This document shows positions 1 through 64,000 of a stretch of 64,000 bases of DNA, in pieces (position 1 is the first letter of the stretch; every line of letters starts with the position of its first letter). The notes below the pieces were generated by a model that was not told the origin of the DNA, did not search any database, and saw nothing but the letters and a program-made list of their open reading frames with translations. The stretch covers positions 38,726 to 102,725 of IMG/VR virus record IMGVR_UViG_3300030107_002093; one strand, 5' to 3'. Both the position numbers and the translations under genes were made by a program. The stretch comes from a virus.

Positions 1-2
1 CT

Positions 3-3000
3 AAGGAATTCACTCTACACGATGCCGATGATGACTTGAAACTCTCTCTAGGTATGTCTGTGTTTAATGCTAGTAATGTGTTGTTAGGCAACATCACCGT
101 TGTCACACCTTTGACAAACAAGTTCAGACTAGACTATGCCAGAATAGCAATAACTGGCACTTCTACCAATTTTGACATCAAAATAGGGAAGACCGCTCAC
201 AATGTGGCATTCCGAACTGAAGGCAAATTCGGCAATACGATACATAGTCTAGGCAAGGAGAGAATGAATGCTACTCTCGTAGATGCTAACAGAACCTCTG
301 ATGATAGCAATTCCAGCAACTTCCACAAATGGGAGAATGCCTTCCCCAAGATGCATAGGCACACAGCCAACTCTGACTCGGTAACAGCAACTACCCTTGA
401 TGGGAACATGACTGGGCCGGGGAAATACATTACATTTGAAAAAGCGAATTTCAAAAATAACAAAATTCCTCTCATAACTGACGCAATACTAAACCAACCG
501 AGAAATAAGATGAGCCAATTAGCCCAATTCAACATATTGGATAATAGCGGTATACAACATTTGAGAATCAAAGAAGAAGACACCTTGATTCTTGAAAGAA
601 ACATTCACAACGATGGTTTGAATCTGATTGCATTTGAAGGAAAAGCGGCTAGAGATTCCTCTAATACATCTATAATAGTAATGAGTGACATTAGAAAACA
701 AACGGATTTAAGGAATATACTAGGCAATAATGACATTATAGAGATTGATGGATATCATTATGCAGTTGCCTCTGTAGCGGCTCAATCAAGCGGAACGCAG
801 AACATTACGATAAAGAACAAGAAACTCAAGACTGCTAATACTTGGAGTGGTAGTGCAGTAGCAGAGAACTTCTCTGGTAAGACATTGTTCCTACCTCCCT
901 ACACTGGCGTGATTAACACATCATTGGAACCAGACACGGAGTATAATTATGCAACTGGCAAACTTAGCATGTCAGAGGTCACTGTAGACAAGGAGAACAC
1001 CAAACTGTATAATGCCAGATTAGTGAGTGGTGTTTACAATGGACATGATAACAAGATTGACTATGGTGATAAGGATAACAAGTTCCTGAAGATTCAAGAC
1101 TCTGATAGAGTGTTCTACCAAAGAAGCAATGAGAATGCCAGTAGGTTCTACTACTATCGCGGTGGATATGCCATAAGTGACTCAGCATTCAACGGGATTG
1201 TCGAGGATGTCTCTAGCAAGTCCGAACACGGATTGACCACTTACAGTGTAGTTGGCAGAGATGAAACCTCCAAATTGCTTTCCCAGACAGTCAGTAAGAA
1301 CACTACCTTCATGGAGGATATAATACACACTTCAATCCCTCCTATTCTGAACCCTACGGCAATAACTGATTCTGAGGGAAACAATGTAAGCAATCTCAGC
1401 ATATCTGGAACTACTATTACATGGAATGATACTACCAACCTAAGCCCCACAAGATATGGTTTGGTTATGAACCAAGCCGGAGAGTTGATTGGGGAAGTCA
1501 AGCAATATGAGGAGAATTACAGTGGTGGCAATGATAGGATAACTCTCTATGATGCGGCCTATTCTACTCCTACCACAACTACATCGTTGTTGTATTATCA
1601 TCCATATACGTCTTCATGGGTCAATTATATCACAGGAACGAAAGCACTAGCAAGTAATGAGTTACACAATACTGGTATCAATGGGTTTACATCCATTAGC
1701 GAGAAGGGAATGGGATTCAATAGTGGTTTATCATTAGGAGGAACATTTGGCTCCAATTCTGCTACATTCACATATGAGGAGATGAAAGCCACTTCAAACA
1801 CTGGTAACTACAAGGAAGATAGAACATTGGGATATGACATTTCAAGTCCTAAATCTGTGTCTGTGAATGATTCCATATTTGCGTTTACTGCTGGTAATGA
1901 GAACGGTGTTACTGTAGATAAGATAGACATTGCGACTATCAATAAAGAGTCATTGGATATCGTGAGTATCAACGAGAAGGATGAAGGAGCAACAACGTTA
2001 TCCGTGTCTCCGATTTTCCCTGTAGTTCTAGGGAGACTAGATAGCAACAGTTCTGATAATAGAGGAAACTGCAATATCTATCTAGTAAACAATAACATAG
2101 ACACTGGTGGATTTATCCATAGACTACAAAACACCTTTGGGTCTGGTTATTTCGGGCCTAAAGAAAGCATACGGTATTGGGATTTGCAGAAGTTCGATGG
2201 TGGAACCATAACGAAGACACACGACAGTATCTACAGTAATGGGGTGAAACCCCAGAAGATACAAGGATATGGAGTAGGTTATGGTGTGCGCCCCAATGGG
2301 ACTATATTCACACCAACTGCAACGAATGACAACAAGCCTCTGGCTGGAAGCAATACAGTAAATGGATGGACATACGTTGCTAACTTCCTCGGAAATCAGA
2401 CTGATTCGCCTTTGATTCAATCATATCCAACAATTCGTGACCAAGGAACTTATGATGGAATCAATAGCGGCTATGCTCCCAATGGATACGAGGAAGACAT
2501 ACAATACTCACAGTTTGAGCATATAGACCCACGGTCAGAGACATATGAATTGTTAGCCGTGGGAGACACATTTCCAGCATCCAAACTGCGACATAACAAT
2601 CTAGGCTATCATACCAAGAACTATGATGACTTTTCAATAGTCCTTGAATCCGAATCCTCTGTTATTGGAAACACCTCTCATCAAAAATACACTGGGCAAA
2701 CCAAACAGACTCTTCAATCCAGTAACATGTTTGAGGAATCTTCTATCTCTAGTGCCACCCAAACCACGAATCAAGCGAGAAGGTTCGGTGTGATGAGACT
2801 AGTGGAAGCAACATTCGATTGGCATTTCAATCCAGTGGATTACGAATCGCTACCAAAGGCAGAGGACATCCCTACAGTCAGGGCTTTTGACTATGTTCAG
2901 GCAGACATGCCCCCTACTGTCGAGACTTCCACAAATGAAATAGTGATTGATAGCGAAGGAGTTCATACTAGCAACACTGTAGCAGAAACCACAGGGGATG

Positions 3001-6000
3001 TGTTCTACAAGAAAGCCAACATAGGACAATACCCCGCCAGTGCGGTTACTAATTTTGGGCTTGCTAGTGGGATAAACGGCTTTGTGATGTCTTACCGTCC
3101 TAGTGGGTTTGGAACGAGATATGCCCCAAATCTAATCTTCGACTCAACGGGACATGGCACTCTAACAGGACTATTGCGACATGAAGGAGGAAATCACTAC
3201 TATGGAGTTCAACCATTCAGAGTGTTTTCCACTACTGACTTCAACATTGACAACTTATCTGCAAGCGAGGGTAGTATTGATTTGAAAGCAGATAGGGCAA
3301 ATGGTAGAAACAACGTTAGATTCAGCCATGTGTGGATTTGCTCTCCAACCGTAGTAAGCACCAATTTCAAGTGGACTAAACAATTGGCTGACTCTAGTAA
3401 TGTAAACCACACATTCCAAGGCCATGATATTATTCTACCGTTAATATCAGAGGAATACAGGGGAACGTGGGCAGGTGGAGGTAGTAGTAACTTCACTAGA
3501 GAACCTGATAGAAAGGACAGGAATGTATCTGCTCACCATTATTTCGCATCATCACACAGGCATATTTCTAGAGTGATGGCGGGGTTGTATCATAGAGAAC
3601 TGAGCAATACTTCCTCAACTAAGACCTTCAGATACAGTGTTGGTCAAACTGCTGATAATAGCGCATCATTAGCGCACATATACGATGGGTGCATTGGGCT
3701 ATTCAGAGGATTCAAACAAGGCGCAGACGTTCATGCTGATGGTTTTGGTGCTGATATAATAGGGAACGATGACATCGTTCTTAGTTCACGACTAGCCCTA
3801 TCCAATGATGCCTCATATTCAGACTTCGTTACTAGTAATACTAATGATTTTGAGCAGGTTTCTAGAAACTTGATGGTTCAGGAATATGAAGATGTCAACT
3901 CCACAGTAGCCACTGCCTACTCTGATGGGGATACTAGTCTAGTTCTTGATGACGCTAGTGGTTTTGCTAGTGCTGGTAGTGGATTCATCAACGGTGTGGC
4001 GTTCACTTGGACAAATAAATCAAGTAACACTCTGACTGTCCCTGACCTGAATGATGATTACGCCGTGGGAGTTCTAGTAGAAGCAACCCAGATTAGCCTC
4101 GCTATGGTAGGAACCAAAGCAACTGATGGCATATTAGCAAACAACCCTTCTCTCCGCACAAGTGACCGAACACGCGCCGCAAGAAGATACGCATCCTCAA
4201 GCACGTTTAATTCTACAACCATAAGAGATACGGGCTTAATAGGTGACCGAACTAAAGGCGGGGTCTTCTCTGCACAAATGCTAGTAAAACCAACATTCAA
4301 CATCACACATGGGAGCAATGGAGTTGATGTATCATCAACTACTATGGAATTCACTCTTAATTCAGACACCGAACACGCATGGCTTAGTTACATGCCTGAT
4401 TTGACAGGATATTACCTAGTCACGGAAGCGGCTAACTACAACTTATCCACTGGTTCTGGAACTGCAACTGCCACTCTGAGAAACACTACTGCTGATATTA
4501 TACCTGCCACGATTGCGAAGATAACGAGTCATACCATAACCACCCCTCCTACAACTAGCAATACAGAAGCACATACAATAGTAGTCGATACGGCTATATC
4601 TGGGAGATGTAGGCTTATGCGGCCCTCAGAGGTAGCCTTCGATAATGTAGAGGGAGAAATCAAACTCAACACTCTCCTAACTGACGGCAAGGGAAGAGAT
4701 TGGAGAACCGGAGGTGCAAGGAGTTCTGTTGACGCAACATACTCAGAAAGCGCGTATCACATGTATCTGCTCTTAGACATTGATAACATCCACACCACGA
4801 TAGAAAGAAGAACCCCAGCAAACGCATTATCACTCTTTACTGATTTGTCTGATGGGGATGTTCTTGACATGAACGTATCAGACGGACAAAACAGACAACG
4901 TAGAAAAATAGTCTTCAAGAAAACAATAGACGTTGCTGATGGTAATAGTCAATCCGGGTTGACCCTAAAGGTTGATGGTGCGTTAAACGCTAATGGTGTT
5001 GCATCCTTTGGGGAAGTATTTGATATCACACTAGGAAGGAAGCCTAAGTTGAAGGAAATCAGGAAATGTCACATAGGAACCACATACTCCATTGGTTCTC
5101 AATTGGAAAAGGAAGTGGAGAATATAGTGAAACTCGCTGGTCTTGAATACAATGCGGCAAGGAGTTTCTCCAAACCAACTGGTAATATCATTAGCAGTGG
5201 AACCACTTCTGCTACTACAATAACTTGCACTGAGAACGTCACAGGCATTAGTAATGGTGATGTCATATATTCTTATGATGGACATTTAATTGGGGAGGTA
5301 AGCAACGTGACAAACGCTGTGATAACACTAACGAAAAAATACTATGCTCCGGCGCAGAATGATGAAATAGTGACGATAAACAATAAGACGTTTGTTACTA
5401 ATTTGAAGTTCGATAATAGCAACATGTATAATGCACTCAATTCATTAATCGTAAAGCGTGGATTAGATTACCGAATAAAGAACGGGGAATTCATAACAAG
5501 GAACATAGAAGATACTGATAGTCTGCGTAGTTATGCTTTGTCTTACAAGGAGTCTGGTCGTCTAATCAAAGTAGGGTCAAATAAATCCATGTTCGACAAG
5601 GCTAACAAGATAATCGTTATCGGAGATAAAGTCCAATATGAATTAGAAGAGCCTACTAAGAAGCAAGTAAGAGCAGTGAAGGTAGTTGACCCCACGATAA
5701 AGACTAGGACAGATGCAGAAACAAAGGCCGTAGAGTTAATGGAAATCTATAATGAAGGAACAAGAAAAATAGATATCGAATTACAGAAACAAGGACTAGA
5801 GTTACTTGAAGCCGGAGATATTCTTCGATTGAACTTCCCTAACCATAACATTCCAATAGATGACTATATCGTCTTTGAAATAGAAAACGTTCTTGCTGGA
5901 ACCCTCAAATTGAAAGTAGGGACATTTGACAAGACAATCGCTGAGAGGCTTAGTGAATTATCCAGTAGACAATCAGATGATAGCACTGTGCTATTGGGTA

Positions 6001-6227
6001 GAGATGCGGTAGTGCTTTCTGCTGGAAAATTCCTGTTCGATGCAATTAAACTAAAGAACATCAGTTTCTCCTATACAATAACGGGGTCATCCAATGCTCT
6101 ATCATATAACTCAAACATGGGCTTCGATGACTTAGTTGGGTTCACGGAGGAAGTAGGATTTGAGCATAGCACAGTTACCAAGAAGAGTTTCCAAGATAAG
6201 TTCTATGAACAGGAGGAGTATTCATGA
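3..6227 (+). CDS. Large virion structural protein, probable tail/baseplate hub (5' end lies outside the window)
   Basis: Frame is open from base 3; >2060 aa, S/T/N/G-rich; C-terminal region resembles tail hub proteins; first gene of the tail cluster. Confidence 0.6.
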   Translation, partial: KEFTLHDADDDLKLSLGMSVFNASNVLLGNITVVTPLTNKFRLDYARIAITGTSTNFDIKIGKTAHNVAFRTEGKFGNTIHSLGKERMNATLVDANRTSDDSNSSNFHKWENAFPKMHRHTANSDSVTATTLDGNMTGPGKYITFEKANFKNNKIPLITDAILNQPRNKMSQLAQFNILDNSGIQHLRIKEEDTLILERNIHNDGLNLIAFEGKAARDSSNTSIIVMSDIRKQTDLRNILGNNDIIEIDGYHYAVASVAAQSSGTQNITIKNKKLKTANTWSGSAVAENFSGKTLFLPPYTGVINTSLEPDTEYNYATGKLSMSEVTVDKENTKLYNARLVSGVYNGHDNKIDYGDKDNKFLKIQDSDRVFYQRSNENASRFYYYRGGYAISDSAFNGIVEDVSSKSEHGLTTYSVVGRDETSKLLSQTVSKNTTFMEDIIHTSIPPILNPTAITDSEGNNVSNLSISGTTITWNDTTNLSPTRYGLVMNQAGELIGEVKQYEENYSGGNDRITLYDAAYSTPTTTTSLLYYHPYTSSWVNYITGTKALASNELHNTGINGFTSISEKGMGFNSGLSLGGTFGSNSATFTYEEMKATSNTGNYKEDRTLGYDISSPKSVSVNDSIFAFTAGNENGVTVDKIDIATINKESLDIVSINEKDEGATTLSVSPIFPVVLGRLDSNSSDNRGNCNIYLVNNNIDTGGFIHRLQNTFGSGYFGPKESIRYWDLQKFDGGTITKTHDSIYSNGVKPQKIQGYGVGYGVRPNGTIFTPTATNDNKPLAGSNTVNGWTYVANFLGNQTDSPLIQSYPTIRDQGTYDGINSGYAPNGYEEDIQYSQFEHIDPRSETYELLAVGDTFPASKLRHNNLGYHTKNYDDFSIVLESESSVIGNTSHQKYTGQTKQTLQSSNMFEESSISSATQTTNQARRFGVMRLVEATFDWHFNPVDYESLPKAEDIPTVRAFDYVQADMPPTVETSTNEIVIDSEGVHTSNTVAETTGDVFYKKANIGQYPASAVTNFGLASGINGFVMSYRPSGFGTRYAPNLIFDSTGHGTLTGLLRHEGGNHYYGVQPFRVFSTTDFNIDNLSASEGSIDLKADRANGRNNVRFSHVWICSPTVVSTNFKWTKQLADSSNVNHTFQGHDIILPLISEEYRGTWAGGGSSNFTREPDRKDRNVSAHHYFASSHRHISRVMAGLYHRELSNTSSTKTFRYSVGQTADNSASLAHIYDGCIGLFRGFKQGADVHADGFGADIIGNDDIVLSSRLALSNDASYSDFVTSNTNDFEQVSRNLMVQEYEDVNSTVATAYSDGDTSLVLDDASGFASAGSGFINGVAFTWTNKSSNTLTVPDLNDDYAVGVLVEATQISLAMVGTKATDGILANNPSLRTSDRTRAARRYASSSTFNSTTIRDTGLIGDRTKGGVFSAQMLVKPTFNITHGSNGVDVSSTTMEFTLNSDTEHAWLSYMPDLTGYYLVTEAANYNLSTGSGTATATLRNTTADIIPATIAKITSHTITTPPTTSNTEAHTIVVDTAISGRCRLMRPSEVAFDNVEGEIKLNTLLTDGKGRDWRTGGARSSVDATYSESAYHMYLLLDIDNIHTTIERRTPANALSLFTDLSDGDVLDMNVSDGQNRQRRKIVFKKTIDVADGNSQSGLTLKVDGALNANGVASFGEVFDITLGRKPKLKEIRKCHIGTTYSIGSQLEKEVENIVKLAGLEYNAARSFSKPTGNIISSGTTSATTITCTENVTGISNGDVIYSYDGHLIGEVSNVTNAVITLTKKYYAPAQNDEIVTINNKTFVTNLKFDNSNMYNALNSLIVKRGLDYRIKNGEFITRNIEDTDSLRSYALSYKESGRLIKVGSNKSMFDKANKIIVIGDKVQYELEEPTKKQVRAVKVVDPTIKTRTDAETKAVELMEIYNEGTRKIDIELQKQGLELLEAGDILRLNFPNHNIPIDDYIVFEIENVLAGTLKLKVGTFDKTIAERLSELSSRQSDDSTVLLGRDAVVLSAGKFLFDAIKLKNISFSYTITGSSNALSYNSNMGFDDLVGFTEEVGFEHSTVTKKSFQDKFYEQEEYS

Positions 6228-6556
6228 TAGTAGATAGTGGAAAGGAAGCATTAGCATCAACAATGGCAAGCACGTTTACAAAGGTAAGAATAGGCAATGG
6301 CGGCGATGACACGGCATCTTCGCAGACTGCTTTGGATGCCTTCGTAGCAGAGAAGACAGTAACCCCTTCTAGAATAGGGTCACAGTTGGTTTGGACTGCT
6401 TCTTTCACTGGTGCAGAGATTGGAACACAAGGAGTGTCAGAAATCGGAATATTCAATACCGCCGATACCCTATTGAGCCGAGTTACCTTCACGAATACTG
6501 GAGTAGTGCCATCGGCAGATACAGTGACATTCACAATTAGATTGGAGGTAGATTAA
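6224..6556 (+). CDS. Small tail/baseplate protein
   Basis: 110 aa, overlaps both neighbours; IGNG..A...TAL and EIGIFN..LLSR patterns typical of tail-fibre-adjacent phage proteins. Confidence 0.6.
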   Translation: MIVDSGKEALASTMASTFTKVRIGNGGDDTASSQTALDAFVAEKTVTPSRIGSQLVWTASFTGAEIGTQGVSEIGIFNTADTLLSRVTFTNTGVVPSADTVTFTIRLEVD

Positions 6557-9500
6557 TGGTTAACAGTAATCCGGGCTTCTTGTCGACTCTATCTGCTAGT
6601 CCCAGCACTAGAATTGTAGATGGGACAGACAATATACACAGTGGTATAATCAACGCTCTGAACGTTGCCACTGGTGGTAATAGCGTTCTCAGTGGATTTA
6701 ACATCACACAAGAAGATGGTGGTGCATACACGAAGTATGACGTTGCATCTGGTAAGATAATGAGAAACGGTCTTCTAGTGTCTATCTCCGCTAGGAATGA
6801 CATAGAACCCGGTGTAGGAGAAAGAGCAGGTAATGATTGGTATGCCACTGTTGTAGTTGACGCATCGAATGTCATACAGATTAGGACTGGTGCTAATTCG
6901 TTAAGCACTGCCTCTGTATCCTCATTGACTGCTGGTGATATCCCTGTTGCTATAATCAAGTATCCAGCAGGTTCAGACCACGATGCTATAGACAGACTAG
7001 TTCAGTTCTTAGGTTATGACCAAACGACTAAGGGATTCAGTGCGATAAACAGTGGGTCAGAGACATTGAGGATAAATGCCAATGGAACTCTAACCAAGGG
7101 TTCCGCGACACTTACACTCCCCTCATCCACAGGAACTGTTGCTCTCACTTCTGACATAACTTACACATCTGCCATTTCAGAAGGGAACTCTGGACTGATT
7201 CCTAGTGGTGGTGTAGCAACTGCAAACATAGCCGATGATGCGGTAACATACGCGAAGATGCAGAATGTTTCTGCCACTAATAGAATTCTAGGTAGAGATA
7301 GTTCTGGGGCAGGTGTTGTAGAGGAAATAACCCCAGCAAACTTAGTTTCAATGCTTGGTATAGAAGCAAGTGCTACTGCTGACCAAACGGATGCTGAGAT
7401 TGAGACTGCTTACAATACCAGAGTCAGCCAAGTATCCTCAGCAGAAAGGACTGCTGGTAGTTCTACTGATATCAAGAGATATGCACCTGCTGATATCAAG
7501 AGCATGATTGACACTCATCAGACTGATACCAATACAGATGTGACCACCGCCAATCTAAAGACCAAACTAAATTCTGACTTTGGTAGCGATTTCACTATAG
7601 GTTCACAGACCAATGACACGGCTATCTTTACTGGTCATCTAACAGTAGGCGGAAACCTAACCGTCAATGGTGCTACACAGACTATCAACTCAACCGTTGT
7701 CACAGTTGATGACCCTGTATTCACATTGGGTGGGGATGGCACAGGAGCCAATGACAACAAGGATAGGGGAATAGAATTCAAGTGGCATAATGGTTCCTCT
7801 GGAAAGATAGGCTTCTTCGGGTTCGATGATAACACAGGGAAATTCACCTTCATCCCTGATGCTACCAATAACAGTGAAGTGTTCTCTGGAACTGCTGGAA
7901 CAATAGTAGCAGATTTGGAGGGTGGTGTTACAGGTAATGCCTCTACTGCGACTGCTCTAGCGACTTCTAGAAATTTCAGTATCACTGGTGATGTCACTGC
8001 AAGTGCCGTTGGGTTCACGGGTGCGGCAAATGTAGCCTTGTCAACCACTCTAGCGGATGATGCGGTTGCCACTGCCAAGATAGCAGATGACGCAGTGACT
8101 AGTGCTAAGATAGCAGATGGAACGATAGTCGCTGGTAACGTTGCAGATGATGCAATCACCTATGCCAAGATGCAAGACACCTCCACTAACAACAGGGTGC
8201 TAGGTGCTACTACTGCTGGCACGATTGGAGAGGTTCAAGTCGCTACGGCAATGATAGCAGACGATGCCATAACATCAGCGAAGATAGCAGACGATGCAGT
8301 CGGTGCTGACCAATTGGGGTCTAATGCAGTAGTAAACGCAAGTGTTGCCAGTGATGCGGCAATAGCGCAGAGCAAGATAGACGGATTAGTATCCGCTCTA
8401 AGTGGTAAGGAACCAAGCCTCACCATAAGTGATGGGCTGGATAGAAGCAGTGCTACATTGAAGGTTGACATTGATGGTCTTACTATCGAGAATGGTATTG
8501 ACAGAACGGCTGATTATCTGATGTATGACGATGCAACCAATGGGTTGAGGAGAATCAATCCAGCGAACTTGTTCGCGCTTCTCATTGCCTCGGACATACC
8601 AGACATATCTGCAAACTATCGGGCTACTGGAACGGCTATTGTCAATGCTGACATATCGAACAGTGCGGCAATTAGTGCAGATAAGATTGCTGATGGAACA
8701 ACTAACAAACTATTTACGGCTACACTGAAAACCAAACTTGATGGAATTGCCGCTAGTGCTACTGCTGGTGCTGACTGGAGTAGCAATGTTTCTAATATTT
8801 CTGTGACTAACGCACAACTTGCTGGAAGCATTGCAAACTCCAAACTAGCAAACTCAGGAGTTACTATCAATAGTAACTCAGTCAATCTTGGTGGGACTCT
8901 CACATTAGACACAGACGATTTCGCAGAAGGTAGCAACAAGTTCTACACTGATGAGAGAGTCGATGATAGAGTCAATGCTCTGATAACCGATGGAGAGGGA
9001 ATCACCACCACATACGATGATAGCGCAGGGACATTAACTGTAGCCGCAGAAAATGCTACTACTTCCAATAAGGGAGTAGCATCCTTCACTTCTGATATGT
9101 TTGATGTCTCTTCCGGTGTAGTTTCATTGAAGAACGGTGCAATACAAAATGCTCAGATAGCAAGCAATGCTAGTATTGCTCAAAGCAAGATAGCAAACTT
9201 AGTCTCCAATCTTTCTGATAAGGTTGAGACTCTAAGCGATTTAAACATCACTGCGTCTGCGGCAGAGATAAACATCCTAGATGGTGTCACAGGTGTTAGT
9301 GCCACAGAGATTGGCTATCTTGATGGAGTCACATCGGCAATACAAACCCAGTTAAACACAAAACTCTCCACTGTTGCAGTAGCGGATTTATCTGACATAA
9401 GCGCATTAGTGACTGCAATTAATAGTAATTCTACTGATGCTCAACTTCCAACTGCGAAGGCAGTTAAGGAGTATATCACACAACAAGAAGTAGAAGACCA

Positions 9501-12500
9501 CACATACACGATTGGTGTAGAACTCTCAGGTAGCATTCCCCTGATTAAAATATCAGACCAGTTTGGAGGTTCATCCACCCTTCAGGTAACTGGTGGGGAT
9601 AGAATAACAACGGGTGTAAATTCTGGGAGACTGACTATTTCAGATTCAGGAAAGGGTGCAGTAGCCAGCGCGTCTTTCAATCAAGGTCTACTAACTCTAA
9701 CTCACGATGATGGGACTACATCTACAGCGACTCTACCTGATGCCACAACAGATGCTCACGGTCTAATGACTGATGACCAATTTGATAAACTGGCTGGTAT
9801 CGAGGCATTAGCAGATGTTACCGATAAGGCAAATGTGGTGGCTTCTCTTGGACTTCTTAATGAGAGTGACACTCTTTACCTTGGTGATGCTGGCAATGAT
9901 ACTACTGTTAGGGTCAGGGGCAATTTCTTTGTTGATGGAACAACTACAACAATAAATCAGACTGAGATTAACGTTCAAGATGCAATTAAGTTTGAAGGGC
10001 AGACTGCTGATGACTACGAAACCATTCTTCGTATCATAGACCCAACTGCTGATAGAGTAATATCTCTCCCAGACATAACGGGAACTGTAGTCACAACAGG
10101 AGATTCACAGACTGTTGCTACAGGTATGATTGCAAACCTTGGAGTAACTACAGGTAAGATAAACAGTAATGCAGTCACTTCTGGAAAACTAGGAACAGGT
10201 GCGGTAATAACTGCAAAACTTGCTGATGATGCAGTCACCACAATTAAGATTACAGATGCGAATGTGACTACGGCTAAGATTGCTGATGATGCAGTTACAA
10301 TGGCTAAGATTGATGGGATTACAGATGCTGGTAGTGGTTCGGTAATCACCTCTGCTGAGAGAACCAAACTAAGTGGCATTGCAACAGGTGCAGAAGTGAA
10401 TGTCCAATCTGATTGGAATGCCTCTAGTGGGGATGCCAAGATTCTCAATAAGCCAAATGTTGCATACACATCTGCAATACCAAATGCTACTGCTTCACAG
10501 ACTGGCCTAGCGACTTCAACTCAGATTACCAAATTGGATGCAATTGACGCAAGTGCAGACGTTACTGATGCAACGACTGTGAATGCCGCAGGTGCGGTAA
10601 TGCACACAGATATACCAGATAGCGATACTGGTTTCATTAAGAGGACTGGTTCTGAGACATATGACATTGATACTAACACATATCTGACATCTCTAGCCAC
10701 CACCGGGTTAACTGATATTGCCCAATTAGAAACCAACTTGGCAAGTATCACAGATGACCATGCTGGACTAGCAACTGCAAAGGCAGTCAAAGCGTATGTG
10801 GATAGCATTCCCGGTGGAGTTGGAGGAATGTCATTCGTCTTAGAAGACGGAGATGGAACAGAAATTACAATTGCTGACTCCAAAGAAATCAAATTTGTTG
10901 AGGGTGGTTTAATTGATATTAATTGGACTGATACAGATAATGGAACGGATGCTGACCCATATGACCTGACATTCACAGTAGATAATGACCTAGCAAACTA
11001 CAGTAATACGAATAGTGGTTTCTCTACTACAAGCGCATTAACATCTGCAACTGCGGCTACTGCGATAACTGGTAAGGTATTGACGAACCTCTCTACAGGT
11101 AGTGGTGGAACAGTTGCGGCTACAGACACAATCCTAGCCGCATTCGGTAAACTAGAGAATAGAGTTGCACTCAATGATGCTAAGGTGACAAACACAGATG
11201 TTAGTGTAACAGAACCTAACCTCCGCACTACATTAACTGCTATTACTGAAAATGTGACAATCGGTGATGGAACAGATGTAACTGTGACTACTTCTGGAGC
11301 ATTGGTAGTTACAGGCAATCTAACAGTAAATGGAACAACTACGACTCTTGATACAACTAACTTGGCTATTGAAGATAAAAACATAGTCTTAGGAACTGGT
11401 AATGATACTGGTGAGATTCTAGATGCAACAGGCCTTACTCTAGAAGGAGGCAGTGGAGATGATATGACTCTACAGTATCTTGCTTCTGCTAATAGAATGG
11501 AATTGAAACTAGGGTCTAGTTATGGGGATTTGAAGGCTGGAACTGTAACGGGAACATTCGTAGGCGACTTAACGGGTGATGTGACAGGCAATGCCGATAC
11601 TGCAACCACTCTGGCTACGGCTAGAACTATTGCTGGGAAGTCTTTCAATGGTTCTGCCAATATCACGATAGCGACAACTGACCTATCTGATATCACGGCA
11701 TTGGATACAGACTTGTCATCTGTCAGTGCAAGTGATGATACTCTTGCTACGGCTAAGGCAATCAAGACATATGTAGATGCTCAAGTGGATACTGAGGACA
11801 CACTTGCTGAATTGGATGATACCAATATCGGTTCACTCTCGGCTGGGCATCTTCTCATTTATGATTCAACTGCTGGTGTTTGGGACAATGCAATCCCAAC
11901 AGGAACAGATACTACTACAGTAGACATGACGATTACTGGGGGAGATGGAACATTAGCAATCTCTGCTGACTTAAAGAATCCTGATGGTCTTACTGTCATC
12001 ACGGATGATGGTGCTGGCTCTACTCTAACTGCTACTGGAACAGACGAGATGATGGTATGGGATGTTGGTTCAAGTGCTTGGAGAGTAATGACTCTAGCAA
12101 ACCTATCTGACTTCGCAGTATCAAATGGTGCAGGTGGCATTAGTGCATACAAAACAATCTCCGTTCCAGACGATGGGAACTCAGGGCCAGACTCTCAGGC
12201 AAACGTAGTTGCTAGTGATACTGCTGATACCCTAGTTCTCAAGGGAGACTCAATTGCAATCACAACCGGAACTGACTTGATTAATTTCAATGTGAACATA
12301 GACGGTCTTACTGCTCTTGGTGGAACTGGGCTTCATCAGACGCAAGACCACTTCATGTTCTCAGACAATGGGACTGAGAAGAAGATTACATTCTCTAATC
12401 TTGAAGATGCCATCTTCGCCAATGTAAGTGGTGACGCTACAATAGCCGCAGGTGGGGCGTTGACCATTGGTAGTGGTGCAGTTGAGAATGGAATGTTAGC

Positions 12501-15500
12501 AACTGGAATTGACATGGACAAGTTGGATGGTGATTCCCTCGCAACTGCTATCACAGACTTCGCTCAAGATGACTTGGTAATTCTATCTGATACATCAGAT
12601 TCAGGTAATCTTGTGAAGATGACTACCTCTAACTTTGAGGATGCCATCTTCGGAAACGTTAGTGGAGATATCGCAATAGCGGCTGGTGGTGCGGCAACAA
12701 TACAAGCCAATAGCGTAGCACTAGGAACAGACACAACTGGAAACTACATGACGGATGTTTCTGCTGGAACAGGAATAGATGTCACTCATACTGCGGCAGA
12801 AGGCTCAACTGCTACTATTGCAGTAGACGTATCTGACTTCATGTCAAATGGTGCGAACAATAGGATTCTAACTGCAACTGGCACAGATGCCATGAATGCG
12901 GAGGCGAATCTAACCTTCGATGGAAGCACACTTGCAATTGCCGCAACTGGTGCGACAGGTGGTATTGGAGTATCAATGCAGAACAACGAGGGTAAGTTCC
13001 TCGCATATACTGATGGTGGAAACTTCGTAGTCAAGGATTACCAAATTGATACAGGGGGTTCTACAGACGGAACAGACCTATATCCATTCAAGATAATGGG
13101 AGGTTCTGCCAATAGTTCTCTCGTAGTTTCAAATGGGTTAGTTACTGTTGCAGGGGATTTGAAGGTAGGTGGAAATGACATCAAGGCATCTGATGGAACT
13201 ACTGCAATAACTCTATCCGGGGCTGATGCAACTACTGCTGGCATCATTTCAGGTCTTGATGGAAAATTAAAACTTGGCTCTTCTGGACAATTGGATATTG
13301 ACTTCGATGGCTCGCATTCACGCATAACCCATGATGCGGCAACAGACTCTTGGATGATATTCAAGAACGAAGATGGTGCAGGTTTCCAATTCAACATCGG
13401 TAGTGACAAGGGAATTGAGATAAACAAAGATGGTAATGTTGAGTTATATTATGATAACACTAAGACACTTGAAACTACTTCAACAGGTGTAACAGTAACA
13501 GGCGATTTGACAGTCACAGGTAATGATATCAAAGCATCTGATGGAACTACTGCTCTCAGTCTATCCGGTGCAGATGTAACTGTTGCAGGTGATTTGACTG
13601 TATCTGGAACTACTACGACTGTCAATTCAAACACCGTAAACATAGGAGATAGCATAATCACGCTAAACTCAGATGAGACAGGAACTCCTTCACAAGACGG
13701 TGGTATAGAGATTGAGAGAGGAACTTCAACTAACAAGTCATTCTATTGGGATGAGAGCGAAGATAAGTGGTCTGTCGGTTCTGAGACAATGGTAGCGGGA
13801 ACCTTTGAAGGAAATCTAACTGGAAATGTAACTGGAAATGCTAGTGGAACTGCGGCTACTGTCACAGGTGCGGCGCAGACAAACATTACCTCTCTTGGAA
13901 CTCTAACTGCTCTACAGGTAGACAATCTCAACGTTAACGGTAATACCATATCTAGCACAGACACAAATGGAGATATTACAGTCACACCTAACGGAACAGG
14001 AGATATTGTTCTTGATAGCCAAAAGTGGCCTCAAGCAGATGGAAGCGCAAATCAAATTCTTTCTACTAATGGAAGCGGTCAACTATCTTGGATTGATGCT
14101 ACTTCTGCGGCTGGTGGTGGAGATGGACTTACTCTAGCAAATGGTGCAGATAACAGAATAGTTACTGCTACTGGTTCTACAGGATTGAATGGTGAATCTA
14201 CTCTTACTTGGAATGGTAGTAAATTACACGTTGATAGAGGAACCGTTGTAGCGGCTTCGTTAACTTTTGATGCTGATGCGGCGGCAGTTATCTCATCTGA
14301 AAACTCACAGTTGGCATTTGGTTTGCACAACGCAAGTCCGTGGTGCTATTGGATGCAAGCAAGAACACATACAGATGGTGCTAGGCAGTTGATGATTAAC
14401 CCACTAGGAGGAAATGTGGGCATAGGTGCTTTGGATGCTGATGATTACAAATTGCACGTTAAAGGTGATTTCCAAGCACAAGGCGACCACACCGGAAACG
14501 TAGTCATTGACAACACAGGGACAGGTCAAACTATTCTCGCAAGTCACACAGGTTCGGGAAGTCCTGTGCCTTGGGATATTCGTGAGGCATCATCAACCAA
14601 TAGCGACTCAGCAAATTATGGGCCACTACATATCACAAGAATGAACATGGCCGCAGACGGCGCAGGTTCTAACATCCATTTTAGGACTAAGAAATACGAT
14701 AGTAACACTCCACAGGAAGTCGGTGGTATTGGTGCTACGATTGACGCAGGGCTTACTGCGGATACTACAATCACAGGTAGTCTTCACTTCTATACGACTG
14801 ATGCAGGTTCAACTCGTCAAGAGAAGATGACAATCAAATCCGATGGTAAAGTCGGAATAGGCATTACGAGTCCCGATGATATTCTCCATGTAAAGGGAAC
14901 CGATGCGGCAATTCTTGTCGAAGACGCAGGTTCAAACAGCAACCCTGCGGTTGAGATAAAGAACGATGCGGCTCATTGGAAATTACAGGCAAGGGGTGGA
15001 GATAGTGATAAATTCCGCATTGTCGAAGGTAGCAACACCCATGTCACAATTGATACATCCGGTAATGCCACAATAGCAGGTGCATTAACAGGAACTGGTT
15101 CTCTTACAATGAACTATGCAGGTTCAGATGGGTATGCTGATATTATCGGCCCGCTAAATAGGGATTTGAGATTCGTTCTCCGAGATAATGGTGATGGAGA
15201 TAGTTTCCTCTTTAGGAATGCGGCTGGAACAGACTTACTTGACCTCAGTAGAACAGGAAGTATGACCTTAAATGGCGCATTTTCAGCCACTACGAAGTCT
15301 TTCGATATAGAACACCCAACAGAAGAAGGGAAGAGATTGCATCACGGTTCTCTTGAAGGGCCGGAACACGGTGTTTACATTAGAGGCAGATTAGAAGGAG
15401 ATACGATTGAACTCCCTGACTACTGGCTAGGTCTAGTTGATGAGGATACAATCACAGTTCAACTAACTCCCAACAAGGGATTCCAGCAGATATACGTTGA

Positions 15501-15615
15501 CCACATAGAGGACAACAAGGTGTATGTGGGAACGCAAACTGATACACCAATTGACTGCTTCTACTTCATACAGGCTGAGAGAAAGGACGTTGAGAAAATG
15601 GTGGTGGAATACTAA
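6556..15615 (+). CDS. Giant modular tail fibre / adhesin (3019 aa)
   Basis: Many IADDAVTxAK repeats and GxLTVxGxxTTxN repeats; C-terminal KSFDIEHP..LHHGSLEGPE..YIRG..IELPDYW domain typical of fibre C-termini. Confidence 0.8.
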   Translation: MVNSNPGFLSTLSASPSTRIVDGTDNIHSGIINALNVATGGNSVLSGFNITQEDGGAYTKYDVASGKIMRNGLLVSISARNDIEPGVGERAGNDWYATVVVDASNVIQIRTGANSLSTASVSSLTAGDIPVAIIKYPAGSDHDAIDRLVQFLGYDQTTKGFSAINSGSETLRINANGTLTKGSATLTLPSSTGTVALTSDITYTSAISEGNSGLIPSGGVATANIADDAVTYAKMQNVSATNRILGRDSSGAGVVEEITPANLVSMLGIEASATADQTDAEIETAYNTRVSQVSSAERTAGSSTDIKRYAPADIKSMIDTHQTDTNTDVTTANLKTKLNSDFGSDFTIGSQTNDTAIFTGHLTVGGNLTVNGATQTINSTVVTVDDPVFTLGGDGTGANDNKDRGIEFKWHNGSSGKIGFFGFDDNTGKFTFIPDATNNSEVFSGTAGTIVADLEGGVTGNASTATALATSRNFSITGDVTASAVGFTGAANVALSTTLADDAVATAKIADDAVTSAKIADGTIVAGNVADDAITYAKMQDTSTNNRVLGATTAGTIGEVQVATAMIADDAITSAKIADDAVGADQLGSNAVVNASVASDAAIAQSKIDGLVSALSGKEPSLTISDGLDRSSATLKVDIDGLTIENGIDRTADYLMYDDATNGLRRINPANLFALLIASDIPDISANYRATGTAIVNADISNSAAISADKIADGTTNKLFTATLKTKLDGIAASATAGADWSSNVSNISVTNAQLAGSIANSKLANSGVTINSNSVNLGGTLTLDTDDFAEGSNKFYTDERVDDRVNALITDGEGITTTYDDSAGTLTVAAENATTSNKGVASFTSDMFDVSSGVVSLKNGAIQNAQIASNASIAQSKIANLVSNLSDKVETLSDLNITASAAEINILDGVTGVSATEIGYLDGVTSAIQTQLNTKLSTVAVADLSDISALVTAINSNSTDAQLPTAKAVKEYITQQEVEDHTYTIGVELSGSIPLIKISDQFGGSSTLQVTGGDRITTGVNSGRLTISDSGKGAVASASFNQGLLTLTHDDGTTSTATLPDATTDAHGLMTDDQFDKLAGIEALADVTDKANVVASLGLLNESDTLYLGDAGNDTTVRVRGNFFVDGTTTTINQTEINVQDAIKFEGQTADDYETILRIIDPTADRVISLPDITGTVVTTGDSQTVATGMIANLGVTTGKINSNAVTSGKLGTGAVITAKLADDAVTTIKITDANVTTAKIADDAVTMAKIDGITDAGSGSVITSAERTKLSGIATGAEVNVQSDWNASSGDAKILNKPNVAYTSAIPNATASQTGLATSTQITKLDAIDASADVTDATTVNAAGAVMHTDIPDSDTGFIKRTGSETYDIDTNTYLTSLATTGLTDIAQLETNLASITDDHAGLATAKAVKAYVDSIPGGVGGMSFVLEDGDGTEITIADSKEIKFVEGGLIDINWTDTDNGTDADPYDLTFTVDNDLANYSNTNSGFSTTSALTSATAATAITGKVLTNLSTGSGGTVAATDTILAAFGKLENRVALNDAKVTNTDVSVTEPNLRTTLTAITENVTIGDGTDVTVTTSGALVVTGNLTVNGTTTTLDTTNLAIEDKNIVLGTGNDTGEILDATGLTLEGGSGDDMTLQYLASANRMELKLGSSYGDLKAGTVTGTFVGDLTGDVTGNADTATTLATARTIAGKSFNGSANITIATTDLSDITALDTDLSSVSASDDTLATAKAIKTYVDAQVDTEDTLAELDDTNIGSLSAGHLLIYDSTAGVWDNAIPTGTDTTTVDMTITGGDGTLAISADLKNPDGLTVITDDGAGSTLTATGTDEMMVWDVGSSAWRVMTLANLSDFAVSNGAGGISAYKTISVPDDGNSGPDSQANVVASDTADTLVLKGDSIAITTGTDLINFNVNIDGLTALGGTGLHQTQDHFMFSDNGTEKKITFSNLEDAIFANVSGDATIAAGGALTIGSGAVENGMLATGIDMDKLDGDSLATAITDFAQDDLVILSDTSDSGNLVKMTTSNFEDAIFGNVSGDIAIAAGGAATIQANSVALGTDTTGNYMTDVSAGTGIDVTHTAAEGSTATIAVDVSDFMSNGANNRILTATGTDAMNAEANLTFDGSTLAIAATGATGGIGVSMQNNEGKFLAYTDGGNFVVKDYQIDTGGSTDGTDLYPFKIMGGSANSSLVVSNGLVTVAGDLKVGGNDIKASDGTTAITLSGADATTAGIISGLDGKLKLGSSGQLDIDFDGSHSRITHDAATDSWMIFKNEDGAGFQFNIGSDKGIEINKDGNVELYYDNTKTLETTSTGVTVTGDLTVTGNDIKASDGTTALSLSGADVTVAGDLTVSGTTTTVNSNTVNIGDSIITLNSDETGTPSQDGGIEIERGTSTNKSFYWDESEDKWSVGSETMVAGTFEGNLTGNVTGNASGTAATVTGAAQTNITSLGTLTALQVDNLNVNGNTISSTDTNGDITVTPNGTGDIVLDSQKWPQADGSANQILSTNGSGQLSWIDATSAAGGGDGLTLANGADNRIVTATGSTGLNGESTLTWNGSKLHVDRGTVVAASLTFDADAAAVISSENSQLAFGLHNASPWCYWMQARTHTDGARQLMINPLGGNVGIGALDADDYKLHVKGDFQAQGDHTGNVVIDNTGTGQTILASHTGSGSPVPWDIREASSTNSDSANYGPLHITRMNMAADGAGSNIHFRTKKYDSNTPQEVGGIGATIDAGLTADTTITGSLHFYTTDAGSTRQEKMTIKSDGKVGIGITSPDDILHVKGTDAAILVEDAGSNSNPAVEIKNDAAHWKLQARGGDSDKFRIVEGSNTHVTIDTSGNATIAGALTGTGSLTMNYAGSDGYADIIGPLNRDLRFVLRDNGDGDSFLFRNAAGTDLLDLSRTGSMTLNGAFSATTKSFDIEHPTEEGKRLHHGSLEGPEHGVYIRGRLEGDTIELPDYWLGLVDEDTITVQLTPNKGFQQIYVDHIEDNKVYVGTQTDTPIDCFYFIQAERKDVEKMVVEY

Positions 15616-16385
15616 TGGGATTCTATAGCGGCCCAACAGTAGTGAATGATTCGCTTGTATTCTGCTTCGATGCAGGTAGCGATAAATGCACAGATGCAGA
15701 TGATGCATTAGCAAGCATGAGAGACATTGGGCCAGTCGCACATTCTTCTAGAACAGATAGGAGTATGAGTGGTGAAGGCATAGTTGCGAATATCTCATTC
15801 CCAACTGATACAGGTGCGGCTAAGGCAATCAACACAGGTGTCACATATCGAAGAAGTGATGGTGATTCTGCTGACCCTTCTAACTTTGAGAATAGAATAG
15901 CAATGGCTGATAATCTTGTCTTTGCAGACCAAGCCGCATGGAGTATGGAATTTTGGGCAAAACCCGATTCCGATTCAGAACATACGTTTCTGAGTCTAGC
16001 AGGTAAGGGTGGAACAAATAATTGGATGATTTGGCAACAAGGAAGTAGCACATGGTATCCTCGTTATCGAGATAACAATTCCAATTATTACAGGGATAGT
16101 GCTGACACCAATGTTTCAGGGCCGGATGACTGGCATCAAGTTGTGTTTACTGCTGATACAAGTAGAAACATTGGGTTCTATGTGGATGGTGCTTTGCTTG
16201 GTGGCACAACTCAAGCCGCAGATACCGCCGCGACAGTTAATAGGTTAATGGCAGGTTATTCATCTGGGACTTCTAGATATGGTTTTCAAGGTAGTATGCT
16301 TTGTGCTAGAATCTATGCTAAGACATTATCAGCCGCAGAAGTTCTACAAAACTTCAACGCAACAAGAGGGAGAGTGGGAATATGA
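15615..16385 (+). CDS. LamG/concanavalin A-like lectin domain virion protein
   Basis: LVFCFDAG N-terminus, WSMEFW, WHQVVFT, FYVDG, RIYAKTLSAAEVLQNFNA motifs. Confidence 0.75.
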   Translation: MGFYSGPTVVNDSLVFCFDAGSDKCTDADDALASMRDIGPVAHSSRTDRSMSGEGIVANISFPTDTGAAKAINTGVTYRRSDGDSADPSNFENRIAMADNLVFADQAAWSMEFWAKPDSDSEHTFLSLAGKGGTNNWMIWQQGSSTWYPRYRDNNSNYYRDSADTNVSGPDDWHQVVFTADTSRNIGFYVDGALLGGTTQAADTAATVNRLMAGYSSGTSRYGFQGSMLCARIYAKTLSAAEVLQNFNATRGRVGI

Positions 16386-16597
16386 AATACAAGATAAATG
16401 GAGTAGAGTATTCACAGAAACAATTAGAGAATATATTATCAGGTCTTACTGCTAAGTATTGTGATAGTGAAGGTAATCCTATTGTAGAATTACAAGATGC
16501 CGCATTACTAGCATTAGAGCAAGGTAGTAGTTTTGTTCCTCTTACATTTGACGAGGCGATGATTCGGTCTAGGTTATTACACACGGAGGAAGAATAA
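16382..16597 (+). CDS. Hypothetical protein (71 aa)
   Basis: Translationally coupled in the tail operon. Confidence 0.55.
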   Translation: MKYKINGVEYSQKQLENILSGLTAKYCDSEGNPIVELQDAALLALEQGSSFVPLTFDEAMIRSRLLHTEEE

Positions 16598-17329
16598 ATG
16601 GGAGTTTCGGGTGGCCCTTCTATACCACAAAGCGGTATGCAATTGAATCTAGATGCTTCCAATAGCAAGAGTTCTCCCGGTAGTGGAACAACTTGGACTG
16701 ATGTTAGCGGAAATGGTAGAGACTTCACTTGGTCATCTGCACCCACATACAATACAAGACCTGTTGTTGGTGGATATCAACAACCAGATTCAATTGACTC
16801 TGCTATGTGTAGTGGCCCTGCTTCTGATTCATTCGGGATAACATCTTCGACAGGTGCTTCATTTGTCTTCTATTGCACCAATGATGCATTAACTGCTAAA
16901 TCTGCTTTCAAGTGGTATATGTATGATGGGACAGGAAGCGATGCAAGGGGATATTTTGCACATATTCCGTGGAATAATTCAAAAATCTACTTTGACACGA
17001 ATGGTTCTACATCTACTCAAAGTGGTGGAGGTAGATTGAATACAGATACATTAACCAATATTGTGAATTACTTTTGGGTTCATGTATTTACCAAATCAGC
17101 AGACGGGGCTACGATGAAGATATACAGAGATGGCGAGGAAGTAGCATCTAGAACTAATGCAGGGGCTTGTCCAACATTGAGTGATGATGCGGCCACGATT
17201 GGTGGAGATGATGTGTATGCCTCCGGTTGGGATGCCAAGATGGGCTATTTCCTATGCTACAACAGGGAACTAAGTGCTGATGAGGCAAAGCAAATAACTG
17301 CCGCATTGCGTGGAAGGGATGGTGCTTAG
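16598..17329 (+). CDS. LamG/concanavalin A-like lectin domain virion protein, paralogue of 15615-16385
   Basis: LNLDASN..S.PGSGTTWTDVSGNG, KIYRDG, YNRELSADE motifs. Confidence 0.75.
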   Translation: MGVSGGPSIPQSGMQLNLDASNSKSSPGSGTTWTDVSGNGRDFTWSSAPTYNTRPVVGGYQQPDSIDSAMCSGPASDSFGITSSTGASFVFYCTNDALTAKSAFKWYMYDGTGSDARGYFAHIPWNNSKIYFDTNGSTSTQSGGGRLNTDTLTNIVNYFWVHVFTKSADGATMKIYRDGEEVASRTNAGACPTLSDDAATIGGDDVYASGWDAKMGYFLCYNRELSADEAKQITAALRGRDGA

Positions 17330-19303
17330 ATGGCGGATAGCGATAAGATAATCACAGTCACTCCTAATACGAGTGTAGCAACAACTCACCCTGAGATTAA
17401 ATTCGTAGGTAAGGATAACTCACCGATGTATCTCAAGGTGCTTGATGACAACACGCTTTCCTTTGAGGGAACAGAAGGACAGGTTTTCGCAATCAGTCCT
17501 ACAATGTCAAGTGGGGATATCTTCAGCGTCAATGATATTTCAGGAGTTCAAAGCATTTCGGTGAATGCTGATGGGACAATAACAATGGATGCACAGACTA
17601 AATCGACCACGATAAAGAACAACGCATCAGACACTTCTACTCTCATCCTAGAGAATACAAATGCTGATGAGGTTGATGGGCCTATATTGGAGTTCTATCG
17701 CAATACTCCATCCCCTGCGGATAATGGAGATGCTGGTGCTATTCAATGGACTATGACGAATGATAATGGCGACAAGCATGAGTATGGTAGATTATTCATG
17801 GAATACAATGATGCCTCAGATGGTGACGAAAGGGGCGAGATGATTTTCCAATTGACAGAAGATGGTGCAGTAGGACAAGAATACATGAGACTTCGTGGTG
17901 GTGTGAGACAGATTGAATTGAATACAAATGAAGATGACATAGACCTCGTTTACAATTCTGATGCGACTGCTAATTTTTTCTTCATTAATGCTAACACACA
18001 ACGAATAGGAATAGGAGATGCTGGTTCTGCTCCAAGTTACTTACTGCACCTAGAAGGAGTGGGTGGGGGTAATGGAGAGTTATTCGTTGAAAGGACTAGT
18101 GGCGCAGGTATTCACTTACAAGCACAAGCAAGTTATGGAATAATAGGGACGACAACCAATCATTCTCTTGGATTAAAGAGCAATGGTTCTGTTAGGTTGT
18201 ATGTTGAAGCAAGTGGCTCAGTTAGAATCATGCCGGAAGATGCTTCATCGGGAACCTTGAAACTATCTGGTGCGGCTACTGGTAGTGATGAAGGCGGTGA
18301 AATACAAATTGAAACTGCGGCTGACCATGATGGCACATACAACTTCTATCGTATAGATGCGTATCAAGATGATTTGAGAATTGGTCGTGCAGGTCAAACT
18401 GATTTCACACTTGACTCAAGCGGCAATATTACTATTGGCGGAGTAGTAGATGTTGGTAATCTAAAGATAGGTGGGGCGCAAGGAAGCGATGGTCAAGTCC
18501 TCACTTCAACAGGAAGCGGTGTTGCATGGGAAGCCGCAGGTGGAGGTTCTTCATTCTCTGTGAGTGATATTACAGGCGCAACTGCCTTAACAAGTGGTTT
18601 AGCATCAACTGATGAATTAGTTCTAAGTGATGGTGGAACACTCAAGAGAATGGATGTTTCTGTTCTTCAAACATATATGCAAGGTAATCTAACATTCACT
18701 ACAAATACAAATACTATGGGTAGTGGTTTTGTAATAGAAGACGGTGATTCAACAGAAGTTACCATTACAGAAAATAAAGAAGTTAAATTCAAAGAAGGAA
18801 CAGGCATTGAGATTAATTGGACTGATACAAGTCATGGTTCAGATGGTGACCCATATGACCTACAATTTACAGTAGATGTTTCTGACTTCATGAGCAACGG
18901 TTCTAACAATAGAGTCGTGACTGCTACAGGGACAGATGCGATGAACGCTGAAGGAAATTTAACCTTTGATGGTAGCACTCTAACTGTTACAGGAGATGTT
19001 GTAGCCACAGGAACAATGCAGGGCTATAAGACAGAAATTAAAGCAGTTAGTAGTAACACCACTTTAGCAGATGCGGATTCAGGAAAGACAGTCTATTGGA
19101 CAGGTGGAACACTAACACTACCTGCAACCGCACAAGCAGGGCAACAATATGTTGTCATCAATAATACAGGTGGTTCTGCTACACCCGCATTAGGAACATC
19201 AAACGCAATTGTTTCTGGTTGGACTGCTCATGCGGCTATGGATGATGAAACCGCTAGAACGTATATTTCCCCTGCGGCAAACAAGTGGTTGTATATCGGG
19301 TGA
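17330..19303 (+). CDS. Second tail fibre / receptor-binding protein (657 aa)
   Basis: Shares two near-identical modules with the 3019 aa fibre; GSDGQVLTSTGSGVAW fibre motif. Confidence 0.7.
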   Translation: MADSDKIITVTPNTSVATTHPEIKFVGKDNSPMYLKVLDDNTLSFEGTEGQVFAISPTMSSGDIFSVNDISGVQSISVNADGTITMDAQTKSTTIKNNASDTSTLILENTNADEVDGPILEFYRNTPSPADNGDAGAIQWTMTNDNGDKHEYGRLFMEYNDASDGDERGEMIFQLTEDGAVGQEYMRLRGGVRQIELNTNEDDIDLVYNSDATANFFFINANTQRIGIGDAGSAPSYLLHLEGVGGGNGELFVERTSGAGIHLQAQASYGIIGTTTNHSLGLKSNGSVRLYVEASGSVRIMPEDASSGTLKLSGAATGSDEGGEIQIETAADHDGTYNFYRIDAYQDDLRIGRAGQTDFTLDSSGNITIGGVVDVGNLKIGGAQGSDGQVLTSTGSGVAWEAAGGGSSFSVSDITGATALTSGLASTDELVLSDGGTLKRMDVSVLQTYMQGNLTFTTNTNTMGSGFVIEDGDSTEVTITENKEVKFKEGTGIEINWTDTSHGSDGDPYDLQFTVDVSDFMSNGSNNRVVTATGTDAMNAEGNLTFDGSTLTVTGDVVATGTMQGYKTEIKAVSSNTTLADADSGKTVYWTGGTLTLPATAQAGQQYVVINNTGGSATPALGTSNAIVSGWTAHAAMDDETARTYISPAANKWLYIG

Positions 19304-19307
19304 TTGA

Positions 19308-19883
19308 ATGTCATACATGACAGGCTTGATTGGAACGTGTCAGCAATTGGAAGATGCGTCAGCAACTCCGGGGCCAACAGGAGTTTCCATTGCTACGAGT
19401 TCAAGTGGAAACTACAACAACTCGTTTAGTGTAGGAACTGGTGGGGGAAACCCCGGTTCTTCCCTTGATTTCAACGGTTCTTCTCTTGATGTTACTACAA
19501 TAGTATTGATGGAAGAAGGTAATGATGGCCCATATAAACAGGATTGGGGTAATGCCCCAACCGCCGTAGGTGATGTTTTCGCTTATCTCAGGGCTACAGG
19601 TGCGGCATCATATGAGATGCAGGGTTCTATTGCTTCATCTAGTCTTAGTAATGGTTGTTCTGCTTCATGGTCTGGTAGTGCTTTTACTTCACAAGATGGA
19701 ACGGGTTCTGGTGGTATTGGTAATTTCAGCATTAGTCACGGTGGTGGAAGGGGAGGATACTTCCTTCCCGCAGATGGAGATTGGGTGAGAGTAACGGTTG
19801 AAGGAACTGCAACGACAAGTGGTGGTGGAACAACAGATGCTAGTGATGTTACTATGAAAATTAACTTCTCAGGTGGATTGTGA
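19308..19883 (+). CDS. Gly/Ser/Thr-rich virion-associated protein
   Basis: Composition and position in the tail cluster. Confidence 0.5.
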   Translation: MSYMTGLIGTCQQLEDASATPGPTGVSIATSSSGNYNNSFSVGTGGGNPGSSLDFNGSSLDVTTIVLMEEGNDGPYKQDWGNAPTAVGDVFAYLRATGAASYEMQGSIASSSLSNGCSASWSGSAFTSQDGTGSGGIGNFSISHGGGRGGYFLPADGDWVRVTVEGTATTSGGGTTDASDVTMKINFSGGL

Positions 19884-19884
19884 A

Positions 19885-20430
19885 ATGACTAGAATAGAAG
19901 TAGACATACCTGAAGGAATCTCAGGGCAACATCAAATTGCTCACTATAACAAAGAAACAACAGATTATGATTGGCAGGGATATAGAGCAATGAAAAATTG
20001 TGCTTATGATACTCACACAGTATTAATCAAGGATACTTGTTCTATGCCTATAATGCAAAACTCAGAAGCAGAATACAATGAGCATCAATGGTTATGGGAT
20101 AATGCGACAGGTGATGTATTGGTTGGGGGTCTTGGTATAGGTATGATTCATCAGAAACTAATTGATAACCCCGATGTTACCTCAGTTACCATTATTGAAA
20201 TTTCTCAAGATGTAATTGATTTGGTTTGGGAGCATTGTGCTAAAGATGATACATTCACTTTAATTCTAAATGACTTTGAAACGTGGGTTCCACCCGAAGG
20301 AACGACCTTCGATACTATTTGGGCAGACAGTTGGATATTCGATAATGGTATATCCTATCCAGCATACCAAGAAAATATTCAGAACCACTATTCAGACTAC
20401 TGTGATAACTTCGGATTTTGGGGAACTTAG
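19885..20430 (+). CDS. Class I SAM-dependent methyltransferase, spermidine-synthase-like fold
   Basis: VLVGGLGIG motif I, acidic IIEIS motif II, FDTIWADSW; ATG 19885 preferred over GTG 19873. Confidence 0.7.
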   Translation: MTRIEVDIPEGISGQHQIAHYNKETTDYDWQGYRAMKNCAYDTHTVLIKDTCSMPIMQNSEAEYNEHQWLWDNATGDVLVGGLGIGMIHQKLIDNPDVTSVTIIEISQDVIDLVWEHCAKDDTFTLILNDFETWVPPEGTTFDTIWADSWIFDNGISYPAYQENIQNHYSDYCDNFGFWGT

Positions 20431-20541
20431 ATTAATTCACAGTCCCACCAACGGAACTTAGTCAATTTCACCTTCTTCAGTGGTAGATTCAAATCTGCAA
20501 CCCCATTTCAAATATGCAACGCAGTTAAGCGTTTTACCCCC

Positions 20542-20757
20542 CTATTGTGAGACTACAATTTCAATATCCGAGTCATAGTCATCTGAGTCATCATCCCACT
20601 GGCTCAACCATGCCCATTCTCGCATCATCATACCAAAGGCAAACAATCCAAGTCCAAGGGCGAACCCAATAATGATTAGAATCGGTAGGGCATCATCCCA
20701 GCCGACCAAATCACCAGATGATACTTCGTTTACTATTGTATTATCAAATAAAAACAA
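20542..20757 (-). CDS. Small membrane protein
   Basis: One hydrophobic helix and an acidic tail; start uncertain. Confidence 0.45.
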   Translation of the reverse strand: MFLFDNTIVNEVSSGDLVGWDDALPILIIIGFALGLGLFAFGMMMREWAWLSQWDDDSDDYDSDIEIVVSQ

Positions 20758-20761
20758 TTTA

Positions 20762-21052
20762 TCACGCTCCTAATTTATTGTTTCTCACAATCTGACAACA
20801 GAAGCGAATCTTCTGTGTCGAATGTAAATTCCAAAAGTGGTTTTCCTCCACCTTGAATTGCTTCTCAATGTATTCACAAAGTTCCTTTCTGGACATAGCC
20901 TCAAAATCTTCATCGATTTCCAGTCCTAGCACCGGGCCAGTTTCATGAATGAGTTTTTTGTCTAACCAAACATAGGTGTTTCCCATTAGTGAAAGCAACT
21001 TACGAATGACCCACTGCTTCATGCTTGACACACCCAATAATCCCAATCCCAA
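20762..21052 (-). CDS. Hypothetical protein
   Basis: 96 aa ORF; true start may be an internal Met. Confidence 0.5.
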   Translation of the reverse strand: MGLGLLGVSSMKQWVIRKLLSLMGNTYVWLDKKLIHETGPVLGLEIDEDFEAMSRKELCEYIEKQFKVEENHFWNLHSTQKIRFCCQIVRNNKLGA

Positions 21053-21397
21053 TCCGGATGTTTAGCCATGAGTTCCTTCAATCTACGATTATCCCTATCT
21101 TTCTCATTAGCCATTCTGTGAGCCTTCCTACTTCCACAACGCTCCACACCAAAACAACCAATTACTTCTATTTTTCTATCTAGTGTTTATTTCTCACTTT
21201 CAGGAATAACATATTTTTCCAATAGAGCAACCACACACAGGAAAAAAATCGGCGGTTTTCCGAGGTTTAAATATGAATGGCAAGCCGTTTCCCTACAAAA
21301 AAATGTTTATTTCTAATTAAAAACGATATAATTCCTTTAGTTTTAATGTGAAACGATTAAACGAGGAAAAAGAGAAAATAAACCGCAATTTTTGCGC

Positions 21398-21450
21398 AAA
21401 AAAAAGGCGGGGGGCAATGGCCGGAACTAATTTTCCGACCAAAGCCCTTT
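21398..21450 (-). terminator. Putative terminator of the minus-strand replication operon
   Basis: On the - strand an imperfect stem (GGGCTTTGGTCGGAA..TTCCGGCCATTGCCC) is followed by a T-run, just after the last coupled ORF. Confidence 0.5.
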
Positions 21451-21564
21451 ACATTCACGGCACTGCCAAATTTTCATTTTAGTAGCAGAGCCAACAACTC
21501 TTGCGTTAAGACGTATTGGAATATTGGTAACGCTACAGAACCTACAAGTTTCCTTGAGTCCCAC
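21427..21564 (-). CDS. Small Zn-ribbon protein (45 aa, below the ORF-track cutoff)
   Basis: Manual translation MGLKETCRFC...WQCRECKGLWSEN with two CxxC. Confidence 0.55.
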   Translation of the reverse strand: MGLKETCRFCSVTNIPIRLNARVVGSATKMKIWQCRECKGLWSEN

Positions 21565-21712
21565 CACGTTCCATCTCCTCTGCAATTAACTTGTCCATAT
21601 ACTCGTCAATGCTTCTCTCATCATACTTCGACCCACCAAAGGCGGCGAAGAAAAGCAGACTAATCACTACCACAAATATTGTCCATGCCATCCATTCTAA
21701 TGCCGTTGCCAT
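21542..21712 (-). CDS. Small membrane protein (56 aa, below cutoff)
   Basis: Manual translation MATALEWMAWTIFVVISLLFFAAFGG...; TAATG coupling to the exonuclease gene. Confidence 0.5.
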   Translation of the reverse strand: MATALEWMAWTIFVVVISLLFFAAFGGSKYDERSIDEYMDKLIAEEMERGGTQGNL

Positions 21713-22305
21713 TACCAATCAACTCCTAAATCGAGGACTTCCTCTTGTTCTATGGAGAAGCCCTTCACTACTTTATTGTTCTGGCCGTGTTTCCATAGGT
21801 CAAATACGAGTTGACAGTCCTTTAGACAGTAATCTGCGACCTCAGAATAACCACCAGCCTTCCATACTTCAGGAGCCATCGCACTCTCCATTATCTTATC
21901 AGAGCCAAGGGTGTGTTGAACAAGGTTAGACAGAGAATACCTCTCACCAAACTCCTTGTTCAGTATCCTACTAGTGTCGATGTATGCTCGCTTATCCAAG
22001 TATTTCTTGATGCAGAAGATGTCCATAGCGTTCTTCAAAACGGGAAGGTCGAACCCGACTATGTTGTGTCCCAAGAGGACACCACCCTTCTCAAGGTGGT
22101 CATCCAAGTCAAACTTCAGTTGCGACAGGGGTTTGATTTCCACGTTGCTTTTCTTCAGGTCATCCACTGCCTTGTCGATGTAGATATTGCCCACATCACC
22201 GTCCCATGTGCATACTGTGCTAACTTGAAACATGTGGGTGTTACCCCAACCGCCTATGTCATGAGACATATTCTTAGTTTCCAAGTCTATTGCCAATACA
22301 TTCAT
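21712..22305 (-). CDS. DEDD/DnaQ-like 3'-5' exonuclease
   Basis: DLETK (ExoI), GHNIVGFDLPVL (ExoII), YCLKD (ExoIII). Confidence 0.8.
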   Translation of the reverse strand: MNVLAIDLETKNMSHDIGGWGNTHMFQVSTVCTWDGDVGNIYIDKAVDDLKKSNVEIKPLSQLKFDLDDHLEKGGVLLGHNIVGFDLPVLKNAMDIFCIKKYLDKRAYIDTSRILNKEFGERYSLSNLVQHTLGSDKIMESAMAPEVWKAGGYSEVADYCLKDCQLVFDLWKHGQNNKVVKGFSIEQEEVLDLGVDW

Positions 22306-22562
22306 TGTTTCTTACCACCAGTGTCTTCTTCTGTTCCTGACCAAAGTTCAGCAATCTTATTTTGCTTCGTTTTCGTTGGGTCTGGTGCTTCTATAGCCGC
22401 TCCCTTGACTATCCATGCAACAATATACTCGCCATTGTTGATGGTTATCATGGTGGACAAAGCCCATCCCTCAGCCCCGTAGGTGTTCAACGATTCGTTG
22501 ATTACCTTTGGGCCGTCATTCACATTAAACACTAGATATTGGTGTTCGTATATGTCACTCAT
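22302..22562 (-). CDS. DUF4177-like small protein
   Basis: LNTYGAEGWAL motif. Confidence 0.45.
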   Translation of the reverse strand: MSDIYEHQYLVFNVNDGPKVINESLNTYGAEGWALSTMITINNGEYIVAWIVKGAAIEAPDPTKTKQNKIAELWSGTEEDTGGKKQ

Positions 22563-24039
22563 TGTTTTTCGCCTCCACTAATCTCACATAAGCCCTTCTG
22601 CCTATCATCTTTGTCTCAAATTTATCTCCCAAGTCATTGAACCAACGGTATACAGTGGCTTGACCCTTACTGGTAGTCTTTCTAACTTGCTCTAACATAG
22701 CCGTTTTATTCACCCATTCGTCATCTCCCTTCTTTTTCATGGACATGTATATTTTCCTGAATACTCCATAGTTTGCCTTGTCCTGTAATCCAGTTGCTTG
22801 CACCTTTAGTGCCGTATCTAACCATGATACCAATGATTGATAACACTGTCGAACCAAGAAGGAAGCCTGTCTGACGTTCTTCTCAGTCACAATATACCTC
22901 TTGGACTTATCAGTGATACTAGGTGCTTCCGCAATAGCAGAGAGAACTGCCATTCTAACTAGCGTCCCATTCAACCTCGTAATGAAGTTACTAGCAATAC
23001 TGAATACTTCTGGTCTAGCAGATGCCACATAATTCCTCATCTTCCATGATTCGTTCTTCAAGGAATCCTTGACTCCCTCACCGAACTTCACCGTAGTCAA
23101 CGGGTCTTGACCGTTCTCATCGTAGTGGTTCTTCAAGACATCGTATATCTTCACGAAGTTATTTGCGAATTTGGTGATTGGTAAATCTCTGTTGGATATC
23201 GTTCCTACCTCATCTAGAATAGCATCCCTCAATTCGTCTTGAATTGTCTGAGGAACTTCCCTGATGTAAATCAGGCATCGCTGAATGACACCCTTCTCTG
23301 CTATCACACCAGTCAGTGTCTTTGGTATGTATGTGGTAGCGAAGAGTGACCTACGACATCTACACTCAATGGTATCTCCATCCTTGAGTTTCTTCGTGAT
23401 AACCCAGTTCTCACCGTGTAGAGAATTCATGAATGTATTGAGATACATTACCACGTTCTCTTTGTGTTGAGACTGTTTGAACACACCAGAATACTCAAAC
23501 TCATCATAGGCGGCTAATCCATTGCCTTCCAACGCTCCATCGATTTGAACGGCAACCTGTCTTCTGACCATATTACCGTTCTCATCTTCCTCTTCTTCAA
23601 ACTCAGTTCCCATAGAACCAACCAATGCCGCATCAGTAGTGTCTTTCACTGAGAATATATCAAAGTCTGTGTTATATTTGTCATTAATCAAATCGAAAGT
23701 CAATCTAGATACAGGCCCAAAGAAATCATAGAGAGTAGACTTACCAGTTCCCGATGTCTGCATCCAAAGGAATTGAACTCTGGTATCATCAATCCTCCTC
23801 CCATGTGGGATTGATACCATGTCTTTGCATAACTGTCCTAATAGGGCATAGAAGGATACTGCTGAAGGCACGGGGTTGTATAGCGACACCTGCTCTGCGC
23901 TTCTCATGTATGCCTCTACCACCTTTGGTAGGACAGACTCTTTCGCTCGTCTTTGTATCTGTGCTAGAGAAGCCGTGTTCTCCTGTTGCTCAAAATACAG
24001 TCTATCTTCTTCTTCATTATCATATATTTCCATTTTCAT
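22555..24039 (-). CDS. MCM-like AAA+ ATPase / probable replicative helicase
   Basis: Walker A SGTGKST, TTDAALVGS, Walker B YDEFE, C-terminal winged-helix-like region; adjacent to primase. Confidence 0.65.
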   Translation of the reverse strand: MKMEIYDNEEEDRLYFEQQENTASLAQIQRRAKESVLPKVVEAYMRSAEQVSLYNPVPSAVSFYALLGQLCKDMVSIPHGRRIDDTRVQFLWMQTSGTGKSTLYDFFGPVSRLTFDLINDKYNTDFDIFSVKDTTDAALVGSMGTEFEEEEDENGNMVRRQVAVQIDGALEGNGLAAYDEFEYSGVFKQSQHKENVVMYLNTFMNSLHGENWVITKKLKDGDTIECRCRRSLFATTYIPKTLTGVIAEKGVIQRCLIYIREVPQTIQDELRDAILDEVGTISNRDLPITKFANNFVKIYDVLKNHYDENGQDPLTTVKFGEGVKDSLKNESWKMRNYVASARPEVFSIASNFITRLNGTLVRMAVLSAIAEAPSITDKSKRYIVTEKNVRQASFLVRQCYQSLVSWLDTALKVQATGLQDKANYGVFRKIYMSMKKKGDDEWVNKTAMLEQVRKTTSKGQATVYRWFNDLGDKFETKMIGRRAYVRLVEAKNNE

Positions 24040-24722
24040 ATCACCTGCTTATCCTCCGAATTCATTAATCCGTGGACTCTTTCAGCCAACACTTTACCGA
24101 ACCCATCTAGCATGGCTATCTCTGATGGTGGTGTTTCCCCTATCTCCATTAAGGAGCCAAATTCGTCTATCAACGTCTTGGCCTTCTTCTCACTAATTCC
24201 GGGGATAGTAGTGAGAACGTCTAATCTCAAATCAGTAGTGCTTATTCTCCGTTGTTTAATCAAACGTGGATTGTATACATCTCTGTCAATGGGTTGCATC
24301 TTACAGACTACGCATATCATATGAGCCGCAGTCTTAGCATCTTTCACCCATAGGACACTTGCATCCATGTCTAGCATTATCTTACCAAACGCTCCATGAA
24401 ACTTATTCGATATCGAATTGAAGTGTCCCTTGCCATATTGCCTATAGGCCTTGTATGCAGTATTGAAATCTCCATACACGATTACTATGTTATTGTCGAA
24501 AGCCCTATCCATATTGTCTAATTGATTCCATAGTCTCTTGTTCAATATGGACTGTAGGAAATCGAATGCTGACTTAGCCTCAAAGCATACATCATTGAAT
24601 ACATAGTCTCCTATCTCTAACCATTCCTTTTCAAATGGTATATTCATGGTAGATGCCTTATCGATTACAAAGGCACTCAATTCTGAATCCTCTCTGCTAT
24701 CAATCACCAACTTACTCATCAT
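24036..24722 (-). CDS. ERCC4/XPF-family structure-specific nuclease with HhH domain
   Basis: IDSRE, GDY, EAKS..DF..S motifs; TIPGISEKKA and GFGKVLA HhH motifs. Confidence 0.85.
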   Translation of the reverse strand: MMSKLVIDSREDSELSAFVIDKASTMNIPFEKEWLEIGDYVFNDVCFEAKSAFDFLQSILNKRLWNQLDNMDRAFDNNIVIVYGDFNTAYKAYRQYGKGHFNSISNKFHGAFGKIMLDMDASVLWVKDAKTAAHMICVVCKMQPIDRDVYNPRLIKQRRISTTDLRLDVLTTIPGISEKKAKTLIDEFGSLMEIGETPPSEIAMLDGFGKVLAERVHGLMNSEDKQVI

Positions 24723-25719
24723 GATACCTCCAACACTTACCTACACAATAGCCCTGTGGTATCAGAACTCCCTTACAACTAGGAGCATGATAGCCACGAT
24801 TGACTATGAAATCAACATGGCTCTTGGTCTTCCTCTCATCCCAATCCAACCATATGTCATCCTTAGAGGCAATCGTCTTCAACTCCTCCATGATAGTATC
24901 AGTGATTTGCTTCTTGGCATCTTCATTGACCTCTCTCACACCAAGGCTCAATAAGTCACGGAACCACTGAACAAGATACACCCTAGCATAGTGGCTAGGA
25001 TTCTCCACAGTGATTGAACTATGCAAGCATGGTAGTATGGGCAGACGACCCAATGGCTTAGGGACTTCTACCTCCTCTTCCGATACTGCGACTGGCTTTA
25101 CCTTCGGCCATTGTATTAGTTTGTCTCCCCACAATGTCTTGGCTTTTGCATTCCCTACTGAGAACGTTCTTTCTGGTATGTTTTTCTCAAACGTTCTAGG
25201 ATTGATAAAATAACAATAGTATCCATCAGTGCTTAGGTTCATCGTATTAGGAACCCTACGAAGTCTATTGGTCTGTATGCCAGTTCTATCAAGCGTTGGA
25301 TAATCCTTAGCCAACTCGGAATAATACCGTTGAACGCTTCGGATATCATCAGCCACCTCACCGTAAGCGATGATGTGAAATCCTTTCCCTGAGAATATGG
25401 TGTCATGCTTGATATTATGACTACGAAAGTATTCGTGAACTGCTCTGAAATCCTCATACGCATTCTCAAGAGGCTCATCGTGAGCATCGAAATCTAGGAA
25501 CATCCTATCGATTACTACAGATGAGTCCACCTTCGCATTGTCAGTGAAATCAGCGTAGTCATACACTGTCGTGTAGCAGTTCATTCTTCCGTTGTAGGTA
25601 TTAACCCAATCAACGAATTCCTTCTTACTCTTCACTATCTTTCTTTTCATCTGTGGTGCGTTTCTTAGATGGCTTCCCGCCCACACTTCTCTCGGAAATC
25701 TCATTTTCAATTCCTCCAT
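24712..25719 (-). CDS. Archaeo-eukaryotic primase, PriS fused to a PriL-like Fe-S region
   Basis: FLDFDAH motif I, SGKGFH motif II, RLRRVPNT; C-terminal LPC...SC...YC..KC; probable start 25704. Confidence 0.8.
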   Translation of the reverse strand: MEELKMRFPREVWAGSHLRNAPQMKRKIVKSKKEFVDWVNTYNGRMNCYTTVYDYADFTDNAKVDSSVVIDRMFLDFDAHDEPLENAYEDFRAVHEYFRSHNIKHDTIFSGKGFHIIAYGEVADDIRSVQRYYSELAKDYPTLDRTGIQTNRLRRVPNTMNLSTDGYYCYFINPRTFEKNIPERTFSVGNAKAKTLWGDKLIQWPKVKPVAVSEEEVEVPKPLGRLPILPCLHSSITVENPSHYARVYLVQWFRDLLSLGVREVNEDAKKQITDTIMEELKTIASKDDIWLDWDERKTKSHVDFIVNRGYHAPSCKGVLIPQGYCVGKCWRYHDE

Positions 25720-26038
25720 TAAAATTTACATTTGCGTTCATTAGTTCTTCTTTCAGGTATTGTGCTACCCAACCCTTCAATGCATCGTGCCTTACTCTGT
25801 AGAATAAACCACCAAATGTCTCGATACCATGAGCGTAATAATCTCCTGATTTTGATGCTTCCTCTAGCATTTTTGTGATACCTTCTCCTTCACACATCCT
25901 AGCGATGAAACCGTAATCCAGTTCCTTTTCTAGGATATCAGCAAACTCTTTCACAATACCTTCCATGTCTTGCAAGTCTGCAAAAGTCCATTTCTTTTCA
26001 ATCAACAATTCTTTAACTCTATCTTTTATCTGTTTCAT
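25625..26038 (-). CDS. Hypothetical protein
   Basis: 137 aa ORF within the operon. Confidence 0.5.
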   Translation of the reverse strand: MKQIKDRVKELLIEKKWTFADLQDMEGIVKEFADILEKELDYGFIARMCEGEGITKMLEEASKSGDYYAHGIETFGGLFYRVRHDALKGWVAQYLKEELMNANVNFNGGIENEISERSVGGKPSKKRTTDEKKDSEE

Positions 26039-26165
26039 TATATCAACTCAAATACCTTCGCTATCAATAACAACGACAGGAATATGTTTACCCCTGCCGC
26101 TACTGTTCTAAACAAGGCCATCGTAGCGAAATGGTCTTGCCCCCAATGTTCTATGTCATCACCGT

Positions 26166-27038
26166 TCAAAACCACTCCTCCAAACTACTTTGTTTTATGT
26201 CCTTCTTTATCTGCATTACATTCCATCCCATTGCTCTGAATATAGGGTCAGCCTTCTTCATGATTGACCCAGCATAGTGTAGCCAATCAGGGGTATATCC
26301 ATCGAAGTCGCTCTCCGTTAGCCCTGCCACATACTTCGGTTCAACAGTCTTTTGGTGTATAGGATGGAAATACACGTTGTTAGGATTCACTATCCTACAA
26401 AAGAGATAGGAGTCTGTTATCGGCACATCATTGATGGCATTGTAGTATACAATACCCTCGATGCCAGCACCAATGGTTGGCCTCTTTCCTTCTAGTGTCT
26501 GCAATGTCATGTTATTGCAACACGCCCCATTAGTCAAGGAATCGAAATCATTCTTCCTTTTGCAATTACTGCACTTGACCTTGAATCTCTCTTCCCTGAA
26601 TCGACTACGCTTCAAAATGTCAGTAATCGGAATCTGTCCTGATAAAACCGTGTAATATTTATCTCTCAAAAATTCCACTATTTCTGCTTCATCCTTGTTT
26701 TCAACCCACATGTTGAGAACTGCTATCTGAACTTCCTTGGCTAGTTTAGTCTCAGAGACTCTCTTAGCAGTGAAGCCAGTCATGGTGAATTCCTTGTCAT
26801 CTAGGAACTTACCATCCTTCCAAGTAATCAAACCAGCGTTTCTGTTCTTTACACAACCAACACCGAGGGATTCAAAGTATTTCTCAAACTCAAGAACCAC
26901 AGGGTGTTCGTCTAACTCTAGGAGATTAGGAAAGAACTTCCTTACATGGTCATTGAGTTTACCCAAGTTCTCTTGTGCTTCCTCAACAGAATCCACTTGG
27001 CAGTAGATTGAATCTGTATGTCCGTAAACTACTTTCAT
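26166..27038 (-). CDS. polB: Family B DNA polymerase, C-terminal part (motif C and thumb)
   Basis: YGHTDS, LEFEK, KNRNAG, GFTAKR; PIP-like QSSLEEWF at the C-terminus. Confidence 0.85.
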   Translation of the reverse strand: MKVVYGHTDSIYCQVDSVEEAQENLGKLNDHVRKFFPNLLELDEHPVVLEFEKYFESLGVGCVKNRNAGLITWKDGKFLDDKEFTMTGFTAKRVSETKLAKEVQIAVLNMWVENKDEAEIVEFLRDKYYTVLSGQIPITDILKRSRFREERFKVKCSNCKRKNDFDSLTNGACCNNMTLQTLEGKRPTIGAGIEGIVYYNAINDVPITDSYLFCRIVNPNNVYFHPIHQKTVEPKYVAGLTESDFDGYTPDWLHYAGSIMKKADPIFRAMGWNVMQIKKDIKQSSLEEWF

Positions 27039-27220
27039 TTCTTCTCCTCCTTGTGTTCATCCAACAAATGCCCTGCCCTTGCTTGTAATTCATAGGCATA
27101 ACATTGTTTACAGTAATGAGTCTTTGACACTAGGTCACTTTTGTTTGATGGCATTAACCGACAACTTCTGTAGCCTAAGTCAATAACAGTCGCAGGTTCT
27201 TCACAATTATAACACTTCAT
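27035..27220 (-). CDS. Small Zn-finger protein
   Basis: CYNC...CKQC. Confidence 0.55.
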   Translation of the reverse strand: MKCYNCEEPATVIDLGYRSCRLMPSNKSDLVSKTHYCKQCYAYELQARAGHLLDEHKEEKK

Positions 27221-27453
27221 TCTTCCCTCTCCATATATTTTGTGTGGTCTTTGGGCAACTTGTGTTGTCTCCTAACCATCATGTTACTAAGATAGGTGCT
27301 GATGTTAGTAGCCCCTGTTCGGAACCGCTTCTCGGCAACCTTGTCTCCTTCTGGAACCATCTCAGCCATTAGTCCATCTAACCATGCTCTACGACCAACC
27401 CATTCTAGTATCTCGTATTCCACATGGGCTACGCTTCTTGCTCTACTGGTCAT
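27217..27453 (-). CDS. Hypothetical protein
   Basis: ATGA-coupled 78 aa ORF. Confidence 0.55.
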   Translation of the reverse strand: MTSRARSVAHVEYEILEWVGRRAWLDGLMAEMVPEGDKVAEKRFRTGATNISTYLSNMMVRRQHKLPKDHTKYMEREE

Positions 27454-27656
27454 TCTACCTCACCTTCCGATGGCTGACAATCACTATTATAGCAAAGAAA
27501 CGTAACCTCATGTTGCACTTCGTAGTTTACATCCATAGGTGAGTCGTATTCGGGATGGCCTCTCCAACCCTCATAAAAGCAATAAGTGGACGGTTGTATA
27601 TACATATTCTCTCCACACTTCGGACATTTTACGTTCATAGCGGTCTTCCAAGTCAT
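27450..27656 (-). CDS. Small Zn-ribbon protein
   Basis: CPKCGENMY...FLCYNSDC. Confidence 0.55.
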   Translation of the reverse strand: MTWKTAMNVKCPKCGENMYIQPSTYCFYEGWRGHPEYDSPMDVNYEVQHEVTFLCYNSDCQPSEGEVE

Positions 27657-27838
27657 TCTTCCTCACCATATCCCCAATTCTTCAAGTCCTTCTCAGTCCA
27701 AGGAGTTCTCATTTGAATCACATCAGCAACTAACTGGTTGATACATGTTGGACAGACCGGGCCTGATGTTGTGCTTTGTAGGGTTATTACACCCACACCA
27801 ACATTACCACCTTCTACATTACAAATTACACATTTCAT
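27653..27838 (-). CDS. Small Zn-finger protein
   Basis: CVIC...CPTC. Confidence 0.55.
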   Translation of the reverse strand: MKCVICNVEGGNVGVGVITLQSTTSGPVCPTCINQLVADVIQMRTPWTEKDLKNWGYGEEE

Positions 27839-28029
27839 ATGTCATCCTCCTTCGGTTTGCACTCTTCGTTGTAGCAATTGAAGGAAACTTCGTAGCACCC
27901 TTCATAGTAGCCGTTCAATTCATCATCATCCCAGCGAACGTGCCACTGCTCCTCTGTTGTTTTCAAGAACATATTGTAATACATCTCCTTTCCACACTTC
28001 GGGCAGTTTGGTCTGAAAAAACTATTCAT
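27835..28029 (-). CDS. Small Zn-ribbon protein, paralogue of 27450-27656
   Basis: CPKCGKEMY...FNCYNEEC. Confidence 0.55.
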   Translation of the reverse strand: MNSFFRPNCPKCGKEMYYNMFLKTTEEQWHVRWDDDELNGYYEGCYEVSFNCYNEECKPKEDDI

Positions 28030-28130
28030 TTCTTATTCCTCCTTTCCATATTACGTTGGTATCTTTCCCATGTCATTCCTTCGTCAAAGGTCAACCACTT
28101 CCATAGTTTCTTTATCCACTTAATCATCAT
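28026..28130 (-). CDS. 34 aa micro-protein
   Basis: Manual translation MMIKWIKKLWKWLTFDEG...; ATGA overlaps at both ends. Confidence 0.45.
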   Translation of the reverse strand: MMIKWIKKLWKWLTFDEGMTWERYQRNMERRNKK

Positions 28131-29788
28131 AACTCCCTCGCTTTGAATGCGGCCTCTCTAATGGCCTGTCTTGCACTAGCAGTGATACTAGCCGCAAGGT
28201 CTACGTTAGCCCAACCAAACCCCTGATATGCAATGATACCATAGAAGGAAGCCATCAATCTCTTGACTGCTAATTGGTTGTTATTCCACTTGTTATAATC
28301 ACTTGTCGTTTCAGCGTTTCTCATCAAGGACTTGTATTCATTCCTCAATTGCTTCAACTCAAGTAGAGCCTTCGGGAGAATCCCCAACTCATCAGTTTTG
28401 AAATACATCATCTCGTATTCGGTTTCAGCACTGAAATCCTTGGGGGTTTTGATATTGACTCCAAAGGCAGTCGGTTCATCAGAGATTGTCTCAAATGAAA
28501 TGTTACGCGCAATTGTCATGCTCGGATAAAGCCCAGCGAAATCGAATGCGGCGACACCCAAATGTAATCCATTTGTGGACTCACTGAGCGGGTCATACAC
28601 CATTGCCCCATCGTATGCTACCCTCTGCCCTTTCTCGCCAGTAGGAGCCTTCCAAGGGGCATTTCTCATGAAATATATGCCTCCCATGTTACTTGCATAG
28701 AAACATGCATCGAAGGGAGCCTTCAGAAGTCTCTGGAGTGACAGTATTGCTTCTGTTGTGTGTTGCATTTCATCTATTCGGACTAATAGTTCAACGTCAA
28801 CCCTCGCGTATTCCAAATAGGTTTCAGTATCCTCAAGCCAACCCCTTGCAAAGAACTCATTCTTATCAGGGAACTTCTCACTGACGAGTTTCTTTGAACC
28901 TAGAACTGTCTCTGCAACGTAATCCAATGCCATTGACGGTAGTGTCCCTCTTTGTGCATCGTTCCATTGTCTCTCAAATGCCATGTCCAGAGGCACACAT
29001 ATCCTTCCCTTGATTGGTTGTGATATAGGAGAGTAGTTGTGAATCGCTTCTTCATAGCCTGACTTGTTCACTCCTGTTATCTCGTTGAATGGAGACATCA
29101 AACGTGGGTCTAAACCGTGAGCCACTATACGTTCAATCAACTTAGGCAAGTCGAACTTCCAACCGAACCAAGAGATAAGCATGTCAGGGTCTTGTTCAAT
29201 CATATCAGCCATGAACGCAACTAACATCTTCTGCTCTGAATGGTATAGACGATTTGTAGAAACATCGTATCCCTTTTCTAGCATTTCCTCTACGTTTGGA
29301 CACCACCAATAAGTAGTGTATCTTCTCTTGTAATTATCATATACAACAATACAAGTGATAGCACCGTCATGTTCTCCACCTTGCATCCACTCCATATCCC
29401 AATACCACTTACGCATCTCGTATTCTGGTATCTCATCTATGCAATCCACCGCATACCTGTAATGGTGTGCAACATCTGCTTCATATGTCTGACCTAACTT
29501 ATCGCGTAACCTGTAGGAGTATGATGGCCTTGCTGGTTTCCAAGTGACCTTGACTAAATCATTACCCTCTAGGTTCTTGTAGTCACCTTCCTCGGTGTTT
29601 ATCTCAAGTCGAAACCTACCCCACCTATCCTTGAACATCAAGTTCTCTATCTCCGTATATGGAGAGTCCTTCTCAATGAAGAAGTATGGCGGGAACTCCT
29701 TGAAAGAGACAACTTTCTCTTCTCTCTCAAGGGTTTCCGGGTTTCTAGTTCTTATTCCTATTCCATCGTTTATTCTACTAATTATCAT
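28127..29788 (-). CDS. polB: Family B DNA polymerase, N-terminal part (3'-5' exonuclease, motifs A and B)
   Basis: WDMEW, FDLPKL, YARVDV exonuclease motifs; FDFAGLYPS motif A; KRLMASFYG motif B. Confidence 0.9.
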   Translation of the reverse strand: MIISRINDGIGIRTRNPETLEREEKVVSFKEFPPYFFIEKDSPYTEIENLMFKDRWGRFRLEINTEEGDYKNLEGNDLVKVTWKPARPSYSYRLRDKLGQTYEADVAHHYRYAVDCIDEIPEYEMRKWYWDMEWMQGGEHDGAITCIVVYDNYKRRYTTYWWCPNVEEMLEKGYDVSTNRLYHSEQKMLVAFMADMIEQDPDMLISWFGWKFDLPKLIERIVAHGLDPRLMSPFNEITGVNKSGYEEAIHNYSPISQPIKGRICVPLDMAFERQWNDAQRGTLPSMALDYVAETVLGSKKLVSEKFPDKNEFFARGWLEDTETYLEYARVDVELLVRIDEMQHTTEAILSLQRLLKAPFDACFYASNMGGIYFMRNAPWKAPTGEKGQRVAYDGAMVYDPLSESTNGLHLGVAAFDFAGLYPSMTIARNISFETISDEPTAFGVNIKTPKDFSAETEYEMMYFKTDELGILPKALLELKQLRNEYKSLMRNAETTSDYNKWNNNQLAVKRLMASFYGIIAYQGFGWANVDLAASITASARQAIREAAFKAREL

Positions 29789-29792
29789 AATC

Positions 29793-30590
29793 TCACCTTG
29801 TTAGGTAAGGAGCCTTAATCATCATCCTGTTTGATGATGAGAACAGTATCGGGCTATCGTCCTTCATGTATATCGTTACAGGGCCGTGCATGAACCCACT
29901 GAAGGGGCCAGTGAACTCAACTGTTGATGGGTCACCAACTCCCTCCAATAACTCAATCTCAATCTCAATATTATCCACTTCGCTTTTCTTTGAACTAATG
30001 GTTAGTTTATCACCACCATATTCAAACTTGTATCTAGCCACACCAAGAACGTCACACGCCTTGGATGCCTCTATCATGTCTGCTTCCACAGTGCTTAGTT
30101 TACATTCATACTCTGTCTTACCGAATGACACTCCTCCTACAGATGGGGTTCCTTCTATGGTCGGGCCAGTCAACTGTAACATGTCATAGTTAGTAATCCT
30201 CGTAACCATATCCATGTTAGGGTGTGTTAGCACCTTAGACATGGATGCCTTCTTACCTGCACTACTCAATGTAATGTAGTCATCAGAGGTAAACGTGACA
30301 TCCTCACTGAATACCTTCAAATGCTTCAACATTGCACTTATATCAACAACGCACATTCCAGTCGCATTGTCTTCATCGGTAAACCAATGGTCTATTCTAC
30401 AAGCGACTGATGCACTAGCATTCACTATGTTCAATATAGTGTGCGGTGGATTACCCTCGATAAGTAACACTGCATATTCTGATAATGAACCGTTCTTTGA
30501 TTCATGTCCGTTGTAATACTTACCCTTTAGGTAAACGTCTTCTAGATAATTTCTTAATTTCTTTGCTTTAATTGTAAATCTCATAACCAA
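29793..30590 (-). CDS. PCNA-like sliding clamp
   Basis: 265 aa, position next to polB, C-terminal DDSPILF..MIKAP pattern; RFC and PIP-box proteins present in the same operon. Confidence 0.65.
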   Translation of the reverse strand: MVMRFTIKAKKLRNYLEDVYLKGKYYNGHESKNGSLSEYAVLLIEGNPPHTILNIVNASASVACRIDHWFTDEDNATGMCVVDISAMLKHLKVFSEDVTFTSDDYITLSSAGKKASMSKVLTHPNMDMVTRITNYDMLQLTGPTIEGTPSVGGVSFGKTEYECKLSTVEADMIEASKACDVLGVARYKFEYGGDKLTISSKKSEVDNIEIEIELLEGVGDPSTVEFTGPFSGFMHGPVTIYMKDDSPILFSSSNRMMIKAPYLTR

Positions 30591-31483
30591 CTCTCCTCGT
30601 TAGCGGCATCACAAATTCCATAGTAACTACAACTAGCACAGGTCTTTGCAAAATACTTCGTGGGGAATATCCCATTCTCATATGAATGAAGCAATTGGGA
30701 CATCCCCTTAATCACCGAAGTGTAACTTCCTTTCTTCTTCGGTTCCAGATGGATGTAGTTAGACGCTGGGTAATACCAGCCCCAATGCGTGATGGGTATG
30801 TTCCTATCCAACCCATGTTCTCTCAGTGTCTCTTCAGGACAGTTCTCAAACAACAACTGATAGAAGGCCATTTCCTTCCTCATCATCGTAGTCTTGTAGT
30901 CCTTCCAAGCACCAGTCTTCAACTCCATAGGAATGTATGCACCATCCTCATGAAACATACGGTCAATGATTCCCTGTAAGTGAACAACATAATCCCTACT
31001 AAGGGGAAACTTCTCGTTGCCATCTGCTTCTATTGTTATCTCAGCATCCAGCATCACCTCATTGACCACGGGTATGAAGTCCTCCATCATCGATTCGGCC
31101 TTTGCCTCTAAGAAGCGATTGGCCTCAAAGATGGACATAGCCTCATACATCTCCGTGTAGTCATCAATGGGATGAAGACTCATACAGTAATTCACAAGTT
31201 CCGCATGGGAGAGGTTCTCCGCCTTCTTTATGTCGAAGGCATTGAAGAAGTCCTCTCTTGCATTGTGAATTATAGTTCCCTTGACCATTGCCTCAGTTTG
31301 GTCTTGAGGCAGTTTGTCTATGTAACTGAACTCGTATTTCTTCGGACACCAATTGTATGAACCAAACGAAGACTTGGTAATCTTCAGGATTGGTGCATCA
31401 GGGTCGTCATAGTTCTCTGGTTGGAACTGATAGGTATACTCTCTCATAGTTCTCCCTTCTTTAATGAAGGAAGACCCGTCCAA
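30581..31483 (-). CDS. Cas4-like PD-(D/E)XK exonuclease with Fe-S cysteines
   Basis: WCPKK, GTIIH, GIIDR, ELKTG, CASCSYYGIC; likely start near 31447. Confidence 0.8.
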   Translation of the reverse strand: MDGSSFIKEGRTMREYTYQFQPENYDDPDAPILKITKSSFGSYNWCPKKYEFSYIDKLPQDQTEAMVKGTIIHNAREDFFNAFDIKKAENLSHAELVNYCMSLHPIDDYTEMYEAMSIFEANRFLEAKAESMMEDFIPVVNEVMLDAEITIEADGNEKFPLSRDYVVHLQGIIDRMFHEDGAYIPMELKTGAWKDYKTTMMRKEMAFYQLLFENCPEETLREHGLDRNIPITHWGWYYPASNYIHLEPKKKGSYTSVIKGMSQLLHSYENGIFPTKYFAKTCASCSYYGICDAANEESWL

Positions 31484-32364
31484 ACTACCTCACCATTCTT
31501 AATCGTCAAAACGGTGTTTCTTGTTCCAATCAGTTCCGGCTTAATCGCACTTGCTTCTATCAGAGCAGTAAATACAGTTTCCGTCTTACTAATCTTCCTT
31601 TCCATTCTTATTGTAGAAGTAAAGATGTCCTCTGTTGAATCATGCCAATTGGCAATGATACCAACGGGGCTACCATCCACATACTTCTCCTTTGAATGGG
31701 CAATCACAATCCTATGACAATCCATCTCTAGAATCTTCTTGTGTAAGAAGTTCTTGTATGGTGTGTTCCTATCTCCCCATACGAAAGGCAACTGCTTGAT
31801 TACCGTATCAGCATCAAGGTTGTGCTTTATCCTCATGTATGTCTCACATACATCAGTGAGGAACTTATCAGCACCGTCAATAATAACTGCCTTCAATGTT
31901 CCATCCTTCAGATATGTCATTGCTTCCTCATAGTGCATCTCTGCGTTATGCTTGGTAGCCTTGATATCAACAAGGGTATCTGGATGTCTCTCAATAGGAT
32001 TGAACACAACTAGGTTCTCTACATTGTCGTAATGATTCCTCTTTACGTCAATGAACCTATTGTCATAGTCCCATACAAAGACATGCATACCATTCGCTAT
32101 ATCCTCTTCTGTGAGGAGGTCTGCCGCAAGAGCAGACTTGGCGGTTTTGGGTGCGCCCCAAATACCACAACAGAGATAGTTCTTATCCCTGTCTTGAGCC
32201 GCCTTCCTCTTAGCGAGATACGCTTCTCTTCCTAATGCGAAAGAGCCTTTTTCCTTGTCATTCGTTTTTACTGCTTCATTTGTTTTACTCGTAGTCCATG
32301 CCGTCATTTTCATCACCATTTTCATAATGCACCAATCTATTTCCACAGGTGCGTAGTATCTCAT
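31444..32364 (-). CDS. RecA-fold P-loop ATPase (Sak4/AAA_24- or RadA-like recombination protein)
   Basis: GAPKTAKS Walker A, VIIDG Walker B, IVIAHSK; lies between SSB and exonuclease genes. Confidence 0.7.
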   Translation of the reverse strand: MRYYAPVEIDWCIMKMVMKMTAWTTSKTNEAVKTNDKEKGSFALGREAYLAKRKAAQDRDKNYLCCGIWGAPKTAKSALAADLLTEEDIANGMHVFVWDYDNRFIDVKRNHYDNVENLVVFNPIERHPDTLVDIKATKHNAEMHYEEAMTYLKDGTLKAVIIDGADKFLTDVCETYMRIKHNLDADTVIKQLPFVWGDRNTPYKNFLHKKILEMDCHRIVIAHSKEKYVDGSPVGIIANWHDSTEDIFTSTIRMERKISKTETVFTALIEASAIKPELIGTRNTVLTIKNGEVVWTGLPSLKKGEL

Positions 32365-32593
32365 TCAAGTCCTTGTATGAGACTTTCAGTCTTACTTCCT
32401 TACCGGATAGAGTATGGAGTTTAACCCAGAACTCTCCGGTTTCGTGGTTCTTCTTCCATGTCACAAAATCAACGTTCTGTGCTGGAATAGAATAACTCCC
32501 CCCGTGTATTACGGAGTCACCATCAGCGTAGGTGCTGATAGTGTAGGATTTGTAATATCCCTTGCTCATTGCAAGGCCTCCTTCATTTCCCAA
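32285..32593 (-). CDS. Hypothetical protein
   Basis: ORF within the operon; likely start MSKGYY. Confidence 0.5.
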   Translation of the reverse strand: MGNEGGLAMSKGYYKSYTISTYADGDSVIHGGSYSIPAQNVDFVTWKKNHETGEFWVKLHTLSGKEVRLKVSYKDLNEILRTCGNRLVHYENGDENDGMDYE

Positions 32594-32790
32594 TCTACTG
32601 CATAGGCGATTTGCTTTCTCATGCCTATACCGAACCTTCGCTCATAAGCCTCAAAGAAATCCCTTGCCGTTTCACATCCTACGTCCTCACATAGAGATTC
32701 TACGGTTGAACGGGTATACTCATCAAGGTCGCCCGGTGCTATGAATGTAGCCAATCTAATTGCTTCGTGATAACTCATGAGAAAAACCAA
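32566..32790 (-). CDS. Hypothetical protein
   Basis: ORF within the operon. Confidence 0.45.
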   Translation of the reverse strand: MVFLMSYHEAIRLATFIAPGDLDEYTRSTVESLCEDVGCETARDFFEAYERRFGIGMRKQIAYAVDWEMKEALQ

Positions 32791-33995
32791 TCCGTTTCTT
32801 CTTCCTCTGTGAACTCAATCTTATCTGGGTTTCCACCCCTTGCCTTGAGAACGTGTATCCCTGTTACGTTTATCGTCACACTCTGTATGTTGCCTTCAGA
32901 ATCACTTCCTTGTGAAGTCCTTCCTACAACAATCACATTAGAACCAATGCCGAAATCTATCTCCATGTTAGAGGGTATCCAACAAGTGACTCCACTGAAT
33001 CCATCATCGTTGAAGTCGAAGTCAGTGTTCAAGTCATCAAGGGTCATAATCCTGTTACCGTTCTTGGTAGGGTTCATGTTGATGTTAGTCACACTACCAT
33101 CAGTGAACACAAACCTATCATTGTAGTTCTTCTGACCCACAGTGCTATGATACCTATCCAAGTCAATTAGTGGACTGAAGTTACCCTCAGAATGGGACAT
33201 CAGTTCATCTTGTATAGAAACATCAGAGACATCCACTGGTTCTGTATTGTCACTATTGTAGGCTAAAGACCCAGCAGTCACATCAGTCCCACCGTGTATT
33301 CTATCCTCATGGGTGGAGTTAGTGATACATGAGAACGATACGAACTCAAACGTCTTAGGGTCGAAATTCACACTGTGTGGCCCCTTGTAACTGAAGAAGT
33401 ATTTCCCCAACTTACCAGCGACCTCACCGATGAATATTCCTGACCTTCTGAACTCAGACTTAGCCAAGGGCTTACCGTAGTTCTTGTTTACGAAGGTTCC
33501 ATATTTCTCTGTTGAATCCAGAGGGACTAGATACCTACCATCGTCTAGTTCAACGTGGTTCTCAGGTAACTTACCAAACACGCGAATTACCTCCTCGCCG
33601 TCTTTCATCATCTGCCCCTCATACTTGTCTCCCGTCATAGGAGTGAACAGTGCGACCTTGCCTAGTTCGTATGTAGTGTCTGAATCTCGGTGATACTCTC
33701 CTACTATCCTGTCTCTCTGTATAGCCATCATATCCCTAGCCTCGTCAAGAGAGATGAAGAAGCCAAATGCTGGCTTCCAGAACTCATCATCACCACCTGA
33801 AGACGCTGGCCTCTGTTGTGCTAGTTTAGCACCACTGAAGTATTGTCTCCATAGCCCTCTTGCCAAGAGGGGTTCCTCTGTGGCATCCACATCATTCTGT
33901 GTGCAGATGTCATTGAATTTCTTCAATGCCTCTTCCTCACTCATGCCGAGTATATCGGCGGCTTTTCTTATTTCTTCCATTATTGTTTCATCCAT
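32775..33995 (-). CDS. Probable RPA-like OB-fold ssDNA-binding protein
   Basis: Start MDETIMEE after an AAGGAAGGA RBS; C-terminal OB-like strands (GSVTNI..IMTLDD..CW..GSNVIVVG); acidic-aromatic tail EEEETDWFFS. Confidence 0.6.
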   Translation of the reverse strand: MDETIMEEIRKAADILGMSEEEALKKFNDICTQNDVDATEEPLLARGLWRQYFSGAKLAQQRPASSGGDDEFWKPAFGFFISLDEARDMMAIQRDRIVGEYHRDSDTTYELGKVALFTPMTGDKYEGQMMKDGEEVIRVFGKLPENHVELDDGRYLVPLDSTEKYGTFVNKNYGKPLAKSEFRRSGIFIGEVAGKLGKYFFSYKGPHSVNFDPKTFEFVSFSCITNSTHEDRIHGGTDVTAGSLAYNSDNTEPVDVSDVSIQDELMSHSEGNFSPLIDLDRYHSTVGQKNYNDRFVFTDGSVTNINMNPTKNGNRIMTLDDLNTDFDFNDDGFSGVTCWIPSNMEIDFGIGSNVIVVGRTSQGSDSEGNIQSVTINVTGIHVLKARGGNPDKIEFTEEEETDWFFS

Positions 33996-33997
33996 TT

Positions 33998-34267
33998 TTA
34001 TTCCTTCCTTTTTCTTTTTTCGTTTAGCATTTCCAATACGGCTTCTGCACTTATGACAACACCTGCCAATATCCAGAACCAATCGGAATCTAATGTCAAT
34101 ACCCCTGCTAACTTCAGCAAGGGTAGTGTAATCAGGAGTATTCCTCCTAGTAGAATAATCTCATACCTAAGCATTAGGTGTTTGAAATCATCCAAATCTG
34201 TCTTTCCATCTTTGTTAAAATCTAATATCTTTTTTACCATATCAATTCCATCTTCTATTGTTATCAA
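33998..34267 (-). CDS. Small two-helix membrane protein with EF-hand-like loop
   Basis: DFNKDGKTDLDDF followed by two hydrophobic segments. Confidence 0.55.
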   Translation of the reverse strand: MITIEDGIDMVKKILDFNKDGKTDLDDFKHLMLRYEIILLGGILLITLPLLKLAGVLTLDSDWFWILAGVVISAEAVLEMLNEKRKRKE

Positions 34268-34324
34268 ATATTATTTTGTATAATCCTCTCATTATTACGA
34301 ATGCAAAAAATACCTCTATTCCTG

Positions 34325-35236
34325 TCATATCATCTGCCCTATCATCCAAGAAGCAAGCACCTTTGGAGTCATACTTGAACTCCGCCACTCTGCTTCCCCG
34401 ACAACCCGCAGTAATTTGAACTTTTCATTACTGGTCATATCAGTCTTTATGATAGTATCATGCAGACCGATGCATACGGTCTTCATTTCTATTGAATCGT
34501 AAAGTAAACTATGCACTCTTTCCACCGCTTCTGTATATTTATTTTCATTGACCAATTCTAATATTTCTGTGTAAGGCAATAGGTGTTTGTCGACTTGCTT
34601 GAGGAGGCTGGATTTGCTAGAAATCGCCGCCTGAAGTTCCGTCAACCCTCTTCTCACATCTCCATGTAGGGACTCTATGAAGATTTCTATCTCATCCTCG
34701 TAGGTGTTAGCAATACCCTCATTCTTCAGCGCATTAGTCAATATGGCATACATGTGGTGATGCTCCAATCTCTTGAAGGCATAGTTGGCACACCTTGAAA
34801 TCAAGGGGTGAATTATCTTATGTCTGTCATTGCAAGTTATGATGAACCTACAGTTGTCAGCATACCTTTCCATGATTCTCTTCAACGCATTCTGCGCATC
34901 CCTAGTCATACCATCCATCTCATCAAGAAGTATAATCTTGAAAGGAGCATCCCCTATCTTACTAGTAGATGCAATCTCCTTAATCCTAGTTCTAACAGTC
35001 TCTAGTTTCCTATCATCTGAAGCATTGATTTCAAAGAAGTTTGACTTGACATCATCCCTCAGCATATCATTCGCTAGAGATATAGCCGCCGCAGTCTTAC
35101 CTACTCCCGCTATACCATACAATAGGACATTGGGCATCTCTTGTTCCATCACCCAATGTTCCGCGTCCAAAGTGAAGTTCATTTGGCCGATAATCTCGTT
35201 TAGTTTTCTTGGTCTATATTTTTCTGTCCACAACAT
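34325..35236 (-). CDS. rfcS: Replication factor C small subunit (clamp loader)
   Basis: WTEKYRP, GIAGVGKT, EINASDDR, IILLDEMD, AQNALKR, SRC. Confidence 0.92.
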   Translation of the reverse strand: MLWTEKYRPRKLNEIIGQMNFTLDAEHWVMEQEMPNVLLYGIAGVGKTAAAISLANDMLRDDVKSNFFEINASDDRKLETVRTRIKEIASTSKIGDAPFKIILLDEMDGMTRDAQNALKRIMERYADNCRFIITCNDRHKIIHPLISRCANYAFKRLEHHHMYAILTNALKNEGIANTYEDEIEIFIESLHGDVRRGLTELQAAISSKSSLLKQVDKHLLPYTEILELVNENKYTEAVERVHSLLYDSIEMKTVCIGLHDTIIKTDMTSNEKFKLLRVVGEAEWRSSSMTPKVLASWMIGQMI

Positions 35237-35565
35237 TATTCTTCCTCCTCACATATATCACAATACCAATTTTCTACATTCCGCATATCATCCCAATCAC
35301 CGTGGAAAGACATTAGATTGTATATGTCATGGACATTATCCAGTTTGTGTTTTATACGATATGCGTTTGAAGGTATACACTTCTCACATACGAAGCCTTC
35401 AAACCCTACCTCTTCAATAGAATCCTCAAACATTTCCCCATAATGATGACCTGTTACGGCATCACTAAGTAATTGGTCTACTGCTTCTTCTTCACTAGTG
35501 GCCTGAACCAGACCCTCTAATTTTACTGTTAATTCAATTTTATATTCTTTCATTTTTATGCTCAT
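35236..35565 (-). CDS. Hypothetical Zn-binding protein
   Basis: CEKC...CDIC. Confidence 0.5.
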   Translation of the reverse strand: MSIKMKEYKIELTVKLEGLVQATSEEEAVDQLLSDAVTGHHYGEMFEDSIEEVGFEGFVCEKCIPSNAYRIKHKLDNVHDIYNLMSFHGDWDDMRNVENWYCDICEEEE

Positions 35566-35864
35566 TATTCTTCCTCCTCATACGTCTTCCCATCTATTTC
35601 TCCTATATACTGCCATAGTCCAACTGCGCTCTTTCTACCAGCATTTGGATAGAACCTGAAATCAGGATGTATCCTTATTAAACTGGTTAACTGAATAGCA
35701 GTGGTTCCAGCATGTTGACTTACTCTACCACTAACTCCAACATAGTTGTTCATATAGTGCCTCATTTCTGCTAGAGAGAACAGTGTTCTTTTCTTCATTT
35801 TACCGAACTTCACCATAGCATTTTTCTTGTAAGTATGTTTTATTGGCCCAGCCATTACAACCAC
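35565..35864 (-). CDS. Hypothetical basic protein
   Basis: Coupled ORF. Confidence 0.5.
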   Translation of the reverse strand: MVVMAGPIKHTYKKNAMVKFGKMKKRTLFSLAEMRHYMNNYVGVSGRVSQHAGTTAIQLTSLIRIHPDFRFYPNAGRKSAVGLWQYIGEIDGKTYEEEE

Positions 35865-36706
35865 GCCTCTAGTGTCTCTTGTGGTGCTATAGGAGCATAA
35901 CGCTTCTTGCGCTTCTTCTCTCCTAGTTTCAGCATCCTACATTCCGTATTATCTAACACGGACTTCGCATATTCTCTAAAGGATTCATCCTTCAATAAGT
36001 CCTTCAATAGGTGAGCATCTGCTCTCCTAAGTTTTAGTTTATAGCAAATCTTCGGTAATGTCGAATATGCCTTTCTCTGTGGCATTACCATCTTGCGTTG
36101 CATTCTACCATTATGAGAGTAGGCCAACATCTCATAGAAGTAGTCATTTGACCACCTTCTCTTGACATAGAAGTCAATGAAGGATAGTTTGTTTGGATGC
36201 ACATTGGGTGCAATCCATGAGAGTATCTGAATATCAGGAGGTTTGCTTATCATGAGCATGTCCTTGACCTCTTCCCTATCAGGATTCCTGAGATACTCCT
36301 TAATCATAGGGAACATATCGATATCATAGTTCACTGGTTCGTCAGACCTCGGTGCTATCTCCTTTATCTCTTCAGCCATTGTCTTCTTAGTGGCTCTCTT
36401 CAATTTGCAGAGGCTCATCAGTTTCTTAGGAACGTCCTTTTGGTTATCAGACATCAACACTACTTGACCTCTGTATTCTAGTATGGTCTTCCTAATCAAT
36501 TCAACATTAGCCTTGTAGTGAACCTCATCAATGATGATGCCCCTTTCTGGTGGGATGCTATAGTTGTCTTCTATGTTAAACTCATTAGCATACTGAATGA
36601 TAGGGTCGTCAGAAACGAAGGACATTGCCTTCTTCATCTTCTCTGTGTCTGTTTTCCCTACTACTATTATTGCTCTATTCTGATTCATCGTTTTCATTAG
36701 GCTCAT
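35855..36706 (-). CDS. Degenerate AAA+ protein, probable RFC large-subunit-like
   Basis: Eroded Walker A (VVGKTDTEK), Walker B IIIDEV, basic tail and PIP-like QETLEAWL. Confidence 0.55.
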   Translation of the reverse strand: MSLMKTMNQNRAIIVVGKTDTEKMKKAMSFVSDDPIIQYANEFNIEDNYSIPPERGIIIDEVHYKANVELIRKTILEYRGQVVLMSDNQKDVPKKLMSLCKLKRATKKTMAEEIKEIAPRSDEPVNYDIDMFPMIKEYLRNPDREEVKDMLMISKPPDIQILSWIAPNVHPNKLSFIDFYVKRRWSNDYFYEMLAYSHNGRMQRKMVMPQRKAYSTLPKICYKLKLRRADAHLLKDLLKDESFREYAKSVLDNTECRMLKLGEKKRKKRYAPIAPQETLEAWL

Positions 36707-37001
36707 CTATAACCCTCACTTCCATTATTTCTTCATATTTGGCTTCACACTTGGCACAATATACCTGCATGACATACCACTTCAACCCATTCTCTTCCTT
36801 TATCCCTGCATCGTATCCGAAGTCTTGGTCACCACACTCATTGCAACCCTTCTTCACTCTATCAAACACATGATGTTCAATGATTTCTGCATCATCCTCC
36901 ATCTTGGCTACTGCATTATTGAATGCCACATTGACATTACAAGCATTACACAACTCACCCATGAGAACGGGCCTAATCTGACATCTAGGACAACGCTTCA
37001 T
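36675..37001 (-). CDS. Zn-finger protein
   Basis: Four CxxC motifs. Confidence 0.55.
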   Translation of the reverse strand: MKRCPRCQIRPVLMGELCNACNVNVAFNNAVAKMEDDAEIIEHHVFDRVKKGCNECGDQDFGYDAGIKEENGLKWYVMQVYCAKCEAKYEEIMEVRVIDEPNENDESE

Positions 37002-37393
37002 GTTAATCCCTTTATTTTTAGAATGTGGTCAAGACCCTTTTGGGTTAGATGTTCCCCATTAGAACACATTACTAGGCATTCCTTGAAGGTTGTCCAAAAT
37101 GGGTTCATTGGTAAATCAGGAATCAATTCCTCGCAGGTTCTATTGAGGTTGGTCATGTTAGTAATCAGCAAGATTGGTCTTGGTCTACTCTTGCTTTCCT
37201 TCTCCTTCAACTTGCTCTCAATCTCATATTGCAATAAAGACCTATGAACTCCTACGAGGAACGTCTTGTGTCCTCTAAGACATATCCTCAATCTAACTCG
37301 ATAGCCTAGCGTGACGTTGTGTTCCTTCGCTACTATAATCTCAGGGATAGCAGAGGCAATCATGATTCCCTGTAACTGCCCCTTGCTGAACAT
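36998..37393 (-). CDS. LAGLIDADG-like protein, possibly inactive
   Basis: GYRVRLRI strand and C-terminal HLTQKGLDHILKIK are typical of single-domain LAGLIDADG proteins; the catalytic helix is divergent. Confidence 0.5.
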   Translation of the reverse strand: MFSKGQLQGIMIASAIPEIIVAKEHNVTLGYRVRLRICLRGHKTFLVGVHRSLLQYEIESKLKEKESKSRPRPILLITNMTNLNRTCEELIPDLPMNPFWTTFKECLVMCSNGEHLTQKGLDHILKIKGLT

Positions 37394-37424
37394 ACATCTA
37401 CCTGCTAGATTTGGTAGTTAAAAG

Positions 37425-38954
37425 TTATGCCATTACCTCTACGTCTTGTATGTTGTTTATGTCAGACACATACTTGTCTCTTCGTATCCTCTTGACTCTT
37501 GGGAACCTTATCGAATAGTTTCCAGAAGCGTCTTGTGATATCAAATCACCAGTGACTTCTAGCACTATTCTAGGTAGCAGTTCAAACGTGTTATTAGAAT
37601 AATTGTCGACTATCTTCTTACATTCCGTGGTTAGCATAATCAAATCACTATCTGAGAAGCCACTACCTACGAATCCTAACTCCACGAACTCACCACTCCA
37701 TTCTCCTTTGACTGATATACCAAAGGAACCGAACACATCTGACCGCTTGCCTTCACCATATCTAGCAGAAGTGATAACAACATCCAACTCTACTCTTGCT
37801 GGCTTGTGTTTCAATAGTGAGGAAGACCTCTTACCAACGTCATACACTGCACTCTTGTCCTTTATCATGATACCCTCATGTCCCATGCTAATTGCGGTAT
37901 TATACGCGGCTTCTATTGGGTGGTTATCATCCCATGAATCTGCTCTGTATTCACTAGGGAAGTCTTGTAGAAGGGATAACCTCAGTCCATAAGAACGACC
38001 TATCAGTGTCTCTTCCATGTAATACAACACATCGAATATTGCTAGTTTAACAGGACACTCCCTAACTGCGGCTTCCTTGTCCTTGGAATGAACTCTCTTT
38101 GCTAGGAGTTTATGTTCCGCAGGTGAACCATCAGCCCTCACAGGATATATCTCGGTATCAATAATGAACTGATGCGCGTTGAATGTCTTGACTATCTCCA
38201 CTATATCGGGATATTGTTCAGTGACTACATTTCCCTTACGATTGAATATGATGACGTTATCATCAAACCTATGAATCTGATACCTATTACCATCATACTT
38301 CACATCAATGAGATACTGGTCTGGTAATTTACCCGCAAATTTCTTCGCCAGAACGCAAGGTATGAACCCCCCATGCATTACTGTGCATGGAGGGTTTTGC
38401 CCATTCATTAGATAACGATATACGATTGATGACTTGTGGAATTTACCATACATCAATACTTTGTTATCGGAAAAGTAATCTGCTAACGCCTTGTTTACCG
38501 TTGAACAAGATACACCGTTCCTCGGAGTCCGTAGCCAATACCTCAAGAACCACTTCAACTCCAATCCGTTCATCTCGTTGATGGCTTCCTTGAAGAGTTC
38601 ATAGGAATGACCATTACTAACAGAACAATCCATAGTCAATAGATGTATTAGACTCTTCATTGATATGTTACTACTAACAGAGGACTCCCCGATGAATTGA
38701 CGCATCCCTTCACCTAAGTCACCCCACATATTCTCGTATTCTACTACTTCGTCATCGAAGCAACCCAAGGCATTAGCAATCCATTTCCTAGCATTAGTGA
38801 GTCCGATGTTATTACTCTCATATTCCTCACATAGGATGCGAACTAATATCTCACCGTCATCCAAGAACGTAGAGAAGTTCTCAGAAAGAGTCTTTCTCTT
38901 TCCTTTTGAGTTCTCTAACGCTTCACATAAATTACTGAATCTACTCAGTGTCAT
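37425..38954 (-). CDS. lig: ATP-dependent DNA ligase
   Basis: KYDGNR motif I, IDTEI, FDVLY, EGIMIK, LDVVI, GSGFSD, RFPR..RIR.DK. Confidence 0.92.
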   Translation of the reverse strand: MTLSRFSNLCEALENSKGKRKTLSENFSTFLDDGEILVRILCEEYESNNIGLTNARKWIANALGCFDDEVVEYENMWGDLGEGMRQFIGESSVSSNISMKSLIHLLTMDCSVSNGHSYELFKEAINEMNGLELKWFLRYWLRTPRNGVSCSTVNKALADYFSDNKVLMYGKFHKSSIVYRYLMNGQNPPCTVMHGGFIPCVLAKKFAGKLPDQYLIDVKYDGNRYQIHRFDDNVIIFNRKGNVVTEQYPDIVEIVKTFNAHQFIIDTEIYPVRADGSPAEHKLLAKRVHSKDKEAAVRECPVKLAIFDVLYYMEETLIGRSYGLRLSLLQDFPSEYRADSWDDNHPIEAAYNTAISMGHEGIMIKDKSAVYDVGKRSSSLLKHKPARVELDVVITSARYGEGKRSDVFGSFGISVKGEWSGEFVELGFVGSGFSDSDLIMLTTECKKIVDNYSNNTFELLPRIVLEVTGDLISQDASGNYSIRFPRVKRIRRDKYVSDINNIQDVEVMA

Positions 38955-39162
38955 CTATACCATCTACTATCTTATTGAGTGCCTTACTCAGGTTCACTAC
39001 TTCATTCATATTCACACGGATTCCCTTCTTGGTTGGCTTACCGTTATTGAACCACCTGATGTCAACCACCTTAATGTTCCAATACTCACCTTCCTTTATC
39101 TGAATCTCATTGTTTGCATCTCTTGGTATCCTTGCTATAATATCCCATTTGTCATTGTCCAT
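38941..39162 (-). CDS. PC4/YdbC-like ssDNA-binding protein
   Basis: VDIRWF...PTKKGI motif. Confidence 0.7.
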   Translation of the reverse strand: MDNDKWDIIARIPRDANNEIQIKEGEYWNIKVVDIRWFNNGKPTKKGIRVNMNEVVNLSKALNKIVDGIDDTE

Positions 39163-39562
39163 CTTCTATTCCTCCCTTGAATTCCTGTAGTTGTTTAATC
39201 GACTTGAAGTATCTAGGGGACTCCAACTCATCCACTCTGTGTGCTACCCACACAACTCCACCGAGACTACTAATCTTCACTAGTTCGTATGTCTTCTCCC
39301 CGACTTGGAACATGTCCTCAGTCTCTACTTCTGGGACAAGCCCGAAGTGCTTCGTCAACTCAAAGGAAATGGAGCCGAGGTTCTCAGCAATATACTGAAC
39401 AATCAGGTGTCGTTGAATAGGAACCTTAGCATCAACAGTGACTTCTATTCTCCCTATCATATTACACACCTTACACTTGTTCCCCTCACATATCGGGCAG
39501 GGAATCTCAGCAGGTAATGGTGCAGGGAATCTAACAGTCACCGCACGTTTCACAGTTTCCAC
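39152..39562 (-). CDS. Hypothetical protein with DnaJ-type Zn-finger-like motif
   Basis: CPICEG..CKVCNMIG. Confidence 0.5.
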   Translation of the reverse strand: METVKRAVTVRFPAPLPAEIPCPICEGNKCKVCNMIGRIEVTVDAKVPIQRHLIVQYIAENLGSISFELTKHFGLVPEVETEDMFQVGEKTYELVKISSLGGVVWVAHRVDELESPRYFKSIKQLQEFKGGIEDGQ

Positions 39563-39933
39563 AACCTATACACAACTGTGCAGTTGTAGTCATATCCCCT
39601 CAGTTCAATCAGACTCAATGTGGCTTCACCCATAACTGGTGCGTGTCCCTGTCTGAAAGATACATTGTCCACCGTGAAATACGGCTTCATGTCAACAGTC
39701 AGGTTAACTGTCTCATTATACATGATAGCACTTGCAGAGAATATCTCCACAAGAGTTGAATTATTACCGAATGTAATTACTGGTAATGTGCTATTGTTGG
39801 TATCCTCGTATGTGAAGTTGTGATACTCAGTAACCCACAGAGGGTCATTGCCCTCAACTGGTGGGTCTGGTATCATCTCAGCACAACCTGCTAGTGCAGG
39901 GCTGATTAGTAGTAATACTAGCAACATTCGCAT
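39550..39933 (-). CDS. Putative lipoprotein
   Basis: Hydrophobic signal followed by the LAGC lipobox. Confidence 0.65.
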   Translation of the reverse strand: MRMLLVLLLISPALAGCAEMIPDPPVEGNDPLWVTEYHNFTYEDTNNSTLPVITFGNNSTLVEIFSASAIMYNETVNLTVDMKPYFTVDNVSFRQGHAPVMGEATLSLIELRGYDYNCTVVYRLWKL

Positions 39934-40250
39934 TCTGAATCACCTTCCTTTGCCTTACGCTCAAAGAACGCTTCTCTCTTCTCTTCCATCAGTCCTTCAA
40001 TTTGAGATTTCAACCCGTCTATCTCGGCTTGCATCTTCTGCTTGTCGCTACGCTTGTCAAGATACACATCGCATAGTTCGATTATACTCGCAGTCGCTTC
40101 TATGCGATGTGAGCGAAGACCTATATCGTCTATTTCTGATGCGAGTTTTCGTATCAATGCGAACTGCTCCAACATCCGCTTCTCGCACTCCTCAAGATGT
40201 GCAATCATAGCATCCTTGTCACCGCTCATGCCTACTAGCCATCTACCCAT
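39918..40250 (-). CDS. Coiled-coil protein
   Basis: Heptad-rich 110 aa ORF. Confidence 0.5.
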   Translation of the reverse strand: MGRWLVGMSGDKDAMIAHLEECEKRMLEQFALIRKLASEIDDIGLRSHRIEATASIIELCDVYLDKRSDKQKMQAEIDGLKSQIEGLMEEKREAFFERKAKEGDSECECC

Positions 40251-40355
40251 GTCTATTCCTCCTCGACAATAGGCTTGGCTTCTTTTGTAAAGGTGAACCC
40301 AAACTCCTCAAGGGTAGTCTGTCTTGTGTTCTTTCCTGTTGTTTTTCTTTCCATC

Positions 40356-40898
40356 TTATTCTTCCTCCATTTTTATTTCTTCTTGTTTTATTTCTAGTTC
40401 TTCTTCTTCGGTCTTGTAATTAACCACTGTTTCTGGTGGTTCCATCACTCCGAACATTACCTTCTTCGCAATCTGCGAGTCTAATCCATATGCTAAATAC
40501 TCATTGTCTCCTAACACTATGGCCGACTCCAATACTGGCTTCCATGTCTTCAACGACTTCCAATCAGTCATGCTCCAAAAAGCAGTCCCGAAAGGATGTG
40601 TGTGTATCCAGCACTTGATGGGCAACTTCATCGGTGCGCCATTGATTAACTCGTCTTCATGTCCTTCAAAGGAAACGAATCCCGGTGTTCCGTAACTGAT
40701 GTATAGATTCTCATTTGAATCTACCATCACTTGGACTTCCCTTGGGATGTCAAACGCTTTCTGCGATGCGTTCCAAATCACACTGAGGAAAGTCTCAGTA
40801 GTGTTGTTGGGATACAACCACTCGATGTCGTCCTTCAGTTGCTTGTATGCATCTCTTATGTTTTTCTTCCAATTCTTATTCAATACTTCTTCATTCAT
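40356..40898 (-). CDS. JAB/MPN+ (JAMM) metalloprotease
   Basis: EVQV catalytic Glu and WIHTHPFGTAFWSMTD = HxH-x7-S-x2-D. Confidence 0.85.
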   Translation of the reverse strand: MNEEVLNKNWKKNIRDAYKQLKDDIEWLYPNNTTETFLSVIWNASQKAFDIPREVQVMVDSNENLYISYGTPGFVSFEGHEDELINGAPMKLPIKCWIHTHPFGTAFWSMTDWKSLKTWKPVLESAIVLGDNEYLAYGLDSQIAKKVMFGVMEPPETVVNYKTEEEELEIKQEEIKMEEE

Positions 40899-40899
40899 T

Positions 40900-41139
40900 T
40901 TATGCTCCTCCTAAATTTGCTATAATAGCATCTTGTTCGTTCTGGAAGTTATGATATGCTTCGTGTCCAGAAATGAAACCACCAGCATGTCTCTTTGTTC
41001 CTAAGAACTCCTCCCCACAAGCAGGGCATGTAACCTTTACAATCTCTGCTTGTAGATAATACCCATCTGTGGATATTACAGTCATTATTTTGTCTAAGTC
41101 TTCTTCACTTAAATCGTGTATATCACTATCTTCACTCAT
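40900..41139 (-). CDS. Small Zn-finger protein
   Basis: CPAC...H...HEAYH. Confidence 0.5.
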   Translation of the reverse strand: MSEDSDIHDLSEEDLDKIMTVISTDGYYLQAEIVKVTCPACGEEFLGTKRHAGGFISGHEAYHNFQNEQDAIIANLGGA

Positions 41140-41702
41140 TCTTCTTCACTCCAATCTCTTTTCTTTTCCCATTTTCCATACGCCATTTCAAATCCATCTG
41201 CAAAGTATTCATTGTTTGGACTGAACATCTTTATTTCATACTTGTAGCATTCTCCGCACATGATATATTTACTCATTGTGGCGGTTGATTTGTTGACAAG
41301 CGTGTCAAACCTCTTCGCACCACCCGGAACATATTCTTCGCAGTTGAAACAAACAATATCCCTATTCTCATTCGTTTTCACATATACCTTCAATGGTTTT
41401 CTGTAATTGTCATAATGAGAATGTAATATTCCAGATATAACATCAGGGAACTTGTAAATTACACGGTTGAAATAGTTCTTAGAAGAAAACAATTGTCTTC
41501 TCTTTAGTCTCCTATTCCCCTGTCGCACACCCGCGATGCTTAGGTCTTTCAACTTGGTATATGGTAGCGATTCCAAGTAATCTATTACCTCATGAATAGT
41601 AACTATGTCTCCGACCTTAAGAAAATCGAAGAACTCTCTAAGAGAGTTTGTCAATTTCTTATGGTTGTAGTTTCTAACATTTCCATTCGGCATGCATATC
41701 AC
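41136..41702 (-). CDS. Hypothetical protein with C-terminal Zn finger
   Basis: CFNC...CGEC. Confidence 0.5.
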   Translation of the reverse strand: MICMPNGNVRNYNHKKLTNSLREFFDFLKVGDIVTIHEVIDYLESLPYTKLKDLSIAGVRQGNRRLKRRQLFSSKNYFNRVIYKFPDVISGILHSHYDNYRKPLKVYVKTNENRDIVCFNCEEYVPGGAKRFDTLVNKSTATMSKYIMCGECYKYEIKMFSPNNEYFADGFEMAYGKWEKKRDWSEEE

Positions 41703-42298
41703 ACATTCAATATTATCTTGTCAGCCACATCATCGTGGTCAGGCCACCATCTCTGAATCCATTGTGCGGCAATGCCAGCAATAGCCATATGCATTGTGTT
41801 CATCGTGTCAGCCGCACCTTCCCATCCCTCTCCCTGACAGGAGAAGGAACCTTCTGGCCCACTCAATAATGCATCAACCAAGTTCTCGTCTACCTTGTAT
41901 GAAATTAATGCCGCGTTTCTACCCTGTGCGCGTAAATCTAGCCACTTAATCTTCGCAGAGTCTCCATACCCCTGTCGGTATAGAAGACGGCGAACTGCAA
42001 GGTTGTCTGCGCAACAGATTACCAAGTCATATCCCTTGAGTTGCTTCTCAATGTGAACCTTGAATGGAACCGCATTGCAACTAGCAGACCATGTGTCTAC
42101 TTTCAGTTCACCTACATCATGGTCACTATACATCTGATTGCCAAGGTTACCCTTCTCTACCTTATCGTCATCAAAGACTGTTATGTCGTATAGATGCACA
42201 CCCGGCATATCAGTTCTACATCTCTGGTTTATTCTATTCAGGTTGTGAATGAGGTAACTACCTATTCCACCTGCGCCTATTATCATTATCTTTCTCAT
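41699..42298 (-). CDS. ThiF/MoeB/E1-like adenylating enzyme
   Basis: IIGAGGIGS Rossmann motif, FDDDKVEKGNLGNQ, ICCADNLAVR, WLDLRAQG, candidate catalytic Cys in FSCQ. Confidence 0.85.
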   Translation of the reverse strand: MRKIMIIGAGGIGSYLIHNLNRINQRCRTDMPGVHLYDITVFDDDKVEKGNLGNQMYSDHDVGELKVDTWSASCNAVPFKVHIEKQLKGYDLVICCADNLAVRRLLYRQGYGDSAKIKWLDLRAQGRNAALISYKVDENLVDALLSGPEGSFSCQGEGWEGAADTMNTMHMAIAGIAAQWIQRWWPDHDDVADKIILNV

Positions 42299-42500
42299 TT
42301 TCTTTCATCTCCATATATTGTTTTAGTGTCAAGGATAGTCCTCTTTCCTTCATTTCAAGATACAACTCCTTGACAAGTCCCATCTTAATTCCTCTTAGCC
42401 TGTTTTCTCTCGGCCTTCTTTTGCTTGAGGTAGCATCTATCACACACTACATATGAGCGTCTATATTTCTTACGTCCACACTCACAGTATTCCTTCCCCC

Positions 42501-43412
42501 TCAATATCTCACGCCCGATACGAAGTCCTCGACATCCATATCAGATAATCTCTTCCTATCAAGCCCGAATATATCTGCAAATTTTTGCAGAGCGAATCTC
42601 AATCCAATCACTGATGAATTCCATACATCACATATGTTATCTTGTGTGATTGACTCATCCGTCATTTTAGCAGTCCACCAGAAAGTAGCCGCTAACATGG
42701 TATCGGAATACCTCATGTCCAATGCTTCTATATGCCTAGAGACATATTCCACCATCTTCAATACACATATCCTATAGTATTGGGACACCTCAGTATCCAA
42801 CTTACCTATTAGCACAGTCGCCTTCTGAATATGATTCTCAATAGCGAAGACATGTGCCTTACGTTGATGTCTTGCTATACGCCTAGCCATCTTTGATATC
42901 TCATTCTGTTTTACCTTGGTGTATTTGGCATGGTCTTGGATATTACAAACAATCCCTGCTTCCTTCAATACATAGTAGGTAAGACCAGCACATCTTCTCT
43001 CTACACTGCTTCCTCTGAATATCCTTTCACGACACAGTGTCTTGTAATACCCATGAGTCCTATCTTTGATATCCCAACCACTAACGTAGTATGAGAGTGT
43101 AGTGTTGATTAGGAGTTTAGCCCTTCTCTCTGATTCTGTTTCTGGCTGGCTTCTCAGTTGCTCTCTATATAGAGCGAACTTACCACTACTGCCATAGGCC
43201 TCTTGCTTTTTGATATAAGAACCCAATCTACCCGTTGTGACTCCGCGTTTATCATCGTCACTTAGTTTGATTACTTGTGTAGTTTCTTCAAATGGATTCA
43301 CTACTAGAACCAAACCGCAGTCATCGCATGTCCTTTCACCTAAATGCTCAATGAATGTAAAATCCTTGCAACCACATTCCTTACACATGTCACCCGTAGT
43401 TGTCAGGTTCAT
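42501..43412 (-). CDS. tfb: Transcription initiation factor IIB (TFB)-like protein
   Basis: CKECG...GERTCDDCGLVL Zn ribbon; cyclin repeats with RGSSVE..AG..Y and ITQ..I. Confidence 0.8.
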   Translation of the reverse strand: MNLTTTGDMCKECGCKDFTFIEHLGERTCDDCGLVLVVNPFEETTQVIKLSDDDKRGVTTGRLGSYIKKQEAYGSSGKFALYREQLRSQPETESERRAKLLINTTLSYYVSGWDIKDRTHGYYKTLCRERIFRGSSVERRCAGLTYYVLKEAGIVCNIQDHAKYTKVKQNEISKMARRIARHQRKAHVFAIENHIQKATVLIGKLDTEVSQYYRICVLKMVEYVSRHIEALDMRYSDTMLAATFWWTAKMTDESITQDNICDVWNSSVIGLRFALQKFADIFGLDRKRLSDMDVEDFVSGVRY

Positions 43413-44746
43413 CTGTATAACGCTCCTTCTTGTGGGTCACGTCTGTAGAATTCTCTTCTATATCTCTCCTCATACCTAAGAGCAACAGTAGGCGGATACG
43501 GGTATGTTTTAGCAACAATCTTCTTGTCCTTAATAGAACGGTAGGGCTTTAGTAGAGTCCTATCGAACCTATGCTTTCCATCCCATTTCGCTGATAGTGG
43601 TTCAAGACTGCGTAGCGTGTATATCATGTCACCAGCCTGTCTATCATTTAGAAGCATCATAGCCCTAGCCGCTAGTTGGTCACCAATGCTAGAGTTGACA
43701 TGTAGGTTGTCTATGCATATCGGGCCACTCCAGTCCTTGCCACTCCAATAGTATGTATTCACCTTCTGGTGGTTCTGCTTCATTCCCCTCTCAGCATCAG
43801 CGATAATCCAATCAGCATCCTTGCCTCTTACGAATAGTGCCATGTATCCCTCATGTAGAACTAGTTCTATGTTATCATACTCTGACGATAAGTCCTGTAG
43901 GAGTTCCTTCGCTCTAGTCTCCACCATATCTTGTGTTCTGTTCTGCATCAACCATGCTATCATCAACTTGAGTTGGCTTTCTGTAGGCTCTTCACCCATT
44001 AGTCTAGTCCACAGTTTCTTCGGTGTTATCCTATACCAAGTCTTAGACCTTGATAGGTTAAGACCGAATGTGTTGATGAAGGTATTCAAATTACTAACGC
44101 TTATCTCACCCCATATGCCTTCTGAAATCTCAAGCACCGCAGTCTTCTCACCTATCAGTGATGTGTTGATTCTAACATCTATCTTAGTTCCATCATCCCA
44201 GAACTGATACGGTGTCCTGTTCTCAAGAGCATACAATACATTAGCAGGGTATGTTACAACTGTGTCAATATAGTTCTCAAGGCTTTCAGCACTTCTGTCA
44301 AAACAACTCTTGAAGATGACCTTCGCAATAGCCCTCGATATGTCCTCAAGATTCATTCTCTGACTGTTGAGAGTATAGACCGAGTTGTTCTTCTGTATCC
44401 ATAGCATAGCATCCCCATCATCCCTCTTGAAGGTAATAATGGCAGTCCACCTATCCCAAGGGGTCACATCTATGTAGCGATATTTAGTGCTAGGAGCCTT
44501 TGGTATCAGATAGTTTCTCACACTAGTAGCGAGCATCTCGTTAGCAGGGTCTAGTTTCTTACTTTCCCTTGAGGCAATGGATAGTTTTGAACTCTGAATA
44601 ACCTTCTCACCTAAGTGATTGGTTCTCCTTCCTAACTTATGCTGAACGCCAGTTACTCTCATCAAAAAAGTAGTTTCGTATAGTTCCCCTGAGTCATCAG
44701 GTCTTGGTATGCAGTATCGTATTTTCATAATAATCACCGTATTCAT
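43409..44746 (-). CDS. Uncharacterised 445 aa protein, candidate E2-like C-terminal domain
   Basis: HQKVN...GPICID resembles the E2 HPN..GxICL active site; lies in the E1/JAB/Ubl neighbourhood; speculative. Confidence 0.35.
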   Translation of the reverse strand: MNTVIIMKIRYCIPRPDDSGELYETTFLMRVTGVQHKLGRRTNHLGEKVIQSSKLSIASRESKKLDPANEMLATSVRNYLIPKAPSTKYRYIDVTPWDRWTAIITFKRDDGDAMLWIQKNNSVYTLNSQRMNLEDISRAIAKVIFKSCFDRSAESLENYIDTVVTYPANVLYALENRTPYQFWDDGTKIDVRINTSLIGEKTAVLEISEGIWGEISVSNLNTFINTFGLNLSRSKTWYRITPKKLWTRLMGEEPTESQLKLMIAWLMQNRTQDMVETRAKELLQDLSSEYDNIELVLHEGYMALFVRGKDADWIIADAERGMKQNHQKVNTYYWSGKDWSGPICIDNLHVNSSIGDQLAARAMMLLNDRQAGDMIYTLRSLEPLSAKWDGKHRFDRTLLKPYRSIKDKKIVAKTYPYPPTVALRYEERYRREFYRRDPQEGALYR

Positions 44747-45035
44747 CTTTATTCATTGTATAGTATTCTTTTTTCTCGTAGAGGTCTAATAGTTCCTCAT
44801 AATTCTTGAAGGTTGAGTAACCTCCTTTAATCAATCGCATTATGCCATACTTCATTTCTGCGAATGATGTTCTCTTCCTTTCATATAGGTGAAAGGCCAA
44901 TCTCGCTGATTCCTTAGCACCAGCATTTGACATTGAGGAGACAATCTCCTCTTCAATAAGTAGCCATGCCTTCGGATTAGATTTCACAACTTCCACCTGC
45001 ACAGGCAACTTCGCCTTGCAGATTTGTATTGTCAT
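44697..45035 (-). CDS. Hypothetical protein
   Basis: ORF overlaps both neighbours; start uncertain. Confidence 0.35.
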   Translation of the reverse strand: MTIQICKAKLPVQVEVVKSNPKAWLLIEEEIVSSMSNAGAKESARLAFHLYERKRTSFAEMKYGIMRLIKGGYSTFKNYEELLDLYEKKEYYTMNKDEYGDYYENTILHTKT

Positions 45036-46842
45036 TGTATTCTAACACTTCGGTTAGGTCTATTTGTTTTAATTTGGCGAACATATCATTATATTGTTCT
45101 TCTTCTATTGCTTCAAATGGTGCTTGTGTATATACACCATTGTCGAATGGTATAACAGATATCCCATTGTAGAAATGTCTGTTATCCCACATCCATTCTT
45201 TCACTTCATCCCACTCTTCATCCCTTACGTTGACTGTGGCTGAAACGTTGTGCGAGTTAACGCCAGACACATGCCCAGCACGAACCCAATTGACTGAGAA
45301 CTTCTTCAATCTATTCAACATTGACAGAGCAGACTCCTCTCTAGTGATTATATCACCAGATGGAGCCTTCTGTGGTATTGCTAGTATTGCTTGGTTCTCA
45401 TCCCACTCGTCATCCTCGACCAACTCTGGGAGTTTGTCTTTCAGATACAAGTAAATGGCTTCGGTTTTCAATACCCGAATCCTACGAATGTAATAATTGG
45501 AATACCATGCATGTATTCCTGATGATGTGCCTAACACACAACTGGTTGTTCCAGCAGGTTTGACACACGTTGTCCTTGCGGCAACATTGATTCCCAATAG
45601 TTTAGCATAGACATTGTTCTCAGCCATAACTTCGTTTGCCGCCGCTTGAAGGTCTAGTTCCTTCAGTTTGTTGCTTGCTATACCTGTCATTGATATCCCA
45701 ATCAATGCCTCCTTCTCAGTGGTAGTCTTCCAAGACTGCCTCAGATAATGGAAATCAGTGTAGGTCGCTTGTAGTGTTCCGAGGAAAGTTGCCGCTCTTA
45801 CTCTCTCTTCCAAGTCCTCTTGACTAGTGACAGTTGATACGTTGACTTCACACAAGTTGCAGAACTGATGATTTTTCAAACTTATCTCTGCACAGGGATT
45901 CGTTCCCCAATCCTTGTCATTGGAGAAGAATATACCCGGCTCACCAGTCTTGTTGGCTCTGGTTCTATTCCACAAGTCATCGAAGAACTCCTTCTCGCAC
46001 TTCTCTCTAATGAGAACTGCTGAGTTGTTCGCTCTTGCTCTTTGTGGATTAGTATCCCAATACTCACCGTTCTTAGCGTTAATCATATCATTGTCATCAG
46101 CGTTGAACAGACTAATCATAGCCGCTCTTCTGATACCACCAGCGAGAACCGCATCAGCAATGTGACACATAACGTCATGTGCTTCTATTGGTTTCATCTG
46201 GTAGTCATCTTCCATATTAAGCAACATGTTCTCGATAGTGACAATACACTTCCTCAATGGAGCAGGGCCGGGAGCCTTACCACCACTAGTCTTCAATGGT
46301 GAACCCTTTGGCCTTACATCCGAATAGTCGAAACGTGGTGTTGTCGTTCTAACACCCGTGTATGCCTCCATTAGAACCTTAACGGCATCAGCCCATCCCT
46401 CAATGGAATCAGCAACTAGATGTCGATAAGTTCTATCAGCATTAGGCTTCAATATACGAGGCAATTGCTCTACATGGTGTCTCTGAACAGAATACCCAAC
46501 CCCTGTGCCGCCCAGCAACAGGAACATGGCTTCTGAAAATGACTCTATAGAGTCAATCGCCATGTATGCACAGTTGTATATTCTGTTCGGAGACAATTCA
46601 ATCGATTTACCTGCGAACTGCATAGAACGCATGGAAGGCAGAACCTTCTTGTCCAATACGAATTCATAGGCCCAATCTATGACTTCGGGAAACCCGTGTA
46701 AGTGAGAGAACTTCTTCTTGTGCATTTCCTTATTTCTATTACAAATCTCTTCCCAAGATTCTCTCCTGAAATTCAATTCGTCATATTTAGCATACTTCAT
46801 GTGTGAAGTTATTTCCGATAGTATCTCTTGTTGTAGTTCCAT
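44977..46842 (-). CDS. nrdJ: Class II (adenosylcobalamin-dependent) ribonucleotide reductase
   Basis: YNCAY, GTGVG, GEPG, TNPCAEI, CNLCEV, VKPAGT, C-terminal CAGGSCEI; no beta subunit nearby. Confidence 0.9.
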   Translation of the reverse strand: MELQQEILSEITSHMKYAKYDELNFRRESWEEICNRNKEMHKKKFSHLHGFPEVIDWAYEFVLDKKVLPSMRSMQFAGKSIELSPNRIYNCAYMAIDSIESFSEAMFLLLGGTGVGYSVQRHHVEQLPRILKPNADRTYRHLVADSIEGWADAVKVLMEAYTGVRTTTPRFDYSDVRPKGSPLKTSGGKAPGPAPLRKCIVTIENMLLNMEDDYQMKPIEAHDVMCHIADAVLAGGIRRAAMISLFNADDNDMINAKNGEYWDTNPQRARANNSAVLIREKCEKEFFDDLWNRTRANKTGEPGIFFSNDKDWGTNPCAEISLKNHQFCNLCEVNVSTVTSQEDLEERVRAATFLGTLQATYTDFHYLRQSWKTTTEKEALIGISMTGIASNKLKELDLQAAANEVMAENNVYAKLLGINVAARTTCVKPAGTTSCVLGTSSGIHAWYSNYYIRRIRVLKTEAIYLYLKDKLPELVEDDEWDENQAILAIPQKAPSGDIITREESALSMLNRLKKFSVNWVRAGHVSGVNSHNVSATVNVRDEEWDEVKEWMWDNRHFYNGISVIPFDNGVYTQAPFEAIEEEQYNDMFAKLKQIDLTEVLEYNDNTNLQGEVACAGGSCEI

Positions 46843-46998
46843 AGATTTCACTCTCTTTTTGATTTCTGTCAGGCTTCCCACCTGACTGACAACCATATCC
46901 CGTTGCTGGGTTTTTTGCGTTATTCAGACCGCATATAATGCTTAGGCAATATTAACAGAGTTGCACTTAAGCATTGCTGATTTTGGAAGATGATAGGT

Positions 46999-47202
46999 TC
47001 AGAGAGAACCTCCGACCATAGCCGGAATCAGGTTGACTGAATCAACCCCATCCCAACTAACTGCCGAAATATTCTCCCTTGAAACCATCTCACCATTCAC
47101 GAATACCCAATGTGTAGGGTGGTCGTTTATCTGGTCGATAACTTCACTGGCGGTAACTTGTAGTTCCGTGTGTCCTGTATCATTCATTATTCTCAATAGC
47201 AT
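46999..47202 (-). CDS. ThiS/MoaD/SAMP-like ubiquitin-fold protein with GG-SL C-terminus
   Basis: 67 aa; VFVNGEMV strand and SVNLIPAMVGG, then two extra residues; AAGGAAGGA RBS. Confidence 0.75.
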   Translation of the reverse strand: MLLRIMNDTGHTELQVTASEVIDQINDHPTHWVFVNGEMVSRENISAVSWDGVDSVNLIPAMVGGSL

Positions 47203-47239
47203 TTTTATTCCTTCCTTGTTTCTTCCATAATCTTGAGGC

Positions 47240-47500
47240 CTATGAAGCCTCCGGTCTGTTCTGCTGGTTTAGTTGCTCCACAAGCCTCTGTTGCTCCTGT
47301 AGCCTACCAGTGAGGATGTTGATTGTCTGCTCATAGTGCTTGCAGAGTGCAATATACTGTTGCAACTGGTTCGCAAGGTTCTGTGCAGTTCCCTGTAGGT
47401 TCAGAGCATTCTGTTGCAATTCTGCAAGAGCCGTCTGAGCCTCTTCCTCATCTTTCTTCGTTGTTTTCTTCGTTGTTTTCTTCTCAGTCATTTCTTTCAC
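47240..47500 (-). CDS. Gln-rich coiled-coil protein
   Basis: Heptad pattern. Confidence 0.55.
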   Translation of the reverse strand: MKEMTEKKTTKKTTKKDEEEAQTALAELQQNALNLQGTAQNLANQLQQYIALCKHYEQTINILTGRLQEQQRLVEQLNQQNRPEAS

Positions 47501-48635
47501 CTTTCAATTCATCAATTAATATTGAAATCTCTCTATTTGTATCGGGTATTTCCCCTTCGTATCCTAATGCTTTGACGTATGACTTTTGGGCATCAGAGGC
47601 CGGTTTATCGTTACGCCGGACTATTTTATTTAGAGTTTGGGCCTGTCTCTCTGTCGGGTCAGCCCCATTAGAGAGCCTTCTCCTCATATCACGGAGGAAA
47701 CTCTTCTCCCAATCATTCATCCCATCATCCTCAGTGAATACGCGGAAGCCGAAGTAGTCACAAACCGTCTTGAACTTGGCTTCTTCCTTCTCCTTACGAG
47801 CAGAGCGTAGTAGAGCATTCTTCTCTACCATTGCTATTCTCCTTGCTTCCTTCTGAGCATCCAAGTCATTGAGTTCCTCAATCCTCTTGGCAACCATCTC
47901 ATCTTCCTTGGCTACCTTCTCCTTGTGTTCCTCAATGAAGGCCCAGAACATAACTAGGTCATCCCATAGTTTGTCGTTGGGATATCCCCTTGTGTTTATC
48001 TGTGCCTTCGCATTGTCAGGATGATTCCATCTCCATACGATAGAAGCCATCTCATAATCGGTATCACCGAATGAGCCTGTTCCCTTCTTGCGTATAGCAG
48101 TAACAGGAACAGTCGTTCTAAGTGTTTCATCGTAACGATACTTACCCTTCTTCTGCCTGACGTTCAATCTAAGGTCTAGTTCCTTGATGTCATCGAACAT
48201 CTCAGTGAAATCCTCACCGTGAACATTCCACCAAGCAGTCTGCTTCAGTGCTTCCACACGAACATTAATCCACTGCTCAATCATCTCTTCAGAAATCTCA
48301 CCAGCCTTCAAGCCAGTCTCCTCACGAATAGCCCTGAGAATCAGATACGAGTTGATGTGGTCTGAACCTACGGCTCTCCTCACATCAGTCTCAGTATTGT
48401 GTATCTCAAAGTGATATGTGATATTGTGACCACACATACAGTAGCCTAGTGACTCCACCCAATCGGGCTTCTCGCCTAGTGTTCTCCACCATACGTTGCC
48501 TGTCGCAATCCACTCATGCTTGGCTTCATCGTAGTTGTCTGCCTTGGATAGGTCAACCATGTTCTGCTTCAGTTTCCTATCCCAATGACCATCTCCGAGT
48601 TCCCTCTTCCTTGGCAACTCTGTTATTTCAGCCAT
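47484..48635 (-). CDS. Hypothetical protein with Zn-binding motif and coiled coil
   Basis: CMCGH...VGSDH. Confidence 0.55.
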   Translation of the reverse strand: MAEITELPRKRELGDGHWDRKLKQNMVDLSKADNYDEAKHEWIATGNVWWRTLGEKPDWVESLGYCMCGHNITYHFEIHNTETDVRRAVGSDHINSYLILRAIREETGLKAGEISEEMIEQWINVRVEALKQTAWWNVHGEDFTEMFDDIKELDLRLNVRQKKGKYRYDETLRTTVPVTAIRKKGTGSFGDTDYEMASIVWRWNHPDNAKAQINTRGYPNDKLWDDLVMFWAFIEEHKEKVAKEDEMVAKRIEELNDLDAQKEARRIAMVEKNALLRSARKEKEEAKFKTVCDYFGFRVFTEDDGMNDWEKSFLRDMRRRLSNGADPTERQAQTLNKIVRRNDKPASDAQKSYVKALGYEGEIPDTNREISILIDELKGERND

Positions 48636-48877
48636 TAGTCCATCCTCTCATACGCACGTTGTTCTTGTAGATGAGCAGTGAGCAGTTCGTCTATCTTCTC
48701 ATACAAAGCCTCAGCACACCCACCAATCGTCTTGCGATATAGTGAGAGCCAAATCTTGTGTTCCGAATTTAGAACCACCTTTGGTTCATCTCTATCGTTC
48801 ATCGTTATTACAATAGGTGGCATTTCCTCATCGTTAACCAACCTAAATTCTACATTTATTTCTTTCTTCATTTTCAT
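48635..48877 (-). CDS. Hypothetical protein
   Basis: Coupled ORF. Confidence 0.5.
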   Translation of the reverse strand: MKMKKEINVEFRLVNDEEMPPIVITMNDRDEPKVVLNSEHKIWLSLYRKTIGGCAEALYEKIDELLTAHLQEQRAYERMD

Positions 48878-50751
48878 TCCTCCAATTTCCTTTTCATTTC
48901 CTTAGTCATCTTCATTACTACATTCTGATGATAGTCTCTAATCATATCACCAATGTCTTCTCTTCCTTGCATGTCGAATGTCTCTGCAAGCCCTATACAT
49001 TCATTGCTTGAACCAGACACATAACTTCGATTCCATATTGGGATGTCACCATGAACACCTTTCACGGGCTTTCCGAACCTACTTAGAACAACATAGATAG
49101 GGCTGAACCCATGTCTCTTTATCGCTCTCTTGCACTTAGCATCCAACTCTTGTCTATACTCTAATGAGGTAGTAGCATTACCCTCGTAGCACTTTGGCAA
49201 TGTCTTCTTCCAATGATGCCCCACACCATAGCCCTCGTAATGATAATCTCCCTGACCTTCAACGATGAAAGACAGTTCTCTACTAATGCCATCTATTCTC
49301 ATTGGTAACTTTGAGTGTTTGTATCTAGCGACCCTTCCTGTTCTTGTTGGAATTTGCAGTTTGTCATCCCATTTGTAGTCATTACCAAAGTGTGTTAGAA
49401 CGTTAGACAACATCCTGCTCATCTTCTTCTCACCGACTAGCATTCTATTCCATAGGTTCTGCTCCATCTCATACTCAGGCCATAGAAGTTCTACTATCTT
49501 CTTAATACCAAGAAGAGTAGTCTTAGTCTTCGGGTCATACAACTTAGAGATTGCATGAGCAATCTTGTTGGCTCTGCTAACTCCACCATCAATATGATAT
49601 ATCTCATCGGCAGTCAAATTTATGACTTGTTCTAAATCACTCCTACTACTGTTAAATGGGAAATCCTCTACTGTGATGTAGACATCAAGTTCAGGTAGAA
49701 GATAATTGAAGAACCAATGTCTTCCATCTTCAATTGTTATCTCTTCTTTGTATAGACCATTCCTAGTGTTGGAATCACAAACTATCTTGTAGTCTGATTC
49801 AGTCATAATCAACTCGTCACAAACATGTTCTTGGAACGCTTTTATGAACGCCCAAGTCGATTCGTAAAGAGGGTCAGGTTGACCTTCAAAACCACCAATA
49901 TACAATCTGGGATACGCTGGTAACCACGGATGTTCTCTCAAAAGAACCTCTTTGTATTTATTATAACTTCCTAACATTTTCATATCGTCAAACGTAGGAT
50001 TACCACCGTATATCTCTGATACCATCTTTTTGAATAGCGATGGTTCGTTTATCTGAACCGAGTCATCCGAGATAACACCGTAAGTCTTCAACGCCTGTCT
50101 GCTTGTTCGCTTGAGTTTCCAAACAGGCCAACTCTGAACTTCATTAGGAAACATTTGGTCTATCACCCACATGAACATAGAAATATTCACGGGTCTAGTG
50201 TCTTGGCTCTTCTGTCTATGGTTAGGCTTCTTGTAATACTTACCAAACCTTGACCTCTTCTCCCAGAAGTTCATCATCGAACTATACTTCGTGGTGTTGA
50301 GATAATCAAAGAGTTCTTGCATTGGGCCTTCAATCTGAATACCACCAATTTTCATGTTTTCCCAAACTAGTTGCATGAAATCCCAACCGTCATAGGTCGA
50401 AGGAGTATCGCTCTTGTTAAGTCCTAGATACTCACGAATCTCGATTAACTTCTGCCTAACAAACTCGTTATCAACGAATACTCTCTTCTCCTCTAGAAGC
50501 ACGCTTCGGTATAGTGATGGTGAACAGTCGTCACATATCGACTTCCCTTCACGAATCGCAACACCTATTCTGTTCTCTTCTTCAATGTTACCAAGCCATC
50601 CATCCTTTCTACCAGCAATTCGACCATATCTCTTTGCCCAATCGACTAGTAACATAGGTTGGTAACAAACCTTGCAATGTTTAACTTGATTCCAAGTGTC
50701 CTCATTAAAGGGAGTCCTACCAAAGTTTTTACTTCCTTTTGGTCTTCCCAT
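48874..50751 (-). CDS. 625 aa protein with C-terminal DUF559/Vsr-like PD-(D/E)XK endonuclease domain
   Basis: RIDG..ELSFIVEGQGDYHY...ELDAKCK..IK.HG..PIYV; N-terminal GRPKGS and CxxC motifs. Confidence 0.55.
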   Translation of the reverse strand: MGRPKGSKNFGRTPFNEDTWNQVKHCKVCYQPMLLVDWAKRYGRIAGRKDGWLGNIEEENRIGVAIREGKSICDDCSPSLYRSVLLEEKRVFVDNEFVRQKLIEIREYLGLNKSDTPSTYDGWDFMQLVWENMKIGGIQIEGPMQELFDYLNTTKYSSMMNFWEKRSRFGKYYKKPNHRQKSQDTRPVNISMFMWVIDQMFPNEVQSWPVWKLKRTSRQALKTYGVISDDSVQINEPSLFKKMVSEIYGGNPTFDDMKMLGSYNKYKEVLLREHPWLPAYPRLYIGGFEGQPDPLYESTWAFIKAFQEHVCDELIMTESDYKIVCDSNTRNGLYKEEITIEDGRHWFFNYLLPELDVYITVEDFPFNSSRSDLEQVINLTADEIYHIDGGVSRANKIAHAISKLYDPKTKTTLLGIKKIVELLWPEYEMEQNLWNRMLVGEKKMSRMLSNVLTHFGNDYKWDDKLQIPTRTGRVARYKHSKLPMRIDGISRELSFIVEGQGDYHYEGYGVGHHWKKTLPKCYEGNATTSLEYRQELDAKCKRAIKRHGFSPIYVVLSRFGKPVKGVHGDIPIWNRSYVSGSSNECIGLAETFDMQGREDIGDMIRDYHQNVVMKMTKEMKRKLEE

Positions 50752-50753
50752 TT

Positions 50754-51101
50754 TTATTCACCTCTCGGTGTTCTTACTTGCTTAACTTCGTCAACTGCAT
50801 AGGTGATATTCTTGGGAGGCTTATCCTCGTAGTCCCAAGTCTCCTTCATCAGTTCATCGTAGTTCTCCTCATCCACGAATGGTGAACAACACAGTTCATC
50901 ATCCTGAAGCCAACTGACTCCTCTCCTGTATCTCAGGATAGCCAGTTCATCCAACGCTAACTGAAGTAATGACTTCAAATCACCACGACTCAACGTGTAT
51001 AGTTTAGTTCTCTTCAGGAATATCGGTGCGAAGTTCCTTCCTCGCATCAATATTATTCCCTCTTCTTTCCATAGTTTCTCTTCTGCTAACATCTTTCTCA
51101 C
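50754..51101 (-). CDS. Hypothetical protein
   Basis: Coupled ORF. Confidence 0.5.
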   Translation of the reverse strand: MRKMLAEEKLWKEEGIILMRGRNFAPIFLKRTKLYTLSRGDLKSLLQLALDELAILRYRRGVSWLQDDELCCSPFVDEENYDELMKETWDYEDKPPKNITYAVDEVKQVRTPRGE

Positions 51102-51415
51102 TTGTTATATTTTGGTAGTTGTTTGCTTGCGAACTCAATCGTTGTCTCCACTGGATTCTCATTGAACTCCTCAAGTCTTTCCTTCACTTCATCGATTGTC
51201 TCACCACGAAGTGCGTCCTTTATTTCGTCACCCCACAATGTGAGCAACGACCAGCCATATGCCGGAATCAATAGTTGCATTGCCATCTGCTCTCCAAGGA
51301 ATTCTTGAATCACATACCACGTTGCAACCATTGAAGTCAATAGAGTGGAAGTTAATCCACTCGCTACTAATTTAATTATCATATTATTCATTTTATTCAT
51401 CTCTTTATTATACAT
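51098..51415 (-). CDS. Membrane protein
   Basis: Two hydrophobic segments. Confidence 0.5.
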   Translation of the reverse strand: MYNKEMNKMNNMIIKLVASGLTSTLLTSMVATWYVIQEFLGEQMAMQLLIPAYGWSLLTLWGDEIKDALRGETIDEVKERLEEFNENPVETTIEFASKQLPKYNK

Positions 51416-51715
51416 TTATTTTAATCTCTTTTTTTGTAGGAAGGTGACACGTTCCTTGTGACCACAATTTTCGGTCACGGGTGACCCCTGTGAAATTTCA
51501 CGGGTGAAACGCCTCGCGCTTCCTCATCCTTTATTCTAGGTTATCTATTTCTAATCCAGACACAATTCCGTGAGGAAAATAGTCTAGAAAAAAATCGCTA
51601 TTTGTTGGGGAATCAGGTTCGTGCTGACAGAAGAGAAAGAACTGGCACTATTCCAGAAATGTGTGAACATTGCATAACCTTTTCCTGATATTATTTGGCA
51701 AACCCCGTGTTATCA

Positions 51716-52216
51716 CTAACTATCGTCCATTGGATAGATAGTCCGTGAGTGGTAATGTGCGTCATCTTTGGGTGCGTCTGAGAGTCTCTCTGTTGGACAC
51801 ATCTCATACACAACCTCAACCTTCTTCTTATTGGACTTTGGGTCTACAGTTGTCCATGTTATCTGCTTCGGTTTATCGTCTAAGAACTTAGCAAGTTCAA
51901 TAGCGATATTCCCGTTATCCTTCTCGTCCTCAAATGACGCGACTTCCTCTCCGTCTACTCTGACGGAAAAGTGTGAGTCGTAGAGCGGATGCTTCTTCAT
52001 TACACCACCAAGTCCCATTGCGACTGTGCCATTCTCAAGCATCCACTTCATGTCTGCGATGTTACTAGGTTCCCTGTTCCATACAGGTTGCACCTTCTCC
52101 ATCGCATCGATAGCACATCTAAGTGCTTGGCCTAGTATATACTGGCCCCTGAAACTATTGATGAACTCAATAGCATCGCTTTCTAAAAATAAATCATCTT
52201 CTAAATCCATTATCAA
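51716..52216 (-). CDS. Hypothetical protein
   Basis: 166 aa ORF. Confidence 0.55.
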   Translation of the reverse strand: MIMDLEDDLFLESDAIEFINSFRGQYILGQALRCAIDAMEKVQPVWNREPSNIADMKWMLENGTVAMGLGGVMKKHPLYDSHFSVRVDGEEVASFEDEKDNGNIAIELAKFLDDKPKQITWTTVDPKSNKKKVEVVYEMCPTERLSDAPKDDAHYHSRTIYPMDDS

Positions 52217-52415
52217 TCACCCCTGAATCTTTAACATTCTCTTCCATAAATTTCGTCAAATGTTGGATATTTATCGATGTTCTCTCAAGGATATAGGCCT
52301 TAACCTTGTGCCATCCCTTGAGTTCTTCATACATATCTTCAATATCCATAATGTTCTGCAAGGTAAATTTCTCCAACTTTCTGAGTTTTTCTTTCAATTC
52401 TTCAACGTTGTCCAT
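52194..52415 (-). CDS. Hypothetical protein
   Basis: RBS plus ORF. Confidence 0.5.
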   Translation of the reverse strand: MDNVEELKEKLRKLEKFTLQNIMDIEDMYEELKGWHKVKAYILERTSINIQHLTKFMEENVKDSGVIDNGFRR

Positions 52416-52646
52416 TCACTCTTCCTCCTCTATTACTTCCATCACTTCATTCGCTTCCATGAAGAATCCCTGATTCACAAGGTTCCCCATTACTTTCTTC
52501 ATAGTATTCATCCTATCATCCAACCCCTTGAGTCGGTTGATAATCTGCCAATACTCAGCCAATGACATAACCATGAGAACTTCATCCTCATCATATTCGT
52601 CAAAGGCTCCACCATTTCTTACTGCTATTCCTGTCATATTAATCAC
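52416..52646 (-). CDS. Hypothetical protein
   Basis: ORF ending in EEEE with coupled RBS. Confidence 0.5.
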   Translation of the reverse strand: MINMTGIAVRNGGAFDEYDEDEVLMVMSLAEYWQIINRLKGLDDRMNTMKKVMGNLVNQGFFMEANEVMEVIEEEE

Positions 52647-52699
52647 TTATTTTATTTTACAGAGAAACAAACGTTCTATGCCGATGTGTAACGAGGGGA

Positions 52700-53022
52700 A
52701 CGAATCCCTATGACTCGGTGCGAAAGGGAATGATTACCCCTTCTGATTCACTAATACCTTTCACCAACCGCACATAACCTGCATTCCCTTTCGGGGTTTA
52801 TAGCGCAATGCCCAGCGGCTTACCTAACCGCCAGATGTGTTCTCAATCGTTAAGTGTTATCAGATTACCTCCGATTCATTAACGTCTTGGGTTGAACTCT
52901 ATCTCTTCTTGTTTTTTACTTTACCAAACTCTGTTTTAACAGACTACTTGTGTAGTAATGACTTCCCCCGCTAAGGTTTATCGCCACTCTAGTCAATCAC
53001 GTTTTCATCTGAGTCGCACCGA
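52700..53022 (-). ncRNA. Candidate structured non-coding RNA
   Basis: No convincing ORF; perfect 12-bp and 9-bp long-range inverted repeats; strand inferred from flanking genes. Confidence 0.35.
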
Positions 53023-53026
53023 AGTG

Positions 53027-53488
53027 CTAGTCCTGTCTCCCTTGAGAGACTAGGAGTAATACGAGATACCCAATCAAATCCTTGATGATATCATCGTCAC
53101 TCTCCATTGAATCATTACCCAACATTAGGCGATTCAACTTGTCGTCAATTCTGACCTTGATTTGCTCGTCCGTAGATGCCTTGGAGAAGATACGATTGGG
53201 ACTCAAAGCCGAGTCTCCATACTGCTCATTCTTCGCCAATAACAACTTCTTGACTTCCTCTAATACTGCTTCTATTTCTTCCTGACTATTTGCCATTTTC
53301 TTCCACTTCCTACTGCTCTTCGCTAATCCCTCAAATGGGTTGTCACCCACATGAGCCTTGTTCCCTAGAGTGCTTAGATACTTACTAGGGACATACTCCT
53401 CAAGATGGTTGTCCTTCGCCATCTCATGATATTCGTCAATTGTCTTCTTCACATCTTTTTCTACTTTCTTCCATGCCATGTTTCTCAC
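53027..53488 (-). CDS. DUF1599 / nucleotide-modification-associated domain 1-like protein
   Basis: KNEQYGDS...RIDDKLNRL...D...DLIGY. Confidence 0.65.
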   Translation of the reverse strand: MRNMAWKKVEKDVKKTIDEYHEMAKDNHLEEYVPSKYLSTLGNKAHVGDNPFEGLAKSSRKWKKMANSQEEIEAVLEEVKKLLLAKNEQYGDSALSPNRIFSKASTDEQIKVRIDDKLNRLMLGNDSMESDDDIIKDLIGYLVLLLVSQGRQD

Positions 53489-53594
53489 ACCTTTCTCATC
53501 GAATGAGAGATATTATTCTTCCCCTCTCCGCCATCCAGTCCTCCGATTTCCAACTGACGTTTCTCATTTCTCACGTTTATCATGCCCGCTAGGG

Positions 53595-53645
<51 letters not shown>

Positions 53646-54050
53646 GATAATAATGATAAATGATAAACATAAGAAATACTATCCATTCTCTTAGGGCTAC
53701 CCCCAAAAAGAAGTTTATCATACAAATGAGAAACGTGAGAAGCATCTCTGTCAGTTCATATACTCCTGACTAGGGCTACTCATACTTGATATTCTATAGT
53801 AGTATATCATTGATTATTCTATATATTATATTATATTAATATGCATACCAGATAGAGAGGGAGAGAAAAGTCTCTCTATACTGGTAGCAATTAATTTACA
53901 CAGGTGAGTATTATCAGTTAAGTATACAATTAGAATAAGACACACTTTCCGAGTGTCTCAGATTCTCAAAAGTAGTCACCCTCAAACCCTTTTAAAGACG
54001 CCCTCCGCTAAACTGCACCTCCGACTGAATAGTCCTAATGCGAAGATACT

Positions 54051-54090
54051 ACCATATGGTAAGGGACACTTTGAGGACACACCTCATAAG
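54051..54090 (+). promoter_or_regulatory. Palindromic element copy 1 plus CCTCATAAG box
   Basis: ACCATATGGT-N7-ACTTTG, left arm degenerate; CCTCATAAG at 54082. Confidence 0.65.
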
Positions 54091-54149
54091 ACTTCCAACC
54101 CCCATACTATTGTCTCGGAGGAGGCACAACCAACACAGGAGAGAATGAT

Positions 54150-54614
54150 ATGGCAGAAATGAAGAATTGGAATGAGTTCAGCACAACCGTGAACAGTTTC
54201 TTGGATGGAGGGTCAGTCGACAAGATGACTGCCTCGACTTGCAGGACACTGCTCGGAAAAGGAGACAACAACGTAACGGCACAGACAAAGGTGTCCTCGG
54301 CAATAAAGACCATGCTAGAGGACTTCGATGGCGCACCAGTCGGTAGGGCATCCGCTCTAACTGGCGATGCGCTAACTTCCTTTGTGGGTGCAAGCAAGGA
54401 GATTGAGGCAATTGCTTCCGTCTTCGATGCTCACCCCTCAATCAGGGGCCTTATCCTTCCACACGGAAGGAGCAAGGAAGCCGTCTTTGATGACGGTAAC
54501 GCATGGGTGGCTTTCATAGTCGCACAGATGCGCCGAAACGCTATCTCAGCAAGCAAGGCTGGCTGGGATGGTTCACCGGACACTCTAGTGTCCTTCCTTC
54601 AGGAGGGAAACTGA
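54150..54614 (+). CDS. Hypothetical early-type protein, paralogue of 56745-57269
   Basis: CAGGAGAG RBS; shared MAEM..W, SAI+T..D..P and WDGS..LV motifs. Confidence 0.7.
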   Translation: MAEMKNWNEFSTTVNSFLDGGSVDKMTASTCRTLLGKGDNNVTAQTKVSSAIKTMLEDFDGAPVGRASALTGDALTSFVGASKEIEAIASVFDAHPSIRGLILPHGRSKEAVFDDGNAWVAFIVAQMRRNAISASKAGWDGSPDTLVSFLQEGN

Positions 54615-54654
54615 GTCGGTGATGTTGTCTCCTCCAGACACATCAAGGTTCCCA

Positions 54655-54704
54655 CAAAGTTCCGAACCATATGGTATGATACTTTGCTCAGCATACCTCA
54701 TAAG
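54655..54704 (+). promoter_or_regulatory. Palindromic element copy 2 plus CCTCATAAG box
   Basis: CAAAGT-N5-ACCATATGGT-N5-ACTTTG; box ends 22 nt before ATG 54726. Confidence 0.7.
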
Positions 54705-54725
54705 TCTGCAAGGGTAACTACTACC

Positions 54726-55454
54726 ATGTTGACATATGTAAGAACATACGAGATAACCTACGACAGAACGACAAGTGAGAAGATGCCACAATTGAACACT
54801 AAACTGTTCACCAGTGGTGTCAGAACATGCAACAAATACAGTAGCGATTTGGATGACCACCACTACGGAATGCAAGAATACGAGGATAGGGAAACATCCT
54901 ACATGATTGACATGATGGGTAAGATTGGTGTCATGGATTTCATGTATAGGAGCGATGCCCAGAAAGCAGAGGAGCAACTACAGAAGGCATTCCCATACGA
55001 GGATATTCACATGTATGAGGAATCGAAGGTCAAGAGTGGTGAGAAAGAGAAGGGGCCAAGAGGAGAATACCTAATTCACACTGATTACGACTACTGCCTC
55101 AAATACTACAACCCACATCAGACAGTTGATGAGAATGTGAAGGTAGTTGCCACACTACACACCACCTACAATGAGACAAAACTCAAATTCGTCATCACAT
55201 GGCAATCAGAGAAGGTCGCAAGGAAGGCTAAGATTGAGCAGAAGTGCGTAGATGCCCCACTAGCAATAATGGGGAAGATACAACACGTTGTTGAGAAGTC
55301 TTTGAGGGAACTCAATGATTGGGAAACCGAAGTTTTCGACAATGCGGAGATTGGTTGCCACTTCGATGTCATCAGTGAGAGCAGAAGTGAATGCACTCCT
55401 GATATTATCGAGAGAGTTAGAGCCGAGAAGAGGAAGAACGAGGAGGAAGAGTGA
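54726..55454 (+). CDS. Hypothetical protein
   Basis: ATG 54726 preferred on promoter spacing over TTG 54684. Confidence 0.65.
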   Translation: MLTYVRTYEITYDRTTSEKMPQLNTKLFTSGVRTCNKYSSDLDDHHYGMQEYEDRETSYMIDMMGKIGVMDFMYRSDAQKAEEQLQKAFPYEDIHMYEESKVKSGEKEKGPRGEYLIHTDYDYCLKYYNPHQTVDENVKVVATLHTTYNETKLKFVITWQSEKVARKAKIEQKCVDAPLAIMGKIQHVVEKSLRELNDWETEVFDNAEIGCHFDVISESRSECTPDIIERVRAEKRKNEEEE

Positions 55455-55660
55455 ATATGACAGATTACACAGTGAAGAATGGAGCAGTAGTAAGAGAAGA
55501 TGTGAAACCATACAAGTATGAACTGGAAGTTGGACACTCCAAGAGTGGTTCAGACCATGTTATCGTCATCAAGAGTCTAAGGGTTCGTGGCGATGACTTG
55601 GCTGAGTCACTTGCTGAGTTGAAAGCCGCTCTACGAGCATTCAGGGAGATGAATCTCTGA
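55451..55660 (+). CDS. Hypothetical protein
   Basis: GAGGAGG RBS, coupled. Confidence 0.55.
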   Translation: MNMTDYTVKNGAVVREDVKPYKYELEVGHSKSGSDHVIVIKSLRVRGDDLAESLAELKAALRAFREMNL

Positions 55661-56007
55661 TGCCATTGATAGTTGGAATAGTAAACGGCCCTGACAAGGG
55701 GTTCTCTAGTGAGGAGATTAGTTTCATCAACAGTTTCGGCATAGGTGTCTTAGCGATGGCGGCTTGTGTGGGTAGAGTAGATGACCCACAGAAGTTCCAT
55801 GATAGGATACAAATGACTAATCTCGTTACGGGAATATTCAACTTCCTACCTAGTTGGTTCACCGTTGAGTTCTGTGGCAGACTACAAGCCGCAGATTGGT
55901 CAGCCAACGTTACCACAGAGTCACATACGATGTGGAAGAACCGTATGAAGCAACGACTGTGGGATGATATCAAGAGAGACTACGCAAAGAGTTGTGAGGA
56001 GGAGTGA
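55660..56007 (+). CDS. Hypothetical protein
   Basis: TGATG coupling. Confidence 0.6.
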   Translation: MPLIVGIVNGPDKGFSSEEISFINSFGIGVLAMAACVGRVDDPQKFHDRIQMTNLVTGIFNFLPSWFTVEFCGRLQAADWSANVTTESHTMWKNRMKQRLWDDIKRDYAKSCEEE

Positions 56008-56136
56008 TTACAAGTTGGCGAGGCTACATAAACAGGTGGTAGCCCAAAACCGTAACCGATATGCACAGAGCAATCTGATAATACATAGAGCATTAAGAAG
56101 TCGGGTAAGCCAACACACCCTTCAGGGTATGGGCGA

Positions 56137-56168
56137 CAAAGTGCCATACCATATGGTGGTAAACTTTG
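56137..56168. promoter_or_regulatory. Palindromic element copy 3
   Basis: CAAAGT-N5-ACCATATGGT-N5-ACTTTG; no CCTCATA box follows. Confidence 0.6.
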
Positions 56169-56242
56169 TGGACACCTTGTTCAATTGTGCTGGAACCGTC
56201 AAGGAGGAGAGGAGAGCATCGTTGCAAGTTGCTAAGTCTTAG

Positions 56243-56635
56243 TTCCGACTCATGGCTAGGGGTGTATTCCGGATTCACCCTAGTCTGATTGCGCACTTCT
56301 CAGTCTACAGAGCATTCGTCTTGCTAGTCTCTTGGCACTCCTATCAGTTCCAGTGGAATTGAAGGTGGTAGAGTGGATTGGTTTCCCAGAGCCACTAATC
56401 CGCATGGGCGCAAGGTTCACAGTTTTGTAATTGCAAATCTTAACCCGCTGATACCGCGTAACCTATCAGGAGTAATCCCGACTTTCAACGGCTCCTATCT
56501 CTAGGTGCGATTGCCCCACTACAGGGAGGTTGCGTGCCTTTGACCCCTTGCGAAGGTCACATTCAGCCACTACCGTGTCCCTCCGGCCAAGGGGGACAAT
56601 AGTATGGTAGCCAGCACATCTTATGAGGTGTCATT
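56243..56635 (+). ncRNA. Candidate structured non-coding RNA
   Basis: ~390 nt without a convincing ORF, containing several hairpins; lies between element copies 3 and 4. Confidence 0.4.
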
Positions 56636-56636
56636 A

Positions 56637-56688
56637 CAAAGTTATGCTTACCATATGGTAGGATACTTTGTCAACATACCCTCATAAG
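56637..56688 (+). promoter_or_regulatory. Palindromic element copy 4 plus CCTCATAAG box
   Basis: CAAAGT-N7-ACCATATGGT-N5-ACTTTG; box at 56680. Confidence 0.7.
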
Positions 56689-56744
56689 GGTGGTTTGTCA
56701 GTAATAGTTGTCCCGAAAGACACACTCTAACAGGAGAGAGACAC

Positions 56745-57269
56745 ATGGCAGAAATGACAGATGACAAATGGAATGCAATAAAGACGAAGATTGAACTGTG
56801 GTTTACTAACCACGAAGATTGGGAGGATACGCACCTTGAGTTGCTATCAGTTCCCAATCTGGTGAAGGCTGGCGATGCAAAGCCAAGCAAGAGGACTGCA
56901 CTATACAGTGCAATCCGAACATGCTTCTCGGACATACCCGACAAACCTTTCACTACCGGAAAGAAGAGCGCAATGCCTGACGAAACTCAGTCATTCCGTG
57001 ACGGAGAACTCGCTACTATCAAGAAGGCTCTAGAGTCTTGCTTCGATGATTGTGAGCAGATGTCAAGGTATCTAGTGCGCAACAAGAGAAGTGGCGGCGG
57101 TCTATTCACCGATGGTGCGGATTTCGCACAGACTATGGTTGACGCGGCAAGACTTCGTATGAATGCGGCATTCAATGCTCACCTAAAGAGTGACGACAAA
57201 GCCGATTATATCTGGGACGGTTCCGACAAGGGACTTGTATGCCAGATTCCTCCCAAGGAGGACAATTGA
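56745..57269 (+). CDS. Hypothetical early-type protein, paralogue of 54150-54614
   Basis: CAGGAGAG RBS and shared motifs. Confidence 0.7.
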   Translation: MAEMTDDKWNAIKTKIELWFTNHEDWEDTHLELLSVPNLVKAGDAKPSKRTALYSAIRTCFSDIPDKPFTTGKKSAMPDETQSFRDGELATIKKALESCFDDCEQMSRYLVRNKRSGGGLFTDGADFAQTMVDAARLRMNAAFNAHLKSDDKADYIWDGSDKGLVCQIPPKEDN

Positions 57270-57417
57270 GTAAGTGACCTTTCGGGACACACACATTCGA
57301 TAAAGAGGTAAGGATTCAGGGTATACCACTTGAGGAATCCAGTAAACTAGTGACAAGACCTCATGCACCCAACGGGGTGCGAGGTTAACCCACCACTAAC
57401 CCCTCTATAGGGTAGCC

Positions 57418-57466
57418 CAAAGTGCAACCATATGGTAAGGATACTTTGAATCACGCACCTCATAGG
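57418..57466 (+). promoter_or_regulatory. Palindromic element copy 5 plus CCTCATAGG box
   Basis: CAAAGT-N3-ACCATATGGT-N6-ACTTTG; box ends 22 nt before ATG 57488. Confidence 0.7.
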
Positions 57467-57487
57467 TGAGACTGTCTGGCATATATC

Positions 57488-57733
57488 ATGAAGAACGTGG
57501 CATTTCAGAGGAGACACTTCAACTGGATGGTTGGATTAATGGTAGAAATGGACTTGTCGGAGGAGCAAACCGATTGGATGATAATGAGACTATCGGAGAC
57601 TAACGACAATTTCAATGAGAGGACATTCAGACTCAGTTTGATGAGAGAATTGAATGCGAGAGAGACAACTAGTCTATTCTCAAGCCCCTTAACATACAAA
57701 GGGTTAGGATTGAGGACAAAGGAGGAAGAATAA
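57488..57733 (+). CDS. Hypothetical protein
   Basis: Follows element copy 5. Confidence 0.6.
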   Translation: MKNVAFQRRHFNWMVGLMVEMDLSEEQTDWMIMRLSETNDNFNERTFRLSLMRELNARETTSLFSSPLTYKGLGLRTKEEE

Positions 57734-57933
57734 TGGGAAGATTTACGACATACTACGACCACTATAACATCAAGTGCGATTTATCCACAATGTGCGGGTG
57801 TGAACTATGCTGTGGGGAGGCATACATTGACACAAGCGGAAACGTGGTTTATCTTGATGAAGAGGACTTTACTGGTGACTACCTCACACCAGAAGACATC
57901 AAGAGGATTGAGGCAAAGAAGGAGGAAGAATAA
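57733..57933 (+). CDS. Small Cys-rich protein
   Basis: GGAGG RBS, TAATG coupling. Confidence 0.6.
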   Translation: MGRFTTYYDHYNIKCDLSTMCGCELCCGEAYIDTSGNVVYLDEEDFTGDYLTPEDIKRIEAKKEEE

Positions 57934-58133
57934 TGGGAACAAGTTGGAACAAGAGACACGCGACAACCATCATCGGGGTTAACGGTGACGCTATCGACAG
58001 AAGCGGAATGCAAAAGGCCCACTGGCGAAGGTATGACCTATGGAAGCAACGCTTCCTAGACAAGCGAACCAAGAAGTGGGACGAGAGACTCATCAAGGAG
58101 TGGTTGAAGCCACTTGTTGACGAGGAGGAGTGA
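57933..58133 (+). CDS. Small basic Trp-rich protein
   Basis: GGAGG RBS, TAATG coupling. Confidence 0.6.
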   Translation: MGTSWNKRHATTIIGVNGDAIDRSGMQKAHWRRYDLWKQRFLDKRTKKWDERLIKEWLKPLVDEEE

Positions 58134-58153
58134 CGACCTCAACGGGGTTTCCA

Positions 58154-58178
58154 CAAAGTTCACAACCATATGGCTTTG
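58154..58178. promoter_or_regulatory. Palindromic element copy 6, right half collapsed
   Basis: CAAAGT-N5-ACCATATGG-CTTTG. Confidence 0.55.
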
Positions 58179-58457
58179 CAATGTGAAATTTTTTTTCCTT
58201 GATTAATGCAGACTGCATTCAAACTGGAAAAATTTCGCCTTTCATACAATAATATAATGTGATTTATAGTTATCCGCTATGATAATTAGACGGAGGAATA
58301 AGCACAGATAAAAACAATTGGAATAAAATGTTATTACATTCTTATTCTGGGAATAGAACAAATTGATGAAAAAAAAAATCGCAAGTGCCAAACAAATTCC
58401 GGGTATTTTTTTGAAAAAGAGTGGTAAAATATGTTTAACCAAGGAGTTGTATTCTAG

Positions 58458-58658
58458 ATGGATTGGCAGAAGAAGTTGAAAACTGAGAAACAGGGCAAGG
58501 AGTGGCTTGACTATGAGTCCGATAAGCCAAAGTTGGGGAAATGCAAGGTTGCGTTATGTGTTGCTAGGGATTGTATGCACAATGAGGGCGGAAATTGCAC
58601 TTTGGACAGTATTACCGTCAATGCGAAGGGCGGATGTAGCCAATATTCCGAAAAATAG
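58458..58658 (+). CDS. Small Cys-rich protein (DUF1540-like) with W-x-x-x-LK tag
   Basis: MDWQKKLK; C....C.HN....C....I.V....C..Y. Confidence 0.55.
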   Translation: MDWQKKLKTEKQGKEWLDYESDKPKLGKCKVALCVARDCMHNEGGNCTLDSITVNAKGGCSQYSEK

Positions 58659-58666
58659 GTGGGAAT

Positions 58667-59368
58667 ATGGCAGATTGGACGGAAATTCTCAAGAAACCGC
58701 TAATTTCCATCCCAAAACAGAAGATTCGGATTAAAAAGCCGAAGAAAATAGAGCAAGAGGACGATTGTAAGAGGAAATTGAAGGAAATCGCCCAGAGAGT
58801 GCTAAATGCTCCATTATTTGACAAGGAATTCAAACTTAACGGTTCAGAGTGGACATCAGAACGTGTTAGAACGGAGGAATTACCAGATGCAGCCTCATAT
58901 AGCATTGCTGATGGTAGACATGGGGGGAAACTGAAGGTGGGAACATGGCTTCCAGAAGAATTGCGCGGAAATGCGACTAATGGTGCAATAGGCTATCTTC
59001 GTGGGGCAGGTTCCGATGCTGATATCAATGAGTTGCCAGAAAAGATATGTTGTGAGGCGTTGAAGCATCTGAAGGCGGTTTCTAATGGAGAGGTTCTTTC
59101 TGAGCAAACACTCGTTGGATGGACAGTTGGCTCGCGTGTTAAACTAGAGACATATGGGAGAAACCCTACAGTCCATCTGTGGAATAGGGAGGTCTACATC
59201 AAGAATGCACAAGGCCCGACACCTCAACTGTCGATTGGTATTTCTCTGAAGTTTTTCATCCCAACTCCCTTCGGTGGTCGAACAAGAGATGTAGAGACTG
59301 CTAACTTGAGAGAAGTCACTAGGGTCTTCAAGGAATGTGACAGGATGTTCAAGGAGGCGGTAGGTTGA
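58667..59368 (+). CDS. Tandem paralogue family member 1
   Basis: MADWTEILKKPLISIPKQKIRIKKPKKIE..DDC; LPEKICCEAL. Confidence 0.7.
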   Translation: MADWTEILKKPLISIPKQKIRIKKPKKIEQEDDCKRKLKEIAQRVLNAPLFDKEFKLNGSEWTSERVRTEELPDAASYSIADGRHGGKLKVGTWLPEELRGNATNGAIGYLRGAGSDADINELPEKICCEALKHLKAVSNGEVLSEQTLVGWTVGSRVKLETYGRNPTVHLWNREVYIKNAQGPTPQLSIGISLKFFIPTPFGGRTRDVETANLREVTRVFKECDRMFKEAVG

Positions 59369-59841
59369 GTTGGTTTGACATTATCAAGGAGCCTTTGATA
59401 TCTATTCCCAAAGGCAGTGTTAGAATCAAGAAGCCTAAGAAGATTGAGACTAATGATAAATGTCTACCGAAAGTCAAGAAGTTCCTTTGGGATGTCTTTC
59501 CTATTATTGCAAATGAGTCAGATTTCACAATATTGTTTGAAAAAGATGGTGGTCATTGCTATGTGCAGGATTTCAATATATCAGAAGAGTATGCATGTAA
59601 AATTCTACAAGCCATGTCCATGAACAGTCCTCCGAGGGGATTTATGATAAGTTGGGCCGAAGGAAATGTGGCGTATCTCGATAGTAATTTGACCGATGAT
59701 GAATTACGCTTTCACGATATGCCTTTGATGAAGATAACCAATCCACCATATAACTGTGAAATAAATTATGTGGGAGCAAAACCGTTAACCTCAGAAAGAT
59801 GGTCAGAGATATTGGATAAAATTAAGGATGTGTTTCCATGA
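59365..59841 (+). CDS. Tandem paralogue family member 2
   Basis: MSWFDIIKEPLISIPK..RIKKPKKIE..DKC; ISEEYACKIL. Confidence 0.7.
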   Translation: MSWFDIIKEPLISIPKGSVRIKKPKKIETNDKCLPKVKKFLWDVFPIIANESDFTILFEKDGGHCYVQDFNISEEYACKILQAMSMNSPPRGFMISWAEGNVAYLDSNLTDDELRFHDMPLMKITNPPYNCEINYVGAKPLTSERWSEILDKIKDVFP

Positions 59842-60473
59842 GTTGGTTCGATATTCTGAAGGAGCCACTTATCTCTGTGCCTAAGAGCATAGTTAGCATG
59901 AAGAAGCCAAAGAAGGTTGAGATTAAGGAGGATTGCAAGGAGAGGTTGGGTGCTTTCATAGAGAAGGTCAAAAGTATTGTTCCTAGTGGCTCTGTGTATG
60001 AACCATATGGCCCATTCACAAAATATATTGAAGGTATGAATAGAAGAAACTACTACTATCAAAAGTGGGATGAAGTTTCTGAAGAGGTAGCATGTAAAAT
60101 AATTGAAATGTTGAGAAAGGAAGCCAACAATAAGGACTATGCTGATGGGGGAGTAACTTATCGAGGGAAGTTTCCTAAAGTCAGGGAAAAACACGGAAAC
60201 ATGTCGAGATTAGCAGAAGTTGACGATTATGAGATTGAAGTTGAATTTGCTAAATCCGATATGGCTTTAACTAATAGAATGGAAAACAGAGGGAGACTAT
60301 TAATTTATGTGTTTTCCGGTAGTAAAAAACTGTATCTACTAAGAGTATACCTCAGAATTGGTGATGTAGTTGAGCCTGATACTGCAACAGTAGCACCACC
60401 ACCGAGAGCCAGACCCAACGAAGAGCAAGAAGACTTTGATAATTACGATAAGATAAAGGCGGTCATTCCATGA
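59838..60473 (+). CDS. Tandem paralogue family member 3
   Basis: MSWFDILKEPLISVPK..MKKPKKVE..EDC; VSEEVACKII. Confidence 0.7.
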   Translation: MSWFDILKEPLISVPKSIVSMKKPKKVEIKEDCKERLGAFIEKVKSIVPSGSVYEPYGPFTKYIEGMNRRNYYYQKWDEVSEEVACKIIEMLRKEANNKDYADGGVTYRGKFPKVREKHGNMSRLAEVDDYEIEVEFAKSDMALTNRMENRGRLLIYVFSGSKKLYLLRVYLRIGDVVEPDTATVAPPPRARPNEEQEDFDNYDKIKAVIP

Positions 60474-61267
60474 ATTGGTTCGATATTCTAAAGTTGCAAA
60501 TCAACATTCCTAAGCAGAAGGTTAGGATAAATAAGCCCAAGAAGATAGAGGAGGAGGAGTCTGGCTGTCGTGAGAAGATGAAGCGTGTCTTGGACACATG
60601 GGGGAATAGTCAGGAGGACATTAAATCAGAATCACTGAAAGTGGCTGAATCGATTTGGGATGAGTATTTCGGTGGTGTCTACGACCATTATCTACACAGT
60701 GACTCAGGGGATAAAATCACCATAGAAGATAGTTACATCACAAGATGGGAATCTGGGACAGGGGGCAAGCCTATTCCGAAGAAGATGAAACACATAGGCA
60801 GGGGAGGGGTTTTTGACATCAACCTGAGTAATCTCCATATTGTAGATGAAACAATTGGTGGTGCGCAGTTTGAAGGCTCTGACACAGAAGCACTCATGGA
60901 GGGTGTTCCAGAATCAGTTGCATGTAAGTTCCTAGAACTGCTCAACACGGCAACTGGTAAGACTGGGGAATGGGAACAATCTATCTCCGATTTGGAAGGT
61001 TGGGACTTACTTGGTTTTACTAGGTATGTCCCTGATAGGAATCGGTTTGGTTTTACAGTGATTACCACTGGAATGAGAACTGAGAGTAAGCATAAGAGGC
61101 TTGATGAGGATTGGTATGAGATGAGTTACTTGTTTGAATTAGACCCGTGGTATCTCCAAGGAATCGAAGATACCGAGCAATGGAGTGTGTATGATGACGC
61201 TCTATTAACCAAATTGATGAAGGAAGGGTGGCAACAGATAAACAGTAAGGTGAGGTCAATGCTATGA
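60470..61267 (+). CDS. Tandem paralogue family member 4
   Basis: MNWFDILKLQINIPKQKVRINKPKKIE..SGC; VPESVACKFL. Confidence 0.7.
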   Translation: MNWFDILKLQINIPKQKVRINKPKKIEEEESGCREKMKRVLDTWGNSQEDIKSESLKVAESIWDEYFGGVYDHYLHSDSGDKITIEDSYITRWESGTGGKPIPKKMKHIGRGGVFDINLSNLHIVDETIGGAQFEGSDTEALMEGVPESVACKFLELLNTATGKTGEWEQSISDLEGWDLLGFTRYVPDRNRFGFTVITTGMRTESKHKRLDEDWYEMSYLFELDPWYLQGIEDTEQWSVYDDALLTKLMKEGWQQINSKVRSML

Positions 61268-61309
61268 TTCAGAAGAATAAAGTGTTGTCTGTAATTGGAG
61301 GTCGGTGAG

Positions 61310-62299
61310 ATGGTAGAGGATTCTAAAGACAAGATGCCTGATGTGATTAGGAATTTGGATATCTTGCAGATTGTCGAAGGGACGAAGTATAGCGATATTT
61401 TCTCCAAGATTGGCGATAAGGGATTAATGGATTCTGCCGTTCAATTCGCACATGAGAACATCACGGCGTTGTCGGAAATCAAGGCGAAGAGCCAGAGGAT
61501 GACCAAGCCATATTCGGATAACCCACACGCGCCTGAAGATGTGGAGTCTGATGTGAATGACCCCACTGAGTATCAGGGCATGACAATAGATGAACAGGAG
61601 AGTGCTACCAATGCCATTCTCAAGGAGCCTCTTAGTTTGGCAATGCAACAGGTTCACGACTACATAGAGGAAATACGCAATAAAGACGATGAAGAAGAAG
61701 AGGAGGAGGACTTCCATCTGGACTTGAACAAGTATGACCCTAAGAACATGAACATCGATTCGGGTCTTATGGGCCAATTGGAGGAGATGGATTTGTTTGA
61801 GGCAGTTGCTCACAATGCCTCCGCGAACATTCCAGATGAGTTGTTGTCCACTCTAGAGCCAGAGGAGAAGAGCGCATTCAGAGCGTCTTACAAGAAACTG
61901 TTGGAGAGTCCCATCGGCAAGGCGTATATTGCACATGCGTTCCTGTCTACCTTATCTGCTATGGATGCCGAGCAGTTGTTCTCAATGGGTGGAGTAGAGG
62001 AGATGATGGCTGAAGAGGAGATAGAGCCACAGGAGGATGTCACTGATGAGGTGGATTTCCATGATGAGTCTTGGCAAGATAAACTTGAGAGGAGCGACAA
62101 GGGAGATGGGTGGTTCACGGTTCTAAGAAGCAGTGGGGCAGTGATGAGTTCTGGTGGTGCTACTGGTGATTTGTTCAATACTAGTTTTGGTATTCACATA
62201 ATCAAGCCCAAGAAGAAGCCTTTCGATGAAGGGACTCTATGGGATAATGGAAAGACGAAGTGTAAGAAGTGCGGGTGTTCCGATGGGTGTGATTGTTAA
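61310..62299 (+). CDS. Highly acidic protein with internal W-tags and C-terminal Cys cluster
   Basis: ATG 61310 after GGAGG; SWQDKLE, GWFTVLR, CKKCGCSDGCDC. Confidence 0.65.
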   Translation: MVEDSKDKMPDVIRNLDILQIVEGTKYSDIFSKIGDKGLMDSAVQFAHENITALSEIKAKSQRMTKPYSDNPHAPEDVESDVNDPTEYQGMTIDEQESATNAILKEPLSLAMQQVHDYIEEIRNKDDEEEEEEDFHLDLNKYDPKNMNIDSGLMGQLEEMDLFEAVAHNASANIPDELLSTLEPEEKSAFRASYKKLLESPIGKAYIAHAFLSTLSAMDAEQLFSMGGVEEMMAEEEIEPQEDVTDEVDFHDESWQDKLERSDKGDGWFTVLRSSGAVMSSGGATGDLFNTSFGIHIIKPKKKPFDEGTLWDNGKTKCKKCGCSDGCDC

Positions 62300-63456
62300 T
62301 GGCTAAGAAGAAACTCAAGAAGGATAGAGTCACATTGGCTCTGGGGAAGTATAAGTTGCACAGTCGGCGTAACTACAAACTGTTCACCAAGGATTGGGTT
62401 GAGTGGAAGAGAGCCACGAAGGGATTGAAGGGTGCGACTATTGGTAACTACAAACTAAGTGAGAGCCTGTATGACATGGTTCGGAATCAGGGCTTCAAAG
62501 GACGGCAAGCACAGAACAGTGGCCCTAATGCTGAACCTTGGTCTAGAGAGGCAATGGATGCGATGGATGAAATCGGTGAATTGTTCAGGACACAGGACTA
62601 CGAGGAGAGCCATCTTGACAAACTGAAAGCACTCGACAAGCAGATGGATGAGTGGAGCGTCAACACCGAAGCGGGTAGTGGCAATGCGGCTAACATCCTA
62701 TTCACTGAGCCGAGGAATTGGGATGACGAGGATGGGACTATTGGTGATTATCAGAAGGTCTATGGTCATTACATGACGGAGAAGTATTGTCGTTATCGGA
62801 ACGCTTGGAAGGATGCTGATTTGAAACCAGTTGACAGTGGATGGTATTCCTATAGCGAGGGAGAGGCAAAGCCCCCTATGTGGCAAGCGATGTATGGAGA
62901 GGGAAACATCGTTGGTCGGAATTCTCTGAGCCTACATAAGATAATCAAGAATGCGATTAAGGACTTGGAGAGCCTTGACTTTGAATTAGATGCCAATACC
63001 CCTATTCCCATTCATGGGCAGGGTTCTGCTAAACTGGCATTGGAAATTGCTGAGATTGCAAGGATGTTCAAATTTATGGTAGACCATGAGGAATTCACGA
63101 CCCCTTCTGGTAACTTCGCTACGACTAGGGCCGCTTCTTCAATCAAGCAAACTCCTATTCTAATTCGCAATCAGAGGGAAGTCAATCTGATTAAGAGAAT
63201 AGAGAAGGACTTGGGTGGAATACCAAATGACATCGAGAAGATATACATTACAATGTCAAGGAGGCAGATGGCTCACATGGCGAAACTAGCAGGTTGGGAA
63301 CCACACAAGGATTCGGCCTACATGAAGAGGAAGAGGCGAGAAGAGGAAGAAGCCCAGCAAGCAGAGGCTCAAGAGAAAGAAGGAGATGATGAAGTGAAGA
63401 CCAGTGCAGATGTAGAAGTTAGAGATTGGAGAAGCATAATGAAGGTGAATGCATGA
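62299..63456 (+). CDS. Hypothetical protein with C-terminal DWRSIMK tag
   Basis: TAATG coupling; ~385 aa. Confidence 0.65.
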   Translation: MAKKKLKKDRVTLALGKYKLHSRRNYKLFTKDWVEWKRATKGLKGATIGNYKLSESLYDMVRNQGFKGRQAQNSGPNAEPWSREAMDAMDEIGELFRTQDYEESHLDKLKALDKQMDEWSVNTEAGSGNAANILFTEPRNWDDEDGTIGDYQKVYGHYMTEKYCRYRNAWKDADLKPVDSGWYSYSEGEAKPPMWQAMYGEGNIVGRNSLSLHKIIKNAIKDLESLDFELDANTPIPIHGQGSAKLALEIAEIARMFKFMVDHEEFTTPSGNFATTRAASSIKQTPILIRNQREVNLIKRIEKDLGGIPNDIEKIYITMSRRQMAHMAKLAGWEPHKDSAYMKRKRREEEEAQQAEAQEKEGDDEVKTSADVEVRDWRSIMKVNA

Positions 63457-63533
63457 AGTGCGATTGTTTGAAATTAGGAATTAACACTGCGATTACAGTC
63501 TGTTGTCCATATTGCTTTGAGGGGTTGAACTAG

Positions 63534-64000
63534 ATGGGATGGGAAGACGTATTGAAACAACCACCGATGCAAGAGATGCCACCGCCACCACCGCCGCCAC
63601 CACCTATGGGTGGCCCTATGCCCCCGCCCCCACCGATGGATGGTATGGGAATGCCACCACCACCAATGGGAATGCCACCTGCTCCACCACCGGAGCCACC
63701 AACAGTGAATCCCACTGATGAGCCGGAGTTCTCAGTTGACCCTGAAGAGGATGATGACGAGGAGCAGAAGACTGGTATCAGAATCAAGAAAGAGGATTGG
63801 TTCAATGAGGTGGAGAAAGGTAGGCTCTCTGATTTCGCAGATAGGATGATGCCATCTAGAGTTGAAGAGAGAAACAAGAGAGAGCGTAACCAAGCACTAT
63901 TGGATGCTCAGGATTTGAGAGAGAAGGCCAGATACGGAACTAGTGATGAGATGTTCCAAGAATGGATGGCATCAAATCCAGATTCATTTCCAGATGGTTC
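63534..64000 (+). CDS. Poly-proline/acidic protein with MGWEDVLK tag (3' end outside the window)
   Basis: Manual translation is open to the window end; missing from the ORF track. Confidence 0.65.
   Translation, partial: MGWEDVLKQPPMQEMPPPPPPPPPMGGPMPPPPPMDGMGMPPPPMGMPPAPPPEPPTVNPTDEPEFSVDPEEDDDEEQKTGIRIKKEDWFNEVEKGRLSDFADRMMPSRVEERNKRERNQALLDAQDLREKARYGTSDEMFQEWMASNPDSFPDG

What the first reader, a model, noticed from the sequence alone, without database searches (positions are those of the whole stretch)
46999..47202. Ubl is encoded as a capped precursor (GG followed by SL)
Seen: the di-glycine is masked by two residues before the stop. Known: E1 enzymes need a free C-terminal Gly, and JAB proteases mature such precursors. 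Inference: the viral JAB 6 kb downstream is the maturase. This would link the dispersed genes functionally and act as a switch, since the Ubl stays inert until JAB is expressed.
Basis: partly seen in the sequence, partly recalled or inferred. Interest (0 to 1): 0.75.

Follow-up and report, generated by a model that had tools for sequence, protein, structure and literature searches.

The report
Capped ubiquitin-like precursor in archaeal virus
A marine archaeal virus (magrovirus-like) encodes a small ubiquitin-like protein whose reactive Gly-Gly end is hidden by two extra residues; this looks like the familiar "precursor trimmed by a JAMM protease" arrangement, seen here in a virus group where it has not been described.

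Summary
ORF 46999-47202 (-) encodes 67 aa ending ...AMVGG-SL-stop.

- **Fold:** the AlphaFold model (pLDDT 86) is a beta-grasp. Its structural neighbours are ubiquitin, ISG15, MoaD, BilA-type Ubl, TtuB, SAMP1 and ThiS.
- **Conservation:** in about 150 close homologues Gly-Gly is nearly invariant, while the tail varies (none, Y, Q, C, F, SL, AL, HC, RF...). The Gly-Gly uses 11 synonymous codon pairs, so the constraint is on the protein.
- **Wider family:** the last Gly is the only invariant residue. Of 98 cluster representatives, 84 carry something after Gly-Gly, including 2-3 tandem Ubl repeats and Ubl-E1 fusions. In one fusion locus a JAMM gene lies adjacent.
- **Gene context:** all 42 related viral records that reach far enough keep Ubl ... 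TFB, E1 ... JAB on one strand. The JAMM motif (E, HxH, S, D) is invariant.

Processing at Gly-Gly is therefore well supported. That the viral JAB does it is inferred, at about 0.6. JAB is retained in a virus whose Ubl ends in free Gly-Gly, so it probably also deconjugates. The "timing switch" idea has no support.

A second "GG+1" protein beside JAB turned out to be the downstream gene's Shine-Dalgarno site. The mechanism is known (BilA/BilC, CsUb/CsRpn11); the viral setting appears new. The scan's note e1-6021611 describes the same pathway on this window.

The parts
46999..47202 (-). Gene for the 67-aa ubiquitin-like (beta-grasp) protein precursor, stop codon included
   Evidence: ORF. AF2 model has pLDDT 86 with beta-beta-alpha-beta-beta-(alpha)-beta order. 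Fold neighbours are ubiquitin/NEDD8 (Foldseek prob 0.94-1.0) and Fubi, ISG15, MoaD, BilA-type Ubl, TtuB, CysO, SAMP1, ThiS and Urm1 at Z 4.1-5.3. Pfam ThiS gives E 0.007, with the profile end aligned to Gly65. 68 homologous clusters and 46 viral loci.
47008..47013 (-). Codons of Gly64-Gly65, the predicted mature C-terminus and JAMM cleavage point
   Evidence: Invariant or nearly invariant in alignments A1 and A6 (G65 is the only invariant column). 11 synonymous codon pairs across loci.
47002..47007 (-). Two-residue cap (Ser66-Leu67) that masks the Gly-Gly
   Evidence: Tail varies among relatives: SL, AL, VL, CL, NL, SC, HC, RF, TE, WA, SQ, LY, MD, Y, Q, C, F, I, L, N or none. Low model confidence (mean pLDDT 63 for the last block), so the tail is flexible.
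47209..47215 (-). Shine-Dalgarno-like GGAAGGA 6 nt before the Ubl start codon
   Evidence: Read directly from the sequence.
41699..42298 (-). Minimal E1-like adenylyltransferase (199 aa, ThiF family), predicted to activate the trimmed Ubl
   Evidence: Pfam ThiF 2.1e-15, 57 bits, above the 28.1 cut-off. Conserved motifs: IGxGGIGS, DxD, NxxYQ, K, CCxDN, RR, WLDLRxxGRN and GSFSCQ (mostly invariant columns in 29 homologues; each at least 90% in 36). Same family is fused behind Ubl domains in P0234 and P0258.
40356..40898 (-). JAMM/MPN+ metalloprotease (180 aa): candidate Ubl-trimming enzyme and deconjugase
   Evidence: Motif E54 ... H99-T-H101 ... S109-x-x-D112 is invariant in 30 aligned homologues. 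Profile hits AMSH-LP at 1.3e-4 and the Caldiarchaeum Rpn11-like protein at 1.9e-3. Present in 42 of 42 related records that reach far enough.
40900..41139 (-). 79-aa zinc-ribbon protein ending LGG-A. Probably NOT a second capped modifier: its GGAGGA is the ribosome-binding site of the JAB gene
   Evidence: 117 of 120 homologues end in GG plus exactly one residue. However, 14 of 16 loci use GGA GGA, with the next ATG 6-9 nt downstream. AF2 model (pLDDT 69) shows zinc-ribbon hairpins plus a long helix, not a beta-grasp.
41136..41702 (-). 188-aa Cys-rich protein inside the E1-JAB cluster, of unknown role and kept only in the closest relatives
   Evidence: No family hit. Homologues only in L002 and L004.
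43409..44746 (-). 445-aa conserved protein between Ubl and E1, with an invariant GP-x-CID ... GDQ ... ND motif. Possible partner of the pathway (lead only)
   Evidence: Present in 39 non-redundant loci. Weak profile match (hhalign E 1.8e-3, probability 15%) to the domain fused after Ubl-GG in P0253 and P0263. No Pfam or Atlas hit.
42501..43412 (-). TFIIB-like transcription factor, a conserved neighbour upstream of E1 and a marker of an archaeal virus
   Evidence: Pfam TFIIB zinc ribbon 5e-4, below the cut-off. Conserved position in related loci and in L048.

Best explanation
The gene encodes a ubiquitin-like beta-grasp protein of a virus-specific family that is remote from ThiS/MoaD/SAMP. It is translated as an inactive precursor: two extra residues (Ser-Leu) follow the Gly-Gly. 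An endopeptidase must cut after Gly65 before the virus's own 199-aa E1-like enzyme can adenylate the new C-terminal glycine.

The most likely peptidase is the virus's own JAMM metalloprotease, 6 kb downstream. It probably also removes the Ubl from whatever it becomes attached to. After activation the Ubl is most likely conjugated to proteins without a recognisable E2, as in archaeal sampylation. Less likely, it is turned into a thiocarboxylate sulfur carrier.

Shown here: the cap, its variability, protein-level conservation of Gly-Gly, the fold, the constant co-occurrence with E1 and JAB, intact catalytic motifs, and the existence of poly-Ubl and Ubl-E1 fusion relatives. Inferred: cleavage itself, which enzyme does it, adenylation, and the downstream fate of the Ubl.
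For: **Sequence and ORF**
-.

**Fold**
-.

**Gly-Gly constant, tail variable**
-.
- 11 synonymous codon pairs and no downstream start codon nearby.

**Wider family (50%-identity representatives)**
- 94 of 98 have Gly-Gly. Only 10 end there; 51 have 1-4 extra residues, 18 have 5-30 and 15 have more than 30.
- Gly65 is the only invariant column.

**Fusions that require cleavage**
- Triple and double head-to-tail Ubl repeats, each ending in VGG: P0223, P0229, P0230, P0241, P0252, P0278.
- Ubl-Ubl-E1 (P0234) and Ubl-E1 (P0258) fusions.
- In L048 the fusion gene is followed directly by a JAB gene.

**Synteny and catalytic motifs**
- Ubl ... TFB, E1 ... JAB is kept in 40 of 40 loci with enough flank, plus 2 more whole records.
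- The JAMM motif is invariant and the E1 nucleotide-binding motifs are conserved.

- BilC (JAB) cuts BilA between Gly97 and Ala98 (PMC10557695).
- CsRpn11 processes the CsUb precursor (PMC6043591).
- JAB processing at the last Gly was predicted for prokaryotic Ubls in 2006 (PMC1779556).
Against: - No biochemical data exist, and no complex prediction could be run.
- JAB is kept in the record whose Ubl ends in free Gly-Gly (G001), and about one in ten family representatives are uncapped. JAB must therefore have another role, and a host JAMM could do the trimming.
- The sequence-level family assignment is weak: Pfam ThiS is below its cut-off and hits only 2 of 48 close and 2 of 59 distant members. 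Prok-JAB reaches only E 0.086.
- The fold match is moderate (Z about 5, TM 0.4-0.5).
- The E1 is unusually short. It lacks the usual N-terminal Arg-finger helix and the second zinc motif, so its activity is assumed rather than shown.
- Counts of homologues are not phylogenetically independent.
Confidence: 0.6

Rival explanations
1. The Ubl is a capped precursor, but a host protease (a host JAMM/MPN+ enzyme or a carboxypeptidase) removes the cap. The viral JAB is mainly an isopeptidase that strips the viral Ubl, or host SAMP-type modifiers, from proteins.
For: JAB is retained where the Ubl is already uncapped. JAMM enzymes of archaea and of archaeal extrachromosomal elements are mostly discussed as deconjugases (Borg deSAMPylases, PMC12660748). 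Caps of only 1-2 residues could be removed by unspecific exopeptidases.
Against: Poly-Ubl and Ubl-E1 fusions need an endopeptidase specific for Gly-Gly. In the one fusion locus seen, the JAB gene lies beside the fusion. Known JAB enzymes of Ubl operons do both jobs (PMC10557695, PMC6043591). JAB co-occurs with the Ubl in 42 of 42 records.
Confidence: 0.2
2. The module is a sulfur-transfer system rather than a protein-tagging one. After trimming, E1 adenylates the Ubl, which becomes a thiocarboxylate that donates sulfur, for example for tRNA thiolation or a cofactor. JAB acts like QbsD on QbsE (GG-CF) or Mec+ on CysO-Cys. This rival concerns what happens after trimming and is compatible with the cap.
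For: The only sequence-family signal is ThiS. There is no E2, and the E1 lacks a separate catalytic-cysteine domain. MoaD, TtuB, CysO and ThiS are among the fold neighbours. The QbsE/QbsD and CysO/Mec+ precedents are from my own knowledge and were not read here.
Against: No rhodanese, cysteine desulfurase, or thiolation/biosynthetic enzyme was found in the conserved block. Head-to-tail poly-Ubl genes are typical of protein modifiers (PMC1779556). Neighbours are replication and transcription genes.
Confidence: 0.25
3. The tail is a timing device. The Ubl accumulates inert and is switched on only when JAB is expressed later.
For: Ubl and JAB lie in different tightly packed sub-clusters, separated by 102-nt and 202-nt intergenic gaps. 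Separate promoters are therefore possible.
Against: Both lie in one co-directional block of replication-type genes. E1 is in the same sub-cluster as JAB, so activation would be limited by E1 expression anyway. Tails of 0-2 variable residues look like weakly constrained leftovers rather than a tuned regulator. About 10% of relatives have no cap. No expression data are available.
Confidence: 0.1
4. The Gly-Gly is not functional at the protein level. It would be a nucleotide-level feature (an embedded ribosome-binding site, GGAGG) or chance, and the ORF would not be a Ubl.
For: In this genome the codons are GGA GGT (GGAGG). The neighbouring 79-aa protein's 'GG+1' ending is exactly such an artefact. 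5 of 122 genes end in GG plus 0-2 residues.
Against: Across loci the Ubl Gly-Gly uses 11 codon pairs, most often GGC GGC, and no start codon follows within 40 nt. Gly-Gly also lies at internal junctions of poly-Ubl and Ubl-E1 fusions. The beta-grasp fold places it at the canonical tail.
Confidence: 0.02

Closest known systems
Bacterial Bil (BilABCD) ubiquitination-like defence system: BilA Ubl precursor trimmed by the JAB enzyme BilC (PMC10557695)
   Same: A beta-grasp Ubl with a short cap after the reactive Gly (one residue, Ala98, in E. aridi). A JAB/JAMM enzyme of the same gene set removes it and also deconjugates. A dedicated E1 is present. A BilA-type Ubl (8tyz_B) is among the fold neighbours (Z 5.0).
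   Different: No E2 (BilB) was found here. The E1 is a 199-aa minimal enzyme without a CYS domain. The genes are spread over 7 kb among replication genes rather than forming a 4-gene operon. They are carried by an archaeal virus rather than serving as a bacterial anti-phage system. There is no sequence-level family match.
Archaeal sampylation (SAMP1-3, E1 UbaA, HvJAMM1) (PMC4895103, PMC4443979, PMC2948915)
   Same: An archaeal setting. E2-independent Ubl activation by a ThiF-type E1. A JAMM enzyme as the cognate protease. A small ThiS/MoaD-like beta-grasp with a Gly-Gly end. SAMP1 is a fold neighbour (Z 4.3).
   Different: The viral E1 scores 31 bits against the UbaA model, whose cut-off is 450. 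Haloferax SAMPs end in free Gly-Gly (my own knowledge), whereas this family is usually capped, tandemly repeated or fused. It is virus-encoded.
Caldiarchaeum subterraneum CsUb precursor and CsRpn11 (PMC6043591)
   Same: An archaeal Ub-type precursor processed by a soluble JAMM enzyme. The CsRpn11-like chain 6fjv is a profile hit of the viral JAB family (E 1.9e-3).
   Different: The Caldiarchaeum operon has an E2 and a RING E3 and a true ubiquitin homologue. None of these was found here.
Eukaryotic ubiquitin and Ubl precursors (polyubiquitin with a one-residue C-terminal cap, NEDD8, SUMO, ISG15)
   Same: Ubiquitin and NEDD8 are the top Foldseek neighbours.
   Different: No detectable sequence similarity. 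The processing enzyme would be a JAMM metalloprotease rather than a cysteine DUB/ULP. There is no E2/E3 cascade. (Eukaryotic precursor details are from my own knowledge.)
Sulfur-carrier precursors QbsE/QbsD and CysO/Mec+ (own knowledge, not read here); prokaryotic Ubl-JAB-E1 neighbourhoods and N-terminal Ubl-ThiF fusions (PMC1779556)
   Same: A ThiS/MoaD-like protein with residues after Gly-Gly that a JAMM enzyme removes. Ubl domains fused in front of ThiF and tandem Ubl repeats were catalogued in 2006.
   Different: No sulfur-metabolism genes are in the neighbourhood. The family is restricted to viral or metagenomic contigs.

Membership tests
Ubiquitin-like beta-grasp modifiers / sulfur carriers (ThiS-MoaD-SAMP-Urm1-Ub superfamily) | beta-grasp fold (beta-beta-alpha-beta-beta-(alpha)-beta) | tested here: met
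   AF2 model has pLDDT 86 with this strand and helix order. Nearly all of the 50 best structural matches are Ub-like beta-grasp proteins at Z 4.1-5.3. Foldseek prob 0.94-1.0 to ubiquitin/NEDD8, but TM is only 0.4-0.5.
Ubiquitin-like beta-grasp modifiers / sulfur carriers (ThiS-MoaD-SAMP-Urm1-Ub superfamily) | Conserved Gly (usually Gly-Gly) on a flexible tail at the end of the fold | tested here: met
   G64 and G65 are invariant or nearly so. 94 of 98 family representatives have them. Synonymous codon variation is present.
Pfam ThiS family PF02597 | Score above the curated gathering cut-off (22.5 bits) | tested here: not met
   17.3 bits, E 0.007. Only 2 of 48 close and 2 of 59 distant members match at E <= 0.01. 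It is a separate family, at best remotely related.
Ubiquitin-like beta-grasp modifiers / sulfur carriers (ThiS-MoaD-SAMP-Urm1-Ub superfamily) | C-terminal Gly is adenylated by a cognate E1 | not testable with these tools
   Supported only indirectly, by constant co-occurrence with the viral E1 and by Ubl-E1 fusions.
JAMM/MPN+ metalloproteases | Catalytic motif E ... HxH ... S-x-x-D | tested here: met
   E54, H99, H101, S109 and D112 are invariant in 30 homologues. The motif region aligns with AMSH-LP (E 1.3e-4).
JAMM/MPN+ metalloproteases | Pfam Prok-JAB PF14464 above its cut-off (25 bits) | tested here: not met
   13.2 bits, E 0.086. It is a divergent lineage recognised by motif and by profile-to-PDB match only.
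E1-like adenylyltransferases (ThiF, PF00899) | Pfam score above cut-off, plus the GxGxxG and D-N nucleotide/Mg motifs | tested here: met
   57 bits against 28.1. Invariant G8/G10/G11, D43, D45, K66, D98-N99 and R103.
Canonical E1 of conjugation cascades (Uba1/BilD/Cap2 type) | Catalytic-cysteine domain and an E2 partner or E2 fusion | tested here: not met
   The protein is 199 aa, and profile matches cover only the N-terminal half. No UBC/E2 family was found in any neighbour by Pfam, NCBIfam or PADLOC. This is sequence level only, so a cryptic E2-like fold is not excluded.
Archaeal SAMP-activating E1 UbaA (NF047750) | Score above the curated cut-off (450 bits) | tested here: not met
   31 bits.
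PRTRC cassette (ThiF, JAB-like and Ubl-like proteins of mobile elements) | PRTRC_ThiF above cut-off (144.75 bits) together with the PRTRC A and C proteins | tested here: not met
   PRTRC_ThiF is the best NCBIfam hit but reaches only 62.8 bits. No PRTRC model matches the Ubl or the JAB at E <= 1.
Magrovirales (tailed viruses of Poseidoniales / Marine Group II archaea) | A roughly 90-100 kb genome with a near-complete archaeal-type replication set, including PolB split into N- and C-terminal genes, RFC, TFB and an ATP-dependent ligase; RNR in group B | tested here: met
   102.7-kb record. PolB-N at 28127-29788 and PolB-C at 26166-27038, RFC-like at 34325-35236. Ligase, TFIIB-like and class II RNR present. 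These match the descriptions in PMC5434244 and PMC10768690. No marker-gene phylogeny was done, so the assignment is 'magrovirus-like'.

The most novel reading that the evidence does not exclude
[quoted passage not shown] It would comprise a capped Ubl precursor, a minimal 199-aa E1, a JAMM protease, and perhaps the 445-aa invariant-Cys protein as a new kind of conjugating partner. This system would belong to a wider, undescribed Ubl family that independently evolved polyubiquitin-like tandem precursors and Ubl-E1 fusions. The virus would use it to tag host or viral proteins during infection.
Probability: 0.35. Interest if true: 0.75.

Novelty: new variant of a known kind. Interest (0 to 1): 0.5.

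Why it matters
Ubiquitin-like tagging encoded by viruses of prokaryotes is almost unexplored. Earlier work noted only that ThiF/MoeB-type genes are common 'auxiliary' genes of archaeal viruses (PMC8276007) and that one Asgard virus carries E1 homologues (bioRxiv 10.1101/2021.07.29.454249). The magrovirus papers I searched mention no Ubl, E1 or JAB.

Here the E1 is not a stray metabolic gene. It comes with its own Ubl and protease in every related genome, and the Ubl is made in a form that must be processed. That gives a clean, cheap biochemical entry point (three small proteins) into what an abundant, uncultured virus group does to its host.

The tandem-repeat and E1-fused relatives show that the 'polyubiquitin precursor' solution arose outside eukaryotes in this family as well. 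The cap itself works by a textbook mechanism, so the surprise lies in the setting rather than the principle.

Tried and rejected
1. **A second capped GG protein.** The 79-aa zinc-ribbon protein (40900-41139) ends in GG plus exactly one variable residue in 117 of 120 homologues. I first read it as a second JAB/E1 substrate. I rejected this as the main reading: 14 of 16 loci encode it as GGA GGA, with the next gene's ATG 6-9 nt downstream. It is therefore the Shine-Dalgarno site of the JAB or next gene. The model is not a beta-grasp. The same effect explains the many ...EEE C-termini.
2. **Significance within one genome.** Not significant: 5 observed against about 1.8 expected GG-type endings.
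3. **Membership in ThiS, PRTRC, UbaA, Bil or Cap2.** All below cut-offs or lacking defining partners.
4. **GenBank phage collection.** No match for the Ubl or the JAB. The E1 gave only distant Rossmann-level hits to crAss-like phage 'thiamine biosynthesis protein' and PRTRC ThiF. ON649702 is not held.
5. **Context of the poly-Ubl genes.** Not found in viral contigs. The single metagenome scan returned two Ubl-Ubl-E1 contigs.
6. **Homology of the domain fused after Ubl-GG (P0233, P0253, P0263, P0277) to window proteins.** phmmer found nothing. hhalign gave only a weak motif-level match to the 445-aa protein (E 1.8e-3, probability 15%). Kept as a lead only.
7. **ESM Atlas.** Nothing usable for the 445-aa protein; virus-only clusters for the 79-aa protein.
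8. **Cellular genomes.** Only three contigs of one 'Altibacter' MAG carry the Ubl, most likely mis-binned viral contigs.
9. **The 'switch' idea.** No supporting evidence was obtainable.
Full report
**1. What is at the coordinates**

The minus strand of 46999-47202 holds a 67-aa ORF. It starts at an ATG preceded by a GGAAGGA ribosome-binding-like site 6 nt upstream. It ends GTC GGA GGT TCT CTC TGA, reading Val-Gly-Gly-Ser-Leu-stop.

The window is bases 38726-102725 of a 102,725-bp IMG/VR virus record rated complete. [quoted passage not shown] - an ATP-dependent DNA ligase and a TFIIB-like factor;
- a class II ribonucleotide reductase directly downstream of the ORF.

This matches published descriptions of magroviruses, the tailed viruses of Marine Group II/Poseidoniales archaea. 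Those descriptions include split PolB, TFB, RFC and ligase, genomes of 90-100 kb, and RNR in group B (PMC5434244; PMC10768690). I call it magrovirus-like because I built no marker phylogeny.

**2. Is the protein ubiquitin-like?**

By sequence the signal is weak. Pfam ThiS gives E 0.007, below its cut-off, although the end of the profile aligns to Gly65. Only 2 of 48 close and 2 of 59 distant relatives hit ThiS.

By structure the answer is clearer. An AlphaFold2 model built on 48 homologues has mean pLDDT 86 and the beta-beta-alpha-beta-beta-(alpha)-beta order of a beta-grasp, with a flexible tail from residue 61.
- Foldseek's best matches are all ubiquitin or NEDD8 (probability 0.94-1.0, though E is only about 3e-3 and TM 0.4-0.5).
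- An exhaustive structural comparison gives Z 4.1-5.3 to Fubi, ISG15, MoaD, a bacterial BilA-type Ubl, TtuB, CysO, SAMP1, ThiS and Urm1.

It is therefore a beta-grasp Ubl of its own family.

**3. Is the Gly-Gly conserved and the extension variable?**

Yes. Evidence comes from 68 protein clusters, their members and 46 related viral loci.
- Gly-Gly is present in all loci, and in all but three of the full-length members of the protein clusters (GD, GA and a GGG variant, each on a short contig).
- What follows it is none, Y, Q, C, F, I, L, N, SL, AL, VL, CL, NL, SC, HC, RF, TE, WA, SQ, LY or MD.

I checked that this is not a nucleotide-level artefact. This matters because the genome often embeds the next gene's Shine-Dalgarno sequence (GGAGG) in the end of the preceding gene. 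The Ubl Gly-Gly is written with 11 different codon pairs, most often GGC GGC, and no start codon follows within 40 nt. The constraint is on the amino acids.

Taken alone, the single-genome observation would not be significant: 5 of 122 crude genes end in GG plus 0-2 residues, against about 1.8 expected.

**4. The wider family**

A profile search of 1.8 billion representative proteins found 128 relatives. In 98 of them the C-terminal end of the domain is present.
- 94 have Gly-Gly there.
- Only 10 stop at it; 51 carry 1-4 extra residues, 18 carry 5-30, and 15 carry more than 30.
- In an alignment reaching down to 20% identity, the last Gly is the only invariant column.

Among the long forms are:
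- proteins made of three (P0223, P0229, P0230) or two (P0240, P0241, P0247, P0252, P0271, P0278) head-to-tail Ubl units, nearly all ending in (L/M/I)VGG (Ala-Gly in P0240), with a final 1-4-residue cap in most (11 residues in P0271), the same layout as polyubiquitin;
- Ubl-Ubl-E1 (P0234) and Ubl-E1 (P0258) fusions whose E1 part is a ThiF domain carrying the same motifs as the window's E1.

Such proteins can only yield an E1 substrate if an endopeptidase cuts after each Gly-Gly. One contig carrying the Ubl-Ubl-E1 gene (L048) has the order TFIIB-like, two unknown genes, Ubl-Ubl-E1. A JAB gene with HTH-x7-S-x2-D follows immediately.

**5. The partners in the window**

Downstream on the same strand lie two enzymes.
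- *E1 (41699-42298).* A 199-aa ThiF-family protein, Pfam 57 bits. Its glycine-rich loop, the Asp residues, Lys66, Asp98-Asn99, Arg103 and the Cys of GSFSCQ are invariant across 29 homologues, and the remaining motif residues are at least 90% conserved in 36.
- *JAB (40356-40898).* A 180-aa protein whose E54 ... H99-T-H101 ... S109-x-x-D112 JAMM motif is invariant in 30 homologues. Its profile matches AMSH-LP (1.3e-4) and the Caldiarchaeum Rpn11-like enzyme (1.9e-3).

In all 40 related loci whose contig extends far enough, the order Ubl, (RNR), 445-aa protein, TFB, E1 ... JAB is kept. Two of the six truncated loci have the JAB further along the full record. The other four contigs end before the expected position.

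No E2-like protein was detected in the block by Pfam, NCBIfam, PHROGs or PADLOC. The E1 is much shorter than conjugation-type E1s, and only its N-terminal half matches solved E1s (MccB, Uba4, UBA5, MoeB, Cap2). The architecture is therefore closest to the E2-less archaeal SAMP/UbaA/JAMM arrangement, but no curated family cut-off for UbaA or PRTRC is met.

**6. How it most likely works**

- *Shown:* the Ubl is encoded with a masked Gly-Gly; the mask is evolutionarily labile while Gly-Gly is fixed; E1 and JAMM genes with intact catalytic motifs always accompany it; relatives exist that require cleavage after Gly-Gly.
- *Established elsewhere:* E1 enzymes adenylate a free C-terminal Gly carboxylate. 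JAB enzymes of Ubl operons trim precursors and also deconjugate. BilC cuts BilA between Gly97 and Ala98 (PMC10557695). CsRpn11 processes the CsUb precursor (PMC6043591). This role was predicted for prokaryotic JABs in 2006 (PMC1779556).
- *Inferred:* the viral JAB removes Ser-Leu, the viral E1 then activates Gly65, and the Ubl is conjugated to proteins or, less likely, thiocarboxylated.

I put the need for trimming at about 0.85 and the viral JAB as the trimming enzyme at about 0.6.

One caution applies. The record behind L029 encodes a Ubl ending in free Gly-Gly yet keeps a well-conserved JAB (E 2.9e-70). JAB must therefore do more than remove the cap, and a host JAMM could contribute to trimming.

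**7. The 'switch' idea**

The genes fall into three tightly packed sub-clusters on one strand, separated by 102-nt and 202-nt gaps:
- ... 383-aa, 86-aa, Ubl;
- RNR, 112-aa, 445-aa, TFB;
- E1, 188-aa, 79-aa, JAB.

Separate promoters are possible, but nothing indicates different timing. E1 sits with JAB, so activation would depend on that cluster in any case. I rate this at about 0.1.

**8. A lead that collapsed, and one that remains**

The 79-aa zinc-ribbon protein just upstream of JAB ends in LGG-A, and 117 of 120 homologues end in GG plus exactly one residue. This looked like a second capped substrate. However, 14 of 16 loci write it GGA GGA, and the next ATG follows 6-9 nt later. It is the ribosome-binding site of the downstream gene. 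The model (pLDDT 69) is a zinc ribbon plus a long helix, not a beta-grasp.

The remaining lead is the 445-aa protein (43409-44746). It is conserved in 39 non-redundant loci and has an invariant GP-x-CID ... GDQ ... ND motif. It shows a weak profile match (E 1.8e-3, probability 15%) to the unknown domain fused directly after Ubl-GG in P0253 and P0263. It could be a partner of the pathway, but the evidence is thin.

**9. Comparison and novelty**

The principle, a Ubl precursor trimmed by a JAMM enzyme, is known. So are tandem Ubl repeats and Ubl-ThiF fusions in prokaryotes (PMC1779556). What I could not find in the literature searched is any description of a Ubl, E1 and JAB set in magroviruses. 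The nearest statements are:
- that ThiF/MoeB is a prevalent auxiliary gene of archaeal viruses (PMC8276007);
- that an Asgard virus carries E1 homologues;
- that Borg elements carry many JAMM 'deSAMPylases' (PMC12660748).

The Ubl family is essentially confined to viral and metagenomic contigs. I class it as a new variant of a known kind: virus-borne, without an E2, with a minimal E1 and a distinct Ubl family. My tests agree with it for the Ubl, E1 and JAB and found no E2.

**10. Verdict**

The mechanism is conventional and the setting appears new. Interest 0.5.

Noticed in passing
window 40900-41139 (-) and 40880-40925: The 79-aa zinc-ribbon protein ends ...LGG-A. Its GGAGGA codons are the Shine-Dalgarno site of the JAB gene, whose ATG is 7 nt downstream. 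The 'GG plus exactly one residue' ending, conserved in 117 of 120 homologues, is therefore best explained at the nucleotide level. This is a caution for anyone scanning for C-terminal GG motifs in this virus group.
   Followed up: yes
whole genome; e.g. window 40356-40898, 41136-41702, 35236-35864, 54684-55454, 55660-56007, 57733-58133: 14 of 122 crude genes end in ...EE(E), and the same holds in many related loci. The ending is probably a purine-rich GA(G/A) run in the last codons that serves as the next gene's ribosome-binding site (GAAGAAGAATG at the one junction I read). If so, these archaeal viruses rely on Shine-Dalgarno-led, tightly coupled translation.
   Followed up: partly
window 43409-44746 (-): A 445-aa protein conserved in all related loci between the Ubl and TFB, with an invariant GP-x-CID ... 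GDQ ... R ... ND motif and no known family. It has a weak profile similarity to the domain fused after Ubl-GG in some distant relatives, so it may be a pathway partner.
   Followed up: partly
proteins P0223, P0229, P0230 (triple), P0240/P0241/P0247/P0252/P0271/P0278 (double), P0234 and P0258 (Ubl-E1); locus L048 4441-6101: Distant members of the same Ubl family occur as polyubiquitin-like tandem repeats and as N-terminal fusions to the E1. In L048 the Ubl-Ubl-E1 gene is followed directly by a JAB gene and preceded by a TFIIB-like gene and a T7-like single-subunit RNA polymerase fragment.
   Followed up: partly
window 26166-27038 (-), 27745-28146 (+), 28127-29788 (-): The family B DNA polymerase is split into C-terminal (290 aa) and N-terminal (553 aa) genes, with an opposite-strand ORF between them. 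This is the arrangement described for magroviruses.
   Followed up: no
window 46999-47202: residues 26-32 of the Ubl: An invariant H-P-T-H-W motif (usually N-D-H-P-T-H-W, with two histidines) lies after the helix of the Ubl. It is unusual for ThiS/MoaD-type proteins. It could be an E1/JAB recognition patch or a metal site, and its function is unknown. In the wider family only the Trp persists.
   Followed up: no
genome bases 29810-30010 (+), 8.7-8.9 kb before the window's start: A 66-aa protein, helical-looking by eye (not modelled), in the structural module ends in free ...LKGG. It is probably chance, since neither its fold nor its homologues were checked.
   Followed up: no
loci L052-L054 (NZ_NZTP01000016/27/30, 'Altibacter sp.' MAG): The only species-representative genome that carries this Ubl family is a Flavobacteriaceae MAG, on three separate contigs. 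These are most likely magrovirus contigs binned into a bacterial MAG by mistake.
   Followed up: no

What the first reader, a model, noticed from the sequence alone, without database searches (positions are those of the whole stretch)
54051..58178. Six copies of a ~32-bp interrupted palindrome punctuate the early-type region
Seen: the consensus CAAAGT-N(3-7)-ACCATATGGT-N(5-7)-ACTTTG has cores at 54051, 54666, 56148, 56650, 57427 and 58165. I saw no other copy of the full element in the window. Four copies have CCTCATA[A/G]G 30-31 nt after the core start, and in two of these the box ends exactly 22 nt before an ATG, the geometry of a leaderless archaeal promoter. Inference A: these are early promoters with a non-canonical TATA box and a dimeric activator or repressor site. 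Inference B: because copies bound each gene unit, including a terminal copy with no box, they may be recombination sites for an exchangeable cassette array, or DNA-entry/packaging signals.
Basis: partly seen in the sequence, partly recalled or inferred. Interest (0 to 1): 0.8.

Follow-up and report, generated by a model that had tools for sequence, protein, structure and literature searches.

The report
Palindrome-tagged promoters in a marine archaeal virus
The six palindromes are real and mark a family-wide set of virus-specific promoters that head small gene units, plus one structured RNA, in viruses of abundant marine archaea; the same repeats have also served as breakpoints for reshuffling those units.

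Summary
The window belongs to a 102.7-kb magrovirus, a tailed virus of marine Poseidoniales archaea. It has a split PolB, an RNR, an archaeal-type ligase and its own TFB.

The 10-bp palindrome ACCATATGGT, flanked by CAAAGT/ACTTTG arms, occurs only in one 4.1-kb block. There are four full copies and two edge half-copies.

I found a third layer: an ACC(C/T)-YATA box, which reads CCTCATAAG in this virus. It often lies on both sides of the core.

- The same architecture clusters in one block per genome in 29 of 31 related records that were searched whole, and in 19 of 19 near-complete ones.
- The box lies 28-34 nt upstream of ORF-opening ATGs in 19.5% of cases, against 2.5% for controls. This is the geometry of archaeal leaderless promoters.
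- A manA-family RNA starts 30-32 nt after the box in four viruses. The window copy is on the minus strand downstream of element 4.

These are therefore best read as bidirectional promoter modules with a conserved operator or activator site. Who binds the core is unknown. A conserved LAGLIDADG protein that lacks the motif's catalytic acidic residue is my candidate, and the viral TFB may read the box.

One lineage shows an inversion with breakpoints in two cores, as in the PeSL elements of T4-type phages. Expression timing was not tested. A packaging role is not supported.

The parts
54051..54090 (+). Element 1, the left edge half-element: core 54051-54060, right arm ACTTTG 54068-54073, box CCTCATAAG 54082-54090. 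The predicted start is about 54112 (ATTG), giving a leadered g1 mRNA.
54655..54704 (+). Element 2, a full palindrome: arms 54655-54660 and 54681-54686, core 54666-54675, box 54696-54704. The box ends 22 nt before the ATG of g2 at 54726 (leaderless).
56124..56168 (.). Element 3: arms 56137-56142 and 56163-56168, core 56148-56157. It has no plus-strand box and only a degenerate inverted box, AGGGTAT, at 56124-56130. It lies at the far end of the minus-strand RNA unit.
56620..56688 (.). Element 4, bidirectional: inverted box 56620-56628 (minus strand), arms 56637-56642 and 56665-56670, core 56650-56659, plus-strand box 56680-56688. It drives g5 rightward (predicted start about 56710) and the manA-like RNA leftward (start 56598).
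57406..57466 (.). Element 5: inverted box TATAGGGTA 57406-57414, arms 57418-57423 and 57443-57448, core 57427-57436, box CCTCATAGG 57458-57466. The box ends 22 nt before the ATG of g6 at 57488 (leaderless).
58144..58196 (.). Element 6, the right edge half-element: weak inverted box GGGGTT 58144-58149, left arm 58154-58159, variant core ACCATATGGC 58165-58174, then a run of eight T (58189-58196). The same 'GGC + TTTG + T-run' edge variant recurs in relatives (L151-L154, L075, L100, L115).
56362..56598 (-). A manA-family structured RNA (Rfam RF01745), a diverged copy. Its 5' end lies 22 nt after the end of the minus-strand box.
   Evidence: 42.2 bits, E 1.6e-9, full model. Homologues: L154 86.1 bits, above the gathering score; L085 48.6 bits and L110 44 bits.
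54150..56007 (+). Units g1 (54150-54614), g2 (54726-55454), g3 (55457-55660) and g4 (55660-56007). They have no known function, but their families recur in the blocks of relatives.
56745..58133 (+). Units g5 (56745-57269, a paralogue of g1 at 27% identity), g6 (57488-57733), g7 (57733-57933) and g8 (57933-58133).
   Evidence: AF2 model of g5, all-alpha with no fold match
42501..43412 (-). Virus-encoded TFB/TFIIB homologue (303 aa): zinc ribbon plus two cyclin folds. It is a candidate reader of the non-canonical box.
   Evidence: (human TFIIB E 2e-10, P. woesei TFB core 2.3e-8). Present in 22/29 motif-bearing records and 9/9 near-complete ones.
36998..37393 (-). Single-domain LAGLIDADG protein (131 aa) with no acidic residue at the motif's catalytic position. 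It is a candidate homodimeric binder of the invariant palindrome (inference only).
   Evidence: 14/14 genomes; I-PnoMI E 1.2e-18; 15/16

Best explanation
Each element is a symmetric control module of a virus-specific class of archaeal promoters. Reading outward from the centre, a half-module consists of half of the invariant core ACCATATGGT, a 2-9 nt spacer, the arm (A/G)CTTTG, a 3-18 nt spacer, and the box ACC(C/T)-YATA (CCTCATAAG in this virus). The box sits where BRE and TATA sit in an archaeal promoter. Transcription is predicted to start 22-23 nt after the box. That point is either the A of the ATG (leaderless g2 and g6) or an ATTG motif that opens a short leader (g1, g5) or a structured RNA (manA-like, minus strand). 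Because the module is palindromic, one core can serve two divergent half-promoters. Edge copies keep only the inward half. The box is G/C-containing and unlike the A/T-rich TATA-like stretches upstream of the genes that flank the block. I therefore infer that initiation depends on a factor bound at the core, about -50 to -60. This factor would be a dimeric activator or, alternatively, a repressor that shuts the block off. My candidate is the conserved LAGLIDADG homodimer that lacks the catalytic residue, and the virus's own TFB may read the ACC part of the box. Shown: the conservation, the geometry, the coincidence with the RNA 5' end and the co-occurrence. Inferred: that transcription really starts there, who binds, the sign of regulation and the timing. 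As a by-product, the repeated palindromes are substrates for recombination that inverts and shuffles the units.
For: The element is unique to one block and far beyond chance. The same three-layer architecture occurs in more than 30 IMG/VR contigs. The exact 10-mer occurs 3-13 times, essentially always in one block (a single outlying copy in G033), in 15/15 motif-selected records and 14/16 TFB-selected records. Among near-complete records it is 10/10 and 9/9; the reversed control sequence gave 0 in all but one record. The core is exact in 154/190 copies, while the spacers vary. 164 of 197 arm-bearing half-sites have an ACCY box within 22 nt. The distance from box to ORF-opening ATG peaks at 28-34 nt in 32/164 cases (19.5%), against 2.9% for other ACCY sites and 2.5% for random positions. 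A second group at 39-48 nt carries GGTGA/GGAGG Shine-Dalgarno leaders. manA RNA matches begin 30-32 nt after the 'ACC' of the box in the window, L154, L085 and L110. This is the same distance, obtained from an independent kind of 5' end. Hairpin plus T-run terminators precede elements in relatives. The full palindrome is absent from 185,579 prokaryote genomes apart from 2 chance-level hits, so it is virus-specific. TFB and the LAGLIDADG protein are core genes of the same virus group.
Against: There are no transcript data, so every start site is inferred. The spacers between core, arm and box vary by up to 7-15 nt, which is odd for one rigid protein complex. About half of the box-bearing directions (79/164) face no ORF, so the outer layer could be a binding site rather than a TATA box. 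Co-occurrence with TFB and LAGLIDADG is uninformative because all three are universal in the clade. No DNA-binding domain was found in any protein of the block.
Confidence: 0.7

Rival explanations
1. The elements are primarily recombination sites that shuffle, invert, gain and lose gene units (a PeSL-like or cassette-like system). On this view promoter activity is secondary.
For: In the L152/L153/L154 lineage the g1 unit is inverted relative to the rest of the block. All four junctions map to the flanks of two cores: the best local scores were E1L with rc(A_R), E1R with B_R, E2L with A_L, and E2R with rc(B_L). Unit order and orientation differ widely among relatives, and the g1/g5 family is repeatedly duplicated, each copy beside an element. 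Every palindromic copy is an inverted repeat of every other copy.
Against: I found no integrase or recombinase in the window ORFs scanned, and the ICTV profile reports none for the related family Aoguangviridae (PMC10768690). The closest relative, L151 (92% nt identity), differs at 56008-56122 and 57619-57922, not at the elements. The main gene families in the block recur across relatives, so it is not an open cassette pool. Strict conservation of sequence, together with a fixed distance to start codons, is not needed for recombination.
Confidence: 0.15
2. The cluster is the replication origin. On this view the invariant 10-mer is an iteron or ORB-like site for a viral initiator (MCM loader, Orc-like or primase-associated protein).
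For: There is one cluster per genome, with 3-13 copies of an invariant dyad. It sits at the strand switch and at the cumulative GC-skew minimum. Some relatives have dense arrays of bare cores every 100-150 bp, with few ORFs (L085, L110, L095). The viruses carry their own replisome.
Against: In the window, copies are 0.5-1.5 kb apart with genes between them, and each sits at a fixed distance from a gene or RNA start. GC skew here follows gene strand, so it does not discriminate. No Orc1/Cdc6-type gene was found next to the block.
Confidence: 0.1
3. The elements are packaging (pac/terminase) or DNA-entry signals.
For: They are repeated, virus-specific sites confined to one region. In this record the block lies 6-10 kb from the right end.
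Against: The record has no terminal repeats, so its ends are arbitrary. In the relative with direct terminal repeats (G024, 95,639 bp) the cores lie at 77.9-82.0 kb, about 14-18 kb from the end. The geometry relative to gene starts is unexplained by this model.
Confidence: 0.03

Closest known systems
PeSLs (promoter-early stem-loops) of T4-type phages (Arbiol et al. 2010, PMC2839356; Comeau et al. 2014, PMC4122927)
   Same: Short conserved composite regulatory motifs that are repeated in intergenic spaces of a region rich in small genes of unknown function. Each heads a small transcription unit, and recombination between copies shuffles the units.
   Different: PeSLs combine a bacterial sigma-70 promoter with a terminator stem-loop. 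Here the promoter half has archaeal BRE/TATA geometry. The palindrome is conserved in sequence, its spacers are not complementary, and it is not followed by a T-run, so it looks like a protein site rather than a terminator. Minicircles were not tested.
Conserved motif of haloarchaeal tailed virus HGTV-1: a TATA-like region plus an inverted repeat before most ORFs of one genome arm (summarised in PMC3950731, citing Sencilo et al. 2013)
   Same: An archaeal tailed virus in which a repeated motif combines a TATA-like box with an inverted repeat. The authors proposed that it regulates transcription and promotes shuffling.
   Different: The host lineage and virus order are different. I could not read the primary paper, so sequence, spacing and symmetry could not be compared. 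In the present case the motif is shared by a whole virus group, confined to one 2.5-5 kb block, and bidirectional.
Activator-dependent archaeal promoters with an upstream palindromic site (for example Ptr2 in Methanocaldococcus, or the GvpE UAS in haloarchaea; from my own knowledge)
   Same: A weak or atypical TATA box with a dyad-symmetric site just upstream of BRE that recruits TBP/TFB.
   Different: Those sites bind host Lrp- or bZIP-like factors. Here the factor is unknown, the site is virus-specific, and it serves two divergent promoters.
Phage-encoded initiation factors that redirect host RNA polymerase to phage promoters (for example T4 gp55 and SPO1 gp28 sigma factors; from my own knowledge)
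   Same: The virus brings its own homologue of the host promoter-recognition factor (TFB here) and also carries a promoter class unlike host-type promoters.
   Different: The link between the viral TFB and these boxes is inference only. The presence of TFB in magroviruses is already annotated (ICTV Aoguangviridae profile, PMC10768690).

Membership tests
Archaeal TBP/TFB-dependent promoter | A TATA-type element centred about 26-27 bp upstream of the transcription start | tested here: met
   The box spans -30 to -22 relative to the ATG of leaderless g2 and g6. Family-wide, the distance from ACC to ATG peaks at 28-34 nt, 19.5% against 2.5% for controls. manA RNA 5' ends lie 30-32 nt from ACC in 4/4 cases. 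The start sites themselves are inferred, not mapped.
Archaeal TBP/TFB-dependent promoter | An A/T-rich TATA consensus (TTTAWATA-like) with a purine-rich BRE directly upstream | tested here: not met
   The box reads ACCTCATAAG here and ACCCTATA, ACCTTAT or ACCCCAAT in relatives. The BRE position is C-rich.
Archaeal TBP/TFB-dependent promoter | Experimentally mapped start site, or TBP/TFB binding | not testable with these tools
   No transcriptome or binding data were available.
PeSL-type mobile regulatory cassette | A repeated intergenic promoter motif heading small ORFan units in a plastic region | tested here: met
   All six copies are intergenic. The units have no Pfam or PHROG function. Maps of 20 loci are.
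PeSL-type mobile regulatory cassette | The stem-loop part is a transcription terminator | tested here: not met
   The spacers between arms and core are not complementary, and there is no T-run after the palindrome except at edge element 6. Separate hairpin plus T-run terminators lie upstream of elements in relatives.
PeSL-type mobile regulatory cassette | Rearrangement breakpoints between related genomes fall in the motif | tested here: met
   One inversion has both breakpoints at cores. However, the two differences from the closest relative, L151, are not at elements.
Archaeal origin (ORB/iteron cluster) | Dyad repeats flanking an A/T-rich unwinding element beside an initiator gene | tested here: inconclusive
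   A/T-rich intergenic stretches do flank the block. However, the copies are separated by genes and no Orc1/Cdc6 gene was seen next to the block.
TFB/TFIIB (protein at 42501-43412) | An N-terminal zinc ribbon plus two cyclin folds with a C-terminal HTH | tested here: met
   The profile matches human TFIIB at E 2e-10 over residues 24-281, P. woesei TFB core at 2.3e-8, and the ribbon structure 1PFT at 2e-3. All 36 Foldseek matches at E <= 0.001 are TFIIB, TFB or Brf chains. The invariant R272 lies in the helix aligned to the human TFIIB C-terminal HTH.
LAGLIDADG homing endonuclease (protein at 36998-37393) | LAGLIDADG fold | tested here: met
   The family profile matches I-PnoMI at 1.2e-18, as well as I-OnuI, I-PanMI and the single-domain 5gkk_A at 1e-7.
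LAGLIDADG homing endonuclease (protein at 36998-37393) | A catalytic acidic residue at the end of the LAGLIDADG motif | tested here: not met
   The segment aligned to 'GLIDGEGSF' reads GIMIASAIP in the window protein. The 12 homologues that align there have M, H, V, A, L, I or K at the position of the catalytic E. It is probably not an active nuclease.
Rfam RF01745 manA RNA (56362-56598, minus strand) | Score at or above the family's gathering threshold (55.2 bits) over the full model | tested here: inconclusive
   The window copy scores 42.2 bits (E 1.6e-9, model positions 1-192), below the threshold. The copy at the corresponding position in L154 scores 86.1 bits, above it, and the two regions align at 71%.

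The most novel reading that the evidence does not exclude
Magroviruses run a private transcription system. A domesticated LAGLIDADG homodimer that has lost its catalytic residue binds the invariant ACCATATGGT operator, and the virus's own TFB reads the C-rich box. Together they switch on, or time, a shufflable block of small genes and a stand-alone manA RNA. RNAs of the manA family were recently reported to self-assemble into decamers and 60-mer cages. This would be the first virus-specific promoter/factor pair in archaeal tailed viruses, and the first biological context for manA RNAs outside bacteria and cyanophages.
Probability: 0.2. Interest if true: 0.8.

Novelty: new variant of a known kind. 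Interest (0 to 1): 0.6.

Why it matters
Magroviruses infect Poseidoniales, which are among the most abundant archaea of the surface ocean. Neither the viruses nor their hosts have been cultured, so nothing is known about how these viruses control their genes.

A strictly conserved cis-element with clear promoter geometry gives a concrete handle that can be tested in vitro:
- a promoter consensus;
- predicted start sites that can be checked against existing marine metatranscriptomes;
- two conserved viral candidate factors (TFB and the LAGLIDADG protein).

It also extends the PeSL idea, in which regulatory repeats double as recombination joints, to a whole order of archaeal viruses. Finally, it places the orphan manA RNA in an archaeal-virus transcription unit.

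Tried and rejected
- **Related deposited genomes.** blastn of the block, and tblastn of the TFB, against the phage collection found nothing. The PolB protein gave only distant tblastn matches (about 24% identity to haloarchaeal tailed viruses).
- **Pfam models for the TFIIB cyclin domain and TBP.** Neither hit the genome directly. The TFB was found only through a weak zinc-ribbon hit and then a profile.
- **Host origin of the element.** The full palindrome gave only 2 chance-level hits in 185,579 prokaryote genomes.
- **Restriction-site explanation.** CATATG is not avoided elsewhere in the genome (43 observed, 31 expected).
- **TFB as reader of the core.** Rejected, because its recognition helix is highly variable while the core is invariant.
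- **Co-variation tests linking motif, TFB and LAGLIDADG.** Uninformative, because all three are universal in the near-complete genomes.
- **Function of the block proteins.** Pfam, PHROGs, PDB profiles, the ESM Atlas and an AF2 model with Foldseek for the g1/g5 family gave nothing.
- **The 56170-56620 stretch as a generically stable RNA.** Folding z-scores were unremarkable (-0.9 and -1.7), and blastn found only the elements in relatives. Only the covariance-model search identified it.
- **HGTV-1.** The primary paper is not held, and the accession I guessed from memory belonged to another virus.
- **Virion RNA polymerase idea (N4 or crAss-type hairpin promoters) for the giant ORFs.** Pfam gave no support, only a tail-fibre-like repeat. 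I did not pursue it further.

Full report
**What the window is.** The window is the last 64 kb of a 102,725-bp IMG/VR virus record that CheckV rates as complete. It encodes the following:
- a family B DNA polymerase split into two ORFs (28127-29788 and 26166-27038, minus strand);
- an archaeal-type ATP-dependent ligase and a class II ribonucleotide reductase;
- an RFC-like clamp loader, an XPF/ERCC4 nuclease and a Cas4-like nuclease;
- a ThiF/E1 enzyme.

A split PolB, an RNR and an archaeal-type ligase in the replication block are the features described for group B magroviruses, the tailed viruses of marine group II archaea (Poseidoniales) (PMC5434244). The nearest deposited PolB genes are those of haloarchaeal tailed viruses, at about 24% identity.

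**Check of the observation.**
- The five exact ACCATATGGT cores and the sixth variant (ACCATATGGC at 58165) are at the stated positions.
- The half-site CAAAGT-N3-8-ACCATATGG occurs ten times against zero expected and nowhere else in the genome.
- This makes four full palindromes and two edge copies that keep only the inward-facing arm.
- The CCTCATARG boxes lie 30-31 nt after the core start. They end 22 nt before the ATGs at 54726 and 57488.

I add three points:
- A fifth exact box lies on the minus strand at 56628->56620, 31 nt from the core of element 4, so that element is bidirectional.
- Weaker inverted boxes lie upstream of the other elements, for example TATAGGGTA at 57406-57414. The whole element is therefore a three-layer palindrome of about 60-70 bp.
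- The block has 47% GC, against 40-42% in the 2-kb windows on either side.

**Conservation.** A scan of IMG/VR with the half-site found many contigs of 45-100 kb that carry several copies. Their sequences show the same architecture: an inverted box (TATAGGGT-like), CAAAG(T/C), a spacer, ACCATATGGT, a spacer, (A/G)CTTTG, and then the box ACC(C/T)-YATA.

I searched 31 related records for the exact 10-mer.
- Fifteen were chosen by the motif and sixteen independently through the TFB gene.
- Twenty-nine of them have the 10-mer 3-13 times, essentially always in one block of a few kb; a single copy in G033 lies about 4 kb outside its cluster.
- All 19 near-complete records have it.
- The reversed control sequence was absent from all but one record.
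- The two records without the 10-mer are 76% and 86% complete.

The core is exact in 154 of 190 copies, while the spacers between layers vary from 2 to 9 nt and from 3 to 18 nt. The full palindrome gave only two chance-level hits in 185,579 prokaryote genomes. The element is therefore a virus-lineage feature, not a host one.

**Promoter geometry.** The geometry around the box fits an archaeal promoter.
- Of 197 arm-bearing half-sites, 164 have an ACCY-type box within 22 nt.
- In 32 of these 164, the first ORF-opening ATG lies 28-34 nt after the A of ACC, with a mode of 30-32 nt.
- That is 19.5%, against 2.9% for similar box-like words elsewhere in the same loci and 2.5% for random positions. 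The nominal binomial P is 3e-19, but the sequences are related, so this number overstates independence.
- A second group at 39-48 nt carries GGTGA or GGAGG ribosome-binding sites.

A TATA-type element centred about 26 nt upstream of the start of a leaderless mRNA is the standard archaeal arrangement (established knowledge). In the window, g2 and g6 are of the leaderless type. Genes g1 and g5 have 38-35 nt leaders that begin at a shared ATTGTC(C/T)C motif, 22-23 nt after the box.

**Independent support from an RNA.** The 450-bp ORF-poor stretch between elements 3 and 4 matches Rfam manA RNA (RF01745) on the minus strand at 56598->56362. The match covers the full model at E 1.6e-9 and 42.2 bits, below the 55.2-bit gathering score.
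- The homologous position in relative L154 scores 86.1 bits, above threshold.
- L085 and L110 score 48.6 and 44 bits.
- In all four viruses the RNA match begins 30-32 nt after the ACC of an element-linked box. In the window this is exactly 22 nt after the end of the box.

So two unrelated kinds of functional 5' end, start codons and the first helix of a structured RNA, sit at the same distance from the box. The L110 copy is followed by a hairpin and a T-run, so there the RNA is a stand-alone gene rather than a 5' leader.

manA RNAs were previously known from marine metagenomes, T4-like cyanophages and two gamma-proteobacteria (PMC2864571). A 2026 preprint reports that they assemble into decamers and 60-mer cages.

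**Candidate factors.** The 303-aa product of 42501-43412 (minus strand) is a diverged TFB.
- A profile of 18 homologues matches human TFIIB at E 2e-10 over nearly its full length. It also matches the Pyrococcus TFB core and the zinc ribbon.
- All 36 Foldseek matches of the AF2 model at E <= 0.001 are TFIIB, TFB or Brf chains.
- A TFB gene is already drawn in the ICTV genome map of the magrovirus family Aoguangviridae (PMC10768690), so its presence is not new.
- I found nothing in the magrovirus papers I could read on promoters or palindromes.
- The TFB recognition helix varies strongly between relatives. The box also varies, whereas the core does not. TFB might therefore read the box but cannot explain the invariant core.

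For the core I propose the 131-aa protein at 36998-37393 (minus strand).
- Its family profile matches LAGLIDADG homing endonucleases at E 1e-18, including single-domain forms.
- It is present in 29 of 30 related records examined and in all 18 near-complete ones among them, besides the window's own genome.
- The acidic catalytic residue of the motif is replaced in the window protein and in the 12 homologues that align there.
- Its most conserved residues include G30, Y31 and R40 of the conserved GYRVRLRV segment. By analogy with solved LAGLIDADG enzymes, I take this segment to lie in the first beta-strands, which contact DNA.
- Single-domain LAGLIDADG proteins act as homodimers on palindromic sites of about 22 bp (established knowledge).

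This assignment is an inference. Co-occurrence cannot test it, because the motif, TFB and the LAGLIDADG protein are all universal in the clade. No DNA-binding domain was found in the proteins of the block itself.

**Recombination.** The closest relative (L151, 92% nucleotide identity) has the same six elements. Between the two viruses, substitutions within the elements fall in the spacers. The two larger differences (56008-56122 and 57619-57922) are not at elements.

In the next lineage (L152, L153, L154) the g1 unit is inverted relative to the rest of the block. Pairwise scoring of the 90-nt flanks places all four junctions at the cores of two elements.

Maps of 20 loci show units in both orientations, varying order, and repeated duplication of the g1/g5 family, each copy beside an element. 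The main gene families of the block recur across relatives. I found no recombinase in the ORFs scanned, and none is reported for Aoguangviridae (PMC10768690).

This is the behaviour described for PeSL elements of T4-type phages (PMC2839356, PMC4122927) and proposed for a TATA-plus-inverted-repeat motif in haloarchaeal virus HGTV-1 (PMC3950731). I read it as homologous recombination between repeated palindromes, not as a dedicated cassette system.

**Other models.** An origin of replication cannot be excluded.
- In favour: there is one cluster per genome, at the strand switch and at the GC-skew minimum. Some relatives have dense arrays of bare cores every 100-150 bp.
- Against: in the window the copies are separated by genes, and each is tied to a gene or RNA start.

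A packaging role is unlikely, because in the one relative with terminal repeats the block lies about 14-18 kb from the end. CATATG is not avoided elsewhere in the genome, so a restriction-related explanation fails.

**Verdict.** The finding is real and biologically meaningful. It is a family-wide, bidirectional, palindrome-tagged promoter module in uncultured marine archaeal viruses, with PeSL-like side effects on genome plasticity. It is a new variant of a known kind. The open questions are the binding factor, the sign of regulation and the timing of expression.

Noticed in passing
window 56362-56598 (-): A manA-family structured RNA (Rfam RF01745) in an archaeal virus, apparently a stand-alone transcript from an element promoter. 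Homologues lie in L154 902-1106 (86 bits, above threshold), L085 5163-5399 and L110 635-863. manA RNAs were known only from marine metagenomes, cyanophages and two gamma-proteobacteria. Some of the 'marine metagenome' manA copies may belong to magroviruses.
   Followed up: partly
window 36998-37393 (-): A single-domain LAGLIDADG protein that is conserved as a core gene in all near-complete relatives but lacks the catalytic acidic residue. It looks like a domesticated DNA binder rather than a mobile homing endonuclease.
   Followed up: partly
window 42501-43412 (-): A diverged viral TFB/TFIIB homologue with a zinc ribbon and two cyclin folds. Its HTH recognition helix is highly variable among relatives.
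   Followed up: yes
window 38941-39162 (-): A 73-aa protein with a PC4/p15-like hit (PF02229, E 6e-5, just under the cut-off), next to the ligase gene. It may be a single-strand DNA binder or a transcription cofactor.
   Followed up: no
window 54109-54150, 56707-56745, 56598-56575 (-): The leaders of g1 and g5 and the 5' end of the manA-like RNA share the start motif ATTGTC(C/T)C and a small 5'-terminal hairpin (TGTC...GACA or TGTCCC...GGGACA).
   Followed up: no
L095 7601-7900: Four tandem units of about 100 bp. Each has a bare ACCATATGGT core and, on the opposite strand, a strong GGAGG site followed by a six-codon micro-ORF (MFDDCE or MFDDDE).
   Followed up: no
L085 4585-7140; L110 93-2527; G035 86.1-90.6 kb: Dense arrays of 13-14 cores at 100-150 bp spacing, mostly without arms or boxes and with few ORFs. 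This may be a different use of the same core (iterons, or small RNA units).
   Followed up: partly
window 55440-55454, 55996-56007, 57722-57733, 57922-57933, 58122-58133: Five of the eight block proteins end in EEE or EEEE. In three cases (g2, g6, g7) this is because the GGAGGA ribosome-binding site of the next gene lies inside the coding end.
   Followed up: no
window 58667-61267: Four consecutive paralogous proteins share an N-terminus of the form M-[ASN]-[DW]-W-x-[DE]-I-L-K...IPK...KKPKK.
   Followed up: no
L069 539-782; L072 728-799: tRNA genes in related magrovirus contigs (three in a row in L069). None is present in this window.
   Followed up: no
window 26166-29788 (-): The two halves of the split PolB are separated by about 1.1 kb that holds three small ORFs, one with a zinc-ribbon hit (27450-27656).
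   Followed up: no
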